From contig JBJPGE010000001.1 in assembly GCA_048595465.1 (NCBI GenBank), positions 4,445-68,444 of the forward strand: DNA of 64,000 bases, read 5' to 3'. Position 1 is the first letter of the stretch. The number at the start of each line of letters is the position of its first letter. This document shows positions 1 to 64,000 of this stretch, in pieces. The translations under genes were made by a program, and so were the position numbers. Source of the DNA: Methylophagaceae bacterium. GTDB taxonomy: Bacteria > Pseudomonadota > Gammaproteobacteria > Nitrosococcales > Methylophagaceae. The notes beneath the pieces were generated by a model. It saw nothing but the letters and a program-made list of their open reading frames with translations, searched no databases and had not been told where the DNA came from.

Positions 1-476
1 GTCATTTGCCAACCAATCAAGGTGATTTTGAATTATATAGTTTTGAAGATACGGTCAATAATCAAGTACATTTAGCCTTGGTCGTAGGTGATATTCAAGC
101 AGATGAAGAAACCTTGGTCCGTGTGCATATGGCCGATCCTTTAACTGATTTATTAGGAACAACACGCGAAGCCAGTCAACATCCTCTCTACAGGGCCAAG
201 CAGCAACTTCAAGAGGCAGGGAAAGGTGTGTTAGTCGTGTTACGCCAACCACATCAAAATAAACAAATAGCGACAAAGGTGGCGCGTTATCAGCAAGAAG
301 ATAGAGGTGAAACTACTGTCTCAATGCCAAATAGTTGGGACTTAAGAACCTTTGGTGTAGGTGCACAAATTTTAGCTGATTTAGGTGTTAAGAAAATGCG
401 CGTATTAGGCACACCAACAAAACTTACTGGCTTATCTGGTTTTGGTCTTGAACTGGTCGGATATGCCGACGAATAG
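1..476 (+). CDS. ribBA: 3' part of RibBA-type 3,4-dihydroxy-2-butanone-4-phosphate synthase with GTP cyclohydrolase II-like C-terminal domain (5' end outside window)
   Basis: Reading frame is open to the left edge. The tail FGVGAQILADLGVKKMRVLG...GFGLELVGY matches the GCH-II fold C-terminus of RibBA proteins. The visible segment VRVHMADPLTDLLG lacks the Cys zinc ligands of active GCH II. Confidence 0.7.
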   Translation, partial: HLPTNQGDFELYSFEDTVNNQVHLALVVGDIQADEETLVRVHMADPLTDLLGTTREASQHPLYRAKQQLQEAGKGVLVVLRQPHQNKQIATKVARYQQEDRGETTVSMPNSWDLRTFGVGAQILADLGVKKMRVLGTPTKLTGLSGFGLELVGYADE

Positions 477-1608
477 TCAGAAAAACATTGTTATTATTGC
501 CGGTGAAGCATCAGGCGATGCACATGCTGCCCGAATGCTCACGGAGCTAAAACTATTAGCACCAAACTATAATGTAAAAGGTATTGGCGGCGACAAAATG
601 CGCGCTGCTGGTGCTGAAACCTTTGTTGATTTTTCAGAACTTGCAGTTATGGGTTTGATTGAAGTTATCAAACGTTATCGCTCACTGAAAAAAACATTTA
701 ATCGTACCGTTGATTTATTAAAATCAGAAAGACCTGATTTATTAATCTTAGTTGATTATCCCGGCTTTAATTTAAAGCTGGCAAAAGAAGCGAATGCATT
801 AGGTATTAAGGTTTTATATTACATCAGCCCAAAAGTATGGGCATGGAGAGCAGGCCGAGTTAAAACCATCAAACAATACGTCGATCATATGGCTGTTTTA
901 TTCCCATTTGAAGTACCGATTTATCAAGGTGCAGGCGTGCCTGTTACCTGTGTAGGTCATCCTTTAGTTGATGCAGTAAAAAAAGAACTCACGACTGAAC
1001 AAGCGAAAGCAAAATTAGCGATTAATATTGAGCAGCAAGTATTAGGATTATTTCCCGGCAGTCGTCGTAGTGAAGTTGAAGTGTTACTGCCGATTATGAT
1101 TGAAGCAGCGGAGCGGATTAATAAAAAAGTAAAAAATCTAAATGTAGTCGTGCCGTTAGCTACTGGATTAGATCGTAAAATCGTTGAGCCTATTTTGGCA
1201 AAATCAGCATTAGAGATAAAGCTGATTGATTATGATTTTTATGAACTGACATCAGCCTGCGATGCGGTTGTTGCAGCATCGGGTACGGTAACGCTAGAAA
1301 TAGCTTTACTTGGCATTCCGCACTTTATTAGCTATCGTGTTTCACCACTTTCATATGCAATTTTAAGTCGATTTGTTAAAATTCCTTATGTGGGTTTATG
1401 TAATATTGTGACGGGTGAAAATGTGATTTTAGAATTACTGCAAAACGATGTCACAGCTGAACGGTTTGAAAAAGAACTACTGTCTTTACTCAACGATGAA
1501 GATAGTGTGCAGCAAGCAGAAGTTATTCGTCAACAAGTGTTATCAGCTTTAGGGCCTTCGGGCGGAGCAAAGAATGCGGCTGAGTTAGTTGTTTCATTGT
1601 TAGGGTAA
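463..1608 (+). CDS. lpxB: lipid-A-disaccharide synthase
   Basis: N-terminus NIVIIAGEASGDAHAARM, GLFPGSRRSEV and overall length are typical of LpxB. ATG 463 overlaps the ribBA stop; the ORF-track start at 442 is judged an upstream extension. Confidence 0.9.
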   Translation: MPTNSQKNIVIIAGEASGDAHAARMLTELKLLAPNYNVKGIGGDKMRAAGAETFVDFSELAVMGLIEVIKRYRSLKKTFNRTVDLLKSERPDLLILVDYPGFNLKLAKEANALGIKVLYYISPKVWAWRAGRVKTIKQYVDHMAVLFPFEVPIYQGAGVPVTCVGHPLVDAVKKELTTEQAKAKLAINIEQQVLGLFPGSRRSEVEVLLPIMIEAAERINKKVKNLNVVVPLATGLDRKIVEPILAKSALEIKLIDYDFYELTSACDAVVAASGTVTLEIALLGIPHFISYRVSPLSYAILSRFVKIPYVGLCNIVTGENVILELLQNDVTAERFEKELLSLLNDEDSVQQAEVIRQQVLSALGPSGGAKNAAELVVSLLG

Positions 1609-1650
1609 TTTAGGCTGTTATCCTCGCATATGCAGAAAATAATAAAATAC

Positions 1651-1732
1651 CGTCATTCCGGTAGCTTGTAGCCGGAATCTAGGAGCCAATATAACTATCC
1701 TAAGATTCCGGCTACAAGCTACCGGAATGACG
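1651..1732. repeat. perfect 30-bp inverted repeat (REP/MITE-like palindromic element) with 22-nt spacer
   Basis: cgtcattccggtagcttgtagccggaatct (1651-1680) is the exact reverse complement of 1703-1732. Each arm also contains an internal attccgg/ccggaat palindrome. Confidence 0.85.
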
Positions 1733-1761
1733 TAGCATCTTTATTGGAGGATTACCTTCAG

Positions 1762-1826
1762 CCGTTCGTGGTGAGCTTGTCGAACCATGATCGTAAACCA
1801 TCCTTCGACAGGCTCAGGACGAACGG
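1762..1826. repeat. imperfect 23-bp inverted repeat (20/23 paired), second palindromic element
   Basis: ccgttcgtggtgagcttgtcgaa (1762-1784) pairs with ttcgacaggctcaggacgaacgg (1804-1826). One frame reads [22 protein letters not shown], the pseudo-peptide signature of a widespread proteobacterial intergenic repeat. Confidence 0.75.
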
Positions 1827-1837
1827 AGTTTTACATT

Positions 1838-2416
1838 TTGACCAAACAAGAATACATAGTAGGCGTAGATGAAGTAGGGCGTGGCCCTTTAGCTGGCCCA
1901 GTCGTCACCGGTGCAGTGATTCTTGATCCGAACAAGCCTATAGAAGGATTAAATGACTCAAAAAAACTCAGCGAAAAACGTCGTGAACAATTAGAGCCGA
2001 TTATCAAAGCCAACGCCTTAGCGTGGTCATTAGGTCGCTGTGAACCAACAGAAATTGATGAAATTAATATTCTACAAGCGACATTGTTAGCCATGAAACG
2101 AGCAGTTGAAGGTTTGTATATCACACCGACGCATGCACTGGTCGATGGCAATAAAGCGCCCGACTTAGCTTGCCCTGTCACCACCATCATCAAAGGTGAC
2201 CAAAAAGAGCAATGTATAGCAGCGGCATCAATTCTGGCAAAAGTAGCTAGAGATAGAGAAATGGTTGAAATGGATAAACTTTATCCGGGCTATGGGCTAG
2301 CTAAACATAAAGGTTATCCAACTAAACAACATCAAGAGGCTTTGATGGAATTAGGCGTGACAAAGATACATCGTCGTTCGTTTAAGCCGGTGCAATTGGC
2401 TCTGTTACCAGAGTAG
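1838..2416 (+). CDS. rnhB: ribonuclease HII
   Basis: [15 protein letters not shown] and DSKKLS motifs. The ORF-track ATG at 1787 lies inside the palindromic repeat. TTG 1838, preceded by GGAG at 1825-1828, gives a normal N-terminal length; the start remains uncertain. Confidence 0.85.
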
Positions 2417-2424
2417 GTCTATTT

Positions 2425-3258
2425 CTAACTAAACCGCATAGAAAGATCAATGGACTGTAAATCTTTAGTCAGTGCTCCAATGGAAATACGATCAACACCT
2501 GTTTCAGCAATACTGCGAAGGTTTTCTATTGTAATGCCGCCGGAAGCTTCAAGCAGTGCTTTGCCTTGCGTTATAGCTACTGCTTTTTCTAAGGCAGGAA
2601 TATCAAAGTTATCCAATAGAATAATATCGGCTTGGGTAGCTAAAGCTTGATCAAGTTCGTCAAAGGTTTCCACTTCAACTTCTATGGCAATACCGTTAGC
2701 AATTTTCTTCGCTGCATCGATAGCTGCTTTAATGGAACCTGCTGCTAGTATATGGTTTTCTTTAATTAAAATACCATCATAAAGACCAAAGCGGTGGTTA
2801 TGGCAACCACCACAAACAACGGCATATTTTTGAGCGATGCGTAAGCCGGGTAGGGTTTTGCGAGTATCAAGTATTTTGACATCAATGCCTTTGACCGCAT
2901 CGGCATATTTTTGAGCTAATGTTGCTGTGCCAGACAAGGTTTGCATAAAGTTAAGTGCAGCACGTTCACCGATAAGTAATTGACGGGCAGGGCCAGTTAA
3001 TTTGCACAACACATCATTTTCTTTGACTCGGTCACCATCATTGAATAGCCATTCGACTTTGATAGCTTTACTTACTTGAGCAAACACTTCATCAACCCAT
3101 AAAACACCGCTTAGTGTGGCTTGTTCACGACTGATAATTGTGGCGGTAACAATGTCTTCTGGAATGAGACTGGCAGTAAGATCGCCTGTGGCAACATCTT
3201 CTTCTAATGCTCGATTCACATCTGCAACAATAGTTTCGTGATTAATATCAATTTTCAT
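2425..3258 (-). CDS. nadC: nicotinate-nucleotide pyrophosphorylase (quinolinate phosphoribosyltransferase)
   Basis: 277 aa with the type II QPRTase pattern: [36 protein letters not shown]. Confidence 0.9.
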
Positions 3259-3332
3259 GCTTTTATTCTACTCAATATAGGTATGTTCAAGGTATTATAT
3301 ACAAAGCAGCCCAATCAATCACAAGGTTAAGC

Positions 3333-4070
3333 TTGAAAGAACAGTTCTTCATATTTTTTCGTTATTTTTTAAACAGTGCGCGCGATCTGGCTGCGATCGT
3401 AGCTGTGATTGTATTTTTCCAATTAGTGGTTTTACAACAACCCATCCCTAATATCGGTCAGATTCTAACAGGCGTCATTTTAGTGATGTTGGGATTGACG
3501 TTCTTTATTCGCGGTTTAGAAATGGGTTTATTCCCCATTGGTGAAAGCATGGCTTATGCTTTTGCTCAAAAGGGTAGTGTTATTTGGTTATTGATCTTCG
3601 CATTTTCACTAGGCTTTGGCACAACGGTGGCCGAACCAGCATTGATTGCGGTGGCAAAAGAAGCGGCGATTGTCGCTGCATCTGGTGGCATGATTGAAAA
3701 TAACGAGAAAGCGATGTCTATATATGCCACCGGCTTACGTTATACCGTGGCTTTGTCTGTTGGACTAGCGATTTTAATTGGTGTGTTACGCATATTAAAA
3801 GGCTGGCCAATTCATTATTTAATTATTGGTGGCTATGTAGGCATTGTGGTGATGACGATGTTTGCTCCGGCTGAAATTATTGGTATTGCTTATGATTCTG
3901 GCGGTGTAACCACCTCGACCATTACTGTGCCATTAGTGACGGCATTAGGTGTCGGCTTAGCATCGAGTATTAAAGGCCGAAACCCAATGGTGGATGGGTT
4001 TGGTTTAATTGCCTTTGCCTCACTAACTCCCATGATTTTTGTGATGGCCTACGGAATGATAATCTCATAA
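3333..4070 (+). CDS. DUF1538 family integral membrane protein (paralog 1)
   Basis: Polytopic membrane ORF with the motifs [12 protein letters not shown] and [26 protein letters not shown] shared with the next gene. TTG start; start uncertain. Confidence 0.7.
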
Positions 4071-4876
4071 TGTTTATAGAATTATTACATTCCCTAGCTG
4101 GAGTCTTCGTTCAGACTGTGAAAGATATTGTGCCGATTGCTATTATTATTTTTGGCTTCCAGCTATTTGTTATACGTAAACCTATCCCGAATTTGAAAAA
4201 AGTATTGATTGGTTTTTTTTATGTACTCATTGGATTAGTGTTCTTTTTAGAAGGTTTGGATCTTGCTTTATTCCCTCTAGGTAAATTGATGGCGAGCCAG
4301 CTAACGGATCCCACTTTTATTTTTGGCGAGTTGGCTTCAATTCCCGATGTTATTCATTGGCGTGATTATATGTGGGTCTATATCTTTGCTGCAGCAATTG
4401 GGTTTGCAACGACTATTGCCGAACCGTCATTGATTGCTGTCGCGATAAAAGCACAAGAGGTATCAGGTGGTGCTATTTCTGTATGGGGTTTACGTATAGC
4501 CGTTGCGATTGGTGTGGCGGCAGGAGTCTCGTTAGGTACGTTTAGAATCATCACCGGAACACCTTTGCAGTATTACATTATGGCGGGTTACGTAATTGTG
4601 ATTATTCAGACATTTTATGCCCCAAAATTGATTATCGCCCTTGCTTATGATTCGGGCGGCGTAACGACTTCAACAGTGACTGTACCCTTAGTTGCGGCAT
4701 TAGGAATTGGCCTTGCTTCAACTGTGCCGGGGCGAAGTACTTTATTAGATGGCTTTGGTTTGATTGCCTTTGCCAGTTTATTTCCAATTATGAGCGTAAT
4801 GGCCTATGCACAATTAACAGAGTGGCAGGCAAAAAAAGCCAAGCGTAAACAACAGAGTAATAAGGAGAAACAATAA
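4070..4876 (+). CDS. DUF1538 family integral membrane protein (paralog 2)
   Basis: Same motif set ([49 protein letters not shown]). Its start overlaps the stop of paralog 1 (ATAATG), consistent with translational coupling. Confidence 0.7.
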   Translation: MFIELLHSLAGVFVQTVKDIVPIAIIIFGFQLFVIRKPIPNLKKVLIGFFYVLIGLVFFLEGLDLALFPLGKLMASQLTDPTFIFGELASIPDVIHWRDYMWVYIFAAAIGFATTIAEPSLIAVAIKAQEVSGGAISVWGLRIAVAIGVAAGVSLGTFRIITGTPLQYYIMAGYVIVIIQTFYAPKLIIALAYDSGGVTTSTVTVPLVAALGIGLASTVPGRSTLLDGFGLIAFASLFPIMSVMAYAQLTEWQAKKAKRKQQSNKEKQ

Positions 4877-5226
4877 TGCATTTTAAATTAATTATATGTT
4901 TTGTAGAAGACGGGCATACCGATGAAGTGCTTGAGGCTGCTAGAGAGGCGGGTGCTACAGGTTCAACCATCATAAATAATGCACGTGGTGAAGGCTTGAA
5001 TAAAAGCAAAACCTTTTTTGGGATGAGTCTTGAAACGCAACGTGATGTGATTTTATTTTTAGTGGAACAACATTTAAGTCGCCATATTCTAGAAACAATA
5101 GAAAAAGCAGGCCAGTTTGATGAGAAGCCGGGAACAGGTATTGCCATTCAAATTGATGTTGAAGATGCTGTCGGTGTCTCACATCAAATACAAACATTAC
5201 ATAATATTGTAGAGGAAGAACTATGA
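4876..5226 (+). CDS. P-II family (GlnB-like) small signal-transduction protein
   Basis: 116 aa. The N-terminus KLIICFVEDGHTDEVLEAAREAGATGSTII and overall size fit the P-II-like ferredoxin fold. Its start overlaps the upstream stop (TAATG). Confidence 0.65.
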   Translation: MHFKLIICFVEDGHTDEVLEAAREAGATGSTIINNARGEGLNKSKTFFGMSLETQRDVILFLVEQHLSRHILETIEKAGQFDEKPGTGIAIQIDVEDAVGVSHQIQTLHNIVEEEL

Positions 5227-5621
5227 AACCAAAAGAGATTGTCCGCGTTCGTGATGTGATGCGACCTGAAATTGATATTGTTGATGGAATGACTACCATT
5301 ACAGACGCATTAAATGAAATGAAAAACCTGAAAAATAAAATGTTGATTGTTGATAAGCGCCATGATGACGACGAATATGGCGTAGTGCGAATGTCTGACA
5401 TTGCATATCATGTTTTGGCTCAAGACAAATCACCCGATCGTGTTAATGTCTATGAAATCATGATTAAACCAGCTATTACCGTTGATGCCTCAATGGATAT
5501 TAGATATTGTGCCCGTCTATTTGAACGTTTCAAATTGTCACGCGCACCTGTGATGGAGAATGGCAAGTTGGTGGGAGTGGTAAGTTTGACTAGAATGGTT
5601 GTGCAAGGCATTAGAAAGTAA
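5223..5621 (+). CDS. CBS domain pair protein
   Basis: 132 aa with two CBS-like repeats (VRDVMRPEIDIV... and VYEIMIKPAITV...GKLVGVVSLTRMV). 4-nt overlap with the P-II-like gene. Confidence 0.75.
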   Translation: MKPKEIVRVRDVMRPEIDIVDGMTTITDALNEMKNLKNKMLIVDKRHDDDEYGVVRMSDIAYHVLAQDKSPDRVNVYEIMIKPAITVDASMDIRYCARLFERFKLSRAPVMENGKLVGVVSLTRMVVQGIRK

Positions 5622-5622
5622 G

Positions 5623-6168
5623 ATGAATATCAAGCCCGACGGCTTATTAGCTGGCGTTCGTTACCGCTCATCGCCTAACAAGGATGAACGTATTGATGCG
5701 GCTGATATTACAGGAATAGTTATTCATAATATCAGTCTGCCTCCCGGTGAATTTGGTGGTGGTTGGATCGATGATTTGTTTCTCAATAAGCTTGATCCAA
5801 CTGTGCATCCTTATTTTGAACAAATAGCTGACATGCGTGTTTCAGCTCATTTATTGATAAGACGTGATGGTGAAGTGATTCAATATGTGCCTTTTTATCA
5901 ACGCGCATGGCATGCAGGTGTTTCAAAGTGGGATGAACGTGATTGCTGTAATGATTTTACCGTTGGTATTGAAATAGAAGGTTCTGATGATCAGGATTTT
6001 GAACAAATACAATATCAGCAATTAGCCCAAGTCATTCTGTTGCTTTGTGAATATTATCCTTCCTTATCAGCGGACCGAATAAAAGGTCACCAAGAGATCG
6101 CGCCGGACCGAAAAACCGATCCAGGGCCACATTTTGATTGGACGTATTTAGCTGAGTTAATACGTTGA
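5623..6168 (+). CDS. ampD: 1,6-anhydro-N-acetylmuramyl-L-alanine amidase AmpD
   Basis: YRSSPNKDERIDAADITGIVIHNISLPPGEFGG, AWHAGVS and KGHQEIAPDRKTDPGPHFDW are typical of AmpD. The ORF-track start at 5599 overlaps the CBS gene; ATG 5623 is preferred. Confidence 0.88.
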   Translation: MNIKPDGLLAGVRYRSSPNKDERIDAADITGIVIHNISLPPGEFGGGWIDDLFLNKLDPTVHPYFEQIADMRVSAHLLIRRDGEVIQYVPFYQRAWHAGVSKWDERDCCNDFTVGIEIEGSDDQDFEQIQYQQLAQVILLLCEYYPSLSADRIKGHQEIAPDRKTDPGPHFDWTYLAELIR

Positions 6169-6199
6169 ATACAAACAAGCGTGGTATCATATACAGCAT

Positions 6200-7570
6200 A
6201 TGATATCACTGAAAAAAATCTTTTCTGTAGTGAGGAAAAAGAAGAATATTCCAGCAACAGATGGTGCTCAGAAAAGCGATCCGATTGTAATACCTCGATC
6301 AGAACACAGCATTTCTCGGAAACAGATTGATCCCCATGCCTTAAAAATCCTCTACCGTCTGAAAGATGCTGGCTTTGACGCCTATCTTGTTGGCGGTTGT
6401 GTGCGCGATTTATTATTAGGACATGAACCTAAAGATTTTGATGTTACTACCAATGCATCTCCTGAAGAAGTTCATAAATTATTTAAGAAAAGTCGTTTAA
6501 TTGGTCGACGATTCAAATTAGTACATGTTGGCTTTGGCCGCAATGTAATTGAAGTGGCTACCTTTAGGGCGCCGCCAGAAGCTGATCAGCACGTTGATGG
6601 ACGTATTATGCGCGATAATGTGTTTGGCACATTAGAGCAGGATGCATGGCGTCGTGACTTCACCATTAATGCTTTGTATTACGATATTCGCGATTTTTCG
6701 ATAATCGATTATACAGGCGGCATTGCTGATTTAGAGGCGGGGAAAATTAGATTAATTGGTGATGTGGAAACACGTTATCGTGAAGATCCTGTGCGCATGT
6801 TGCGCGCCTTACGTTTTGTGGGGAAATTAGGTTTGCGCCTAGATGGTGAAACAGAACGTTTTATTCCGCAACTTGCTAACTTGTTAGCTGATATTCCAGC
6901 CGCACGTTTATTTGATGAATCACTAAAGTTATATTTAACAGGTAATGCAGCGGTGACGCATGAACTATTATGTCATTATGAGGTTTTTGAGGTGTTGTTT
7001 CCACAAACGGCGGCATTGCTCCATACCGAGCAAGATAATTATCCACGTACCTTAATTACTAAGGCGTTAGAAAATACCGATATTCGTATTGATGATGGCA
7101 AACCTGTCACGCCGGCATTTCTGTTTGCGGCGTTAATGTGGGAGCCGGTGAGACAACGCTGGCAAGAACATAAAGATCGTAAAATACCGCCCATTCCAGC
7201 GTTGCAACGTGCGGCAACTGAAGTTATTTCAGAGCAAGTTCGTCGTGTTGCCGTGCCTAAGCGTTTTACGTTGATGACACGCGATATTTGGACATTGCAA
7301 ATCCGTTTAGAGCAACGATTCGGTAAAAAAGCATATAGAACATTAACCCATCCAAAGTTTAGGGCGGGCTATGACTTTTTATTGCTACGCGTGCAAGCCG
7401 GTGAGCCTTTATCTGAATTAGCGGATTGGTGGACGGAGTTTCAAGAGGCTGAAGAATCGCAGCAACAGAAAATGGTTAATAGTTTGTCAGCGACACAGGC
7501 GGGCGCTCCACGCAAACGTCGTAAACGAAGACGTAAAAAACCTGCTGCTAAGAGTGTAGCTAGTGAATAA
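6200..7570 (+). CDS. pcnB: poly(A) polymerase I
   Basis: VIPRSEHSISRKQI..ALKILYRLKDAGFDAYLVGGCVRDLLLG is colinear with the PcnB N-terminus. Basic KRRKRRRKK tail. Confidence 0.92.
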   Translation: MISLKKIFSVVRKKKNIPATDGAQKSDPIVIPRSEHSISRKQIDPHALKILYRLKDAGFDAYLVGGCVRDLLLGHEPKDFDVTTNASPEEVHKLFKKSRLIGRRFKLVHVGFGRNVIEVATFRAPPEADQHVDGRIMRDNVFGTLEQDAWRRDFTINALYYDIRDFSIIDYTGGIADLEAGKIRLIGDVETRYREDPVRMLRALRFVGKLGLRLDGETERFIPQLANLLADIPAARLFDESLKLYLTGNAAVTHELLCHYEVFEVLFPQTAALLHTEQDNYPRTLITKALENTDIRIDDGKPVTPAFLFAALMWEPVRQRWQEHKDRKIPPIPALQRAATEVISEQVRRVAVPKRFTLMTRDIWTLQIRLEQRFGKKAYRTLTHPKFRAGYDFLLLRVQAGEPLSELADWWTEFQEAEESQQQKMVNSLSATQAGAPRKRRKRRRKKPAAKSVASE

Positions 7571-8054
7571 CATATTTATCGGATTGGGCAGTAATTTATC
7601 TGATCCTATCCAACAGGTATTAATGGCAATGGAAGCATTAAAAAAAATTCCTGAAACACGCGTAGTTAAAAAATCATCGCTTTATGCCAGTCCGCCAATG
7701 GGGCCGCAAGATCAACCCGATTATGTCAATGCCGTTGTGGAATTAAACAGTGAATTATCGGCACATAAATTATTAGATCAACTGCAAACTATTGAGCAAC
7801 AGCAGGGTCGGGTACGTTTAAGACATTGGGGAGAACGTACGCTTGATTTAGATATACTGGTGTATAGCGAGCAGAAGATTGATGATGAGCGCTTAACTGT
7901 TCCGCATTCTGGTATCAAAGAGCGGGCGTTTGTACTTTATCCACTAGCAGAAATTGCTTCCGACCTAATTATTCCGCAATTTGGAAATATAGCCAATTTA
8001 GTTCAAAATTGTTCTCGAGCTGGTTTAAACAAAATAAATTTAGATTTAATATGA
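7563..8054 (+). CDS. folK: 2-amino-4-hydroxy-6-hydroxymethyldihydropteridine diphosphokinase
   Basis: IGLGSNL, QPDYVNAVVEL, RHWGERTLDLDIL and ERAFVLYPLAEI are HPPK motifs. GTG start overlaps the pcnB end. Confidence 0.9.
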   Translation: MNNIFIGLGSNLSDPIQQVLMAMEALKKIPETRVVKKSSLYASPPMGPQDQPDYVNAVVELNSELSAHKLLDQLQTIEQQQGRVRLRHWGERTLDLDILVYSEQKIDDERLTVPHSGIKERAFVLYPLAEIASDLIIPQFGNIANLVQNCSRAGLNKINLDLI

Positions 8055-8707
8055 GTACATTAGAAACACCACATCGTTATATTGCTGTTGAAGGCCCTAT
8101 TGGAGTGGGTAAAACCCACTTGGTCAAACGACTGGCTGAGAGCTTTTCAGGCACAACGGTGCTGGAGCAGCCGGAGAATAATCCTTTTTTAGAAAAGTTT
8201 TACATTCACCCAAAACAATCAGCATTACCAACACAATTAAGTTTTTTAATGCAACGAGTACGTTTAAGTAAAGAGCTGCAGCAAGATGATCTATTTTCTA
8301 GCCTAAAAGTAACGGATTTTATGGTTGAAAAAGATCGTATTTTTGCACAAATCACCTTAGATGATGACGAACTTGCTCTCTATAATATGGTCTATGATAA
8401 TCTGACCATGCAGCATCGCATTCCTGATTTAGTGATTTATTTACAAGCACCGATGACGGTGTTGAAAGCGCGGGTAAACCAACGCGGTATAGGCTATGAA
8501 CAACGTATTGAAGATGGTTATCTTCAAAGGCTAGCGGACAGTTATGCTGACTTTTTTCATTATTATGATGCATCACCGTTATTGATAGTGAATGCTGAAC
8601 AAATTGACTTGGTTAATAGTGAGCAAGATTACCAAAATTTATTAGAGCAAATTAGCACATTGACCAGCGGCCGACATTATTACAATCCGCTTCCAGTGAG
8701 AAAGTAG
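8051..8707 (+). CDS. deoxynucleoside kinase family protein
   Basis: P-loop IAVEGPIGVGKTHL, then the dNK-type pattern (DFMVEKDRIFA, VIYLQAP, RGIGYEQ). ATG 8051 overlaps the folK stop (ATATGA). Confidence 0.75.
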   Translation: MSTLETPHRYIAVEGPIGVGKTHLVKRLAESFSGTTVLEQPENNPFLEKFYIHPKQSALPTQLSFLMQRVRLSKELQQDDLFSSLKVTDFMVEKDRIFAQITLDDDELALYNMVYDNLTMQHRIPDLVIYLQAPMTVLKARVNQRGIGYEQRIEDGYLQRLADSYADFFHYYDASPLLIVNAEQIDLVNSEQDYQNLLEQISTLTSGRHYYNPLPVRK

Positions 8708-8718
8708 AAGGTTAGAGT

Positions 8719-9519
8719 ATGACGCGATTGAACTTAACAGATTTGCAAGAAATGAAAGCGCAGCAAAATAAAATCACAATGCTGACTTCGTATGATGCTA
8801 GTTTTAGCCGAATAATGGATGCGTCAGGTGTCGATATGATTTTGGTGGGTGATTCGCTTGGCACAGTGGTACAAGGGCATGAAAGTACAGTCCCTGTGAC
8901 TGTTGACGATATGATCTACCATTGTCGTCATGTATTGCGTGGTAGCCAACGCGCATTTGTTGTTATTGATATGCCTTTTATGAGCTATGCAACACCGCAG
9001 CAAGCAGCTCAAAATGCTGCTCGTTTGATGACCAGTGGTGGTGCACACATGGTCAAATTAGAAGGTGGTGGGGCAGTTATTGAAGAAACGGTTCGTGAGC
9101 TGACTGAGCGGGGCATTCCTGTTTGTGGGCATCTAGGATTATTACCCCAATCGGAACATAGATTGAGTGGCTATCAATCTCAAAAATGGAGTGAGCAGAC
9201 CGTACAAAAACTACTTAAAGACGCTAAAGGTTTGCAACAAGCAGGTGCTGAAATGGTGGTGCTTGCATGTGTTCCCGCTACGGTAGGCGCCCAGATAACA
9301 GCTGAACTGACTATTCCAGTGATTGGCTTTGGGGCCGGTAGATCATGCGATGGGCAAGTACTTATTTTATACGATATGCTTGGTATTTCCGCAGGGAAAA
9401 CACAAGCTTTTAATCATGATTTTTTAGCAGATGAGGGTAATGTTCTCGGTGCAATTAAGAAATACGTGCGGGATGTGAAAAGTGGCGATTTTCCTCAGCC
9501 ACAGCATGAGTACGAATGA
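8719..9519 (+). CDS. panB: 3-methyl-2-oxobutanoate hydroxymethyltransferase
   Basis: KITMLTSYDASF, ILVGDSLG, VVIDMPFMSY and VKLEGG are typical PanB motifs. Confidence 0.93.
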   Translation: MTRLNLTDLQEMKAQQNKITMLTSYDASFSRIMDASGVDMILVGDSLGTVVQGHESTVPVTVDDMIYHCRHVLRGSQRAFVVIDMPFMSYATPQQAAQNAARLMTSGGAHMVKLEGGGAVIEETVRELTERGIPVCGHLGLLPQSEHRLSGYQSQKWSEQTVQKLLKDAKGLQQAGAEMVVLACVPATVGAQITAELTIPVIGFGAGRSCDGQVLILYDMLGISAGKTQAFNHDFLADEGNVLGAIKKYVRDVKSGDFPQPQHEYE

Positions 9520-10367
9520 AAACAGTTAAAACTGTCGCAGAACTTCGACAGCAAATTACAGAGTGGAAGCAAGCGGGCCAACGAATTGTATTGGTGCCGA
9601 CCATGGGTAATTTACACCAGGGGCATTTATCGTTGGTAAAAAAAGCAAAAAAACTGGCGAATAAAGTGATTGTCAGTATATTTGTAAACCCTTTACAGTT
9701 TGATGATAAGACTGATTTGTCGGCTTACCCGCGTACTTTAGAAGCTGATATTGAGCAACTTGTAGCTGTCGAATGTGACGCTGTATTTACACCTACGGCG
9801 CAAACAATGTATCCCTACGGAATGGATGAGCAAACAATTATCACCGTTCCTGGAATGGATGATAAATTATGTGGTCAAGCCCGGCCGGGGCATTTTGATG
9901 GTGTGGCTACCGTTGTCGCTAAACTATTTAATATGGTGCAACCAGATGTGGCCATATTTGGTGAAAAAGACTATCAGCAGTTATTGTTAATCAAAAAAAT
10001 GGTTGCAGACTTAAACCTACCGCTTGAAATAATAGGTTTACCTACGCACCGTGAAGCAAGTGGCTTAGCTATGAGTTCTCGCAATCAATATTTAACAGAA
10101 CAACAGCGAGAACAAGCGGCTTCAATTTATCGAATATTGAGTGAGATTAAGACAAAAATTCTGAAGGGTGAGACCGACTTTGTTAAATTAGAGCAACAAG
10201 CAAAGGATGAATTAACGCAATTAGATTTTGAACCAGACTATGTCGATATTAGGCATTCTGGGAACTTAGAGCCTGCAAAACAGTCAGATAAAGAGCTTAG
10301 AGTTCTCTTAGCCGCTCGATTAGGAAAAGCCCGATTGATCGATAATATTGCCTGCAATCTAGATTAA
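9516..10367 (+). CDS. panC: pantoate--beta-alanine ligase
   Basis: VPTMGNLHQGHLSLV, RPGHFDGVATVV, FGEKDYQQ and SSRN motifs. 4-nt overlap with panB. Confidence 0.93.
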   Translation: MKTVKTVAELRQQITEWKQAGQRIVLVPTMGNLHQGHLSLVKKAKKLANKVIVSIFVNPLQFDDKTDLSAYPRTLEADIEQLVAVECDAVFTPTAQTMYPYGMDEQTIITVPGMDDKLCGQARPGHFDGVATVVAKLFNMVQPDVAIFGEKDYQQLLLIKKMVADLNLPLEIIGLPTHREASGLAMSSRNQYLTEQQREQAASIYRILSEIKTKILKGETDFVKLEQQAKDELTQLDFEPDYVDIRHSGNLEPAKQSDKELRVLLAARLGKARLIDNIACNLD

Positions 10368-10444
10368 TAGTTCATTTTGAATTTGATTGATTTGAGCTAA
10401 AAATGCGATAATACTCCCTAAATTAACTAGGAAATAGTTGGAAT

Positions 10445-10825
10445 ATGCAACTGACATTGCTTAAAACAAAATTACACCGCGCCTGCGTTACGCATTCAGA
10501 ACTTGAATACGAAGGTTCTTGTGCGATTGATAGTAATTTATTGGATGCTGCTGGTATTCATGAATATGAACAGATCCACATATACAATGTCACCAATGGT
10601 GAACGCTTTACAACGTATGCAATTCGCGCCGAAGCAAACTCTAACATTATTTCTGTTAATGGTGCGGCAGCACATAAAGCTTCACCGGGCGATCGTATTA
10701 TCATCTGCGCCTATACAACACTAGATGAAAAAGAAGTCGCTAAATTCAAACCAACACTGGTTTATTTAGATGAAAAGAATGGCATAGTTAATACACGTCA
10801 TGCGATCCCAGTTCAAGCAGCCTAA
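10445..10825 (+). CDS. panD: aspartate 1-decarboxylase
   Basis: [33 protein letters not shown] contains the Gly-Ser self-processing site. 126 aa. Confidence 0.93.
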
Positions 10826-11353
10826 ATGATGAATCCAATAGAGAAAATATTTGAAAGTGTATTGTGGAACAGCCGCTTTGTTGTAATTATTGCTGTGCTT
10901 GCCAGCTTAATAACGGCATTTGCTATGTTTTATATGGCGACGGTCGATGCTTATTTTTTAGTATCACATCTTGGCGAATACCTTTCTGCTGACTTAGTAG
11001 GTGAAGCTCGAAAAGTATTTCGAGCCAATACGGTAACGCATGTAGTTGAAGTCATCGATGGTTATTTATTAGCAACTGTATTACTGATGTTTGCATTAGG
11101 TTTATATGAACTATTTGTCAGTAAAATAGAGCAAGCGGAGTCTTCAGAAACACCCTCTGTACTTGCCATTCACAGCCTTGATGATCTTAAATCACGTTTA
11201 GGTCGTGTTATTTTGATGATTTTAATCGTAAACTTTTTTGAACAAGCAATCGGCATGGAATTCCATAGTCCATTAGATTTATTAGCGCTTGCAGCAGGAA
11301 TCACATTAATTGGCGTGACGCTTTATCTTACTCATGTTGATGATGGACATTAA
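10826..11353 (+). CDS. YqhA (UPF0114) family membrane protein
   Basis: 175 aa. The N-terminus IEKIFESVLWNSRFVVIIAVLASL and the TM arrangement resemble the YqhA family. Directly abuts the panD stop. Confidence 0.6.
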   Translation: MMNPIEKIFESVLWNSRFVVIIAVLASLITAFAMFYMATVDAYFLVSHLGEYLSADLVGEARKVFRANTVTHVVEVIDGYLLATVLLMFALGLYELFVSKIEQAESSETPSVLAIHSLDDLKSRLGRVILMILIVNFFEQAIGMEFHSPLDLLALAAGITLIGVTLYLTHVDDGH

Positions 11354-11438
11354 CATAAATTACTAAAAAATCAGCATGATATCTAAGCTAACTCTATAAA
11401 TAGCTTAAAGTATAAACTTTAGTTTTAAGGAGAAAATA

Positions 11439-12509
11439 TTGAGGAAATACTTGTATTTTTTATATCTGCTTATTATATCTTTTTATTCTTCAATTGCTTT
11501 AGCCCAAGATGAAATTACCGTAGGTACAATTGAACGTCCACCATTTGCTTTTCACGATGAGCGCGGCAATCTGACCGGATTTACCGTGGAGTTATGGCAA
11601 AAAATTGCAGACAGGATCGATATTGATTTTGTATGGCAGCAACAGCAAAGCTTTTCTACATTAATTAGTGATACCGTATCTAATAAAACAGATTTAGCTG
11701 TCGCCAATATTTCAATTACTGCAAGTCGAGAACAACAAGCGGATTTTTCACACTCAATATTTGAATCTGGGATGGCAATAGCCGTTAAAAGAGGTGCTAG
11801 TGCATCTTATTTCACCTTGATATGGGAATCAGGAATTGTCCTATTTCTGGGTGGGGCATTTCTACTTTTGCTGTTAATTGCTCATGTAGTTTGGTTTTTT
11901 GAACGAAATATAGATAACCCACGGCATGACTATTTTCGTGATGACTATGTTGGTGGTGTGTGGGATGCTTTTTGGTGGGCCTTTATTATCATGACAATGG
12001 GCGGCTTTGAAAATGAAGTACCGCAAAAACTTATAAATAGAATGCTGGCGATTTTTTGGATAATTGTCAGTTTGTTTTTTATATCAACGTTGACGGCAAA
12101 AATTACTACTGCTTTGACTGTTGCTGAGTTAAGGACAGGGATAGTAAGTTATAAAGATCTATTAGGTAAGAAGGTGGGGGTAACTGAGGGATCTTCGCAT
12201 CAGAAATTTCTACAGGATGTAGGGATAAGAACGGTTGCCTACCCGTCACTTGAAGCATTATATGCTGATTTGAGAGGCGAAAAGATTAATGCAATCGTTG
12301 CTGACTTACCTATTCTTTCTCACTACGCCACGCATGATGGCGCGAGTTGGATGTTGGTTGCAGGAGATACATTTAACATTGAGAATTATGGCATTATATT
12401 TCCTGAAGAGTCACCTTATTTAGAAAGAGTAGACACCGCCTTATTACAGCTTAGGGAAGAAGGAGTTTACCGTGAGTTACATGAGAAATACTTTGGTAAA
12501 GAATTCTAG
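11439..12509 (+). CDS. GluR0-type ligand-gated ion channel (family-3 solute-binding domain split by an M1-P-M2 pore module)
   Basis: Signal peptide; SBP lobe 1 (ITVGTIERPPFAF, GFTVELWQKIA); TM; pore helix WDAFWWAFIIMTMGGFENE; TM; SBP lobe 2 (VGVTEGSS..., NYGIIFPEESPYL, EKYFGKE). Confidence 0.75.
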   Translation: MRKYLYFLYLLIISFYSSIALAQDEITVGTIERPPFAFHDERGNLTGFTVELWQKIADRIDIDFVWQQQQSFSTLISDTVSNKTDLAVANISITASREQQADFSHSIFESGMAIAVKRGASASYFTLIWESGIVLFLGGAFLLLLLIAHVVWFFERNIDNPRHDYFRDDYVGGVWDAFWWAFIIMTMGGFENEVPQKLINRMLAIFWIIVSLFFISTLTAKITTALTVAELRTGIVSYKDLLGKKVGVTEGSSHQKFLQDVGIRTVAYPSLEALYADLRGEKINAIVADLPILSHYATHDGASWMLVAGDTFNIENYGIIFPEESPYLERVDTALLQLREEGVYRELHEKYFGKEF

Positions 12510-12515
12510 TTACGT

Positions 12516-13688
12516 TCAAAACGTATGGTAGTAATAAAGCCTTAAATCATCACGATCATATCGGCCAGTAGCATCTTCGTGTTCTTGGTTTTTCATTGAA
12601 TAGCGCAGGCGAACACTGGAAACATCGGTAAAATTGTATTTTGCATCAAGGTTAAATTCACCGTATTCATCAACACGTGAACCGTCTTTGCCATCGACAT
12701 CGACATAACCCAGTTTAATACTTGATTTTGCATGGGGATGAAAGATAACCTGCACACCATAGGCATCACTAGGCTCATAAGGTCCGTAACCTTGTTGCCA
12801 ATCGGTATACATGGGGCCTGATTCAACCGCTTGGAAATTGCCATCTCTGATGGCGTTATAGGAGAGGGCAACATCAACACTTCCGAAGCTTGTACCTGTT
12901 TTTAGACCAAACATTTTGGATGTGTCACCGACTTGGTAAGCTGTACCACCATACTGAGCTTTTATATAGGACTTTTCACCGAAAGACAGCGGCATTGCGG
13001 CATCAAGATAACGAAAGTTTTTGCGTGATCCCGAATCATCTAAAGTGTCGACAAATTGACCGCGCAGTGAGACATTGCCTAATCTTGTAGTGATGTAGAT
13101 ATAAGCTAAGCCATCATCTCCCCATTTAGCATCAGGTACTTCAAAATCACTTAGCTTGGAGGTGAAACCAGAATACCGTTCGACATAACCCAGCTCGAAC
13201 ACGGTGTTGGCTAGCGTTCTATTACGATAAACTGCTGCGCCATAGGTTGAAGGCAATAAGCGAATATTATGGTCACCCATTAATGGCGTTGATAAACGTT
13301 GTCGTCCTAACTTCACTTGGTGAGTGCCATTGTCAAAATCAATATAAGCCTCGCCTAGAAAGGCAATATCATCGCCATCTGATTGTAGGTAAGATGTGCC
13401 TTTACCTTTATCTCGGTCAATGATTCCCAAGCTGTGACTACCAAAGTAGGCTAAGCCTATTTTAAAATTATTAAAGCTAGCCGACTCATATTTAGCAATA
13501 CCGCCGGCGGTGAAAGCTTCAGCATTTTTTTTGTCTGGATCATCAAAGCCACGGTCAAAATAGCCGACAGATAGATTTAATGAGAAGTCACCATTTTGTA
13601 ACGCTTCGGACAAATTGTAATTTGTTTGATCGGCCGCATTTACAGTTGCTGCAGCAAAAATAAGGGCAGGTAATAGCGCGTATTTCAT
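12516..13688 (-). CDS. outer-membrane porin (OprD-like family)
   Basis: Signal peptide ending ATVNA/AD, alternating beta-strand pattern, aromatic C-terminus YYYHTF. 16 nt downstream of the symporter gene on the same strand. Confidence 0.6.
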   Translation of the reverse strand: MKYALLPALIFAAATVNAADQTNYNLSEALQNGDFSLNLSVGYFDRGFDDPDKKNAEAFTAGGIAKYESASFNNFKIGLAYFGSHSLGIIDRDKGKGTSYLQSDGDDIAFLGEAYIDFDNGTHQVKLGRQRLSTPLMGDHNIRLLPSTYGAAVYRNRTLANTVFELGYVERYSGFTSKLSDFEVPDAKWGDDGLAYIYITTRLGNVSLRGQFVDTLDDSGSRKNFRYLDAAMPLSFGEKSYIKAQYGGTAYQVGDTSKMFGLKTGTSFGSVDVALSYNAIRDGNFQAVESGPMYTDWQQGYGPYEPSDAYGVQVIFHPHAKSSIKLGYVDVDGKDGSRVDEYGEFNLDAKYNFTDVSSVRLRYSMKNQEHEDATGRYDRDDLRLYYYHTF

Positions 13689-13704
13689 TAGTGTGATCTT
13701 TTAA

Positions 13705-15057
13705 TTAAGCGTGGTCATGCGTTTGCTGAATAGTATCAGCCAACTCTTTTTCAACCGCTTCATCAATATGAAACCCATCTGTGCTGACTGCACCAGCATC
13801 AGGATTATTGTAAACAGTCAAATCCATTTTTCCTTCGCTTTTAGCGACGATACTAGAAACCACGGCATCACCTGATACATTTACCGCTGTTCTAATCATA
13901 TCCATCAAACGGTCAACACCTAAAATGAGCCCAATGCCTTCAACGGGTAAGCCTACTTGAGTGAATACCATGGATAGCATTATTAAACCCACACCCGGTA
14001 CGCCAGCTGTCCCAATCGAAGCTAATACGGACATAAGGATAACGGTTAAATAGCCTGTTACCCCTAAATCTACACCATAAACATTGGCAATAAATACGGT
14101 GGCGACACCTTGCATGATCGCCGTACCATCCATATTGATAGTGGCGCCAAAAGGCACGGAGAAAGAAGCGACTGAGTTATTTACACCCATACGCTCCGTC
14201 ACCGTTCTCATGGTGACAGGGATGGTTGCATTGGAGCTCGCCGTACTAAATGCAAATACTTGAGCATTTCTAATTTTTTTGAGGAACATTGCTGGACTTA
14301 AGCCAGAGAAAATCTTCAACACAATCATTAAGGTGATGAATAAGTGGATCATTAAACTACCGACCAGTACTAGGACATAACCTGCTAGCGATACTAATAA
14401 ATCAAGTCCAAGAGTAGCAATTGACTTAGCGATCAAAGCAAATACAGCATAAGGTGCAACTGACATAACAATGGTGACCATCTTCATCATGATTTCATTG
14501 GCTACTTCAGCACCTTCGACAAAGCCTTTGGCTTTTCTGCCTACTAACAGCATGCTGATACCAAGCAAAATAGAGAAGAAAATCAGGGGTAACATATCGC
14601 CATTGGCCATTGCGTGGAATGGATTCTTCGGAATAATATCAATAAGGACTTGAGTAAGTGGCGGTGAATCTTTACCTGCAAAGACTACATCTGAAGTTTG
14701 CTCCATACCTTTACCAATGCCAAATGACGCAGCAATTAGAATAGCGGTTGCAATCGCTATTGCCGTAGTCATCATATATAGAGCGAAGGATTTACCACCG
14801 ACACGCCCCAACATTTTTATATCGCCAATACCGCACACACCACAAATAAGGGAGAAAAACACTAAAGGCACAACCAGCATTTTTAAGGCGTTGATGAACA
14901 TTTTTCCGACAACATGAAAAAGTCCATTAACAATATTATCGTTTATAAAGGAACCGGGAGCATTCAAGCCGCCAAGGTTAATTATTAAACCAACGATAAT
15001 ACCTAACGCCATGCCGAAAAGGACTTTGACGGTTAGACTCATTTTGTTATTTTCCAT
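13705..15057 (-). CDS. dicarboxylate/amino acid:cation symporter (DAACS family)
   Basis: STASSNATIP, PFGATINMDGTA and VDRLMDMIRTAVNVSGD are hallmark DAACS (GltP/DctA-like) motifs. ATG 15057 has GGAG upstream; the ORF-track start at 15105 is judged an extension. Confidence 0.88.
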   Translation of the reverse strand: MENNKMSLTVKVLFGMALGIIVGLIINLGGLNAPGSFINDNIVNGLFHVVGKMFINALKMLVVPLVFFSLICGVCGIGDIKMLGRVGGKSFALYMMTTAIAIATAILIAASFGIGKGMEQTSDVVFAGKDSPPLTQVLIDIIPKNPFHAMANGDMLPLIFFSILLGISMLLVGRKAKGFVEGAEVANEIMMKMVTIVMSVAPYAVFALIAKSIATLGLDLLVSLAGYVLVLVGSLMIHLFITLMIVLKIFSGLSPAMFLKKIRNAQVFAFSTASSNATIPVTMRTVTERMGVNNSVASFSVPFGATINMDGTAIMQGVATVFIANVYGVDLGVTGYLTVILMSVLASIGTAGVPGVGLIMLSMVFTQVGLPVEGIGLILGVDRLMDMIRTAVNVSGDAVVSSIVAKSEGKMDLTVYNNPDAGAVSTDGFHIDEAVEKELADTIQQTHDHA

Positions 15058-15108
15058 TATGAATACTCCATATAAATGGCTTGCTGCACGGGGATGTTTT
15101 AGCACATA

Positions 15109-15825
15109 TTATCGTAGTTCTTCTTTTCGTGCTTGAGATAAAGCGGAGGCTAGCAAGCCTGTAGGAATAGCAACAATCGCCAAGCCTATTGTTAATATAA
15201 AAAAGGTAAATATTTTGCCGCCGGTTGTAATGGGATACATATCGCCATAACCCACTGTAGTAAGCGTTGTTACTGCCCACCAAAGACTGTGGAAAACAGA
15301 TTTAAACTGTTCAGGTTGGGCAGCATTCTCAAAATAATAAATACCCACTGCAGCAAGAAAAATCATGATGAGTGCTACAAAACTGAACAGGATCAATTCT
15401 TCCTTCGCGATGACGAAAGCGCGTTGAAACCGTTTTATTGCTTGGCTATATTTAAATAATTTTAATATGCGGACCAAACGGAGAAGTCGGAATATTCGAA
15501 CGGCACGTAAATCAAGTCCTGATGCAATATAAAAAGGCAGAATTGCGGCTAAATCGACCAAACCATAAAAGCTAAATATAAATGACGATTTCTTTTCTAC
15601 AATCACTAACCGCAAACTATATTCAAGCGTAAAGATGGCTATGGTAACGACTTCAATACTATGCAGAATACGTCTAGTCTTTGCAGATAAGTCGGGCAGG
15701 GTGTCTATCGAAAAGGTGATGAGTGAAATAACAATTAAAAACTGGATGGTATATGTAAATAGCTTTCCTGCCGGATGATCGGTGCTATTTACAATATTGG
15801 CTATGTTGTTTTTATTGATTACCAT
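15109..15825 (-). CDS. voltage-gated-type (6TM) potassium channel
   Basis: S4-like LRAVRIFRLLRLVRILKLFK and the canonical filter TTLTTVGYGD. Start uncertain: ATG 15903 would overlap the ycgL-like gene by 41 nt. Confidence 0.85.
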   Translation of the reverse strand: MVINKNNIANIVNSTDHPAGKLFTYTIQFLIVISLITFSIDTLPDLSAKTRRILHSIEVVTIAIFTLEYSLRLVIVEKKSSFIFSFYGLVDLAAILPFYIASGLDLRAVRIFRLLRLVRILKLFKYSQAIKRFQRAFVIAKEELILFSFVALIMIFLAAVGIYYFENAAQPEQFKSVFHSLWWAVTTLTTVGYGDMYPITTGGKIFTFFILTIGLAIVAIPTGLLASALSQARKEELR

Positions 15826-15862
15826 TTGTTTTCTGAGTTTGATAGATGTTCGTTTATGAACG

Positions 15863-16141
15863 TTAACTAACGTAGTTAGCGGGTTCTTTAAAATTAGTAA
15901 CATTTAACATCGGCGGTGGGATTTGCACGTGGAACCCTTGTTCTTTTAGGTTTTTCATTACAGTTTCTACATTTTCACGGGCTAGTTTTCGCTCCAAGCT
16001 AAGTTCTACTTCCATGACAAAAACAGGCTCATTTCCCATTGAGTCATAAAGTGCTTGTGGTACGCTCGAAAAATCATCTTTTGTGGCAATATAGAGGTAG
16101 AGCTCGTCTTTACGACGACTTTTGTAGATGTATGCAATCAT
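15863..16141 (-). CDS. YcgL domain-containing protein
   Basis: 92 aa. MIAYIYKSRRKDELYLYI..DDFS.VP..L is the typical YcgL family N-terminus. Confidence 0.7.
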   Translation of the reverse strand: MIAYIYKSRRKDELYLYIATKDDFSSVPQALYDSMGNEPVFVMEVELSLERKLARENVETVMKNLKEQGFHVQIPPPMLNVTNFKEPANYVS

Positions 16142-16177
16142 GTGAAATAAAATCCTAAAAAATAGGGGGAGGATAAA

Positions 16178-17836
16178 TTACCCATGGTGGTCACCAAACA
16201 CATGAAAGCAACATTTTTGCCATAACTCTTCACCGAATTGGCGTTGTATAACCAAGGGTAGTGCAATTGAACCAGAAGCTAATAAACGATCATGAAACTG
16301 TTTTAATTCTGCCTTGTTTGCTGGATTAACAATATCGCGTAATGCATTAATCAGCGCCCAACCGACGGCATAGCTCATGGGAATAGTAGGTGATTGGCTG
16401 TACCAATTCAATTCACCCAGTGCTTGTTCTTTACTAAAGCCTAGGGCGTCGACCATTTTTTGTGCAGCATCCTCTAGGCTGAGAGCTTGGGTATGAATTT
16501 CAACATCAATAATGATGCGTAATGCACGCCATAAGCGATCACGCAACATGATGATGTGTTGTCCGGGATAGCGATTGAAACCTTGCTCAAGCATCATCTG
16601 TTCGCAATATAAGGCCCAACCTTCATAGAGTGTTGCACTGGGGTTTAAGCGATGGAGTAGGCTGCTGCCTTCAGCTGATTGATTTGCTGTTACGAATTGT
16701 AGATGATGCCCCGGCCACGCTTCATGCACACTGGTTTGACTTATTGCCGCATTATTGTGCTCGTTCAACTCGTCATCACTTGAGGTTGGCGTGACATAGT
16801 AATAGCCCGTTTGGCTTAAGTCAGCAATGCTTGGATCTAGATAGGCAGCAAAAGGAATTTGATGTTGTAAAAATTTAGGCGTGGTAACAACATGAAGTGT
16901 TTGTTGCTTTGGCAGAGTAACTAAATCATGTTCTTTTAAAAATAGTTCTGCAGCCTGCATTTCTTGTTGATAGTGTTGTAATAATGATTCAGAAGTAGGG
17001 TGTTGCTGCTGAATATCATTTAATGACAAATCACTTTCAGCTAATGCCGCGTTTAGTTGCTGTTGGGTGTCATTAAACAATTGTTGGCCAAACGCTGACA
17101 AGCTGTGTGTGTTAATAGGTAAGAAATGCTGTTGGTGCAGTAAGCGTTCAAAATGTTCACGGCCGCTGGCAAAGTCACCTTCACAGTGTGGTGCAAGTCG
17201 TCGCAGTGTTTGGGCAAAGCGTTCTAATGATTTAGTAGCATCTGCCGTTGCTTGCTCGATACGATCATTTTGTTGAAAGGCATCATCTACCATTGGGTGC
17301 TGGTGTAAATGATGACAATAATCTATACCGGCCTCCGTTTCTGCAAGCGCCATATCTAGCCACACTTTTGGGATCACTTCAGGTACGGCAGTTAAATAAT
17401 TTTTTGCTTCACGCAGGTGATTTGGAATAGCCGCTAAGCGTGCTTTTAGTACCTTTTTAAAGTGGTTTACAGGTCTAATGGTAAGTTGATGTAGCGCATT
17501 AATGGGTAAAAACTGAGTGGGATCACGATGTCGCCAATCATGTTCCATCAATGAATGATGATCAATTTCTACTCGGCCCTGTAAAATTTGGTATCGAATT
17601 TTACGTACTGGATCGAGTTGTGATAATTTAAGCTCATCTAAGGCAGCGAGGCACTTTTCATTAAGCACAATTTGAATGCCAATTGTTTCGTCTTCAAAAG
17701 GCTTTAACTTATCGGCATAATCATCAATGCCTGCTTCCAATGCGGCCTCAGGATTAAATCGGCACCATGTGTTTAAGTAGCTGTGTTCAATTCGATCAAA
17801 TGATTGTTGCGCTGTATTTAACTCATTAGTCAACAT
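16178..17836 (-). CDS. DUF885 family protein (metallopeptidase-like)
   Basis: 552 aa. The VHEAWPGHHLQ motif and length are typical of DUF885. Confidence 0.7.
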   Translation of the reverse strand: MLTNELNTAQQSFDRIEHSYLNTWCRFNPEAALEAGIDDYADKLKPFEDETIGIQIVLNEKCLAALDELKLSQLDPVRKIRYQILQGRVEIDHHSLMEHDWRHRDPTQFLPINALHQLTIRPVNHFKKVLKARLAAIPNHLREAKNYLTAVPEVIPKVWLDMALAETEAGIDYCHHLHQHPMVDDAFQQNDRIEQATADATKSLERFAQTLRRLAPHCEGDFASGREHFERLLHQQHFLPINTHSLSAFGQQLFNDTQQQLNAALAESDLSLNDIQQQHPTSESLLQHYQQEMQAAELFLKEHDLVTLPKQQTLHVVTTPKFLQHQIPFAAYLDPSIADLSQTGYYYVTPTSSDDELNEHNNAAISQTSVHEAWPGHHLQFVTANQSAEGSSLLHRLNPSATLYEGWALYCEQMMLEQGFNRYPGQHIIMLRDRLWRALRIIIDVEIHTQALSLEDAAQKMVDALGFSKEQALGELNWYSQSPTIPMSYAVGWALINALRDIVNPANKAELKQFHDRLLASGSIALPLVIQRQFGEELWQKCCFHVFGDHHG

Positions 17837-18254
17837 TTATGATCTCATAATCGTGAGTGATTTCGGCTGTTTCACCCAACATAAGTGAGGCAGAACAATA
17901 TTTTTCTGTTGAAAGTTCAATAGCACGCTTTACTTGAGACTCTTTTATATTCTTGCCTGTTATTTTGTAGTGAACGCGGATTTTAGTAAATACTTTAGGG
18001 ATTTCATCACTTCGGTCACTGTCTATTTCAACGACACAATCACGAATGTCTTGGCGTGCTTTAGTCAGCATTTGTATCATATCGAACGAAGTACAGCCGC
18101 CCATGCCAAGTAACAATAGCTCCATAGGCCTAATGCCTGTGTCGTGTCCGCCCAGTTCTTTTGGCCCATCCATAACCACAGTATGTCCTGAACCAGACTC
18201 ACCTAAAAACAGTAAATCTTCGACCCACTTCACTCTTGCCTTCATACGTAACAT
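17826..18254 (-). CDS. OsmC family protein
   Basis: 142 aa with GMGGCTSFD and EKYCSAS, the two conserved Cys contexts of the OsmC/Ohr fold. 11-nt overlap with the DUF885 gene. Confidence 0.75.
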   Translation of the reverse strand: MLRMKARVKWVEDLLFLGESGSGHTVVMDGPKELGGHDTGIRPMELLLLGMGGCTSFDMIQMLTKARQDIRDCVVEIDSDRSDEIPKVFTKIRVHYKITGKNIKESQVKRAIELSTEKYCSASLMLGETAEITHDYEIINVD

Positions 18255-18338
18255 ACCCTAAATTAAAAAAATGTGAACAAATTTGTCAATTTATGTATTA
18301 TAACTGAAACAACCTGACTATTAAGATATAAAGGATTC

Positions 18339-19013
18339 ATGATGGACTACTTGAAACATAAAGCGATTGAAGAAGATTTAGCTGATTTTTTTCACCATTG
18401 CCACAGCAAGCAGTATCCAGCAAAATCAATTATCGTTCGACCAGGCGATGAGGCTGATACACTTTATTATATTCGCGAAGGTTCGGTTTCTATTAGCATG
18501 GAAAACGAAGATGGAGACGAGCTCATTATTGCTTATATGAATCAAGGTGACTTTTTAGGTGAAATAGGTCTGTTTTCAGATATAGCCGATCGTGCAGTAA
18601 CGATTAAAGCAAGATCAGCGTGTAAGACTGAAGAAATTACCTATCAGCAAATAAAATCCTTATCGAGTACTGATCTTGCAAAATGCTACCCTAAATTATT
18701 AGAGCTTTTGGCTGAGCATATGGCTAAACGTTTATTATCAGTGACACGTAAAGCAAGCGATCTTGCTTTTCTTGATGTTACAGGTCGTGTTGAGTCTGCA
18801 ATGCGAGAATTGGCTACACAGCCTGAAGCAATGACGCATCCTGAAGGCATTCAAATTAAAGCAACGCGTCAAGAAATTAGCCGAATGGTGGGTTGTTCTC
18901 GAGAAATGTCTGGCCGAGTTCTGCGTGTTTTACAAGATCGCGGCTTAGTTTGGGCACGTGGTAAAACAATGATTATTTATGATGAAGAACATCGTAAACC
19001 GAGTGTGATTTAA
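18339..19013 (+). CDS. crp: cAMP-activated global transcriptional regulator (CRP/Vfr family)
   Basis: cNMP-binding domain (LYYIREGSVSI, GDFLGEIGLF) and HTH RQEISRMVGCSREMSGRVLRVLQDRGLV, colinear with CRP. Confidence 0.85.
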   Translation: MMDYLKHKAIEEDLADFFHHCHSKQYPAKSIIVRPGDEADTLYYIREGSVSISMENEDGDELIIAYMNQGDFLGEIGLFSDIADRAVTIKARSACKTEEITYQQIKSLSSTDLAKCYPKLLELLAEHMAKRLLSVTRKASDLAFLDVTGRVESAMRELATQPEAMTHPEGIQIKATRQEISRMVGCSREMSGRVLRVLQDRGLVWARGKTMIIYDEEHRKPSVI

Positions 19014-19035
19014 CGTATAACTCAATGTCAAATGG

Positions 19036-19833
19036 TTAAGAAAAAATTTGACTTAGCTGTTCCCCTGGGCTTTTTGCTCGCATAAAGGCTTCACCAATTA
19101 GAAAACCATTCACATGGTGGTCACGCATTAATGCAACATGCTCGGTTGTGTGAATGCCGCTTTCTGTAATCACGGTATGATTTTCAGGAATGCGAGCGAG
19201 TAGGTCGAGGGTTGTATCAAGGCTGGTTTCAAATGTACTTAAGTTTCGATTATTGATGCCAATCAACGGTAAGTTAAGTAATAGTGCCCGCTCAAGTTCT
19301 TCACCATCATGTACTTCAACCAACACATCCATATCCAACTGCATGGCAACATCTGTAAGCTCACTAAGTTGATCATCACTTAGTGCGGAAACAATTAATA
19401 GAATGCAATCTGCCGCGATAGCCCGTGCTTCAAACACTTGATAGGGGTCAATGATGAAGTCTTTACGAATAACGGGTATTGAGCAAGCTGCACGTGCTTG
19501 TTTTAGGTATTCTTCATCACCTTGAAAGAAGTCTTTATCGGTCAGAACTGATAAACATGCTGCGCCATGTTGCGCATAATCTTTAGCGATATCAGCAGGG
19601 ATAAAGTTTTCTCGTAGAAGACCTTTGCTGGGAGATGCTTTTTTAATTTCAGCAATGACCGCCGGTAGCCCGGCATTAATTTTAGTTTCAATCGCGGTAA
19701 CAAAACCGCGAGGCGCATCAGCAATCTCAGCTAACTCAGTCATTTGGTGAATGGATATTCTTGCACTGCGTTCTGCTATTTCTTCAGATTTACGTTTGAG
19801 TATTTTCTTTAAGATATCAGGAGTATCAGACAT
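19036..19833 (-). CDS. trpC: indole-3-glycerol phosphate synthase
   Basis: [30 protein letters not shown] and GINNRNL motifs. Confidence 0.93.
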
Positions 19834-19845
19834 GTTTATTTCTTT

Positions 19846-20874
19846 TTAAGTAGTTTGTTTTGAATTACTAGCAGCAATTAAGGCATCTAGTTTTTTCTGA
19901 GCATCACCATTGTCGAGATGTGTTTGGGCGAGTTTAACGCCATCTGATAATGTATCAGCAAGATCAGCAGCATAAATAGCTGCACCAGCATTGAGCACGA
20001 CAATATCGCGCGCTGCACCGGATTCACCTGCAAATACAGCTTTGATAATTTTTAAGCTTTCTTGAGCATTCTCAACACTAAATTGATCAATATTACTTCG
20101 TGTTAGATTAAAGTCTTCGGGCTGAATGGAATACGTTGTAATTTCACCATTTTTTAATTCTGCCACCGATGTTGCTGAACCTATGCTGATTTCATCTAAA
20201 CCGTCTTCGGCATGAACAATAAGTACGTGTTTGCTGCCAAGCGCCTTTAGTACATGTGCCATGGGTTCAACCCATTGTTGAGCAAATACGCCTAATACTT
20301 GCCGCTGCGCTCTTGCAGGGTTAGTTAATGGGCCTAATAGGTTGAATATTGTACGTACAGCCATTTCACGCCGTGGGCCAATAGCGTACTTCATTGCGCC
20401 ATGATGTTTTTGGGCAAACATAAAGCCAATGCCGATTGTTTCAATACAGCGTTGGACTTGTTCTGGCGTGATCTCTAAATTGACACCAGCAGCTTCCAAG
20501 ACATCTGCGCTACCTGAGTTGCTGCTAATGGAGCGATTACCGTGTTTAGCGACAGTAGCACCTGCAGCAGCAACGACAAATGCGCTGGCAGTAGAGACAT
20601 TAAATGTTTTTGCCTCGCCACTGCCGCCTGTTCCGCATGTATCAACAATGTGGCTACCTGAAATATTCACCGGGCTGGCAAGGCTGCGCATAACACTGGC
20701 AGCGGCAGCAATTTCTGTGACGGTTTCACCTTTCATTTGCAAACCAACCAAAAAACCGCCGATTTGGGCAGGCGTTGCTTCGCCGGTCATGATCTGTTGC
20801 ATAACTGCAGTCATATCGTCAGTAGATAAATCTTGCTTTGCAATAACAGCTTTAATAGCATTAGGTAAGTTCAT
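19846..20874 (-). CDS. trpD: anthranilate phosphoribosyltransferase
   Basis: [24 protein letters not shown] and KHGNRSISS motifs. Confidence 0.93.
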
Positions 20875-20925
20875 TATAAATCTCTGGGGAGCCTATGATT
20901 AAGTTTGGTTGAATTTAGGCTGAGA

Positions 20926-21008
20926 TGAAATGGTACCAAATTTCTTCGAAATGAGCTGTAATAGTTGTTCTCTTGCGGCGATTTTCGAAGAAATTTGGTA
21001 CCATTTCA
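20926..21008. repeat. perfect 26-bp inverted repeat with 31-nt spacer in the trpG-trpD spacer
   Basis: tgaaatggtaccaaatttcttcgaaa (20926-20951) is the exact reverse complement of 20983-21008. No U/T tract follows on either strand. Confidence 0.85.
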
Positions 21009-21045
21009 ACCTGCGTAAAACAATCATGACTTATTCAGAGGCTCG

Positions 21046-21624
21046 CTAGCGTTCAAGAAAGTTTTTTAATAAGGCGTGGCCTTGTTCGGTCAGTATGGAT
21101 TCTGGATGAAACTGCACACCTTCTATAGGCAATGTTTTATGACTAATGCCCATTATTTCATCCATACTGCCATCTTCATTTTGAGTCCAAGCAGTGATCT
21201 CAAAACAATCGGGCAGGCTTGCTTTTTCGATAACAAGTGAATGATAACGTGTTGCTTCAACTGGATTGCTTAACTCATTGAATACACTAGAATTATTGTG
21301 GTATATAGGTGACGTTTTACCATGCATTATTTTACTGGCATGCACTATCTTTCCACCGAAGGCTTGGCCGATAGATTGATGACCTAGACATACGCCTAAA
21401 ATGGGTTTCTTGCCTGCAAAATGTTTAATTACTTCAAGTGATATACCAGCTTCATTAGGTGTGCATGGACCAGGAGAAATAACAATTTTTTCAGGATTTA
21501 ACGCTTCAATTTCATCAATAGTAATTTTGTCATTTCGATGCACATGCACATCTGCCCCTAACTCACCGAAATATTGCACTAAGTTATAAGTAAAAGAATC
21601 GTAGTTGTCTAACATTAAGAGCAT
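21046..21624 (-). CDS. trpG: anthranilate synthase component II (glutamine amidotransferase)
   Basis: [20 protein letters not shown] and QFHPES are class-I GATase triad motifs. Located between trpE and trpD. Confidence 0.9.
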
Positions 21625-21638
21625 TTCATATACCCAGA

Positions 21639-23138
21639 TTATTTATGTTGTGATTGAGTCGTGGTATCTAAACCCGATTCAGCCATGGCTACAGCCCGAA
21701 AAACAGCTCGTGCTTTATTCATTGTTTCTTGCCATTCCATTTCGGGCACCGAATCATAAACAATGCCTGCACCTGCTTGAATATGCAGGGTATCATCTTT
21801 GATTACAGCGGTACGAATAGCAATTGCCGTATCCATATTACCAGACCATGATAAATAACCAACTGCACCGGCATATACGCCGCGCTTAATAGGCTCTAGT
21901 TCATCAATGATTTCCATAGCGCGCACTTTAGCTGCACCACTTACTGTGCCTGCAGGGAATGTTGCTCGTAAAGCATCAATACAGGTCATATTAGGGACAA
22001 CTTTGCCCGTTACGTTAGATACAATGTGCATAACATGAGAATAACGTTCAACAATCATCTTCGCCGTCAGCTTGACGGTGCCGATTTGGCTAACGCGACC
22101 AGCATCATTACGACCTAAGTCAATTAGCATTAAGTGTTCAGCCAACTCTTTAGGATCCGCTAATAAATCTTCCTCTAAGGCTTTGTCTTCTTTTTCCGTT
22201 TTACCGCGCGGACGGGTGCCAGCAATAGGACGAACGGTGATTTCATCATCTTCCATACGTACTAGAATTTCAGGAGAGGATCCTACAATATGGAAATCTT
22301 CTAAATTCAGGTAATACATATACGGCGATGGATTGAGCGTGCGTAAGGCACGATATAGATCCATTGGCTGAGCTGAGAAAGGAATAGATAAACGTTGCGA
22401 CAATACCACTTGCATAATATCGCCATCAATAATGTATTGACGCGCTTTTTCTACGGCATCAATAAAACCGTCATGGGTAAAGCCAGAAACAAAATCATCT
22501 TCGCTTACCGTTTTGCCTGTACTAGATGAATTATATTTAGGTGTCGATGTGCGTAGATGAGTACATAATGTGTCTAAACTTTTCTGTGCCAAATTATAAG
22601 CGTTATCGATGCTAGGATCTGCGTGCACAATTAAGAATAAACGGTTGCTCAGGTTATCAAAGACAATAACATCGTTCGATACCATTAATAAGATATCAGG
22701 GCAGCCAAGCGGATCGGGGTTTGGACAATCACCTAGCCGTGGTTCAACATAACGCACCGTATCATAACCAAAATAGCCGACCAAACCGCCATTAAAACGC
22801 GGCAAGCCATCTAAATCAGGTACTCGGTATTGTTGTTTAAATGTTTCAATCCACGACAAAGGATCACTTGACGTGGTTTTTTCAATTACTTCACCAAGAT
22901 GTTTGACTTCAATATCCTGACCGGTAATGCGAACAACGGTTTCACTTGGTAAACCAATAATAGAATAACGACCCCATTTGTCACCGCCTTGAACAGATTC
23001 AAGTAAGTAAGAGTAAGGTGCATCGGCCAGTTTTAGATAGGTACTAAGCGGCGTGTCTAAATCGGCCAATATTTCACGAGCGACAGGTATACGGTTATAG
23101 CCTTGTTCGGCTAATTGGTCGAATTCAGATTGGTTCAT
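21639..23138 (-). CDS. trpE: anthranilate synthase component I
   Basis: [38 protein letters not shown] and [17 protein letters not shown] motifs. Confidence 0.93.
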
Positions 23139-23818
23139 CAGATTTGTATAGAGGTCTTAAGTTCCGCAAAAGTATCAATGATGATATCAGGATTTGCGGT
23201 GGCAATATCAACACCATGATTATAGCCGTAGCTCATACAAATAATAGAAAAGCCAGCAGCACGTGATGCTTTAACATCACTTACAGAGTCACCAATCATC
23301 ATGGCATTTTCTGGTTTAACACCGAAGAACTTTGCGCCGTGTAATAAGGGGGCAGGATCGGGCTTTTTCAAAGGTAAAGTATCACCACTAATCACAATTT
23401 CAAAGAAATCAAATAGACCTAAGTCTTTTAGAATTTTTAAGGTAAACTGTTCATCTTTATTGGTCACGCAACCAACACGAATCCCTTGTTTTTTTAACCA
23501 CTGTAAGCCTTCTATTATAGAAGGGTACAGTTGACTGCGTTTACTGGCATTATCAGCATATAAAGCCATAAAAATAGGTGCCGCTTTGGCATATAAAGCA
23601 TCACTCGGCGTACCATCAAGTTGATCAACAAGCGCACGCTCGATAAGTCGAGGCACACCATTACCAACCCAATTACGCACTTTTTCTTCACCGCGAACGG
23701 GTAGTTCAAGTGCTTTCATCGTTTCATCAACACACCAAGCCAAATCAGGCACGCTATCGACTAGCGTGCCATCAAGATCTATCAACACCATTTCTGGTTT
23801 TTTTAAAACAACGGACAT
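23138..23818 (-). CDS. gph: phosphoglycolate phosphatase (HAD family)
   Basis: [15 protein letters not shown] and [10 protein letters not shown] are HAD motifs. Canonical rpe-gph-trpE position; its stop overlaps the trpE start. Confidence 0.85.
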
Positions 23819-23822
23819 GTAA

Positions 23823-24515
23823 TTAAACGTTCGCTTTTGCTAGTTCAGAGCGGAATTCAGCCATTACGGTGTCATAAATATTTGCATCATTGGCATTCTT
23901 TGCACCAAATAAAGCAGAACCAGCAACAAAAGTACGTGCACCAGCTTCAGCGATTTCACGAATATTGCTAGGTTTAACACCGCCATCAATTTCAAGATCA
24001 ATGTCAAAACCACTTGCATCAATCAATTTACGCGCTTCTTGTAGCTTATCTAAAGTATGAGGGATGAAAGACTGACCACCAAAACCAGGGTTAACAGACA
24101 TCAGTAAGATACGGTCAACTTTATCTAACACATGTTCAGCTAAAGACAATGGTGTAGCAGGGTTAAATACTAAACCAGCCTTACAGCCTTCGTTTTTGAT
24201 TAACTGCAAACTGCGGTCAATATGCTCAGATGCTTCAGGGTGGAAAGTAATAAATGTTGCGCCAGCAGCGGCAAAATCAGGAATAATACGGTCAACAGGT
24301 TTGACCATCAAATGCACATCAATTTCATGCGTTACACCATGTTTACGTAATGCATCACATACCAATGGACCTATGGTCAAGTTTGGTACATAGTGGTTAT
24401 CCATTACATCAAAGTGAACAACGTCTGCGCCAGATGCCAAAGCATTATCAACTTCTTCGCCTAAGCGAGCAAAGTCTGCAGAGAGAATAGATGGAGCAAT
24501 TTGAAACTTAGCCAT
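23823..24515 (-). CDS. rpe: ribulose-phosphate 3-epimerase
   Basis: [41 protein letters not shown] and EIDGG motifs. ATG 24515 is preferred over the ORF-track start at 24551. Confidence 0.93.
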
Positions 24516-24663
24516 TGTAAAACCCTTAAAATTATTGGTGAATAAGACCATATATACTACCGCATATCACAGTTTTTTTCAGCTTTTAGGATGAAACTAT
24601 TTTGATGTAAGGACTAATATTGATAAGATAAGTGCTTATTATTTTTAGAAGTTATCCCTCATT

Positions 24664-25569
24664 GTGAAAAGCATTAAAATTTTTGTTTTTGGATTGCTAA
24701 CGTTGTTTATTATGTCTTTGAATGTTTATGCCGCAGATGAAAGCTCAACGGCCGAACCTGGAATGGCAGAGACACAAATTGAAAAGCAGGATGAAAACAG
24801 TGGCATAGTTAGTCAGAGTAGTCCTATTGAAGGTTATCACCCTTTAACCGTAGCAGGGCAGGAAATTGAGGCTACTTATATAGAAGAGAGTTTAGGCGAG
24901 CGTCATGGGGCGATTATATTTTTACATGACAGGGCTGAGGAATTGGAAGATCAAGGAGTTGTAACCCCTCTCAGACATAAAATGCCTCAATACGGCTGGT
25001 CAACATTGACCGTTGCTTTAGATTATCCTTTTGAGCCTGCTATTTTATTATCAACTACAGTAGAAAATGTATCAGAAGCAGGGTCAGCAGAACCCGCTGC
25101 AGAAGAAAAAGAAGGTGATGATGATAAACAAGAAAAAGCACCTTTACCGCCTGTTTCCAATATACAACGATTGGATGCTGCCATTGCTTTTTTGCAGACA
25201 AAAGAGATTGATCGCATTATTTATGTGGGCCATGGTGCAGGTGGAGATTTGGCCGTAGAGCTATTAGATACAGAAACAACACCCATACAAGCATTAATTT
25301 TAGTAGGAACGCCGACATTAAAAATGAATGAAGTATTTAAAACATTTAAACACCCTGTTTTGGATTTATACGGTGATAATGATTTAGAGGGTGTTGCTGA
25401 AGCTGTACGACAAAGAAAAGTAATTATGAAACGAACAGGTAATAGTCAGTATGTTGCGCGTGAAGTTGCTGGTGCTGATCATTTGTTCACAGGCTTGCAA
25501 TCTACATTGGTTAACAGCTTACGCGGTTGGTTAAAAGTGACATTTATTGATGAAAAAAAGAACAATTAA
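24664..25569 (+). CDS. secreted alpha/beta-hydrolase-fold protein (DUF3530-like)
   Basis: Signal peptide (...NVYA/AD), an acidic low-complexity insert, and VGHGAGG in a nucleophile-elbow-like context. GTG start. Confidence 0.5.
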   Translation: MKSIKIFVFGLLTLFIMSLNVYAADESSTAEPGMAETQIEKQDENSGIVSQSSPIEGYHPLTVAGQEIEATYIEESLGERHGAIIFLHDRAEELEDQGVVTPLRHKMPQYGWSTLTVALDYPFEPAILLSTTVENVSEAGSAEPAAEEKEGDDDKQEKAPLPPVSNIQRLDAAIAFLQTKEIDRIIYVGHGAGGDLAVELLDTETTPIQALILVGTPTLKMNEVFKTFKHPVLDLYGDNDLEGVAEAVRQRKVIMKRTGNSQYVAREVAGADHLFTGLQSTLVNSLRGWLKVTFIDEKKNN

Positions 25570-26378
25570 TGCGACTTTATTATGGTGGAACAGTCGTACA
25601 TCAGACTCAATCTGATGAAGGTATAATTGAGGTCGTTGATTTGGGTGATACACGTTCCATGCATTTTGGAACATTGCCTAGGCAAAGTAGCATGTCTTTA
25701 AGTACTCCCCACACTTTAGAATTAACCTATACCCAAGCCATGATGGCGTGTTTGATTATTAACCCTGAACCAAAAAAGATTCTAGTGGTGGGTTTGGGTG
25801 GCGGATCATTAGTTAAGTTTTTGCTATATCATTTTCCTGAATGTCAGATTGATGTTATCGAATATCGACAAGATGTAATTGATGCGGCTCAAAGCTATTT
25901 TAATATCCCAAAAAATGATCCTCGTCTAACCATCCACCATGGCGATGGCTATTTATTTGCTCAACAACGTTATTTTCAAGATGATGCGCAGTATGATTTA
26001 TTGCTTGTCGATGCTTATGACCATGTTGGTATGGCGGCAAGTGTCGGTGTTCAGGCCTTTTTTGATGCATGTGCAGGATTATTGTCCCCACAAGGAGTGA
26101 TGAGCATTAATTTATGGGGCAGTGATCGTCATTTATTCAATCAATCAATGACAAGAATCAACCAAAGTTTTGATGGTAGAACAATGATTCTGCCTGTAGA
26201 AAACAAGGGCAATGTGATTGGACTCGCTATGAAGCAAATGGTGACGCAGGCATACCTTAAAAAGATTAAAGTCACAGTTGAGCAGCAAGAGGTTCAATTT
26301 AATATAAATCTTCCTCGATCACTCCAAGAACTAACTCGCCAGAACCGCTCATTTATTAGTCGATTATTTTCAGTATGA
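25569..26378 (+). CDS. spermidine synthase-like SAM-dependent methyltransferase-fold protein
   Basis: ILVVGLGGGSL, DVIEYRQDVID, HHGDGY and LLLVDAYD fit the PABS/class I MTase pattern. ATG overlaps the upstream stop. Confidence 0.65.
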   Translation: MRLYYGGTVVHQTQSDEGIIEVVDLGDTRSMHFGTLPRQSSMSLSTPHTLELTYTQAMMACLIINPEPKKILVVGLGGGSLVKFLLYHFPECQIDVIEYRQDVIDAAQSYFNIPKNDPRLTIHHGDGYLFAQQRYFQDDAQYDLLLVDAYDHVGMAASVGVQAFFDACAGLLSPQGVMSINLWGSDRHLFNQSMTRINQSFDGRTMILPVENKGNVIGLAMKQMVTQAYLKKIKVTVEQQEVQFNINLPRSLQELTRQNRSFISRLFSV

Positions 26379-26460
26379 AATAATTAGACTTAATCAGGTC
26401 GTTCTTAAGTAAAAAGTCAGTGTAAAATAGTCGGTTATTCTACGAACCAATGGAGAATCC

Positions 26461-27546
26461 ATGTTAAGCGTGTCTCAAATTAAGCAGATCATTCAAGATT
26501 ATAATGACGCTGCTGCCCAAATGACCTTGGGCGAAAGTAAAGCAAAAATCAATGCTAATTTTGAAGGTGAAGCCTTAACCGTTACTGTGACATTAGGCTA
26601 TCCTGCAAAAGGGTTTGTTGAGACGCTGCAGACAGAACTTACAGCTTTATTAGAGACAGAAATGGCAGCAACGGATATAACCGTCATTGTTGATTGGAAA
26701 ATCATTAAGCATAAAGTACAGCCGGGCATTCAAGGCATCAAAAATGTTAAAAATATCATTGCTGTTGCTTCTGGAAAAGGTGGTGTGGGTAAATCAACCA
26801 CATCCGTCAATTTGGCTTTAGCATTGTCCGCATCAGGTGCGAATGTAGGTATTCTAGATGCAGATATTTATGGCCCAAGTCAGCCACAGATGCTGGGTAC
26901 AAGTGAACGACCTGAATCTCCGGATGGTAAGACAATTGAGCCCATCAAAAAACATGGTTTACAAAGCATGTCGATTGGCTTTTTAATTGATGCTGAGCAG
27001 CCAATGATTTGGCGAGGCCCAATGTTGACACAAGCTTTAGACCAAATGTTGAATGATACAAATTGGTCGGATATAGACTATTTAGTTATTGATCTCCCGC
27101 CGGGTACAGGTGATATTCAATTAAGCCTGTCGCAGAAAGTACCCGTGAGTGGTGCAGTTATTGTGACAACACCGCAAGATATTTCGTTACTTGATGCGCG
27201 CAAAGCCTTAAAAATGTTTGAAAAGGTAAATGTACCCGTATTCGGTATAATTGAAAATATGAGCACACATGTGTGCAGTCAGTGTGGCCATGAAGAGCAT
27301 ATCTTTGGTGCCGGTGGTGGTGATAAAATGGCTAAAGAATATGATCTTGATTTGTTGGGCAGTTTGCCGCTAGATATTAAAATACGCGAAGATGCCGATC
27401 AAGGTAAGCCAACAGTTATTGCTGCTCCTGAAAGCGCAATTAGCTTTGCCTATCGCACTATTGCACAAGCTGTGGCGGCTAGATTGGCACAGCAAGCAAA
27501 AGCGTTTTCTACGGCGTTTCCAAATATCGTTGTGAAAAATGACTAG
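26461..27546 (+). CDS. apbC: iron-sulfur cluster carrier protein ApbC/Mrp
   Basis: VASGKGGVGKSTTSVNLA deviant Walker A, CSQCGHEEHIFG (CxxC), and DLPPGTGD. Confidence 0.9.
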   Translation: MLSVSQIKQIIQDYNDAAAQMTLGESKAKINANFEGEALTVTVTLGYPAKGFVETLQTELTALLETEMAATDITVIVDWKIIKHKVQPGIQGIKNVKNIIAVASGKGGVGKSTTSVNLALALSASGANVGILDADIYGPSQPQMLGTSERPESPDGKTIEPIKKHGLQSMSIGFLIDAEQPMIWRGPMLTQALDQMLNDTNWSDIDYLVIDLPPGTGDIQLSLSQKVPVSGAVIVTTPQDISLLDARKALKMFEKVNVPVFGIIENMSTHVCSQCGHEEHIFGAGGGDKMAKEYDLDLLGSLPLDIKIREDADQGKPTVIAAPESAISFAYRTIAQAVAARLAQQAKAFSTAFPNIVVKND

Positions 27547-27612
27547 TTAGCTATTTGCTGACAATCATAATCACGTTATTATTGAGTTTGAATTTAGAAA
27601 AAGCGACTAAAA

Positions 27613-28179
27613 ATGAGTATAAAATCAGATAAATGGATCCGTCGCATGGCGGAAGAGCACGATATGATTTCACCTTTTGAACCGGGTCAAGTGCGTGAAG
27701 GTGAAAATGGACGAATGATCTCATACGGCACATCGAGTTATGGCTATGATGTGCGTTGTTCAAGTGAATTTAAAGTGTTCACCAATATTAACTCTGCGAT
27801 AGTGGATCCTAAAAACTTTGATGAAGGCAGTTTTGTTGATGTTAATTCTGATGTTTGTATTATCCCTCCAAACTCATTTGCTTTAGCACGAACCGTTGAG
27901 AAGTTTAAAATACCTCGTAACGTATTGACGATTTGCCTTGGTAAATCAACCTACGCTCGCTGCGGTATTATCGTTAATGTCACACCTTTAGAGCCAGAGT
28001 GGGAAGGTTATGTGACCTTAGAGTTTTCAAATACAACAACATTACCTGCAAAAATTTATGCCAATGAAGGTATCGCTCAAATGCTGTTTTTTGAATCAGA
28101 TGAAGTCTGTGAAACATCATATGCTGATCGTGGTGGTAAGTATCAAGGTCAAGAAGGTGTAACGTTACCTAAGTCATAG
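27613..28179 (+). CDS. dcd: dCTP deaminase
   Basis: [26 protein letters not shown] and [12 protein letters not shown] are typical Dcd motifs. 188 aa. Confidence 0.92.
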
Positions 28180-28186
28180 CGCTAAA

Positions 28187-28597
28187 ATGGGTTATATTTT
28201 GCTTTTAGGCGTTGCATTGCTATTTTTTGTATTATGGCTATATAGTGAATGGAATGTGAAAAGAAAGATTAACGATGCCTTTATTGGTAGAGAAAGTCTT
28301 TCGAATGAAACGTTCTATACAATCTACTTTAAAGAAACCGGTATTTCTAAACAGGTGGTTAATGGCGTAAAACAAGTTTTAGAAGAACAGTTAGCGGCCG
28401 ATTTATCAAGGTTGTCAGCAGAGGATGATTTTTCAAAAAATTTAAATTTTTTCTGGGAACTAGATTCTCTGGCAGATGTTGAAATTATTATTGCTTTAGA
28501 AGAGAAATTTAATATTAAGATAGAAGACTTTGAAGCAGAGCAGACTTTTACCGTCCGAGATATAGTAAATTTAGTTTCGGACAAACTAGGAAACTGA
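28187..28597 (+). CDS. membrane-anchored acyl-carrier-protein-like protein
   Basis: N-terminal TM helix (GYILLLGVALLFFVLWLY) followed by KRK. The C-terminal ~75 aa are colinear with ACP, including the DSL phosphopantetheine-site motif: ELDSLADVEIIIALEEKFNIKIEDFEAEQTFTVRDIV. Confidence 0.55.
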   Translation: MGYILLLGVALLFFVLWLYSEWNVKRKINDAFIGRESLSNETFYTIYFKETGISKQVVNGVKQVLEEQLAADLSRLSAEDDFSKNLNFFWELDSLADVEIIIALEEKFNIKIEDFEAEQTFTVRDIVNLVSDKLGN

Positions 28598-28614
28598 GTG
28601 TAACCATCTAGCTA

Positions 28615-29709
28615 ATGAAAAAACTTTATTATTTTCTCCAATTAAGCATACTAACTTTATTGTTGGTAGCCTGTAGTAATGAACGTGAGTCAGATGAGCA
28701 ATGGCCTCACAGTGACTTAAGCAGTTATGCAGCTGCGTTTTCCCCTGATGGAAAATATGTGTTGGTGGGTGACACCGATGCGCCAGCCAGATTATGGGAT
28801 ATTGAGGGAAACAAAGTTGTTTACACGTGGCAAAACAATGAAGAAATTGGCACAACGACTGTAGTTGGCTTTTCTGCTGACAGCAAAGTGGCTGCAACGG
28901 TTGAGCAGGGCGGGGCTATATCGGATGTAAAAGCATCTTTTAGGAACGAAGTCGATATTGTAGAACAGGATGTGATTGTACTGTGGGAGGTGGCGACAGG
29001 CGAGCCAATGCTTCGTTTGACCTTCCCTGTTAGAATCAAGGCTATTGCTTTGTCTCAGCATGGTGATTATTTACTGCTGGCTTTGTATGATCGCACCGTG
29101 GTTTATTTTGATGTAATCGAAAACCGGGTTTTACAGATCTTAGAGCATGATGGGAAAGCGGTTAACTCCCCAATTAATCAATTAATTAATGCGGTAGCTA
29201 TTTCACCGAGTGGTAAATATGCTTTAACGGGTGGCGATGACCAAACAGCACGATTATGGCGATTAGAAACAGGTGAGCAGTTACGTAGCTGGAAGCATGA
29301 AAACAAAGTCAATATAGTGGCATTCTATCCTAAAGGTGGCTATATTCTGACTGGTGCAGGTAATGGCCAGACTCACTTTTGGAATATGAAAACAGGTGAA
29401 GAGAAATATATTTTGCGTGACGCTCTTTGGCCTAAAGACATGGCGCTTCCCAATTTTCCATCGTTCAAAAGTACAACTTCAGCATTTGATTTTTCACCGG
29501 ATAATAAAACATTGGTAACAGGCCACCCCTCACAAAAAATCTGTTTATGGAAAGTAGCAACAGGTGACAAGATTGATTGCTGGCAAGTGGCAAGAAAAAA
29601 AGCATTGCGACCAGGCGTTGTTTTGCAAGCAGTAGCCTTTTCTCAAGATGGAAAATCTGTTTATAGTGAATCAGGTAATGGCATTGGTCAGAAGTGGAAA
29701 ATAAAATAA
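28615..29709 (+). CDS. WD40 / beta-propeller repeat lipoprotein
   Basis: Lipobox LLLVAC/S. About seven repeats of the FSPDGKY..G..D.TARLW type are visible, e.g. ISPSGKYALTGGDDQTARLWRLETGEQ. Confidence 0.7.
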   Translation: MKKLYYFLQLSILTLLLVACSNERESDEQWPHSDLSSYAAAFSPDGKYVLVGDTDAPARLWDIEGNKVVYTWQNNEEIGTTTVVGFSADSKVAATVEQGGAISDVKASFRNEVDIVEQDVIVLWEVATGEPMLRLTFPVRIKAIALSQHGDYLLLALYDRTVVYFDVIENRVLQILEHDGKAVNSPINQLINAVAISPSGKYALTGGDDQTARLWRLETGEQLRSWKHENKVNIVAFYPKGGYILTGAGNGQTHFWNMKTGEEKYILRDALWPKDMALPNFPSFKSTTSAFDFSPDNKTLVTGHPSQKICLWKVATGDKIDCWQVARKKALRPGVVLQAVAFSQDGKSVYSESGNGIGQKWKIK

Positions 29710-29719
29710 AGGCATCTAC

Positions 29720-30040
29720 ATGCTTAAATTAGTTTTCTTTGTGCCTGAAAGCCATAAAGAATCCGTAAAAGATGCTGTTTTTGAGCAGGGTGCTGGCCGC
29801 TACGAAGGATATGACTGTTGCTCGTGGGAAATACTGGGGAAAGGTCAATTTAGACCATTATCAGGTAGTCAGCCTTTCATTGGGCAACAAAACGAAACTG
29901 AAACTGTGGCAGAATATCGGGTAGAAATGATGTGTTCTGAAGAACATATTCGAGCTGTGTTGCTAGCATTAATTAATAGTCATCCTTATGAAACTCCTGC
30001 CTATGAAATTCAGTCAATTAAAACACTGAACGATTTTTAA
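29720..30040 (+). CDS. YqfO / NIF3-insert-like small protein
   Basis: 106 aa. LVFFVPESHKESVKDAVFEQGAGRYEGYDCCSW...HPYETPAYEI matches the stand-alone ferredoxin-like domain related to NIF3. Confidence 0.6.
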   Translation: MLKLVFFVPESHKESVKDAVFEQGAGRYEGYDCCSWEILGKGQFRPLSGSQPFIGQQNETETVAEYRVEMMCSEEHIRAVLLALINSHPYETPAYEIQSIKTLNDF

Positions 30041-30056
30041 CAAACTGAGTTATTTC

Positions 30057-32699
30057 ATGACCACTCCTAAAGAAACCTATTTAGCTGATTACCAAGTTCC
30101 TAACTATTTGATTGATACGGTGCATCTACATTTTGAATTAGAGGCATCAAAAACACATGTACGTAGTGTGCTAAGTATGCGTAAAAACCCGCAAGGTAAT
30201 GGTGGTGATTGCGTGCTTGATGGCGAGCAGCTTGAGTTGATATCAATTAAGATTGATGGTCGACAATTACAGGGAAATGAATACCAGCGAACGGAAAAGA
30301 GCTTACATTTATCTTCGCTTCCTGATTGCTGTGAATTAGAGATTGAAACACTTATTGAACCCGAACAAAATACGGCATTAGAGGGCTTATACCACTCTGG
30401 CTCATTACTTTGTACACAATGTGAAGCGGAAGGTTTTAGACGTATTACGTACTATCTAGATCGCCCTGATGTGATGGCCGTATTTACGGTTTCTTTGGTA
30501 GCTGATAAAGAGGCATGGCCAATCATGCTATCTAATGGGAATCTCGAAGAACAAGGGCAATTTGATGATGGCCGGCATTGGACGCGTTGGCATGATCCAC
30601 ATCCTAAACCAAGTTACCTTTTTGCTCTAGTGGCCGGTGATTTGTACCGCCAGCAAGATAGCTTTACTACACAGTCGGGGCGAGAAGTAAGTCTACAAAT
30701 TTATGTGGATCATGAAAATAGCCATAAATGTGACCACGCACTGATGTCTTTGAAACAAGCCATGAAGTGGGATGAAGAAACCTATGGTCGTGAATATGAT
30801 TTAGGTGTATTTATGATTGTGGCGGTCAATGATTTTAATATGGGAGCGATGGAAAATAAGGGCTTAAACATATTTAATGCTTCGTGTGTGTTAGCTAGTC
30901 CTGAAACAGCAACGGATGCTGATTACTATCGAATTCAAAGTATTGTTGGTCATGAATATTTTCATAACTGGTCAGGTAATCGAGTGACTTGCCGAGATTG
31001 GTTTCAACTTAGTTTGAAAGAAGGGTTTACGGTGTTACGTGATCAGCAATTTAGTGCTGCCCTTAATTCTGAGGCGGTTCAACGCATTGATGATGTAAAC
31101 CAGCTCCGTACGATGCAGTTTGCAGAAGACGCTGGTCCAATGGCACACCCTGTACGTCCTGCTTCGTTTATCGAGATCAGTAATTTTTATACGGTTACAA
31201 TCTATGAAAAGGGTGCTGAAGTTGTGGGCATGATTAAAACGATAGTAGGTGATGAAGGTTTTAGAAAAGGAACCGATTTTTACTTTGACCGCCATGATGG
31301 TCAAGCTGTTACTACTGATGATTTTGTTCAAGCCATTGAAGATGCTAACGCTGTAGACTTAAGCCAGTTCAAACGTTGGTATTCACAAGCAGGCACACCT
31401 GAAGTTGTTATTGATGGGCAGTATGATGACTTTAATAACGTCTATAGTTTAACCGTTTCTCAATCATGCCCTGCAACACCTGATCAAGTAGATAAAGAAG
31501 CGTTCCATATTCCTTTAGCTATGGGCTTATTAGATCAAAATGGTGATGCACTTTCATTACGACTTGAAGGTGATGAAGCTAATTTTGATGGCGATACACG
31601 AATTTTATCTATTACCGAATCAACGCAGACATTTATATTCAATAATGTGCAATTTAAGCCTACTCTTTCGGTATTACGTGGTTTTTCGGCACCTGTCATT
31701 ATTAAAGCCAAATATTCAAATGCTGAACTAGCATTTTTGATGGCATATGATAGCGATAGTTTTAATCGCTGGGATGCTGGGCAAACGTTGTTGATTAGTG
31801 TGCTGTTAAAACTCGCGAAGGATATACAACAACAAAACTCACTCAGCATCCCAAGTGACTTGATCCAACAGTTTAAATTTATTCTGATGGATAAAAAGCT
31901 TGATCCTGCTTTAATTGCCAAAATGCTGTCATTACCGACAGAGAATTATTTGGCAGCACAAATGAAAAATGCTGATGTTGACGCCATACATCGTGCTCGA
32001 CTCTTTCTAAAGAAGAGCTTAGCTAATGGTTTGAAAGAAGAATTTATAGCGATATATCAACAATATAACTCACGAGATAAATATCAATTCAATGCGCTGG
32101 ATATGGCGCGCAGAACGCTTAAAAATAGTTGTTTAAGTTACTTAATGTCAACCGATGACCCAATGCAGACACAACGTTGTCTTAAACAAATGAAACAGTC
32201 AGACAATATGACAGATACTATTACTGGACTGGTTTTATTGTCGAATCAAGCGGGACCAGAAGGTGAGCATGCATTACGCGCATTTTATGAGCAATGGCAG
32301 CATGATCGTTTGGTAGTGGATAAATGGTTGACAGTGCAGGCTCAATCAAACTTGCCAAATACATTATTACGTGTCAAAGCTTTAATGAAGCATCCAGCTT
32401 TTAGCATTAAAAACCCTAATAATGTACGTGCACTTATAGGACAATTCTGCCGAAATAACCCCATTAATTTTCATGCAAAAGATGGTTCTGGGTATTGCTT
32501 CTTAGCTGAACAAATATTAGTACTTAATAAACTTAATCCTCAAGTTGCTTCACGAATGCTAGGTGCTTTTAATTCTTGGCGGCAATATGATGAAGTGCGG
32601 CAAGGGTTAATGAAGCAAGCATTATCGGAGATTGCGAACCATGATGGTTTGTCTCCTGACGTGTATGAAGTCGTCACCAAGTATCTAGCTGATGTTTAA
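30057..32699 (+). CDS. pepN: aminopeptidase N
   Basis: GAMEN exopeptidase motif and the HEYFHNWSGN...E zincin motif. 880 aa, colinear with PepN. Confidence 0.93.
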   Translation: MTTPKETYLADYQVPNYLIDTVHLHFELEASKTHVRSVLSMRKNPQGNGGDCVLDGEQLELISIKIDGRQLQGNEYQRTEKSLHLSSLPDCCELEIETLIEPEQNTALEGLYHSGSLLCTQCEAEGFRRITYYLDRPDVMAVFTVSLVADKEAWPIMLSNGNLEEQGQFDDGRHWTRWHDPHPKPSYLFALVAGDLYRQQDSFTTQSGREVSLQIYVDHENSHKCDHALMSLKQAMKWDEETYGREYDLGVFMIVAVNDFNMGAMENKGLNIFNASCVLASPETATDADYYRIQSIVGHEYFHNWSGNRVTCRDWFQLSLKEGFTVLRDQQFSAALNSEAVQRIDDVNQLRTMQFAEDAGPMAHPVRPASFIEISNFYTVTIYEKGAEVVGMIKTIVGDEGFRKGTDFYFDRHDGQAVTTDDFVQAIEDANAVDLSQFKRWYSQAGTPEVVIDGQYDDFNNVYSLTVSQSCPATPDQVDKEAFHIPLAMGLLDQNGDALSLRLEGDEANFDGDTRILSITESTQTFIFNNVQFKPTLSVLRGFSAPVIIKAKYSNAELAFLMAYDSDSFNRWDAGQTLLISVLLKLAKDIQQQNSLSIPSDLIQQFKFILMDKKLDPALIAKMLSLPTENYLAAQMKNADVDAIHRARLFLKKSLANGLKEEFIAIYQQYNSRDKYQFNALDMARRTLKNSCLSYLMSTDDPMQTQRCLKQMKQSDNMTDTITGLVLLSNQAGPEGEHALRAFYEQWQHDRLVVDKWLTVQAQSNLPNTLLRVKALMKHPAFSIKNPNNVRALIGQFCRNNPINFHAKDGSGYCFLAEQILVLNKLNPQVASRMLGAFNSWRQYDEVRQGLMKQALSEIANHDGLSPDVYEVVTKYLADV

Positions 32700-33102
32700 A
32701 CTTGACCCACGATTAGAACAAGACACAATCTTAATCGGGGAGTCTTCTCTGAGCACAGTATTATTGATGAATGATGCACGTTATCCATGGGTAATCTTAG
32801 TGCCAAGAGCTACAGGCGTCACAGAGGTTTTTCAGCTAAATGTTAAACAACAAGCTCAACTGATGAACGAGTCAAATTTTATAGCGGAAAAAATGAAAAC
32901 ATTAGTGCAAGCTGACAAAATGAATGTAGCTGCATTAGGAAATGTCGTATCGCAGCTTCATATACATCATGTTGCTAGATTCATTGGTGATGAAACGTGG
33001 CCTGCACCTGTTTGGGGAAAGGGGGCAGCCGTTCAGTATGATAAAGCTGAGCGAGATGCTGTGTGTCAGCAATTTACACAATTATTTTCTGATTTGTTAT
33101 AA
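32692..33102 (+). CDS. HIT family protein
   Basis: 136 aa. QLHIHHVAR histidine-triad variant and an N-terminus typical of HIT hydrolases. 8-nt overlap with pepN. Confidence 0.7.
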   Translation: MFKLDPRLEQDTILIGESSLSTVLLMNDARYPWVILVPRATGVTEVFQLNVKQQAQLMNESNFIAEKMKTLVQADKMNVAALGNVVSQLHIHHVARFIGDETWPAPVWGKGAAVQYDKAERDAVCQQFTQLFSDLL

Positions 33103-33109
33103 GGTAATA

Positions 33110-33325
33110 ATGGAATTACACTTTAGCCTAAATGTGAGCCGAGAGCAGGCTTTACGCTATTATCAAGGTACGGCAAAAACAGTTGTTGTAACTGCTGCTA
33201 CAGGCCAGAAAATACAATTTCCAGCTGAACATATTAGGTCTTTTATAGATCAAAATGGTATTCAAGGACAGTTTAGTATCCAGTTTGATAAAGAGAATAA
33301 ATTGATCGGATTAAATCGTATCTAG
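33110..33325 (+). CDS. small conserved protein (DUF2835-like)
   Basis: 71 aa starting at ATG 33110: MELHFSLNVSREQALRYYQGTAKTVVV...IQFPAEHIRSFI. The longer ORF-track frame from 32942 overlaps the HIT gene and is not credible. Confidence 0.5.
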   Translation: MELHFSLNVSREQALRYYQGTAKTVVVTAATGQKIQFPAEHIRSFIDQNGIQGQFSIQFDKENKLIGLNRI

Positions 33326-36199
33326 CCGTAATTTAGGTTTTCCTAATGGATTGCCATCTAGAAAATAAGGTTTAGGCTTGCCGATATAAAACCCTTGGGC
33401 AAAATCGACCCCCATTGTTTTTAGCAAAGCAAGTGTTTCAGCATCCTGAACAAATTCAGCAACCGTTTTTTTACCCATACCTTTTGCAAGGTCAACCAAT
33501 GCTTTAACGAAGACACGGTCATTATCATTGTTGATTAAATTAACGATAAATGAACCATCAATTTTAATAAAGTCTACAGGAAGTTCACGCAATGAGTGGA
33601 ATGAAGAAGCATCTTTACCAAAATCATCTATAGAAAAGCGGTAACCTAAAGAATTTAATAACTCTATAAAGTCTCTTGCTTGAATAACATCTGGCGATGC
33701 TGCCGTTTCAGATAATTCAAACATTAAGCCATCCGCATTTGTATTATTATCTCTAAGCAGACGTTTTAAGAGTGGCACTAGAATAGAATCATTGATGGCG
33801 GCAGAAGATAAGTTAACTGAAAGTGAAACATCGGCATTCACTTGTTTTAATTCTGCCTGTAATTTAATGCTGTTTTTTATAACAAAGTGATCAATGTCAT
33901 GTATAAGGCCAGTCTGTTCGGCTATAGGAATGAATGCTGAAGGCGGATGGATCGTATTGTTATCATCAAGCATCCGAATTAACACTTCATAATGATCAAT
34001 TGCTTCTGATTGAATATTCATGACAGGTTGATAATGAAGAATGAAACGGTTGTTTTCTAAAGCATTTTCTATTTGTTCTTTCCAAAATACACGAGACTCT
34101 AATTGATCGCGTGTTGTATCATCAACATTGAACTGATGCCATGTGTTTTTTCCTTTAGCTTTCGCTTGATACATGGCGATGTCAGCATTGCTTATTAACT
34201 CTTCAATAGTTTGCTCTTCCAAAGGAAATTGGACGATACCGATGCTTGTTGTTACTTTATATTTTAAGCTGTTAAAACTAATGTTAATTTGTGCCAACTG
34301 TTCGATGATTTTTTGAGCAAAGTTAATGGCACCATCTTCATCTGTTTGCGGCAAGATAATGGCAAATTCATCGCCGCCTAGACGTGCAACACTGTCTGTT
34401 GTGCGGGAGAGTGTTAATAATGTTTCAGCAACTTGTTTAAGTACTTGATCCCCTGCTTTATGACCGTAACGATCGTTGATGTCTTTAAACTGATCAAGGT
34501 CAAGAAACAGTAAGGCTCCTTGATGATCAAAACGTTTAGCATTATTAAGCAACTGTTCAAAAGTAGAGTTGAATTTTCGACGGTTATAAAGCTCGGTTAA
34601 TACATCATGCTCAGCTAACCAGATAATATGCTCATCGCTACGTTTTTTCTCGGTAATATCCAGTCCGACAGCTAAGATAACAGAGTCATCCGTCGGATGG
34701 TTTAGACTGGAAAGGAGCCAAGAAATAATGTGAACAGTGCCTGTGCTGCGATTAATAAGCTCAGACTCTTGCTGGCTAATGGTTTGATCAGTAGTTTGTA
34801 AGCGAGTAAGGATATTTTTGGTTTCTGACCATTGTTCTGTAGGGAAAAAACGTTCAAAAGATGAGTTAACTATTTCAGTTGATGCATAGCCTGTTATTTC
34901 TTCTGAAAAATGATTAAAAGAGGTTATTAGGCATTGTTTGTCCAGCGTTATAATAACCATTTGGGCAGTATTTATTAAACTTTGGACAAAGTCTCTTTCT
35001 TGTTGAAGCTCTTCACTACGCTTACTTAGCGTGATTGTGTGGTCATTTATTGAATCGTACAAACTTTCTTGTTGAGATGTTAATTCAAACGTTGATTTCT
35101 CTAATTGAGTAAGCTCATCATTAAAACCTAAAAAACTGGTTTTCTGAGGGATTAATAACTTAGCTTCGTCATACTTTTGCTGGGCAATAAGAGGTAATGC
35201 TTCTGATATTAAAGCCAGTCGAGACAAGGGTCTTGAGATAAAAAAGAACAGGCCAACAGCCATTATCAGCATGCTGAGAAGTGAAAATAGGAAGTTACGA
35301 TAAGTTGTATCAATAATTTCTTGATAATGTGAAGAAATATTATCGATGATAATGAACAAAAGGTTTTTATCTTGTTTTGAATTAATAAGGTGAAATTCAA
35401 CTGGAGATAGATCCGCTTTTAAAAGCTGAAGGGGAGAATTACTGTCCCTTATTATTTGATTTGTCTTGATATCATAAGAGGTGTAGCTTTTTGCCAGTTT
35501 ATCTAAATGAAACTTACTTTCATCAAGTGACGTTATTGCATGAACGTTCATATCCCATTCAGGAATAAATCGATTGGCTTGCAGGATTAAGTTGTTTTGC
35601 CGTTTACCAAGGATGGCAACGTCGGCTCCTGTTTTTTGAGTAAATTTTAATAATGTATCACTCATCCCAGATGCAACAACTAACATTGAGCTGACACGCT
35701 TTTTAATAAGTATAGGGATCAGGTTAAACTGAATACATTCTTGTCCACAATGAATATAACTTTGTGCCGAGCCATTCTCAATGACAGAAGGGATAAGTTG
35801 TTTAATGTTCTTGGGCAGTTCATTTCCCCATCCTGCCAACTGATTACCGGAAGCATCTAAATATTGGGCATGGGAGAGTTGCCAATCGACTTCAAGAGAT
35901 GTGCGGTTACTATTTAATAGATGCGTTGTTGTTACTAGATATTTTCTAACAGATAAATTGTTATCAGGAAGAAGCATGAGTTCTGCTAATTGCTGTAATT
36001 GGTTGCTAGAACTCGTTATTTCATTGCTTAGATCTTGTTTGAATTGCTGCTGAATTTGATCACGAGAGAAATTGAGGTCTTGGAGTGAATTCCAATAAGT
36101 TAAAAGGAGGAAACCGGCATTAAACAGGAGCAATAGGACGCCAAAAAAGAACGCAGCTTTCCACTTCACACTTAAGAAAAATTGATTAAATAGACCCAT
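33311..36199 (-). CDS. membrane sensor diguanylate cyclase/phosphodiesterase (periplasmic domain-TM-PAS-GGDEF-EAL)
   Basis: Two TM segments flank a ~270-aa periplasmic region. RLGGDEFAI with RTTD (RxxD I-site) five residues upstream. EAL domain (YEVLIRM, DDFG). 962 aa. Confidence 0.88.
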   Translation of the reverse strand: MGLFNQFFLSVKWKAAFFFGVLLLLFNAGFLLLTYWNSLQDLNFSRDQIQQQFKQDLSNEITSSSNQLQQLAELMLLPDNNLSVRKYLVTTTHLLNSNRTSLEVDWQLSHAQYLDASGNQLAGWGNELPKNIKQLIPSVIENGSAQSYIHCGQECIQFNLIPILIKKRVSSMLVVASGMSDTLLKFTQKTGADVAILGKRQNNLILQANRFIPEWDMNVHAITSLDESKFHLDKLAKSYTSYDIKTNQIIRDSNSPLQLLKADLSPVEFHLINSKQDKNLLFIIIDNISSHYQEIIDTTYRNFLFSLLSMLIMAVGLFFFISRPLSRLALISEALPLIAQQKYDEAKLLIPQKTSFLGFNDELTQLEKSTFELTSQQESLYDSINDHTITLSKRSEELQQERDFVQSLINTAQMVIITLDKQCLITSFNHFSEEITGYASTEIVNSSFERFFPTEQWSETKNILTRLQTTDQTISQQESELINRSTGTVHIISWLLSSLNHPTDDSVILAVGLDITEKKRSDEHIIWLAEHDVLTELYNRRKFNSTFEQLLNNAKRFDHQGALLFLDLDQFKDINDRYGHKAGDQVLKQVAETLLTLSRTTDSVARLGGDEFAIILPQTDEDGAINFAQKIIEQLAQINISFNSLKYKVTTSIGIVQFPLEEQTIEELISNADIAMYQAKAKGKNTWHQFNVDDTTRDQLESRVFWKEQIENALENNRFILHYQPVMNIQSEAIDHYEVLIRMLDDNNTIHPPSAFIPIAEQTGLIHDIDHFVIKNSIKLQAELKQVNADVSLSVNLSSAAINDSILVPLLKRLLRDNNTNADGLMFELSETAASPDVIQARDFIELLNSLGYRFSIDDFGKDASSFHSLRELPVDFIKIDGSFIVNLINNDNDRVFVKALVDLAKGMGKKTVAEFVQDAETLALLKTMGVDFAQGFYIGKPKPYFLDGNPLGKPKLRLDTI

Positions 36200-36338
36200 G
36201 TATTATTTAAGGCGTACCAAATTAAAACGATTTATTAGAAATAACAATATGGACACTTATAGCCTTAATCTACAAATTAGTCTATTGTACTATCGTACGT
36301 ACCATACCATAATTTAATGATAATAGTGATGCCGGAAA

Positions 36339-36776
36339 TCACCTAGAATCTTTATCGTAATGGAGATAGGTGGCGGATAACTTATCTGCCCAGCTTTTGT
36401 TATTATCCCCTAAATATTGCCACCAAAAACCTACTCCAAGAGGGATCCATGACAGAAATGCGGCAACAAAGCGAAGTGTCGATTGTCGCCAGCTAATAGT
36501 GTTTTGTTCTTCACTCAATAAATATACTTTCCATGCGCGCATCCCGATAGTTTGACCACCGTGGGTCCAGAACCAAACATAAAATAACCAACTTACAGCA
36601 AATAAATAGGCAATAAAAAATAGGTTGCCTTGGCTGATAGCCTTGCCATCATTAATAATGACGGCAATGAGTGATGCAAGAAATAAGATTGATAGCAAAA
36701 CCATAGCATCATAAAACATAACAGCGAGCATTCTAAATAAACTGGGTCGACGTACTGTGTTTGAATGTTCGGTCAT
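36339..36776 (-). CDS. RDD family membrane protein
   Basis: 145 aa, three TM segments. R..A...D and GGQTIGMRAWKV fit the RDD pattern. Confidence 0.65.
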   Translation of the reverse strand: MTEHSNTVRRPSLFRMLAVMFYDAMVLLSILFLASLIAVIINDGKAISQGNLFFIAYLFAVSWLFYVWFWTHGGQTIGMRAWKVYLLSEEQNTISWRQSTLRFVAAFLSWIPLGVGFWWQYLGDNNKSWADKLSATYLHYDKDSR

Positions 36777-36842
36777 AAAAATACAAATATAGTTGGGTAT
36801 AAAGTATCATTATTACATTAAGTTATATGAATAGGGTTTAGC

Positions 36843-39800
36843 ATGTTGCAATTGACAGGTCGTTCAGCATTTTCGGCATTTCGCTTAGACAAGTTATTAG
36901 CTTCGTTACAAGGCGATGTTGATGGTGTGATTTCGGTTCGTGGTGAATATCGCTATTTCATTGAAATTGAAGATGAAACAAAGCTTTCTGCAGCGGAAGA
37001 AGCAGTATTGGAAACTTTGCTTGAAGCAACTAATGAAAGCAATGCTGAGATAAGTAACGAAAACTTTTTCCTCGTTACTCCTCGCCCAGGAACGATATCG
37101 CCTTGGTCAAGCAAGGCAACCGATATTGCGCATAATAGTGGATTGGCAGCTATTTTGCGTATGGAACGAGGCATAGCATTTTATATAAAAACAGCTGGTT
37201 CCTTATCAGCAAGTCAGCGTCAACAAATTGCTACACAATTACACGATCGAATGATTGAGGTAGTATTTGATTCTGTCGATGAAGTTGAGCGTTTATTTAT
37301 TCACAATTCATCAAGGCCTTTAGCTGCCGTCGATATTTTAAATGGTGGGCGAGAAGCATTAGTTTTAGCGAATAAAACAATGGGCTTGGCTTTAGCTGAA
37401 GATGAAATTGATTATTTGGTTGATAATTTCACTTTGTTAGGACGTAACCCCAACGACATTGAGTTGATGATGTTTGCTCAAGCAAACTCAGAACATTGCC
37501 GACATAAAATATTCAGTGCAGATTGGATTATTGATGGTAAAGAACAACCTCATACGCTGTTTAATATGATCCGTAATACCCATGCTTTGCACCCAGAAGG
37601 TGTGATAACGGCATACAGTGATAACTCTTCCGTTATTGAAGGTGCAAACACACACCGTTTCCATGTTGATATGGCGAATAACCACTATAGCTATCAAGGT
37701 GAAGTTCAACATATTTTGATGAAAGTGGAAACGCATAATCACCCTACGGCTATTTCGCCGTTTCCAGGGGCGGCTACAGGCGCTGGAGGTGAGATTCGTG
37801 ATGAAGGTGCGACAGGACGAGGTTCTAAACCCAAAGCAGGCTTAACCGGCTTTTCTGTTTCAAATTTGAATATTGAAGGTTTTGAACAACCGTGGGAAAC
37901 CGTTTATGGAAAGCCATCACGTATGGCATCAGCACAAGATATTATGCTTGAAGGGCCCATTGGTGGCGCGGCATTTAATAATGAGTTTGGTCGACCCAAC
38001 TTATGCGGTTATTTCCGTACTTATGAAGCCTTAGTACCCAGTGTGAATGGCTTTGAAGTACGTGGTTATCATAAACCCATTATGGTTGCCGGTGGTATGG
38101 GCACCATTCGTCCTCAACACGTTAAAAAGAATATTTTTGAGCCAGGTGTTCAGTTAATCGTTTTAGGTGGCCCAGCCATGTTAATTGGTTTGGGCGGCAG
38201 TGCTGCTTCATCTGTAGCATCGGGTGCCAGTGATGAAGGTTTAGACTTCGCTTCAGTGCAACGTGGTAATCCTGAAATGGAACGCCGTTGCCAAGAAGTG
38301 ATAGACCGCTGTGTGGCATTAGATGAAAATAATCCTATTATTGCTATCCATGATGTGGGAGCGGGCGGCCTTTCTAACGCATTCCCTGAGCTAGTTGATG
38401 ATAGTGGTCGAGGTGGTCGATTTGAACTGCGTTTAGTGCCGAATGATGAATCGAGTATGTCACCGATGGAAATCTGGTGTAACGAATCGCAAGAACGCTA
38501 TGTGATGGGTGTTTCGCCAGAGCAAGTGGAAATATTCCAAGCCATTTGTGAACGAGAACGTTGCCCATGGGCGATCGTAGGTGAAGTAACAGCGCAGCAG
38601 CATTTGTTAGTGGGTGATGCTGATAATGATAATAATCCAGTTGATATGCCGATGTCACTATTGCTGGGCAAGCCGCCTAAAATGTTACGTGATGTTAAGC
38701 ATCAGACTTTTGAAAAACCAGAACTAACGCTAGATGGTGTCACTGTTAGTGAAGCCTTAGAGCGCGTATTAAGGCTCCCAGCAGTGGCTAGCAAAAACTT
38801 TTTAATTACCATTGGCGATCGTAGTGTTACAGGATTAGTTGCACGTGACCAAATGGTGGGTCCGTGGCAAGTTCCCGTTGCAGATTGTGCCGTAACTTTG
38901 GCTGATCATCACGGATTTATTGGTGAAGCGATGTCAATGGGCGAGCGAGCACCTTTAGCATTAATTGACGCACCAGCATCAGGGCGAATGGCTGTGGGTG
39001 AAGCTATTACTAATATTGCGGCAGCATGCATCGCTGATATGAGTGATATTAAATTATCGGCAAATTGGATGGCGGCGTGTGGTCATGCTGGCGAAGATGC
39101 GATTCTTTATGAAACAGTTGAAGCTGTAGGTATGGAACTATGCCCTCAATTAGGCATTGCTATTCCTGTAGGTAAAGATTCATTATCAATGAAAACAGTG
39201 TGGCAAGATGACGGTGAAAATAAATCAGTTACCTCACCACTGTCATTGATTGTTACGGCTTTTGCACCTGTAACAGATGCATCAAAAACAGCGACACCAC
39301 AATTACGCACAAATCAAGGTGATAGCGATTTAATCTATATTGATTTGGGTAAAGGTTGTAACCGACTTGCCGCCTCTGCAATTGCACAGGTTTATAATCA
39401 AGTAGGTCATCATGGTCCTGATTTAGATGATCCAAAATTGTTGAAGAAATTCTTTTATGCGATTCAACAATTACAGCAAGATGATTTATTGTTGGCCTAT
39501 CACGATCGTAGTGATGGTGGTTTGATTACGACGCTGTGTGAAATGGCATTTGCAGGTCATTGTGGTATTGATGTCAGTTTAGCTGGCTTGGGTGGCCCAT
39601 TAGCACTGTTATTCAATGAAGAATTGGGTGCGGTGATTCAAGTGCGCCACTGTGATGTTGAAGATGTGCTAGCCGTACTTCGTGAGCAAGATTTATCACA
39701 TCATAGTCATGTCATTGGCTCTGTTACGGATGGAAAGCAAATCTCTATAAGGGTTAATGGTCAGCAGGAAATTAATCAATCACGCATCGAGCTACAGCGT

Positions 39801-40727
39801 TTTTGGGCTGAAACAAGCTATCAAATGCAAGCTTTACGAGATAATCCTAAATGTGCAATAGAAGAATTTGATGCGTTACTGGATGAACATGATCCTGGTT
39901 TAAATGCACAGTTGACGTTTGATCCGACAGAACATATTGCAGCAGCACTTATTGTGAGTGGTGAACGTCCGAAAATGGCGATCTTAAGGGAGCAGGGCAT
40001 TAATGGGCAGATAGAAATGGCTGCAGCATTTGATCATGCTGGCTTTACGGCGATTGATGTTCATATGAGTGATATTATTGAGGGTCGTGTTAACTTGGCT
40101 GACTTTAAAGGCTTAGTCGCGTGTGGTGGTTTCTCTTATGGTGATGTATTAGGTGCAGGTCGAGGTTGGGCAAGTACCATTTTGCATAATGAAACGGCAA
40201 GAAAACAATTTAGTGATTTCTTTAAGCGTGATGACAGTTTTGCACTCGGTATTTGTAATGGTTGTCAGATGTTATCGCAATTAAAAGAACTGATTCCAGG
40301 CAGTGATCATTGGCCTAGTTTTGAGCGAAACATGTCAGAACAATTTGAAGCACGATTATCATTAGTTGAAATAGTCGAATCACCGTCAATATTGTTGAAA
40401 GGTATGGCTGGTTCAATTATGCCTATTGCAGTAGCACATGGTGAAGGGCGGGCAGATTTTAGTGAAACAGGTTCAATGAACGATTCATTGATTGCCATGC
40501 GTTATGTCGATAATTATGGTCAAGCAACAGAGCATTATCCACAAAATCCAAATGGATCGCCTGAGGGTATCACTGCATTAACAACAACCGATGGCCGTGT
40601 CACTATTATGATGCCTCACCCAGAACGGGTGACACGAACAGTTCAGCACTCATGGCATCCGGATAACTGGAGTAAAGATGGACCTTGGTTAAGACTCTTT
40701 CACAATGCTCGGAAATGGGTAGCTTAG
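36843..40727 (+). CDS. purL: phosphoribosylformylglycinamidine synthase (large single-chain FGAM synthetase)
   Basis: 1294 aa. [33 protein letters not shown] and the C-terminal GATase (GICNGCQ, PHPER). Confidence 0.95.
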
Positions 40728-40821
40728 ATTGTTCGTGAACAAGTAGACATATTTCTTTAACTACATTATATTAGCTTGCATTGCCTAATTTTGAGTGAAT
40801 TCTGATTTTTAAGGAGCAAAG

Positions 40822-42024
40822 ATGAGATTAAAAGTTATTATTGTATTAATACTTGCGTTAATTTGGGGTATTTGTAGTTGGAAATGGTATACCTGTAATA
40901 TCAAAGGGTTTTGTGGCGCAGAAAGAAGCACCGACGTGGTTACACCAGCTGCAGCTGTTCCAACAATGCTTGCTGCGAACATTGATATTGATTCAGACGG
41001 TGATGGCCTTACCGATAAAGAAGAAAAACGCTTAGGTACAGATCCTAGAAACTCTGATTCAGATGGTGATGGTTTTTCTGATGGTAAAGAAGTAAGAAGT
41101 GTTTTTGCTGCAAACGATACCGATGGCGATGGCACTATTGATGCCTTAGATGATGACGATGATAATGATGGTCTGTTAACAAAAATTGAAGCATTGTTGG
41201 CAACCAGTGCATATACAGCTGATAGTGATAATGATGGCTTGTCAGATACTTATGAAGTAGGTAGCGATTATCAATATCCTATAGATTCAGATAATGACGG
41301 TCTTATTAATGCTGTTGACTATGATGATGATGATGATGGTACTCCAACAGTATCTGAACAAGCTGATCCTAATTCAGATGGTAATCCGTCTGATGCTATT
41401 GATACAGATAAAGACGGTATTGTAGATTATCTTGATGCAGATACTGACACGGATCGCGACAACGATGGCCTAAGCAATGAGCTTGAAGCCATGCTAGGAA
41501 CTAATCCGGATAATCCAGATACGGATGGTGATGGCATACCTGATGGGGAAGAAGTAGGAACTGATTACAATAAAGCTACCGATCTTAATGGTAATGGTGT
41601 CATAGATGCCCTTGAAGCTTATGTTTACACACCACCCGAAGCCGTTGCTTATGTTGCACCCAAGCAAGTGGAAATTGTAATTGAGCAAGATCAACGGGCT
41701 CGAGTTCATTTTCCATTTAATGATTCAGCGTCGCCAATACTTTCAACTGAAACAGAGAAATATTTTACAAATTTAGTTATTCAGTTGAAAGCGGGAAGCA
41801 GTGTGACGTTAACCGGCCACACCGATGATGTTGGTAGTGAAGAAATTAATCTGCAATTAGCATTAGAACGAGCTGAAATGATCAAAGAATTATTAATTGA
41901 ACGTGGTGCATCAGCAGATAGTATTTCTATTGATAGTAAAGGTGAATCACAACCATTGCAAAGCAATGATACAGAGCTCGGTCGAGGTACAAATCGCCGT
42001 GTTGAGTTAGTTACCACTAAATAA
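40822..42024 (+). CDS. OmpA-family protein with thrombospondin type-3 (Ca-binding) repeats
   Basis: N-terminal hydrophobic anchor. More than 10 DxDxDGxxDxxE/D repeats (DSDGDGLTDKEE, DTDGDGIPDGEE). C-terminal OmpA-like domain (GHTDDVGSEEINLQLALERA..., TNRRVEL). Confidence 0.8.
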   Translation: MRLKVIIVLILALIWGICSWKWYTCNIKGFCGAERSTDVVTPAAAVPTMLAANIDIDSDGDGLTDKEEKRLGTDPRNSDSDGDGFSDGKEVRSVFAANDTDGDGTIDALDDDDDNDGLLTKIEALLATSAYTADSDNDGLSDTYEVGSDYQYPIDSDNDGLINAVDYDDDDDGTPTVSEQADPNSDGNPSDAIDTDKDGIVDYLDADTDTDRDNDGLSNELEAMLGTNPDNPDTDGDGIPDGEEVGTDYNKATDLNGNGVIDALEAYVYTPPEAVAYVAPKQVEIVIEQDQRARVHFPFNDSASPILSTETEKYFTNLVIQLKAGSSVTLTGHTDDVGSEEINLQLALERAEMIKELLIERGASADSISIDSKGESQPLQSNDTELGRGTNRRVELVTTK

Positions 42025-42055
42025 TATTTTAAGTTTAACAAAAAAGGATTACGAT

Positions 42056-42490
42056 ATGTTTAACAACGTTACCACTGGATATGATATGTCTGATGCGACA
42101 TGGGAAATTATCATCATGTTGCTAGTTGCATTTCTTTTAGGATTCATTTTACGTCACTTATTTGGCTGTAAATCAGAGTCAAATGATAGCTATGCGCCAC
42201 AAGCTGCAGCAACTATTGTACCGCCAGTATCTACTGCGCCGGAAAGCTTGCAACGCGTTGAAGGTATCGGCCCTAAAATTGAAGGTTTATTACATGCTGG
42301 TGGCGTTTTAACGATGAGACAGTTAGCAACAGCTGATCTTGGTGTATTGCAAAAAATAATTGATGCGGCGGGGCCAAGGTATACGATGCATAATCCGAAA
42401 TCATGGTCTCCACAAGCAGAATTGATTGTCGATGAAAACTGGGATGAACTTGAGAAGTATCAAGACTTCTTAGTGGCGGGTAGAGAATAA
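42056..42490 (+). CDS. small membrane-anchored helix-hairpin-helix domain protein
   Basis: TM helix (WEIIIMLLVAFLLGFIL), then LQRVEGIGPKIEGLLHAGGVLTMRQLA (HhH) and a conserved tail AGPRYTMHNPKSWSPQAEL. AGGA RBS lies before ATG 42056. Confidence 0.55.
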   Translation: MFNNVTTGYDMSDATWEIIIMLLVAFLLGFILRHLFGCKSESNDSYAPQAAATIVPPVSTAPESLQRVEGIGPKIEGLLHAGGVLTMRQLATADLGVLQKIIDAAGPRYTMHNPKSWSPQAELIVDENWDELEKYQDFLVAGRE

Positions 42491-42515
42491 TTTACTACTA
42501 ACTATATTGCTAAAG

Positions 42516-42545
42516 AAAAAGGGCTATTTAATAGCCCTTTTTTAT
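42516..42545. terminator. bidirectional rho-independent terminator
   Basis: aaaaagggctat-tta-atagcccttttttat: a GC-containing stem flanked by an A-run and a T-run. Sits between the convergent genes ending at 42490 (+) and 42549 (-). Confidence 0.8.
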
Positions 42546-42548
42546 GCC

Positions 42549-43100
42549 TTATGTTTTTGCCCTACGCAACAAAACATATGCGGCACCCGTTCCACCATCT
42601 TCAACTGGGGCAGAACAAAAAGCTAAAACATTATCCTCTTGTTGTAACCAACTATTAAGTTTGGTTTTTAGAACAGGTTTTTGGTTTTTAGAGCTCCATC
42701 CTTTTCCGTGAACTATTCGCACACACCGTAGCGCATCAATTTGACAGTCTTGAAGAAATTTTGCTAATGCCTGATGGGCAATGGAGACCGTCATACCATG
42801 CAGGTCAAGTTCAGCTTCTATTTGTAGGTGACCATTACGCAGTCGTGAAAACAAACGATGTTGAATACCACTTCGGCGGAAAGATAGGGTTTCTTCACTA
42901 CCAATAGTATGCGGTTCATATTGATCGGAAAAAGTACTGTTTAATGCTTGTTCTATACGTTGTTGCCGAAATTTGGCTATAGGTTTTGGCGACGCTGTAA
43001 TGGGGTGAATTTTATCTTGTTCAATCTTTTCGATAATTCCAATTTCTTCTCGAAAAAGGTTAATATCAGATTGGTCATTACGAGAAACTTTTTTCTTCAT
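42549..43100 (-). CDS. smrB: Smr domain endonuclease (SmrB-like)
   Basis: 183 aa. ELDLHGMTVSIAHQAL...VRIVHGKG...GGTGAAYVLL is colinear with the Smr domain. Same length class as SmrB. Confidence 0.7.
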   Translation of the reverse strand: MKKKVSRNDQSDINLFREEIGIIEKIEQDKIHPITASPKPIAKFRQQRIEQALNSTFSDQYEPHTIGSEETLSFRRSGIQHRLFSRLRNGHLQIEAELDLHGMTVSIAHQALAKFLQDCQIDALRCVRIVHGKGWSSKNQKPVLKTKLNSWLQQEDNVLAFCSAPVEDGGTGAAYVLLRRAKT

Positions 43101-43139
43101 AAAGCATAACTAGTAAAATTGGGTCTAGGACAAGTTTAA

Positions 43140-43757
43140 TTATTTCTTATTAATGCGGTCAAACTCACCCCAATTAGGCTTCGGTGGTGGCGTGCGATTA
43201 GGTTCGCGCATTGACGCGTCATCAAAGAGATCTTGCTGATAGTCTACACTATTTGAATTACGTATTGGAGCGATTCCATTAGTACTTTCAATATTATATT
43301 GATCTTGAATTATCTTTTCTTGTTGATTTATTTTAGCTTCTAAATCGTTTATTTGTTTTTGCATTTCAATAAGCTCAGTGGCTGATTCTTCAGATATTAT
43401 TTCTGTAGCTATATCATCATTGTTGGTATCAACAGGGCCTTCTGGCTCTAAAATGTTTTTCCCAAATCCCATTTGTTCAGACATTATTGACTCAGAATGC
43501 TCTTCATTTGTTTTGATACCAGTTTCTTCTAATATTTCAGCAGTTAATTCTTCGCTTTCAATTTCTAGCTCCTCAGAGGGAGCAAAGAAATAATAACCGC
43601 CACCCGCTAGAAGAAGTAAGGTAATGACTCCAGCAATAATTAAAAATAACTTTGATTTAAAAAAGCCTGTTTTTTCTTCTAAACCTTCCGTTTCTTCTGA
43701 ATCTTCGGCTTTATCAACACCACCTTCATCTGCATTTACTTCTACATCATCTGCCAT
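43140..43757 (-). CDS. hypothetical acidic bitopic membrane protein
   Basis: 205 aa. Acidic N-terminus, a single TM (LFLIIAGVITLLLLAGGGYYFF), then an acidic, coiled-coil-like region. No family recognised. Confidence 0.4.
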   Translation of the reverse strand: MADDVEVNADEGGVDKAEDSEETEGLEEKTGFFKSKLFLIIAGVITLLLLAGGGYYFFAPSEELEIESEELTAEILEETGIKTNEEHSESIMSEQMGFGKNILEPEGPVDTNNDDIATEIISEESATELIEMQKQINDLEAKINQQEKIIQDQYNIESTNGIAPIRNSNSVDYQQDLFDDASMREPNRTPPPKPNWGEFDRINKK

Positions 43758-43782
43758 GGAGCACCTCTAGTATCTGGCGTTG

Positions 43783-45591
43783 CTATTCTTCTTCACCGCT
43801 TTCCTGAATAAGCGAGATAATGGTCCAATCCGCTTCAGGAGTAAGCTCATCACCATGAGTAAACAAATGAAGCTGATCTTTTACATCAAAAGCGAATAGA
43901 GGAATAGCTAGCTTTCCATACTGTTCTTGATAATCTTGGTAGCTAAAGCTATCACTTAAATTTGTTTTTTTAGGTGATGCGCCTTTACTGATTAAACTAG
44001 CTAGTTTTGCATAGGTCACATCATCCCCAAAGAGCACTTTCGCTTTATGATTAATATTTGTTCGCGAAACGTGTTCCTTATCCTCTTTATCGGTCGACAA
44101 AGAGAAAACATGATTGCTGCCAAATTCTGAACGATAACGGAGGCCTGCAAGCGCATTTAATTCTTTTTGTGGGGTTAAGGTTAATACTTGCCCTAAACCA
44201 ATTAAATCGAGGTGACGATCAGCGTGCTCTGAAACAGCATTACCATAATAGGTATCAAAGCCGGCCATTCTAGCCGCCGTAACATTAGTCCAGCTGGTAT
44301 CCGCGAGACGAGTACGATAGCCATTGTCATTAAGTGCTGTGGCAATGGCTCGAGCAACTAAATTGGCACCGATAATCAAAAAGCCCCTATCATCAGGTTC
44401 TGCAACACCTAATTTATTCGCTAGTAATTTCGCCGTTGCACCTTGTAAGAATACGGTACCTATAATAATAGTGAACGCTAAAGGCACTAATAAATCAGCT
44501 TGTGGAATACCTAAATCTTGCAGGCGAATGGCAAATAATGCACTCACTGCTGCGGCAACGATTCCACGCGGGCCAATCCAGCTAACCAATGTTTTTTCTT
44601 GCCAGGTTAAATCAGAACCGAGTGTGCAGAAGAATACTTTAACGGGGCGGGCAATAAATTGAATAATTAAAAATAATAAAATGCCTGCAAAACCAATCGC
44701 TTCAAATTGAGCAAAATCTAACCGTGCTGCTAATAATATAAATAAGCCTGATATTAATAAGATACTAAGGCTTTCTTTGAAATCGAGAATATCTTCAACA
44801 GATACATCTTTCATATTAGCCAACCAAATGCCCATAACAGTCACCGTGAGTAAACCGGATTCTTCAGAAATATGATTGGATAAAGCAAACACGGCAAAAA
44901 CAAGGGTCAGAGTAGCGACGTTATGTAAATATTCAGGCAGTAAATGTTTACGTAATATTAAGCCGAGAAGATAACCTGCAATTGCACCAATAGCTGTACC
45001 TACAGCTAATGTTTTTCCAAAGGTAAAGAAGGTATGCCCTAATGATGTAGCGCCTTCACCTTGACCAGAAAGAATGAATTCGAATACCAATACAGCGAGA
45101 ATGGCACCAATAGGATCAATGGCAATGCCTTCCCAGCGAAGAATATTCGATATTTTTGTATTAGGTCTTACAGTGCGTAGCATAGGGACAATTACGGTGG
45201 GCCCAGTTACCACCATTAATGCACCAAATAGTAGCGATAATTCCCAAGTGAAATTAAGTAGATAATGTGTAGAAACGGCAATAATTGCCCAAATAATTAA
45301 TACACCGAATGTCAGTAGGTTGCGTACAACAGTTTGTAAATCGCGGATCTGATCAAAGCGCAGCGTTAGGCTACCTTCAAATAAAATAATGGCTACACAG
45401 AGCGAAACAACCGGAAATAACAAATCACCAAATAAGGCATCAGGATCTAACCAGCCCGTCAGAGGACCAAGCACAATGCCGGCAAGCAGTAGAAATACAA
45501 TGGCCGGTAGTTTTATCCACCATGCAAACCATTGGCAAAGTGTGGCAACCACACCGATAACAGAAAGTGCAATGACAGCATGTTGCTCCAT
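43783..45591 (-). CDS. cation:proton antiporter (Na+/H+ exchanger family) with C-terminal soluble domain
   Basis: About 12 TM segments with CPA-type motifs (FEGSL, GPRGIVAAAV), followed by a Rossmann-like segment FLIIGANLVARAIATAL. Confidence 0.8.
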   Translation of the reverse strand: MEQHAVIALSVIGVVATLCQWFAWWIKLPAIVFLLLAGIVLGPLTGWLDPDALFGDLLFPVVSLCVAIILFEGSLTLRFDQIRDLQTVVRNLLTFGVLIIWAIIAVSTHYLLNFTWELSLLFGALMVVTGPTVIVPMLRTVRPNTKISNILRWEGIAIDPIGAILAVLVFEFILSGQGEGATSLGHTFFTFGKTLAVGTAIGAIAGYLLGLILRKHLLPEYLHNVATLTLVFAVFALSNHISEESGLLTVTVMGIWLANMKDVSVEDILDFKESLSILLISGLFILLAARLDFAQFEAIGFAGILLFLIIQFIARPVKVFFCTLGSDLTWQEKTLVSWIGPRGIVAAAVSALFAIRLQDLGIPQADLLVPLAFTIIIGTVFLQGATAKLLANKLGVAEPDDRGFLIIGANLVARAIATALNDNGYRTRLADTSWTNVTAARMAGFDTYYGNAVSEHADRHLDLIGLGQVLTLTPQKELNALAGLRYRSEFGSNHVFSLSTDKEDKEHVSRTNINHKAKVLFGDDVTYAKLASLISKGASPKKTNLSDSFSYQDYQEQYGKLAIPLFAFDVKDQLHLFTHGDELTPEADWTIISLIQESGEEE

Positions 45592-45628
45592 TTATTTAAC
45601 CTTTGAAGATAAAATTGAAAGGTTGATT

Positions 45629-46474
45629 CTACCGTATCAGTTCAATTTCTGCACGACGGTTTTGTGTCCTTCCTGAACCTGTTTTATTGCTTGTAGCGGC
45701 TACAAATTCACGGTGGAATGAGGTTACGATCATGCTTTCATCTATTTCGGATTCGTTTATAAGAAAAGCTTTAACAGCAAGCGCACGTGCCTGTGATAAT
45801 GGTATGTTAAGCCGTTTCCTACCATGGTTATCGGTGTGTCCAGAAACAGTGATACGTTTGATACTATCATCAATTTTAACGTAGTCGGATAATCTGGTCA
45901 GTGCTTTTTTAGCCTCTGAATGAAGTGTTGATTCTTCCGAATTGAAATAAACGGTAAGTTGGCGCATCTGCTCAAAGGTATAAGGGGTAAGCTGTTCGAC
46001 ACATTGTGTAAATGCAAGGTGTGAATCTCTAAAATGCACAGTAGACAGTAGCACGCTAATTTCTTCTATCGAGTTTTGGCTTTGATAGCGAATGGTTGGA
46101 AACATGCCTTCTTTGATATAAGTAAAGGCTTGTTTTGCCATCTTGCCCGTTATGGTAAACGTTTGTTGGTTCTTTTCAACAGGAATGGCAACGAGCATTA
46201 AGCGATCTTCACTATTTTGCCATGGCGCTTGAGCAATTTCGAAATAAATATCAGTTTGTTTAGAAGGATATAATGCCGTTGTGAAAGTTAGGCTAAACTC
46301 CTGAGCCGGTAATTGGCTAAATTGAGCACTTCCAAAGCGAGCGATATCTTGAGTTAAGCTACATTCCAATGGAGATTCGCTGACTAGCCACTGCGTGTCT
46401 GTTATGGGCGCTTGAAATTGTTCAGCCTGAACAGCAGCGGTCAGCAATAATAGTGTTGCGATTAAATATTTCAT
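45629..46474 (-). CDS. motY: OmpA-family protein, MotY-like (flagellar stator-associated)
   Basis: Signal peptide. The N-terminal domain W.VSESPLECSL.Q.I..FG.AQF resembles the MotY N-domain. C-terminal OmpA-like domain (SGHTDNHG...NRRAEIELI). Confidence 0.55.
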   Translation of the reverse strand: MKYLIATLLLLTAAVQAEQFQAPITDTQWLVSESPLECSLTQDIARFGSAQFSQLPAQEFSLTFTTALYPSKQTDIYFEIAQAPWQNSEDRLMLVAIPVEKNQQTFTITGKMAKQAFTYIKEGMFPTIRYQSQNSIEEISVLLSTVHFRDSHLAFTQCVEQLTPYTFEQMRQLTVYFNSEESTLHSEAKKALTRLSDYVKIDDSIKRITVSGHTDNHGRKRLNIPLSQARALAVKAFLINESEIDESMIVTSFHREFVAATSNKTGSGRTQNRRAEIELIR

Positions 46475-46480
46475 TACTAT

Positions 46481-46996
46481 TTAGTATTGTATAAGTGAGT
46501 GAATCGGATAATTATTAATTTTTTCTCGACCTTTTAGATCGGTTAATTCAATAACAAAAGCACATGCAACAATCTCGCCATTTAATTGCTCAATTAATTC
46601 ACAGCTTGCTTTTGCCGTTCCACCAGTTGCGAGCACATCATCGACAACTAGAATGCGATCACCGTGTTCAATAGCGTCAATATGTGCCTCAAGGCTTGCT
46701 GTTCCGTATTCTAGGTCATAATCTACACGCTGCACATTATAGGGCAATTTACCGGGTTTTCTGAGAGGAATAAAACCAACATCTAATTCCCACGCAACAA
46801 GGCTTCCAAAAATAAAACCGCGCGCTTCCATGCCGACAACGGCAGTAATGTCGCCTTTTTTAAAAGGTGCAACAAGCTCGGCGATAGCAAGGTGCAAACT
46901 GACAGGATCTTTTACCAACGGTGTAATGTCTTTAAATAGAATTCCTTGCTGTGGAAAGTCTGCAATATCACGAATTTTAGATTTTAATTGATTCAT
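46481..46996 (-). CDS. apt: adenine phosphoribosyltransferase
   Basis: DFPQQGILFKDITPL, GMEARGF and VLVVDDVLATGGTA are PRTase motifs. 171 aa. Confidence 0.93.
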   Translation of the reverse strand: MNQLKSKIRDIADFPQQGILFKDITPLVKDPVSLHLAIAELVAPFKKGDITAVVGMEARGFIFGSLVAWELDVGFIPLRKPGKLPYNVQRVDYDLEYGTASLEAHIDAIEHGDRILVVDDVLATGGTAKASCELIEQLNGEIVACAFVIELTDLKGREKINNYPIHSLIQY

Positions 46997-47272
46997 ATTT
47001 GAGTAATCTACAGCGAGTCACCTTAATTATTCGGCTTAATTGTGCGTGACTGTAGCACGCAATGCTTAAATTTAATAAATTTATGAAGTAGGTAGTATCA
47101 ATTTCTGTAATTAACAAGTGTTAGGACTGATTATAATATTTGCATTGTTCACATACTTTTAATATAGCTTGTCTGCTCTTAAGGAATGTGCTCAAATATC
47201 ATGAGCTTTGTATTTTAGTGGATTCATTGCTTAGGAAGCTACAAGCGTCAAAATCCTATGTTCCAGTATGGA

Positions 47273-47307
47273 TATAAGCCTGCCCAAAAAAATAGGCAAG
47301 CTTATAT
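47273..47307 (-). terminator. hairpin 28 nt downstream of the orphan gene (candidate terminator, no U-tract)
   Basis: 13-bp stem (atataagcctgcc / ggcaagcttatat). Its single mismatch becomes a G-U pair in the minus-strand RNA. 10-nt loop; no U-tract follows. Confidence 0.35.
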
Positions 47308-47334
47308 ATTCATTTTAAATGTCATTTAAACGAG

Positions 47335-47820
47335 TTAATTTAGTGTGCTACCTGCATTTGTTGGTGCTTCACCTGTATTTGTTGTAGGTAAGATAGCGCG
47401 AAATACCGCAGGCATTAATGCTGTTGTAGCGTGATCGGCGTTATTAGGGTTACTTGTTTGTAATACTCCTATAATATCTCCTGCTGCTCCATTATGCTGT
47501 AATCGACAGTAATAAGGAGCCTCAAAACCAGGAGCTTTCGCGATAATTAGACAAGCTTCTCCAGCTTTTAATGTGAAAACATTATTATTTTTTTTACAGG
47601 TAATATTTGTAAGAGAGGTTGGTTGTCCTGCATCGGTTCCTATGCCGAGAATATTTAGAAACTGGAAACTGTATAGGTTTATATCTTTATTTGATGCATT
47701 GCTTATTAGGCACTGATAGTTCACTCCGTATAAAGGTGCTGATTGGAGTGCTTCATCCGCTGAGACTGGCTGCAAAAATAATGCTGTGAGCATTAATACT
47801 AAATAACGTGATTTAATCAT
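47335..47820 (-). CDS. hypothetical secreted protein (orphan)
   Basis: 161 aa. Signal peptide MIKSRYLVLMLTALFLQPVSA/DE and four Cys. No recognisable family. Flanked by 338-bp and 181-bp AT-rich non-coding DNA. Confidence 0.5.
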   Translation of the reverse strand: MIKSRYLVLMLTALFLQPVSADEALQSAPLYGVNYQCLISNASNKDINLYSFQFLNILGIGTDAGQPTSLTNITCKKNNNVFTLKAGEACLIIAKAPGFEAPYYCRLQHNGAAGDIIGVLQTSNPNNADHATTALMPAVFRAILPTTNTGEAPTNAGSTLN

Positions 47821-48013
47821 TATATTTTCCTTAATATTTCAGGTCGAAGATGACCAAGTAATACTTTAGTACTATAATCCTGTTTTTGTAATACCTAGAA
47901 TTAGTTGAAATAATAAGTTTAGGCAGTGTTAATACTCTAAGCGGAGTGTTCTGGTATAAAGTAATGCTTTTATCAAGTTAACTTTGGTTTGATGATAATA
48001 TTTGAGGTGTAGC

Positions 48014-48655
48014 GTGTCGAGTTTTATAACAATAAGTCGTATATTTGGCTTTATTGCGATAGTAATAATGCTGAATGGTTGTTTAGGATTAGGCAGTAAA
48101 GAAGAGAGTGATGACACACCGCATTATTATGTGATTGATGTCGACCGAGGTGCGGTCGCTTCACGCTTTGTTGAAAATAGGGTGCTCTATTTAAAGCCTG
48201 TTAAGCTCACTTCGCATTTTCGCGGTCAGACCATTGTCTTCCGTATTGGTGATAATGAATATCAACAGCAGATGCCGAATCAATTCTTTTCTAGCCCACA
48301 AGACATGTTTACCGAACAATTAAAGCGTTGGTTACAAAAAACAGGTCTCTTCAGTCAAGTAGTCGTTAATGATGATATTGCTGCGGATATGATTTTGGAA
48401 ACAGCTGTTACTGCCCTATACGGTGATGACCGAGAACAATTTTCTCCGCAAGCTGTGATAGAAATGCAGTTCTTTTTATTAGAAGCAGATCAAAATAAAA
48501 CGCAGCCATTGTTCCAAACAGGCCTAAATGTTGAGGTTGATATAGCTGAAACTACTCCGACAAATGTTGTAAAAGGTTGGAAGCAGGGGCTTGAACAGCT
48601 ATTGTCGACCGTAGAAGATGATTTAAGCGATTATTTTTCAAAACGTAAGCCCTAG
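48014..48655 (+). CDS. lipoprotein, ABC-type transport auxiliary component-like (DUF330/PqiC-like)
   Basis: Lipobox MLNGC/L. HYYVID... and later LETAVTALYGD resemble the PqiC/YmbA family pattern. GTG 48014 is preceded by GAGG; the ORF-track TTG at 48002 is an alternative. Confidence 0.55.
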   Translation: MSSFITISRIFGFIAIVIMLNGCLGLGSKEESDDTPHYYVIDVDRGAVASRFVENRVLYLKPVKLTSHFRGQTIVFRIGDNEYQQQMPNQFFSSPQDMFTEQLKRWLQKTGLFSQVVVNDDIAADMILETAVTALYGDDREQFSPQAVIEMQFFLLEADQNKTQPLFQTGLNVEVDIAETTPTNVVKGWKQGLEQLLSTVEDDLSDYFSKRKP

Positions 48656-48738
48656 TACCACTCAGATCTAATCGTGCAGGAAATGAGCTGTAATGATAGA
48701 ATTATGTCTTCATAATGATGATTTGGATAACATTATAA

Positions 48739-51327
48739 ATGACTGCAATTGCCTTAGAACTTGAACCGATTACTATCGAAGAGGAGATGAAGCAATCTTA
48801 CCTCGATTATGCGATGAGCGTAATTGTGGGGCGTGCTTTACCTGATGTTCGAGATGGTCTAAAACCTGTTCATCGTCGTGTTTTATATGCAATGCGCGAG
48901 CTGAATAATAATTGGAATGGCTCTTATAAAAAATCGGCACGTATTGTCGGTGATGTTATCGGTAAATATCATCCGCATGGTGATACAGCTGTATATGATA
49001 CTATGGTTCGTATGGCGCAACCATTCTCAATGCGTTATATGTTGGTTGATGGACAAGGTAACTTTGGTTCAGTTGATGGTGACTCACCTGCAGCAATGCG
49101 TTATACCGAAGTACGCATGGCGAAAATCACCCATGAAATGCTAGCTGATCTTGATAAAGAAACAGTCGATTTTATTGCCAACTATGATGAATCAGAGCAC
49201 GAACCTTCTGTATTGCCAACAAAAATACCTGCACTTTTAGTAAATGGTTCATCGGGAATAGCGGTAGGTATGGCGACTAATATTCCGCCACATAATTTAA
49301 CCGAAATTCTAAATGCCATACTGGCGACGATAGATAATCCACAAATTGATCTTGCAGAAATAATGACGCATGTACCGGGGCCTGATTTCCCAACCGCTGC
49401 GATGATTAATGGCTCGCAAGGCATGATGGAAGCCTATCGCACAGGCCGCGGCCGTGTTCATATGCGTGCTCGTGCAATTATTGAAACAAATGATAGTACT
49501 GGTCAACAAAGTATTGTTGTTATCGAATTGCCTTATCAGGTGAATAAAGCACGTTTGATTGAGAAAATTGCAGAATTAGTTAAAGACAAAAAAATTGAAG
49601 GTATTTCTGCCTTACGTGATGAGTCTGATAAAGATGGTATGCGTATGGTAGTGGTGCTAAAACGTGGTGAAGTGCCCGAAGTAATCTTAAACAACCTCTA
49701 TAAGCAAACCCAAATGCAAACTGTGTTTGGCGTTAATATGGTGGCGATTGTTGATGGTCAGCCTAAGTTATTAGGCTTGCAAGATATTTTAGCTGCCTTT
49801 ATTGGTCATCGCCGTGAAGTGGTGACACGTCGTTCATTATATGAATTGCGTAAAGCACGCGATCGCGCTCATATCTTAGAAGGTTTAGCGACTGCATTAG
49901 CCAATATCGATGAAGTGATTGAGCTGATCAAATCATCACCTAGCCCTGCAGAGGCTAAAGAAGCATTATTAGCACGTGGTTGGGCATCAGAAATGATCCT
50001 TGAAATGTTAGGTGCCGCCGGTGCTGAAGCGTCACGTCCAGAAGACTTAGCGGATGAGATGGGGTTAATTGATGGTGTTTATCACTTATCGACAACCCAA
50101 GCCCAAGCTATCCTTGAAATGCGACTACATCGTCTTACAGGTCTTGAGCAAGATAAGATTCTGGATGAATATCGTGAAGTATTAGCAGAGATTGCGGCAT
50201 TGTTAGCCATTTTGAGTGATCCAGATAATTTGATGGCGGTTATTCGTGAAGAATTAGTAAAAGTTAAAGAAGAATTTGGTGATGAACGTCGCACTGAAAT
50301 TTTGGATGCTCACTTAGATCTTACTTTAGAAGATTTGATTACTGAAGAAGAAATGGTAGTGACGCTATCGCATGCAGGTTATGCAAAAACACAGCAGTTA
50401 GATACCTATCGTGCTCAACGTCGTGGTGGAAAAGGTAAATCTGCAACATCAATGAAAGATGAAGATTTCATCGAACATCTATTTATTGCTAACACTCATG
50501 ACACTTTATTATGTTTCTCTAGTGCCGGTAAGGTTTATTGGAAAAAAGTATATGAATTGCCACAAGGTGGTCGTGCGGCACGAGGTAAGCCAATTGTAAA
50601 TTTATTGCCATTGGAAGAAGGCGAGAAAATAAATGCTATTTTAGCCGTACGTGAATTTGATGCAGATAACTATATCTTTATGGCGACGGCATCAGGCACA
50701 GTTAAGAAAACACCACTGGAAGCTTACTCGCGTCCACGTGCTAACGGCATTATTGCATTAGATCTAAAAGAAGGTGATCAATTAGTCGGTGTGGCGTTAA
50801 CGGATGGTCAATCTGACATTATGTTGTTCAACTCTGTCGGTAAAGTTATTCGCTTTTCTGAAACAGATGTACGCTCTATGGGCCGTGTATCTCGTGGTGT
50901 TCGTGGAATGCGTATGCCGGAAAATGCTGAAATAATTTCACTTATTATTGCTAATGTGGAAGACGGTGCAATTTTAACAGCCACTGAATTTGGTTATGGT
51001 AAACGAACTGATTTAGAGCAATACCGTGTTCAAGGTCGTGGTGGTAGCGGTATTATTTCCATTCAGACTTCGGAACGAAATGGTAATGTTGTTGGCGCAG
51101 TGCAAGTACAAGCTGAACACCAAATCATGTTGATTACCGATGGTGGCACATTAGTACGAACACCAGTGAAAGATGTTTCAATTGTCGGCCGTAATACACA
51201 AGGTGTGAAACTGATTAATTTAACTAAGAAAGAAAAGTTAGTTGGTTTAGAACGTGTGTTAGAAGAAGAGGACGATGAAGACGCTGATTTTGACGGTGAA
51301 GAAGGCGAAACTACAACTGAAGAATAA
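48739..51327 (+). CDS. gyrA: DNA gyrase subunit A
   Basis: [33 protein letters not shown], the QRDR segment [15 protein letters not shown] and the active-site AAMRYTE. Acidic C-terminal tail. Confidence 0.96.
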
Positions 51328-51504
51328 CTATGGCTAATATACCCATGACCATCCAAAATGCAATTTTTTAGCACACATATTGAATGTTCTGGCTGCGTCA
51401 TAGTATTGAGCAATAGAATAACTATTACATCAATACGATTCCTTGCCAGCGCATCCACTATGAGCACTATAAAACAGCATTTTGAAAGGACAAGGGTATA
51501 AGAC

Positions 51505-52590
51505 ATGCATGAACAACAAGCCTTGCAGGGCATTCGGCAGAAAATTGATGAAACTGATCTGCAAATTCAAGCTTTGTTAAATAAGCGTGTCGCCATGGCG
51601 CAAGAAGTGGCTAAGATAAAAATAGCCAATGGTGAACAAACTGATTTTTATCGCCCTGATCGCGAAGCTATGGTGTTACGCCAGGTTATAGAGCGTAATG
51701 AAGGGCCATTAGATGAAAAAGAAATGGCACGTTTATTTCGTGAAGTTATGTCTGCTTGTTTAGCTGCCGAAAAGCCACTTCAAGTTGCCTATTTGGGCCC
51801 AGAAGGCTCATTTACTCAAGCCGCCGCATTAAAACAATTTGGTGGTGCTATTGAATTACAATCAATGGCGACTATTGCAGATGTTTTCCACGCTGTTGAA
51901 GCTGGACATGCCAATTATGGTGTTGTGCCCGTTGAAAATTCAACAGAAGGCATGGTGTCACATACACTAGATCGTTTTTTAGATTCATCACTTAAAATTA
52001 ATGGTGAAGTATCGCTTAGAATTCATCATTGCTTATTGAGTAAATCTACACGTTTAGCTGATATTTCAAAGGTTTATGCTCATCCACAAGCGCTAGCACA
52101 ATGCCGTCATTGGCTAAGCGAAAACTTGCCCGGTTGCGAGCTTATTCCCGTTAACAGTAATTCTGAAGCGGCTAAGACGGTTATGAATGATAATCAATCT
52201 GCGGCTATTGCAGCGGATCGTGCAGCCGAAATTTATGATCTATCAATATTGGCAAGTAATATCGAAGATGAAGCTGATAATACAACACGCTTTATTGTAA
52301 TTGGCATGCAGGATGTAGGACCTTCTGGAGCAGATAAAACAGCATTATTAGTCTCCACAAAAAATAAGCCGGGTGCATTACAAACCATACTGCAACCTTT
52401 AGCTGAGCAAGGTATCAGTATGACGCGCATTGAGTCACGGCCATCGCGACAAGGTGTATGGGAATACGTATTTTTCATTGATATTGAAGGCCATAGCCAA
52501 GATAAATCTGTAGCGGATGCTTTAGCTATTTTGGAACAAGAATCAGCAATGTGCCGCGTTTTAGGATCATATCCAAAGGCTGTTCTATAG
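51505..52590 (+). CDS. pheA: bifunctional chorismate mutase / prephenate dehydratase (P-protein)
   Basis: N-terminal CM domain ([20 protein letters not shown]), PDT domain ([14 protein letters not shown]) and ACT domain (ESRPS). Confidence 0.9.
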
Positions 52591-53543
52591 TGAAACTTAT
52601 TCTGGCTAATCCACGAGGATTTTGTGCGGGAGTTGATCGTGCCATTGAAATTGTTGAACGTGCTCTAGAGTTATTTGGTGCACCGATTTATGTCCGACAT
52701 GAAGTAGTGCATAATCGCTTTGTAGTGGATGGCTTACGTGAGAAAGGGGCTGTTTTTATAGAAGAATTATCAGATGTTCCTGATAATAGCACTTTAATTT
52801 TCAGTGCTCATGGCGTATCAAAAAAAGTACAGGCAGAGGGTAAGTTACGAGGCCTAAAAGTATTCGATGCTACTTGTCCACTGGTAACAAAAGTACATAT
52901 GGAAGTCGCTAGATACGAAAAACAGGGGCGTGAATGCGTATTGATTGGCCATGCCGGGCATCCTGAAGTAGAAGGGACAATGGGACAATATACATCTGAA
53001 GAAGGTGGGATGTATTTAGTTGAAACACCGGAAGATGTGGCTCACTTAAAAGTTAAAAATCCAGATGATTTAGCCTTTGTAACTCAAACTACCTTATCAA
53101 TGGATGATGCATCAATTGTAATTGATGCTTTGCGAAAATATTTCCCATTGATAAGTGGTCCACGCAAAGATGATATTTGCTATGCAACACAAAATCGTCA
53201 AGATGCAGTGAAAAACCTAGCGAGCGAATGCGACATAATGTTTGTGGTCGGTTCTAAAAATAGCTCTAATTCCAATCGCTTACGAGAACTATCTAATAAA
53301 TTAGGTACGCCAGCATATTTGATTGACGATGCCGATGATATTGAGCCCGAATGGTTAAATGATAAGCAAATAATTGGTGTCACTGCTGGTGCATCTGCTC
53401 CCGAAATTTTAGTTAAACAAGTGGTTAAACGCTTGAAAAAATTAGGTGTAACACAGGCGAAGGAAGATCAAGGACAGCGTGAAATGGTAGAGTTTTCACT
53501 ACCAAAAGAGTTAAAAATAGATATCTCTAGGCTTTCTCAATAA
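52590..53543 (+). CDS. ispH: 4-hydroxy-3-methylbut-2-enyl diphosphate reductase
   Basis: [33 protein letters not shown] and SSNSNRL motifs. GTG 52590 shares one base with the pheA stop codon TAG; the ORF-track start at 52551 is judged an extension. Confidence 0.9.
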
Positions 53544-53549
53544 CGCCTT

Positions 53550-54971
53550 GTGGTAAACACTTCTTTTTTACCGGTATTTCTTTGGACTGATGGTCTTGTC
53601 TATTTCCTTCTAACCGTTGTTATTGCGAGTGTATTTTATATTCGCAAACAAGCTCATTTAGTTGCACCCTGGAAATTAGTACTACAACGCAAGCGCGGTG
53701 TGATTTCAATCATGATTTTGCTCTGTTATGTTGCCGTTGGATTGCTTGATTCAGTGCATTTTCGAGAAGCGTTGCCTAAAATTTCAGTTGATGAAACGCA
53801 GCATTACTCAACAGAAGTAATCACCTTGTTAGATCTTGCTGTAATGCCTTTACGTCAGCATGTTGAAAAAACATATTCTGCCCCGTTTGCTACGCATTTA
53901 TTTGTCCGTGAAATACAATCAAGAATTGATGGGAAAGCTGACTACAAATACCCAGCGTTAAAATTTTCTGGCTCCCATTTAAGTGATTTATCCGAAAAAA
54001 GGTTGGATATAATAAATACAGTAATGAATAGTACTTTTAAAGGACTATCTATCTGGTTAGCAGTCTGTTTAGCATTCTCTTTTCTTGTTGCAAAACATCA
54101 ATATATAAGCTTTAAGAGGGGGGTTTCTAGAATCTTAGCTGGTCATTATCCCTACCCAATTAAAACAGCATTTTTTATGCTCTTTTTATTAATATTACTT
54201 ATAAGTAATATTGCTGAATTGAGTATTAATTATCATGTGATGGGGACAGATAAAGTGGGGCAGGATGTGTTGTATCAAACATTGAAAAGTGTCCGAACAG
54301 GCTTGGTTATAGGCACGCTTACCACGTTGGTTATGTTGCCATTTGCATTATTTATGGGAATTGCAGCAGGCTATTTTAAAGGTTGGATTGATGATGTCAT
54401 TCAGTATATTTACACTACGTTAAACTCTATCCCCAGCGTATTGTTGATTGCAGCTGCCGTTTTAATGCTACAAGTGTATATGAGTAATCATGCAGAGAAT
54501 TTTATTACCGTGGCTGAGCGGGCAGATATGCGGTTATTGTTTCTGTGTCTTATTTTGGGGCTGACCAGCTGGACAGGCCTGTGCAGAATATTACGCGGTG
54601 AGACCTTGAAACTTCGTGAAGTGGACTATGTTTTGGCGGCACGCTCTCTAGGTGTCGGCAGTTTTAGTATTTTGCATCGCCATATTCTGCCCAATTTAAT
54701 GCATATAGTAATGATAGCTATAGTACTAGATTTTAGTGGATTAGTATTGGTTGAAGCTGTTCTAACATATGTGGGAGTAGGAGTTGATCCTTCAATGGAC
54801 AGCTGGGGTAAGATGATCAACAGTGCCCGATTAGAAATGGCACGTGAGCCTATTGTCTGGTGGTCACTGTCGACGGCTTTCTTTTCTATGTTTACGCTGG
54901 TATTGGCGGCAAATTTATTTGCTGATGTTGTACGCGATGCCTTTGATCCGAGAGCGCAGACGGCAGGATGA
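53550..54971 (+). CDS. ABC transporter permease (Dpp/Opp/YejE type) with long N-terminal extension
   Basis: The C-terminal ~250 aa carry the binding-protein-dependent permease core (LGTDKVGQDVL-like MGTDKVGQDVL, and the EAA-region ARSLGVGSFSILHRHILPN). The first ~230 aa are extra. GTG start. Confidence 0.75.
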   Translation: MVNTSFLPVFLWTDGLVYFLLTVVIASVFYIRKQAHLVAPWKLVLQRKRGVISIMILLCYVAVGLLDSVHFREALPKISVDETQHYSTEVITLLDLAVMPLRQHVEKTYSAPFATHLFVREIQSRIDGKADYKYPALKFSGSHLSDLSEKRLDIINTVMNSTFKGLSIWLAVCLAFSFLVAKHQYISFKRGVSRILAGHYPYPIKTAFFMLFLLILLISNIAELSINYHVMGTDKVGQDVLYQTLKSVRTGLVIGTLTTLVMLPFALFMGIAAGYFKGWIDDVIQYIYTTLNSIPSVLLIAAAVLMLQVYMSNHAENFITVAERADMRLLFLCLILGLTSWTGLCRILRGETLKLREVDYVLAARSLGVGSFSILHRHILPNLMHIVMIAIVLDFSGLVLVEAVLTYVGVGVDPSMDSWGKMINSARLEMAREPIVWWSLSTAFFSMFTLVLAANLFADVVRDAFDPRAQTAG

Positions 54972-56989
54972 CGACAGCACTGTTACGCGTCAGCGGGTTG
55001 AAAACATGGTTGGGCGATAAAGCGCGACCACTGCGTGCGGTAGATGGGGTTGATTTTACGATTGGCCGCGGCGAAACCTTTGCGCTTTTAGGCGAGTCAG
55101 GTTGTGGTAAGTCGATGGCCGCATTATCGTTACTTCGTCTTAATCCTCAGCCTGTTAGCGAAATTAAAGACGGACAGATTTATTTTAATAATCACGACCT
55201 GCTATCACTCTCAGAGATGGAAATGCAAAGCATACGAGGCCGGCGTATTGCTATGATTTTCCAAGAGCCACAAAGCTCGCTTAACCCCGTTTTATCTGTA
55301 GCAGAGCAAATATCAGAATGTTTACAGTGGCATAATTATTCTAAACAACAGCTAAGCGAAAAGGTTATTGATTTATTAGAATCGGTAGGTATTTCTGATC
55401 CTAGGCAGCGCATGCATGCTTATCCTCATCAATTATCAGGTGGTATGAAGCAACGCGTGATGATTGCAATGGCGCTAGCCGGTGAACCTGAACTATTGAT
55501 TGCTGATGAACCTACCACAGCCTTAGATGTCACTATTCAGGCACAGATATTAGATTTGTTAAAAGATATTCAAGTCAGAACAGGCATGGCAATACTACTG
55601 ATCAGCCACGACTTAGCTGTTGTTGCTCAAATGGCCGATCATGTGGCTGTTATGTATGCAGGACAGATTGTTGAAACGGGATCGAGCGAACAGTTTTTCA
55701 AAAATCCACAACATCCGTATTCAAAGAAGCTATTTGATGCATTACCGACCCAGCAAAAACGGCAACAGAGGCTAACGGTTATCAAAGGCCAAGTGCCTAA
55801 GCTGGACCAAGAATTCGAAGGCTGCCGATTTGCAGCTCGCTGTGAGCGTGTTGAGCAACGTTGCCATGAACAACCTCCTAATTGGTATGAAGATGACAAA
55901 CAAGGTGTCCGCTGCCATTTATTTAGTGAGGAAGGCTTGAAAAAGGTTCCACAGGCCAAAGATACGGAACATTTATCACTACTGTCAGAAGTAGTACCAA
56001 CTGAAAGAATAGTATTAGAACTGACGTCGCTATCGGTATATTTCCCGATTCGAAAAGGTTTATTACAAAGAGTAGTTGGGAATGTGCGGGCTGTAGATGA
56101 TGTGAGCTTAACATTAAATCAGGCTGAAACGGTTGCGTTAGTGGGGGAATCAGGCTGTGGTAAAACAAGTTTTGCGAAAGGGATTTTACAACTAATACCG
56201 ATAACAGATGGCCGTATTAATTACCTTGGTAATAAACTGAATGGATTATCGGAGCGGCAATTAAAGCAATATCGCGCATCGATACAAATGATATTTCAAG
56301 ATCCATTTTCATCAATGAACCCGAGAATGACCATTACTCAAATTATTGAAGAGGGTATGTTAGCAAAACGAGATCAAACAGATCCCTTAGCCAAATCAAA
56401 AAGAATCAGTGAATTATTAGAACGTGTTGGTTTACCATCAGATATAAAACACCGCTATCCTCATGAGTTTTCGGGAGGGCAGCGCCAACGGATATGTATT
56501 GCAAGGGCATTAGCAGCAGATCCTAAAGTGATTATTTGTGATGAGCCGACCAGTGCATTGGATGTTTCTGTACAGGCGCAAATACTCAATTTATTACGCG
56601 ATATTCAGCATGAATATGGCTTAACATATTTGTTCATTAGTCATAATATTGCCGTAGTAAATTATCTAGCAAATCGTGTAGCGGTGATGTATTTAGGACG
56701 TATTGTCGAGCAAGGTGAACGTGATAAAGTGCTAAACTCACCAAAACATCCCTATACACAGGCTTTATTGGCTGCTGTTCCAGAAATAGATAAAAATAAG
56801 CAACGTAATGTCATCCGCTTAGAAGGTGAATTACCCTCAGCCACCAATCCACCAGAGGGTTGTCACTTTCATCAACGATGTCCACAAGTAATGCCTATAT
56901 GTAGGCAAAAATACCCACAACAAACTGCATTATCAAAGATTCATGAAGTGCGATGTTTTTTATACGAGGAAAATGAAAACAATGGATAA
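54968..56989 (+). CDS. ABC transporter ATP-binding protein, duplicated ATPase (YejF/DppDF-type fusion)
   Basis: Two complete NBDs (GESGCGKS x2, LSGGMKQR / FSGGQRQR, Walker B IADEPTTALD / ICDEPTSALD), each with the oligopeptide-type C-terminal Cys-containing extension. Confidence 0.88.
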   Translation: MTTALLRVSGLKTWLGDKARPLRAVDGVDFTIGRGETFALLGESGCGKSMAALSLLRLNPQPVSEIKDGQIYFNNHDLLSLSEMEMQSIRGRRIAMIFQEPQSSLNPVLSVAEQISECLQWHNYSKQQLSEKVIDLLESVGISDPRQRMHAYPHQLSGGMKQRVMIAMALAGEPELLIADEPTTALDVTIQAQILDLLKDIQVRTGMAILLISHDLAVVAQMADHVAVMYAGQIVETGSSEQFFKNPQHPYSKKLFDALPTQQKRQQRLTVIKGQVPKLDQEFEGCRFAARCERVEQRCHEQPPNWYEDDKQGVRCHLFSEEGLKKVPQAKDTEHLSLLSEVVPTERIVLELTSLSVYFPIRKGLLQRVVGNVRAVDDVSLTLNQAETVALVGESGCGKTSFAKGILQLIPITDGRINYLGNKLNGLSERQLKQYRASIQMIFQDPFSSMNPRMTITQIIEEGMLAKRDQTDPLAKSKRISELLERVGLPSDIKHRYPHEFSGGQRQRICIARALAADPKVIICDEPTSALDVSVQAQILNLLRDIQHEYGLTYLFISHNIAVVNYLANRVAVMYLGRIVEQGERDKVLNSPKHPYTQALLAAVPEIDKNKQRNVIRLEGELPSATNPPEGCHFHQRCPQVMPICRQKYPQQTALSKIHEVRCFLYEENENNG

Positions 56990-57239
56990 ACAAACACAGT
57001 TAGAACTTGAGGCTGCAGCATTTCGCCGTTTAACAAGTCATTTACAAGAACGTACGGATGTACAAAATATTGATTTAATGGATCTTGCTGGCTTTTGCCG
57101 TAATTGTTTAGCTAAATGGTATTTGGCGGCGGCAGAAGGTAAGGAGGTAAAGATTGATTATGATCAAGCACGCGAGCATGTTTATGGCATGCCTTATGAT
57201 GAATGGAAAGGTAAATATCAAACAGGGCTCAAGCGTTAA
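56973..57239 (+). CDS. DUF1244 family protein
   Basis: LELEAAAFRRLTSHLQERTDVQNIDLMDLAGFCRNCLAKWY is characteristic of the family. The start (56973 or 56982) overlaps the ABC ATPase end. Confidence 0.65.
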   Translation: MKTMDKQTQLELEAAAFRRLTSHLQERTDVQNIDLMDLAGFCRNCLAKWYLAAAEGKEVKIDYDQAREHVYGMPYDEWKGKYQTGLKR

Positions 57240-57478
57240 TGATCGTGACTGTCACACAAGTCATGTAGTTTTTTAGCTAATGCCTGGGTATCTGTGGTGT
57301 CGTCTTCTTTAGGTTTGGAAACGGTAATCACAGAAATGGTAGAACGAATTTGCTGCAGGTAATTGCGGCAGCAACTGCATAATAATAGGTGAAAAAATAA
57401 ACCCACGCGTTTACCTAGCGGTAGATCGCCATCAATATAGTTGTTTACTTCATCTGCAATGTCTTTACATTGATACAT
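57236..57478 (-). CDS. zinc-finger (ZAS, HxxxCxxC) anti-sigma factor, soluble
   Basis: 80 aa. HLLLCSCC matches H-x3-C-x2-C. No TM segment. Its start codon directly abuts the sigma gene stop (TGA/ATG junction at 57478/57479). Confidence 0.7.
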   Translation of the reverse strand: MYQCKDIADEVNNYIDGDLPLGKRVGLFFHLLLCSCCRNYLQQIRSTISVITVSKPKEDDTTDTQALAKKLHDLCDSHDH

Positions 57479-58093
57479 TCAGTTGGTGTCCTGATATTTT
57501 TCGATTGTGTGGTGCAATGCTGTTCGAGCCCTATGTAGCAATACCCGTACATTAGACGCGGACACGTCAAGAATGTTACAAATTTCTTTCATTTCGATGC
57601 CTTCCATATCGTATAGCGTTAAGGCGGCACGTTGCTGGGCGGGTAATTGTTGGAAGCTTTGTTCTATAATTTCTTGTAATTGATCATTGGCTAATATTGC
57701 CTCGGGGGTGGCTTGTTCCCAAGCAAACACATCATCATATCTATGGCCTATATTATCAAATTTGTCAGAGGATACAGATTGCCAACCTTCATCTAAAGAG
57801 CTATGCCTATTCTCTCGACGAACACGGCTTTTGGCACCGTTACTGACGATATGAAGTAACCATGTTTTTAATGAAGAGCGCCCTTCAAATTTTGGTAATG
57901 CTTTAATAGCTGAGATCCAGGCATCTTGCACAACCTCATCAGCAAACGCTTCACCGACAATAGCTCTAGCCACAGATATCATAAGGTTCTGATATTCTGA
58001 AACTACTTTTTCAAAAGCAAGCTGATCACCACCGATTAATTGTTTAATTAAGCGTTTTTCATCTTGAGATTTTAATTTTGAAAAAAGTTTCAT
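57479..58093 (-). CDS. RNA polymerase ECF-type sigma-70 family factor
   Basis: Region 2 (FEKVVSEYQNLMISVARAIVG...DAWISA) and region 4 HTH (EICNILDVSASNVRVLLHRAR). About 200 aa. Confidence 0.85.
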   Translation of the reverse strand: MKLFSKLKSQDEKRLIKQLIGGDQLAFEKVVSEYQNLMISVARAIVGEAFADEVVQDAWISAIKALPKFEGRSSLKTWLLHIVSNGAKSRVRRENRHSSLDEGWQSVSSDKFDNIGHRYDDVFAWEQATPEAILANDQLQEIIEQSFQQLPAQQRAALTLYDMEGIEMKEICNILDVSASNVRVLLHRARTALHHTIEKYQDTN

Positions 58094-58100
58094 TTGATTT

Positions 58101-58127
58101 GTAACAAATCCATTTTATGGGTGTCTA
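58101..58127 (+). promoter_or_regulatory. candidate ECF-type promoter upstream of the Cys-Gly repeat gene
   Basis: gtAACaaa - 18 nt - gTCTAtg resembles the AAC / TCT(A) spacing of ECF sigma promoters, about 65 nt upstream of ATG 58191. Pattern match by eye only. Confidence 0.25.
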
Positions 58128-58190
58128 TGTTAGCAAGCTGAGTCATGAATGACCGGTTGTTATTATTTTTTACAATACTATAGGAAATTT

Positions 58191-58574
58191 ATGATGTCTA
58201 TTACTACTAATAAAAAAACAATTGCACTAGTAGCTGGTGCTGCATTAACTGCTGGTGTTGCACTGTCTCCGACTTTAGCAAGTGCTGAAACAATAAACCC
58301 ATTTGCATCTGCTGAACTATCTAGCGGTTATATGCAGCTTGCTGAAGGAAAATGTGGCGGTGATATGAAAGATGCCGAAGCTAAGTGTGGTAGTGATATG
58401 GGCAAAGATGCTGAAGCTAAATGCGGTGCTGACAAAAAAGCTGAAGGCAAATGTGGTGAAGCTAAATGTGGTGCGGATAAAAAAGCTGAAGGCAAGTGTG
58501 GTGAAGCTAAATGCGGCGCTGATAAAAAAGCTGAAGGCAAATGTGGTGAAGCTAAATGTGGCGCTGATAAATAA
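58191..58574 (+). CDS. secreted HvfA/bufferin-like Cys-Gly repeat protein (putative metallophore precursor)
   Basis: Signal peptide ...SPTLASA/ET, then NPFASAELSSGYMQLAEGKCGG and nine K-C-G motifs (EGKCGEAKCGADKKA x3). AGGA RBS before ATG 58191; the ORF-track start at 58149 is judged an extension. Confidence 0.75.
   Translation: MMSITTNKKTIALVAGAALTAGVALSPTLASAETINPFASAELSSGYMQLAEGKCGGDMKDAEAKCGSDMGKDAEAKCGADKKAEGKCGEAKCGADKKAEGKCGEAKCGADKKAEGKCGEAKCGADK
58428..58571 (+). repeat. 45-bp in-frame tandem repeat, about 3.2 copies
   Basis: Units at 58428-58472, 58473-58517, 58518-58562 plus a partial unit. Each encodes ADKKAEGKCGEAKCG and the units differ only at a few synonymous third positions. 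Confidence 0.9.
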
Positions 58575-58601
58575 ACCCGCAGTTCACATCTAATAGTGAA
58601 G

Positions 58602-58628
58602 AAAGGGGCTCTACGGAGCCCTTTTTTA
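58602..58628 (+). terminator. rho-independent terminator between the repeat-protein gene and doxX
   Basis: aaaggggctc-tacg-gagccctttttta: GC-rich stem plus T-tract, 28 nt after the stop codon. Confidence 0.8.
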
Positions 58629-58698
58629 TAAGGTAATTTGTCTTAATTGTATGTGTTAAATGCCATTAAGACAGATGTCCGAATAATAGGAGATAACA

Positions 58699-59283
58699 AT
58701 GTTTATATGTAAAGTTGCTAATACATTTCAAGGTTTATTAAATAAAACCCGCGCGGTTGATTTTTTGGCGCCATTAGCCTTGAGATTATATCTGGCACCA
58801 GTGTTTTGGATGGCGGCGAATAATAAATGGAACCCTTTTGATAGTGGGAGTTCTTTGCAAGGCACAATTGATTGGTTTGGTAATCCTGATTGGGGATTAG
58901 GTTTACCCTTTCCAGAAATTATGGCTCATTTAGCATGGGGTGCCGAATATTTTGGTGCGATTGCTTTGATTTTAGGTTTGGCTGTACGTTGGGTATCTAT
59001 CCCATTAATGGCAACGATGATTGTTGCCGCTCTTACTGTTCATCTTGAAAATGGCTGGTTGGCAATAGCTGAGCCAAGTGCACAGCTAAGTGCAGCGCGA
59101 TCTTTATTAGAAGAGCATGGTAATTATAATTGGTTAACCGAAAATGGTAATTTTGTTATTTTGAACAATGGTATTGAATTTGCTACTACTTATTTCATTA
59201 TGCTGTTGGCCTTATTCTTCATTGGCGCGGGTAAGTATGTCAGTGCTGATTATTGGATAGCTAAAAAATTCTCAAACTGCTAA
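58699..59283 (+). CDS. DoxX family membrane protein (HvfX-like)
   Basis: 194 aa and 4 TM. LALRLYLAPVFWMA and C-terminal FFIGAGKYVSADYWI fit the DoxX pattern. AGGAG RBS. Confidence 0.7.
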   Translation: MFICKVANTFQGLLNKTRAVDFLAPLALRLYLAPVFWMAANNKWNPFDSGSSLQGTIDWFGNPDWGLGLPFPEIMAHLAWGAEYFGAIALILGLAVRWVSIPLMATMIVAALTVHLENGWLAIAEPSAQLSAARSLLEEHGNYNWLTENGNFVILNNGIEFATTYFIMLLALFFIGAGKYVSADYWIAKKFSNC

Positions 59284-59306
59284 TGGGTTATTTTAGGAGA
59301 CTATAA

Positions 59307-60269
59307 ATGTTGATTCGTAAAAAAAGACTAGGTGAGTTACCTGCAAGTGAAATCACCGATCACCAAGTTTATCTTGATCGTAGAAAATTCTTAAATAGCA
59401 GCGCAGCTATTGCAACGGCAAGCTTATTGCCATTAGCCATGGCTAATGCTAAGTCCGGAGTGCCAGAAGCGACTTATTTGGATTTAAAACAAAGTTCATA
59501 TTCAACAGATGATGAATTAACCAGTTATGAATCGGTTACCACCTATAATAATTTTTATGAATTTGGTACGGATAAATCTTCACCCGCCATTACGGCGACA
59601 AAATTTCCTGATAAATCTAAGCCTTGGCGGGTAACAATTGAAGGAGAATGTGATAAACCCGGCGAATATGATTACGACGATTTAATTCGCCCCTTTACAT
59701 TAGAAGAACGCATCTATCGTTTTCGCTGTGTAGAAGGCTGGTCTATGGTTATCCCATGGGTAGGTTTTCCTTTAGCAGATCTTATCAAGCGTGCTCAACC
59801 CAATTCAAAAGCTAAGTTTGTTGAATTTACAACATTATATGATCCAGAACAAATGCCAGGGCAAAGACGGCAAGTGTTAGACTGGCCTTATACGGAAGGT
59901 CTTCGAATAGATGAAGCAATGAATCCACTTACACTATTATCAGTTGGACTGTATGGCAATGAGTTACTGGGGCAAAATGGTGCACCTATTCGCTTAATTG
60001 TGCCATGGAAGTATGGTTTTAAAAGTATTAAATCAATCGTCAATATTCGTTTTGTTGAAGAAATGCCCAACTCGGCTTGGATGAAAGCTGGTCCAAGAGA
60101 GTATGGCTTTTATTCTAATGTAAATCCTGATGTCGATCATCCACGATGGAGCCAAAGCAAAGAGCGACGTTTAGGCGAGTTCTTGAAACGTAAAACAGAA
60201 ATGTTTAACGGCTATGAAGAGCAAGTTGCTGGCTTATATACGGGTATGGACTTAACAAAAAACTTTTAA
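59307..60269 (+). CDS. msrP: protein-methionine-sulfoxide reductase catalytic subunit MsrP (molybdopterin, Tat-exported)
   Basis: Tat signal [52 protein letters not shown] and [16 protein letters not shown] are typical MsrP/YedY motifs. Confidence 0.9.
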
Positions 60270-60273
60270 ATCC

Positions 60274-60870
60274 ATGTCGAAACTTAAAATCTGTTTATTT
60301 ATTGCCAGTTTGATACCTGCAATCTGGCTCACGTATGCCTTGTTAACAAATCAGTTGGGTGCAAACCCCATTGAAGCTATCACGCGTGAATCAGGTTTAT
60401 GGGCATTACGCTTTTTATGGTTAACATTATTAATAACGCCATTACGTTGGTTAACAGGCTGGAATGTCATCGTGACACTTAGGCGCATGCTGGGCCTGTA
60501 TGTGTTTTTTTATGCCACGCTTCATATGCTGCTTTATTTATGGTTAGATCAGTTTTTTGATATTAACGACATAATCAAAGACATTATTAAACGGCCGTTT
60601 ATCACTATTGGCTTTTTTACTTTTACATCACTTATCCCTTTAGCGATAACCTCCAATAACGCTATGGTTAAACGATTGGGCGGAAAACGCTGGAAGAAAT
60701 TACATCGGTTAACCTATTTTATTGCTATTGCCAGCTCAATTCATTTTTATATGCTGGTAAAACAAGATAAAACAGAGCCATTATTTTATATGGCTTTGCT
60801 GGCGATATTATTAGGTGCTCGCATATATCGAACGTATTTACGCCCTAAAATGAGTGCTTTGCAATCTTAA
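60274..60870 (+). CDS. msrQ: protein-methionine-sulfoxide reductase heme-binding subunit MsrQ
   Basis: 198 aa and 6 TM. GLWALRFLWLTLLITPLR, conserved His residues (ATLHMLLY, IHFYM) and WKKLHRLTY. Confidence 0.88.
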   Translation: MSKLKICLFIASLIPAIWLTYALLTNQLGANPIEAITRESGLWALRFLWLTLLITPLRWLTGWNVIVTLRRMLGLYVFFYATLHMLLYLWLDQFFDINDIIKDIIKRPFITIGFFTFTSLIPLAITSNNAMVKRLGGKRWKKLHRLTYFIAIASSIHFYMLVKQDKTEPLFYMALLAILLGARIYRTYLRPKMSALQS

Positions 60871-60964
60871 AAAATAGACATTATTTATTGCTAAAGCCTG
60901 CCTGAAAGTAAGCAAAACTGTTACAATACTTCACTATTTAAATGTTCAGGTGTGAAGGTGCTTA

Positions 60965-63619
60965 ATGACTGATTTTGTTGATAACGATCCACAAGAAACC
61001 CAAGAATGGTTGGATGCCTTAGAATCTATTATTGAAGTTGAAGGTGATGAAAAAGCACATTATCTTTTAGAAAAATTGATTGATATGGCGCGCCGAAGTG
61101 GTGTCAACCTTCCATACAGCTCTAATACGGCGTATGTGAATAGCATTCCTGTGGACCAACAAGAACGTATTCCTGGCGATCAGGATATGGAACAAAAAAT
61201 ACGATCATATATCCGTTGGAATGCGATGGCGATGGTGACAAAAGCCAATCTTAAACCTGGTGCTGTCGGCGGACATATTGCTAGTTTTGCATCGTCAGCA
61301 ACTATGTATGATGTGGGTTTTAATCACTTCTTCAAAGGTGATAACCACGGCAATGGCGCCGACTTAGTGTTCTTCCAAGGCCATATTGCTCCGGGTATTT
61401 ATGCACGTTCATTCCTTGAAGGTCGTTTAACAGAAGATCAATTAAATAACTTCCGTTTTGAAGCTGACGGTAAAGGCTTGTCATCTTATCCCCATCCTTG
61501 GTTAATGCCTGACTACTGGCAGTTCCCGACTGTATCTATGGGCCTAGGTCCTATCCTTGCTATCTACCAAGCACGATTCATGAAGTATATGGAACATCGG
61601 GAAATCAAAGAAACTGCAGGCAGAAATGTCTGGGCTTACTTGGGTGATGGTGAAATGGATGAGCCCGAATCGTTAGGTGCAATTACCTTAGCTGGCCGTG
61701 AAAAACTAGATAATTTAACGTTTGTAATTAACTGTAATTTACAACGGTTAGATGGCCCAGTTCGTGGTAATGGTAAGATAATTCAAGAATTAGAAGCTGT
61801 ATTCCGTGGCGCCGGCTGGAATGTGATTAAAGTTATCTGGGGCTCAGAATGGGATCAATTATTAGCCAAAGATAAAAATGGTTTATTACTTAAGCGAATG
61901 GAAGAAGTGGTTGATGGTGAGTACCAAAACTATAAAGCTAAAGATGGCGCCTATGTACGGGAAAATTTCTTTGGGAAATATCCAGAACTATTAGAAATGG
62001 TGTCGGATATGACTGACCAAGATATCTGGCGTTTAAGCCGTGGTGGACATGACCCACGTAAAGTTTATGCTGCTTATAAGAAAGCCAGCGACCATAAAGG
62101 CCAGCCAACAGTAATACTAGCTAAAACAGTAAAAGGTTACGGTATGGGTGAAGCGGGCGAAGCTCAAAATACTACACATTCACAGAAGAGTTTAGGTGTG
62201 GAACAAATGAAAGTGTTCCGTGACCGATTCAATATTCCATTATCTGATGAGCAAGTAGAAGATATCCCTTACATTAGTCTAGATGATGATAGTGATGAGA
62301 AAAAGTACCTATTAGCACGTCGTGAAGAGTTGGGTGGTTTCTTACCTAAACGTAACCATAGTGCGCCAGCACTAAAAACGCCTGACTTAAGCATTTTTAA
62401 TGCACTGCTAAAATCAACAGGTGATAGAGAAATTTCTACTACCATGGCATTTGTGCGAATTCTTACTGCATTAATTCGTGATAAAGAAGTGGGTCAAAAC
62501 ATCGTGCCTATCGTGCCAGATGAAGCGCGAACCTTTGGTATGGAAGGTTTGTTCCGTTCATTTGGTATTTACTCATCATCGGGTCAATTATATGAACCAG
62601 AAGATTCAGGCAAAGTAATGTGGTATCGCGAAGATACTAAAGGCCAGATCTTACAAGAAGGCATCAATGAAGCCGGTGCCATGTCTGAGTGGATATCGGC
62701 ATCTACTGCGTATTCAAATTACAATGTCAATATGGTGCCATTCTATATTTATTACTCTATGTTTGGTTTTCAACGTATTGGTGATTTAGCATGGCTTGCA
62801 GGTGATATTCAAGCAAAAGGCTTCTTGGTTGGCGCCACGGCGGGCCGAACATCACTGAATGGTGAAGGCTTACAACATGAAGATGGTCATAGTCTTATTT
62901 TGGCTGGTACGATTCCTAATTGTGTAAGTTATGATCCAACGTATGCCTATGAAATGGCAGTGATTATTCATGATGGTTTCCGTCGTATGTATGAAGAACA
63001 AGAAAGCGTGTTCTACTACATTACGGCTATGAATGAAAATTACACACATCCTGAAATGCCAACAGGTGTTGAAGCTAGTATTCTTAAGGGATTGTACAAA
63101 TTAAAATCAGGTGGTAAACATAAGCTTAAAGCACAGCTTTTAGGTGGTGGAACTATCTTGCGAGAAGTTGAAGCGGCAGCTGAATTATTAGAAAAAGAGT
63201 GGAACGTTTCTGCTAATGTGTGGAGTGCGACCAGTATTAATGAATTGGCTCGTGATGGACAAGCTGTTGACCGATATAACCGTTTACATCCTGAAACAGA
63301 CAAGAAACAAAGCTATGTTGCAGAATGCTTGAATGCGGAAGAGGGCGTTGTTGTTGCTTCAACAGATTATATGCGTCAATATGCTGAGCAAATTCGTCCG
63401 TGGATCGACTCAGCGTATACCGTGTTAGGAACTGATGGCTTTGGTCGTAGTGATACACGTGAAAGTTTACGTAGTTTCTTTGAAGTTGATCGTTACCATG
63501 TAGTCGTTGCTACATTAAATACATTGGCTGATGATGGTCAAATTGGCCATGATGTCGTTGCAAAAGCGATTAAGCAATACAACATCGATACTGAAGCAAT
63601 GAACCCAATTAAAGTATAA
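60965..63619 (+). CDS. aceE: pyruvate dehydrogenase E1 component (homodimeric type)
   Basis: 884 aa. DPQETQEWLDALESI, GGHIASFASSA, YLGDGEMDEPES and NCNLQRLDGPVRGN motifs. Confidence 0.95.
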   Translation: MTDFVDNDPQETQEWLDALESIIEVEGDEKAHYLLEKLIDMARRSGVNLPYSSNTAYVNSIPVDQQERIPGDQDMEQKIRSYIRWNAMAMVTKANLKPGAVGGHIASFASSATMYDVGFNHFFKGDNHGNGADLVFFQGHIAPGIYARSFLEGRLTEDQLNNFRFEADGKGLSSYPHPWLMPDYWQFPTVSMGLGPILAIYQARFMKYMEHREIKETAGRNVWAYLGDGEMDEPESLGAITLAGREKLDNLTFVINCNLQRLDGPVRGNGKIIQELEAVFRGAGWNVIKVIWGSEWDQLLAKDKNGLLLKRMEEVVDGEYQNYKAKDGAYVRENFFGKYPELLEMVSDMTDQDIWRLSRGGHDPRKVYAAYKKASDHKGQPTVILAKTVKGYGMGEAGEAQNTTHSQKSLGVEQMKVFRDRFNIPLSDEQVEDIPYISLDDDSDEKKYLLARREELGGFLPKRNHSAPALKTPDLSIFNALLKSTGDREISTTMAFVRILTALIRDKEVGQNIVPIVPDEARTFGMEGLFRSFGIYSSSGQLYEPEDSGKVMWYREDTKGQILQEGINEAGAMSEWISASTAYSNYNVNMVPFYIYYSMFGFQRIGDLAWLAGDIQAKGFLVGATAGRTSLNGEGLQHEDGHSLILAGTIPNCVSYDPTYAYEMAVIIHDGFRRMYEEQESVFYYITAMNENYTHPEMPTGVEASILKGLYKLKSGGKHKLKAQLLGGGTILREVEAAAELLEKEWNVSANVWSATSINELARDGQAVDRYNRLHPETDKKQSYVAECLNAEEGVVVASTDYMRQYAEQIRPWIDSAYTVLGTDGFGRSDTRESLRSFFEVDRYHVVVATLNTLADDGQIGHDVVAKAIKQYNIDTEAMNPIKV

Positions 63620-63642
63620 AACAAGGCTAGGTACATAAAGAT

Positions 63643-64000
63643 ATGGCAGATTTAATAGATTTAGTAGTTCCCGATATTGGTGACTTTGATGAAGTAGAAG
63701 TGATTGAAGTTTTGGTATCTGTAGGTGATACAGTAGAAGAAAACCAAGATATTATTACCTTAGAATCAGATAAAGCGGCGATGGAAATTCCTGCTTCTCA
63801 TGCAGGCGTGATTAAAGAGCTTAAAATTAATGTAGGCGATAAAGTAAAAGAAGGTTCTATCATTGCCGTGATCGAATCAAGTGATGCTAGTGTGCCCGAA
63901 GCTAAAGCCGAATCAACACCTAAAGAAGAATCAGCTTCTGCACCATCTGCTCCCGCAGTAGCACCGGTGCCTACTGAATTAGTAGAAAATATTCCTTATG
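63643..64000 (+). CDS. aceF: dihydrolipoyllysine-residue acetyltransferase E2 (5' part, continues beyond window)
   Basis: An ATG at 63643 opens a frame that runs to the window edge. It encodes a lipoyl domain (VPDIGDFDEVEVIEVLV..GD.V...Q.IITLESDKAAMEIPA) followed by an Ala/Pro linker. Absent from the ORF track because there is no stop. Confidence 0.9.
   Translation, partial: MADLIDLVVPDIGDFDEVEVIEVLVSVGDTVEENQDIITLESDKAAMEIPASHAGVIKELKINVGDKVKEGSIIAVIESSDASVPEAKAESTPKEESASAPSAPAVAPVPTELVENIPY

Follow-up and report, generated by a model that had tools for sequence, protein, structure and literature searches.

Gene content of the locus

The locus lies within a 64-kb window (the whole stretch of Methylophagaceae DNA analyzed, 64,000 nucleotides in length) and comprises an ECF sigma gene and an anti-sigma gene on the minus strand and, divergent from them, hvfA, hvfX, msrP, and msrQ on the plus strand (Table 1). 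The coordinates of the open reading frames, the abutting regulatory genes, the nine K-C-G units of the precursor, the 124-bp gap downstream of hvfA, and the hairpin terminator within it had been described in an earlier note on this DNA, and all were confirmed from the sequence. The locus is a conserved hvfA-hvfX-msrPQ operon of a family of marine methylotrophs; it lacks maturase genes, is accompanied by a sigma/anti-sigma pair, and is a variant of the known hvf system, not a system of a new kind.

Table 1. Genes and predicted features of the locus (positions within the window)
Feature	Position	Strand	Description
Anti-sigma gene	57236..57478	-	ORF, 80 aa
Second predicted ECF-type promoter	57553..57579	-	GTAAC-N17-GTCTA; -10 = CGTCTAA
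ECF sigma gene	57479..58093	-	ORF, 204 aa
Predicted ECF-type promoter of hvfA	58101..58127	+	GTAACAAAT, 12 nt, TGTCTATG
hvfA-like gene	58191..58574	+	Sec signal peptide, NPF...L..GYM leader, nine K-C-G units in core
45-bp tandem repeat	58401..58571	+	3.8 copies, 90% matches; encodes AEGKCGEAKCGADKK
Predicted intrinsic terminator/attenuator	58602..58631	+	AAAGGGGCTC-tacg-GAGCCCTTTT plus T-run
Imperfect inverted repeat, 27-nt	58626..58686		Candidate operator or RNA stem, between terminator and hvfX
hvfX	58699..59283	+	DoxX-family membrane protein; Pfam DoxX, NF050144
msrP	59307..60269	+	Tat-exported molybdopterin methionine-sulfoxide reductase; NF003767, Pfam Oxidored_molyb
msrQ	60274..60870	+	Haem-binding membrane partner of MsrP; NF003831, Pfam Ferric_reduct

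Translation of hvfA likely begins at the ATG at 58191 or 58194, just downstream of the sequence AGGA (58182-58185), rather than at the first in-frame ATG, at 58149. The mature precursor, ETINPFASAELSSGYMQLAEGKCG, has 9 cysteines, every one of them in K-C-G. Its assignment to the HvfA/bufferin type held up: it scores 81.7 bits against the “HvfA family” domain NF050137 (cut-off 19.5), while falling under the cut-off of the HvfA equivalog NF050188 (43.9 vs. 95 bits). Judged by these profiles, the precursor belongs to the HvfA/oxazolin family at the domain level. Cys-poor paralogues of hvfA occur in two other loci (L141 and L020).

The remaining identities proposed in the earlier note were likewise borne out by the family scan, in which the DoxX protein scored 226.5 bits against the HvfX profile NF050144 (cut-off 80) and 70 bits against Pfam DoxX, MsrP 468 bits against NF003767 (cut-off 207), and MsrQ 183 bits against NF003831 (cut-off 130). 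The twin-arginine motif of MsrP reads RRKF in the translation. The gene msrP begins 23 bp past hvfX, and msrQ begins 4 bp past msrP.

Regulatory genes and predicted promoters

The stop codon of the sigma gene directly abuts the ATG of the anti-sigma gene. The sigma factor matches Pfam Sigma70_r2, Sigma70_r4_2, and Sigma70_ECF, and among solved structures it is closest to that of E. coli sigma-E (1OR7, E=4e-22). It shares 33-35% identity with the sigma factors of four canonical hvf loci (L045, L047, L063, and L079), in which a homologous sigma/anti-sigma pair is located directly upstream of the operon. The anti-sigma factor is a soluble ZAS protein of the MseR type (Cys4, His30-x3-Cys34-x2-Cys37) that scores just under the curated cut-offs (NF052368, 48 vs. 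50 bits; zf-HC2, 16.4 vs. 22.2 bits). The positions of these residues are identical to those in Neisseria MseR, where they have been shown to be important (PMC2893595), and homologues of the protein adjoin hvf genes in L045, L063, L066, and L067.

Control of hvfA by the sigma factor, as the earlier note had suggested, is supported as a prediction from promoter conservation. Between the sigma gene and hvfA, the footprint AAC-N17-GTC(T) was present in 24/24 and then in 76/76 loci, with a spacer that diverges, and equal AAC-N17-GTC spacing was found upstream of hvfA in canonical loci with a homologous sigma factor. The predicted hvfA promoter resembles the Neisseria sigma-E consensus, GTMAGBWTT-N12-13-CGTCTAAH (PMC2893595). 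Only two exact matches to GTAAC-N17-GTCTA exist in the 64-kb window, both of them at the hvfA/sigma locus. The second falls within the sigma gene, toward its 3' end and ~70 nt before the ATG of the anti-sigma gene, and recurs in 71/72 loci; in the codons of its -35 and -10, synonymous positions are fixed, whereas codons in the spacer vary (across 23 loci, AAC in 22 vs. a background of 32%, TCT in 21 vs. 29%, and xCG in all 23 vs. 10-12%).

Gene order in related genomes

In agreement with the earlier note, the 64-kb window yielded no MNIO or DUF2063 gene, either when 20 suitably sized ORFs were scanned against Pfam or when the window was searched by tblastn using three probes for each of the two families, and none were found in 1.1 Mb around 82 Methylophagaceae-type loci. 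The identical gene order, without these genes, was observed in 27 genome loci and in the 82 Methylophagaceae-type loci. The canonical order was not found within the family, and the proposal of a distinct, conserved module is thus upheld at that level, since these 82 loci share the maturase-less order. Comparison of the loci shows that this form, with its own predicted promoter and terminator, is a fixed trait of a bacterial family.

More distant relatives exhibit the orders hvfA-MNIO-DUF2063-hvfX or hvfA-hvfX-MNIO-DUF2063, the latter in L132, L136, L137, L142, and L145. In other Gammaproteobacteria, hvfB (MNIO) and hvfC (DUF2063) flank or follow hvfA/hvfX.

Comparison with described systems

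The claim that this combination of genes is undescribed did not survive, as there are precedents in the Neisseria sigma-E regulon (PMC2893595), the Caulobacter sigma-F regulon (PMC3511200), and a survey of Buf_EGKCG clusters (PMC12452194). Nontypeable Haemophilus influenzae has an hvf (oxazolin) cluster with the order hvfX(doxX)-hvfA-hvfB-hvfC (PMC11252979). Like the Methylophagaceae locus, it encodes a precursor that is exported by Sec and contains repeats of (E/A)GKCG, and it includes a DoxX gene of the HvfX type in the operon. The Methylophagaceae locus differs in its gene order, in lacking hvfB and hvfC, in the addition of msrPQ and an adjacent ECF sigma/anti-sigma pair, and in the second unit of each precursor repeat, which is EAKCG rather than EGKCG.

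In Neisseria, sigma-E/MseR controls a doxX-hvfA-MNIO-DUF2063 operon plus msrAB, a regulon made up of NMB2140-NMB2145 and msrAB (PMC2893595). Common to both systems are an ECF sigma factor, a small soluble ZAS anti-sigma factor with Cys4 and H30xxxC34xxC37, the pairing of a doxX/hvfA-like operon with methionine-sulfoxide reductase, and a CGTCTAA-like -10 element. In Neisseria, however, the maturases are within the operon, the reductase MsrAB is encoded at a separate locus rather than in cis as MsrPQ is, and the sigma and anti-sigma genes are the last of the operon, resulting in positive autoregulation; the Methylophagaceae regulators are divergent, and only the anti-sigma gene would be transcribed from the predicted promoter within the sigma gene.

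Caulobacter sigma-F controls two bufferin operons (buf1 and buf2) and the Oxidored_molyb gene CC2748, annotated YedY (PMC3511200), which is of the MsrP family. It resembles the predicted Methylophagaceae system in placing metallophore operons of the MNIO type (with DoxX) and an Oxidored_molyb protein of the YedY/MsrP family under one ECF sigma factor, and in a promoter that begins GTAAC. Caulobacter differs in its DUF2282 bufferin precursors, in its anti-sigma factor NrsF, a six-helix membrane protein, in the separate locus of its MsrP homologue, and in its maturases (BufB and BufC), which are present and required for copper protection (PMC11626156). The 2025 survey, which has in common with our locus the precursor family, MsrP/MsrQ-type neighbors, and MNIO-less cases, found Oxidored_molyb and ferric-reductase genes in “small numbers of BGCs” of the Buf_EGKCG type and reported precursors unlinked to any MNIO gene, with 67 of the 2,583 complete genomes with Buf_EGKCG precursors lacking MNIO (PMC12452194). 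Having MNIO genes as its focus, the survey names no taxa for the maturase-less form and offers no analysis of its regulation or conservation.

MsrP and MsrQ are like E. coli MsrPQ (YedYZ) in scoring far above the equivalog cut-offs, in the Tat signal of MsrP, and in the 4-bp spacing of the genes. In E. coli, msrPQ is a free-standing pair whose induction by hypochlorite runs through its own two-component system, whereas the Methylophagaceae genes are downstream of hvfA-hvfX, behind a predicted ECF-type promoter.

A proposed stress-response module

The locus is probably a single stress-response module of the Methylophagaceae, derived from a canonical hvf (oxazolin/Buf_EGKCG) copper-metallophore cluster. 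We infer its promoters, terminator read-through, and inducing signal: a thiol-reactive signal (an oxidant, a HOCl-type species, or copper) would free the sigma factor from the anti-sigma factor, and the freed sigma factor would transcribe hvfA strongly and, through a leaky terminator, hvfX-msrPQ at a lower level. Transcription of the anti-sigma gene from the promoter within the sigma gene would provide negative feedback. HvfA might then buffer periplasmic copper and/or oxidant via its Cys sites, while MsrPQ would repair oxidized methionines of envelope proteins. Such an arrangement may have arisen in place from a cluster of the hvfA-hvfX-hvfB-hvfC type that lost its two terminal genes, those for the maturases, and acquired msrPQ. 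A point against the overall reading is that the neighbor-joining tree of HvfX is rough and carries no support values.

As to the chemistry, we lean, with some reserve, toward a system that has no dedicated maturase and in which HvfA works through plain thiolates. The main alternative, to which we give somewhat short of an even chance, is a standard oxazolin system with its genes split, those for HvfB (MNIO) and HvfC (DUF2063) lying at another place in the genome, so that only the arrangement is unusual; HvfBC would recognize the NPF...GYM leader and make thiooxazole or oxazolone-thioamide from the cysteines before Sec export. The precursor retains all hallmarks of an MNIO substrate (leader and K-C-G), as would be expected under maturation in trans: in alignments, P36, F37, L42, G45, Y46, and M47 are invariant across canonical and maturase-less precursors, and the context of the cysteines is alike in the two sets (preceding K, 88% vs. 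79%; following G, 100% vs. 99%). Further, 97% of Buf_EGKCG carriers among complete genomes have MNIO (PMC12452194), and function in Caulobacter needs BufB and BufC (PMC11626156). Against maturation in trans, the 1.1 Mb around the 82 loci is devoid of both gene families, and the genome scan yielded no second, MNIO-linked HvfX locus from any Methylophagaceae assembly; a very weak pointer is that, among 120 listed of more than 8,000 MNIO matches, none was named Methylophaga or was on a 2,046,928-bp Methylophagaceae chromosome. The sole low-GC canonical cluster found (L154) is from a Chromatiales-type genome. Moreover, the locus is near aceE, as are many canonical clusters, which makes simple deletion of the maturases more parsimonious than their relocation.

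The terminator in the 124-bp gap before hvfX, a G+C-rich hairpin with its arms at 58602-58611 and 58616-58625 and a run of six T behind it, is kept in 25/25 genome loci and, by a strict pattern, in 56/73 loci. We find it unlikely that hvfX-msrPQ is an independent transcription unit under another regulator acting at the inverted repeat, syntenic but not co-regulated with hvfA, although the terminator is strong, the 27-nt repeat overlaps a sigma-70-like match (58660-58687), and in E. coli a dedicated two-component system regulates msrPQ. In nine loci the gap is only 68-75 bp, with the T-run ~20 bp from the hvfX ATG and no inverted repeat; such short gaps leave no room for a further promoter, suggesting that hvfX-msrPQ is transcribed by read-through of the hvfA terminator. 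The sigma-70-like match is weak (9/12), such matches occur at chance level (15 found vs. 14.1 expected), and MsrP-family or Msr genes are members of the matching ECF regulons of Caulobacter and Neisseria. The longer gap of the window and some relatives does hold both the inverted repeat and the weak match, so that hvfX-msrPQ may there also have a regulated promoter of its own. Hairpins comparable to the repeat were found in L007, L009-L011, L013, L017, and L071; its covariation is weak, and it had no match among Rfam families.

Finally, it is highly improbable that hvfA is a decaying remnant of maturase loss and that only hvfX-msrPQ matter, a possibility raised for orphan precursors (PMC12452194) and in keeping with the two Cys-poor paralogues, but at odds with a main copy that is intact in every locus (signal peptide, leader, Cys-Gly, promoter, and terminator), even among loci with HvfX identity down to 48-70%. 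The gene is under purifying selection, with a nearly invariant leader and Cys-Gly kept at 215/215 sites, and some loci carry two intact copies in tandem. Its repeat number changes in frame between loci; in L001, a MAG locus nearly identical to this one, there is an extra repeat unit and the cysteines number 11 rather than 9.

Gene content of the locus

The locus is best read, from sequence comparisons, as an operon for periplasmic defence against copper and oxidants, under sigma/anti-sigma control and derived from a canonical hvf cluster (i.e., a maturase-bearing locus such as hvfA-MNIO-DUF2063-hvfX). Every element described in the earlier note was recovered when open reading frames were read from the window: four plus-strand genes, encoding the precursor (hvfA), a DoxX-family protein (hvfX), MsrP and MsrQ, diverge from a sigma/anti-sigma gene pair, with 4 bp between msrP and msrQ. 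The strong terminator proposed between the precursor and DoxX genes was confirmed by sequence as a G+C-rich hairpin with a T-run, contained in the 124-bp hvfA-hvfX gap, and the families named in the earlier note for the precursor, DoxX, MsrP and MsrQ agree with curated models.

Features of the locus in window coordinates, with model matches in bits (cut-off in parentheses)
Feature	Position	Strand	Remark	Model match
DUF1244 gene	56943-57239	+	CRNC motif; converges on anti-sigma gene, 4-bp overlap with its stop	Pfam, 108.6
Anti-sigma gene	57236-57478	-	directly after sigma stop codon	NF052368, 48 (50); Pfam zf-HC2, 16.4 (22.2)
ECF sigma gene	57479-58093	-	stop abuts anti-sigma ATG	
Second ECF-type promoter motif	57553-57579	-	GTAAC-N17-GTCTA; within sigma gene 3' end (region 4 coding sequence)	
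Predicted ECF-type promoter	58101-58129	+	GTAACAAAT-12 nt-TGTCTATG; sequence motif	
Precursor gene (hvfA)	likely start ATG 58191 or 58194, end 58574	+	AGGA ahead of start	NF050137 (HvfA family domain), 81.7 (19.5); NF050188 (H. influenzae HvfA equivalog), 43.9 (95)
Inverted repeat	58626-58686		imperfect, 27 nt, 74% complementary	
DoxX (hvfX)	58699-59283	+	ORF and family models	NF050144 (HvfX), 226.5 (80), 164/165 model positions covered; Pfam DoxX, 70.1
MsrP	59307-60269	+	RRKF Tat motif in translation	NF003767, 468.3 (207)
MsrQ	60274-60870	+	ORF and family models	NF003831, 183.4 (130)

The precursor had been described as a Sec-exported protein with nine K-C-G motifs, and its translation bears this out: a signal peptide, recognised by eye from its K-rich n-region, its hydrophobic core and ASA|ET, is followed by ETINPFASAELSSGYMQLAEGKCG, and each of the nine cysteines lies within K-C-G. 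The domain model NF050137 matches the protein in four stretches, recognising repeated (E/A)GKCG units, while the equivalog model NF050188 scores below its cut-off; the proposed HMM check upheld the family call, and these scores place the precursor in the HvfA/oxazolin (Buf_EGKCG) RiPP precursor family by domain, not as an HvfA equivalog. The assignment of MsrPQ draws on both equivalog matches, the neighbouring position of the genes, and the Tat signal on MsrP.

The sigma factor carries Pfam ECF domains, its nearest solved relative being E. coli sigma-E. The anti-sigma protein is small and soluble, scores just below both model cut-offs, and has RsiW as its nearest solved structure (E=0.23). Matched by residue position, it is of the MseR ZAS type: Cys4 and His30-x3-Cys34-x2-Cys37 (HxxxCxxC at 30-37) are present in the translation and the gene lies directly 3' of the sigma gene. 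These same Cys/His positions matter in Neisseria MseR (anti-sigma-E), as judged by mutagenesis (PMC2893595). Proteins identical to those of the window (MFW5425672-76 and MFW5447210-14) are encoded by two NCBI MAGs under the name Methylophagaceae bacterium, one of them GCA_048595485.1, on contigs of 74,080 and 45,541 bp. In these records HvfX carries just the annotation 'DoxX family protein', and the anti-sigma is entered as 'hypothetical protein'.

The DUF1244 and anti-sigma genes are neighbours in nearly all Methylophagaceae-type loci long enough to include both, among them loci with a different ABC-transporter gene upstream (L005, L012). Among the loci compared, the DUF1244 gene gave no sign of belonging to the module.

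Gene order in Methylophagaceae and other lineages

A scan of one genome per species, using HvfX as query, yielded 78 loci. All 27 from Methylophagaceae (HvfX identity 48-100%) share one gene order, namely ABC transporter, DUF1244, anti-sigma, sigma and, divergently, hvfA, hvfX, msrP, msrQ, aceE, with no MNIO or DUF2063 gene within 10 kb. About 35 loci of more distant Gammaproteobacteria read hvfA-MNIO-DUF2063-hvfX, and four of these (L045, L047, L063, L079) have a homologous sigma gene and ZAS anti-sigma gene directly upstream. The synteny comparison suggested in the earlier note therefore finds the canonical order in relatives only outside the Methylophagaceae; inside the family, the maturase-less order is fixed.

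Querying metagenomes with the precursor alignment added 80 further loci. Window, genome, and metagenome loci together comprise 82 of Methylophagaceae type, not all independent, as some contigs are in both collections; the complete set of sigma, hvfA, hvfX, msrP, and msrQ is present in 54 of the 82. Loci of other, higher-GC organisms whose precursors share the GYMQLAE leader are either canonical or ordered hvfA-hvfX-MNIO-DUF2063 (metagenome contigs L132, L136, L137, L142, L145). Removal of the two terminal genes from the latter order would produce the Methylophagaceae arrangement, and on gene order it is a plausible ancestor.

Adjoining hvfA and hvfX genes without MNIO are also found in two unrelated MAGs (L031, L054), and several lineages (L066, L067, others) have HvfX alone or with the sigma pair only; on a rough HvfX tree, these gene-content states are scattered. 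The Thalassolituus maritimus locus (L067, 4222-10609) encodes an ECF sigma, an MseR-type anti-sigma (C4, H30xxxC34xxC37), and HvfX, with neither hvfA nor MNIO. Its sigma/HvfX set directly adjoins genes for a CusA/CusB-like efflux pair and for two small proteins rich in His, a neighbourhood that links the sigma/HvfX core to copper independently.

Search for maturase genes

Two approaches bear out the earlier observation that the maturase pair, i.e., MNIO (HvfB, DUF692, PF05114) and its DUF2063 partner (HvfC), is missing from the window. Pfam scans of the 20 window ORFs of fitting size returned neither family, only housekeeping genes, and tblastn with three probes each (MNIO and DUF2063 proteins of canonical relatives) found neither in the 64-kb window. 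Nor did tblastn detect either family in the 82 Methylophagaceae-type loci (1.1 Mb total). A protein-database search with the MNIO of the nearest canonical locus gave more than 8,000 matches, the best 120 of which included none named Methylophaga and none on the complete Methylophagaceae chromosome OZ244743.1 (2,046,928 bp) or on long metagenome contigs; we consider this result uninformative rather than negative.

One candidate for a maturase cluster acting in trans, the canonical hvfA-B-C-X locus L154 (38% GC), was rejected because its flanks (metG, rnfABCDGE, nth, argG) are those seen in two Chromatiales-type loci, L028 and L043, rather than in Methylophagaceae. All three (L028, L043, L154) show a fixed order of metG, rnfABCDGE, nth, a small conserved gene, canonical hvfA-B-C-X, and argG.

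Predicted promoters and the hvfA terminator

In 76 of 76 loci the region separating the sigma gene from hvfA contains the motif AAC-N17-GTC; its spacing is constant and its spacer sequence diverges. Canonical loci with a homologous sigma show the same motif spacing some 160 bp ahead of hvfA. The putative hvfA promoter resembles both the Neisseria sigma-E consensus (GTMAGBWTT, 12-13 nt, CGTCTAAH; PMC2893595) and the Caulobacter sigma-F motif (GTAACC-N16-CGAA; PMC3511200). A scan for sigma-70 promoters returned matches no more frequently than in shuffled sequence.

Only two exact GTAAC-N17-GTCTA matches exist in the window. The second has CGTCTAA as its -10 and lies within the sigma gene, some 70 nt ahead of the anti-sigma ATG. 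Across 23 loci, the synonymous positions of the codons forming its -35 and -10 are fixed: AAC is used in 22 of 23 (vs. 32% among the Asn codons of these genes), G stands at the third position in 23 of 23 (GCG or TCG, vs. 10-12%), and TCT is used in 21 of 23 (vs. 29%). The four codons of the spacer are free to vary in this alignment, which serves as a control for relatedness. This codon usage suggests a sigma-dependent promoter serving the anti-sigma gene alone; anti-sigma transcription driven by sigma from such an internal promoter would provide negative feedback.

Downstream, the terminator after hvfA is kept in 25 of 25 genome loci. In nine of them the entire hvfA-hvfX gap is 68-75 bp, with the T-run ending about 20 bp before the hvfX ATG, so transcription of hvfX-msrPQ there would occur by read-through only. 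Such read-through would set the precursor at a high level and the accessory proteins at a low one. A promoter conserved in this way, together with read-through in these short-spacer loci, would let sigma transcribe both the hvf genes and those of the methionine-sulfoxide reductase.

The longer hvfA-hvfX gap of the window may contain an additional promoter. It also holds the imperfect inverted repeat, between the hvfA terminator and hvfX, which showed weak covariation (RNAalifold) and matched no Rfam family at threshold; an operator or an RNA stem are two possible roles. Hairpins of a similar kind, with TTAAT...ATTAA at the core, are present in L007, L009-L011, L013, L017, and L071, and absent from short-spacer loci.

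Relation to known systems

The earlier note did not recognise this combination as described; precedents do exist. In Neisseria meningitidis and N. gonorrhoeae, sigma-E/MseR has just two targets, msrAB and the operon NMB2140-2145 (PMC2893595), which from its described domains comprises doxX, a small hypothetical gene, DUF692, DUF2063, sigma, and anti-sigma (PMC2893595; domains also in PMC2954202). The targets of Caulobacter sigma-F are the two bufferin operons and CC2748, which is annotated YedY and, as an Oxidored_molyb protein, belongs to the MsrP family (PMC3511200). A 2025 survey of MNIO clusters likewise reported Oxidored_molyb or ferric-reductase genes in small numbers of clusters of the Buf_EGKCG precursor family, and its Table 3 includes 67 genomes that lack an MNIO, out of 2,583 with such precursors (PMC12452194). 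What our comparisons indicate to be new is a maturase-less hvfA-hvfX form that is (i) fixed across a bacterial family, (ii) physically fused to msrPQ, (iii) served by a conserved predicted ECF promoter and attenuator, and (iv) under purifying selection.

Constraint on the precursor and its possible function

Alignment with canonical precursors, including those of L045, L063, and L035, agrees with the N-terminal NPF...GYM signature noted earlier: in the NPF...L..GYM region, residues P36, F37, L42, G45, Y46, and M47 are invariant in canonical and maturase-less precursors. Gly follows Cys at 215 of 215 sites in maturase-less precursors (vs. 99% in canonical ones), and Lys precedes it at 88% (vs. 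79%). We see no relaxation in this pattern, which points to purifying selection; conservation of the leader and of Cys-Gly argues strongly against hvfA being a decaying relic.

The same conservation is what maturation in trans predicts, and an unmodified protein under structural or partner constraints would also fit it; on maturation it cuts both ways. Hallmarks of the matured family members are conversion of Cys to thiooxazole or oxazolone-thioamide and Cu binding, and for bufferins a mass shift of about -4 Da per Cys has been reported. In Caulobacter, BufB and BufC are needed for maturation and copper protection and DoxX is not (PMC11626156); maturation in these metallophore clusters can also proceed without the DoxX protein HvfX (PMC11252979, PMC11626156). 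The MNIO survey raised the question of whether orphan precursors have a function (PMC12452194). Should the maturase genes just sit at another place in the genome, our finding shrinks to an unusual operon layout.

Alternatively, Methylophagaceae may have neither MNIO nor HvfC, and HvfA may have been co-opted from a RiPP-precursor family as an unmodified periplasmic cysteine-repeat protein, a reading that, taken whole, we hold tentatively and rate somewhat short of an even chance. Plain thiolates, aided by linker Met/His residues, would then bind Cu(I) or quench oxidants; a partner that is not a maturase, e.g., HvfX, would make use of the conserved leader; and two quinone-linked membrane proteins would maintain reduction, HvfX that of HvfA and MsrQ that of MsrP. 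Were the unmodified-HvfA reading true, DoxX/HvfX would gain a defined role for the first time, and maturation would be shown to be dispensable for the HvfA family. Family-wide retention of hvfA and hvfX, with their predicted promoter and terminator, by purifying selection and without maturases, together with fusion to msrPQ, constitutes a natural experiment that could reveal whether the precursor functions unmodified, what HvfX does, and why the ECF regulons of Neisseria, Caulobacter, and these methylotrophs repeatedly pair copper-metallophore genes with methionine-sulfoxide repair.

We considered Met/His-enriched cores as a sign of changed metal chemistry or of a link to MsrP, and found the signal too weak: Met per Cys is 0.42 vs. 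0.24 (p=0.02, kinship ignored), and the core of the window precursor has two Met and no His.

The number of K-C-G units ranges from 4 to 13 between loci, some of which carry two tandem hvfA copies. In the window, the 3' half of hvfA is a 45-bp tandem repeat of 3.8 copies. Between the window (repeat at 58401-58571) and the MAG locus L001 (9448-9876), all flanking proteins are 100% identical and hvfA differs by exactly one 45-bp unit (9 Cys in the window, 11 in L001). Either repeat number varies between strains, or the repeat collapsed during assembly.

Some precursors, in many cases the product of the downstream copy in a tandem hvfA pair, close with a conserved Cys-free tail, (V/L/I)D(D/K/N)AFMSNNxSYxxAMGK (L003, 5460-5927; L004, 9520-9927; L014, 9511-9915; L024, 9510-9866; L022). 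Extra paralogues in L141 (8324-8764, plus strand; 9615-9953, minus strand) and L020 (near 8682) retain the signal peptide and the NPF...GYMQLAE leader, and few or no Cys are left in their cores, KCG having become KSG or KNG. These paralogues may be decaying copies, or may hint at a role of the leader that is independent of Cys modification.
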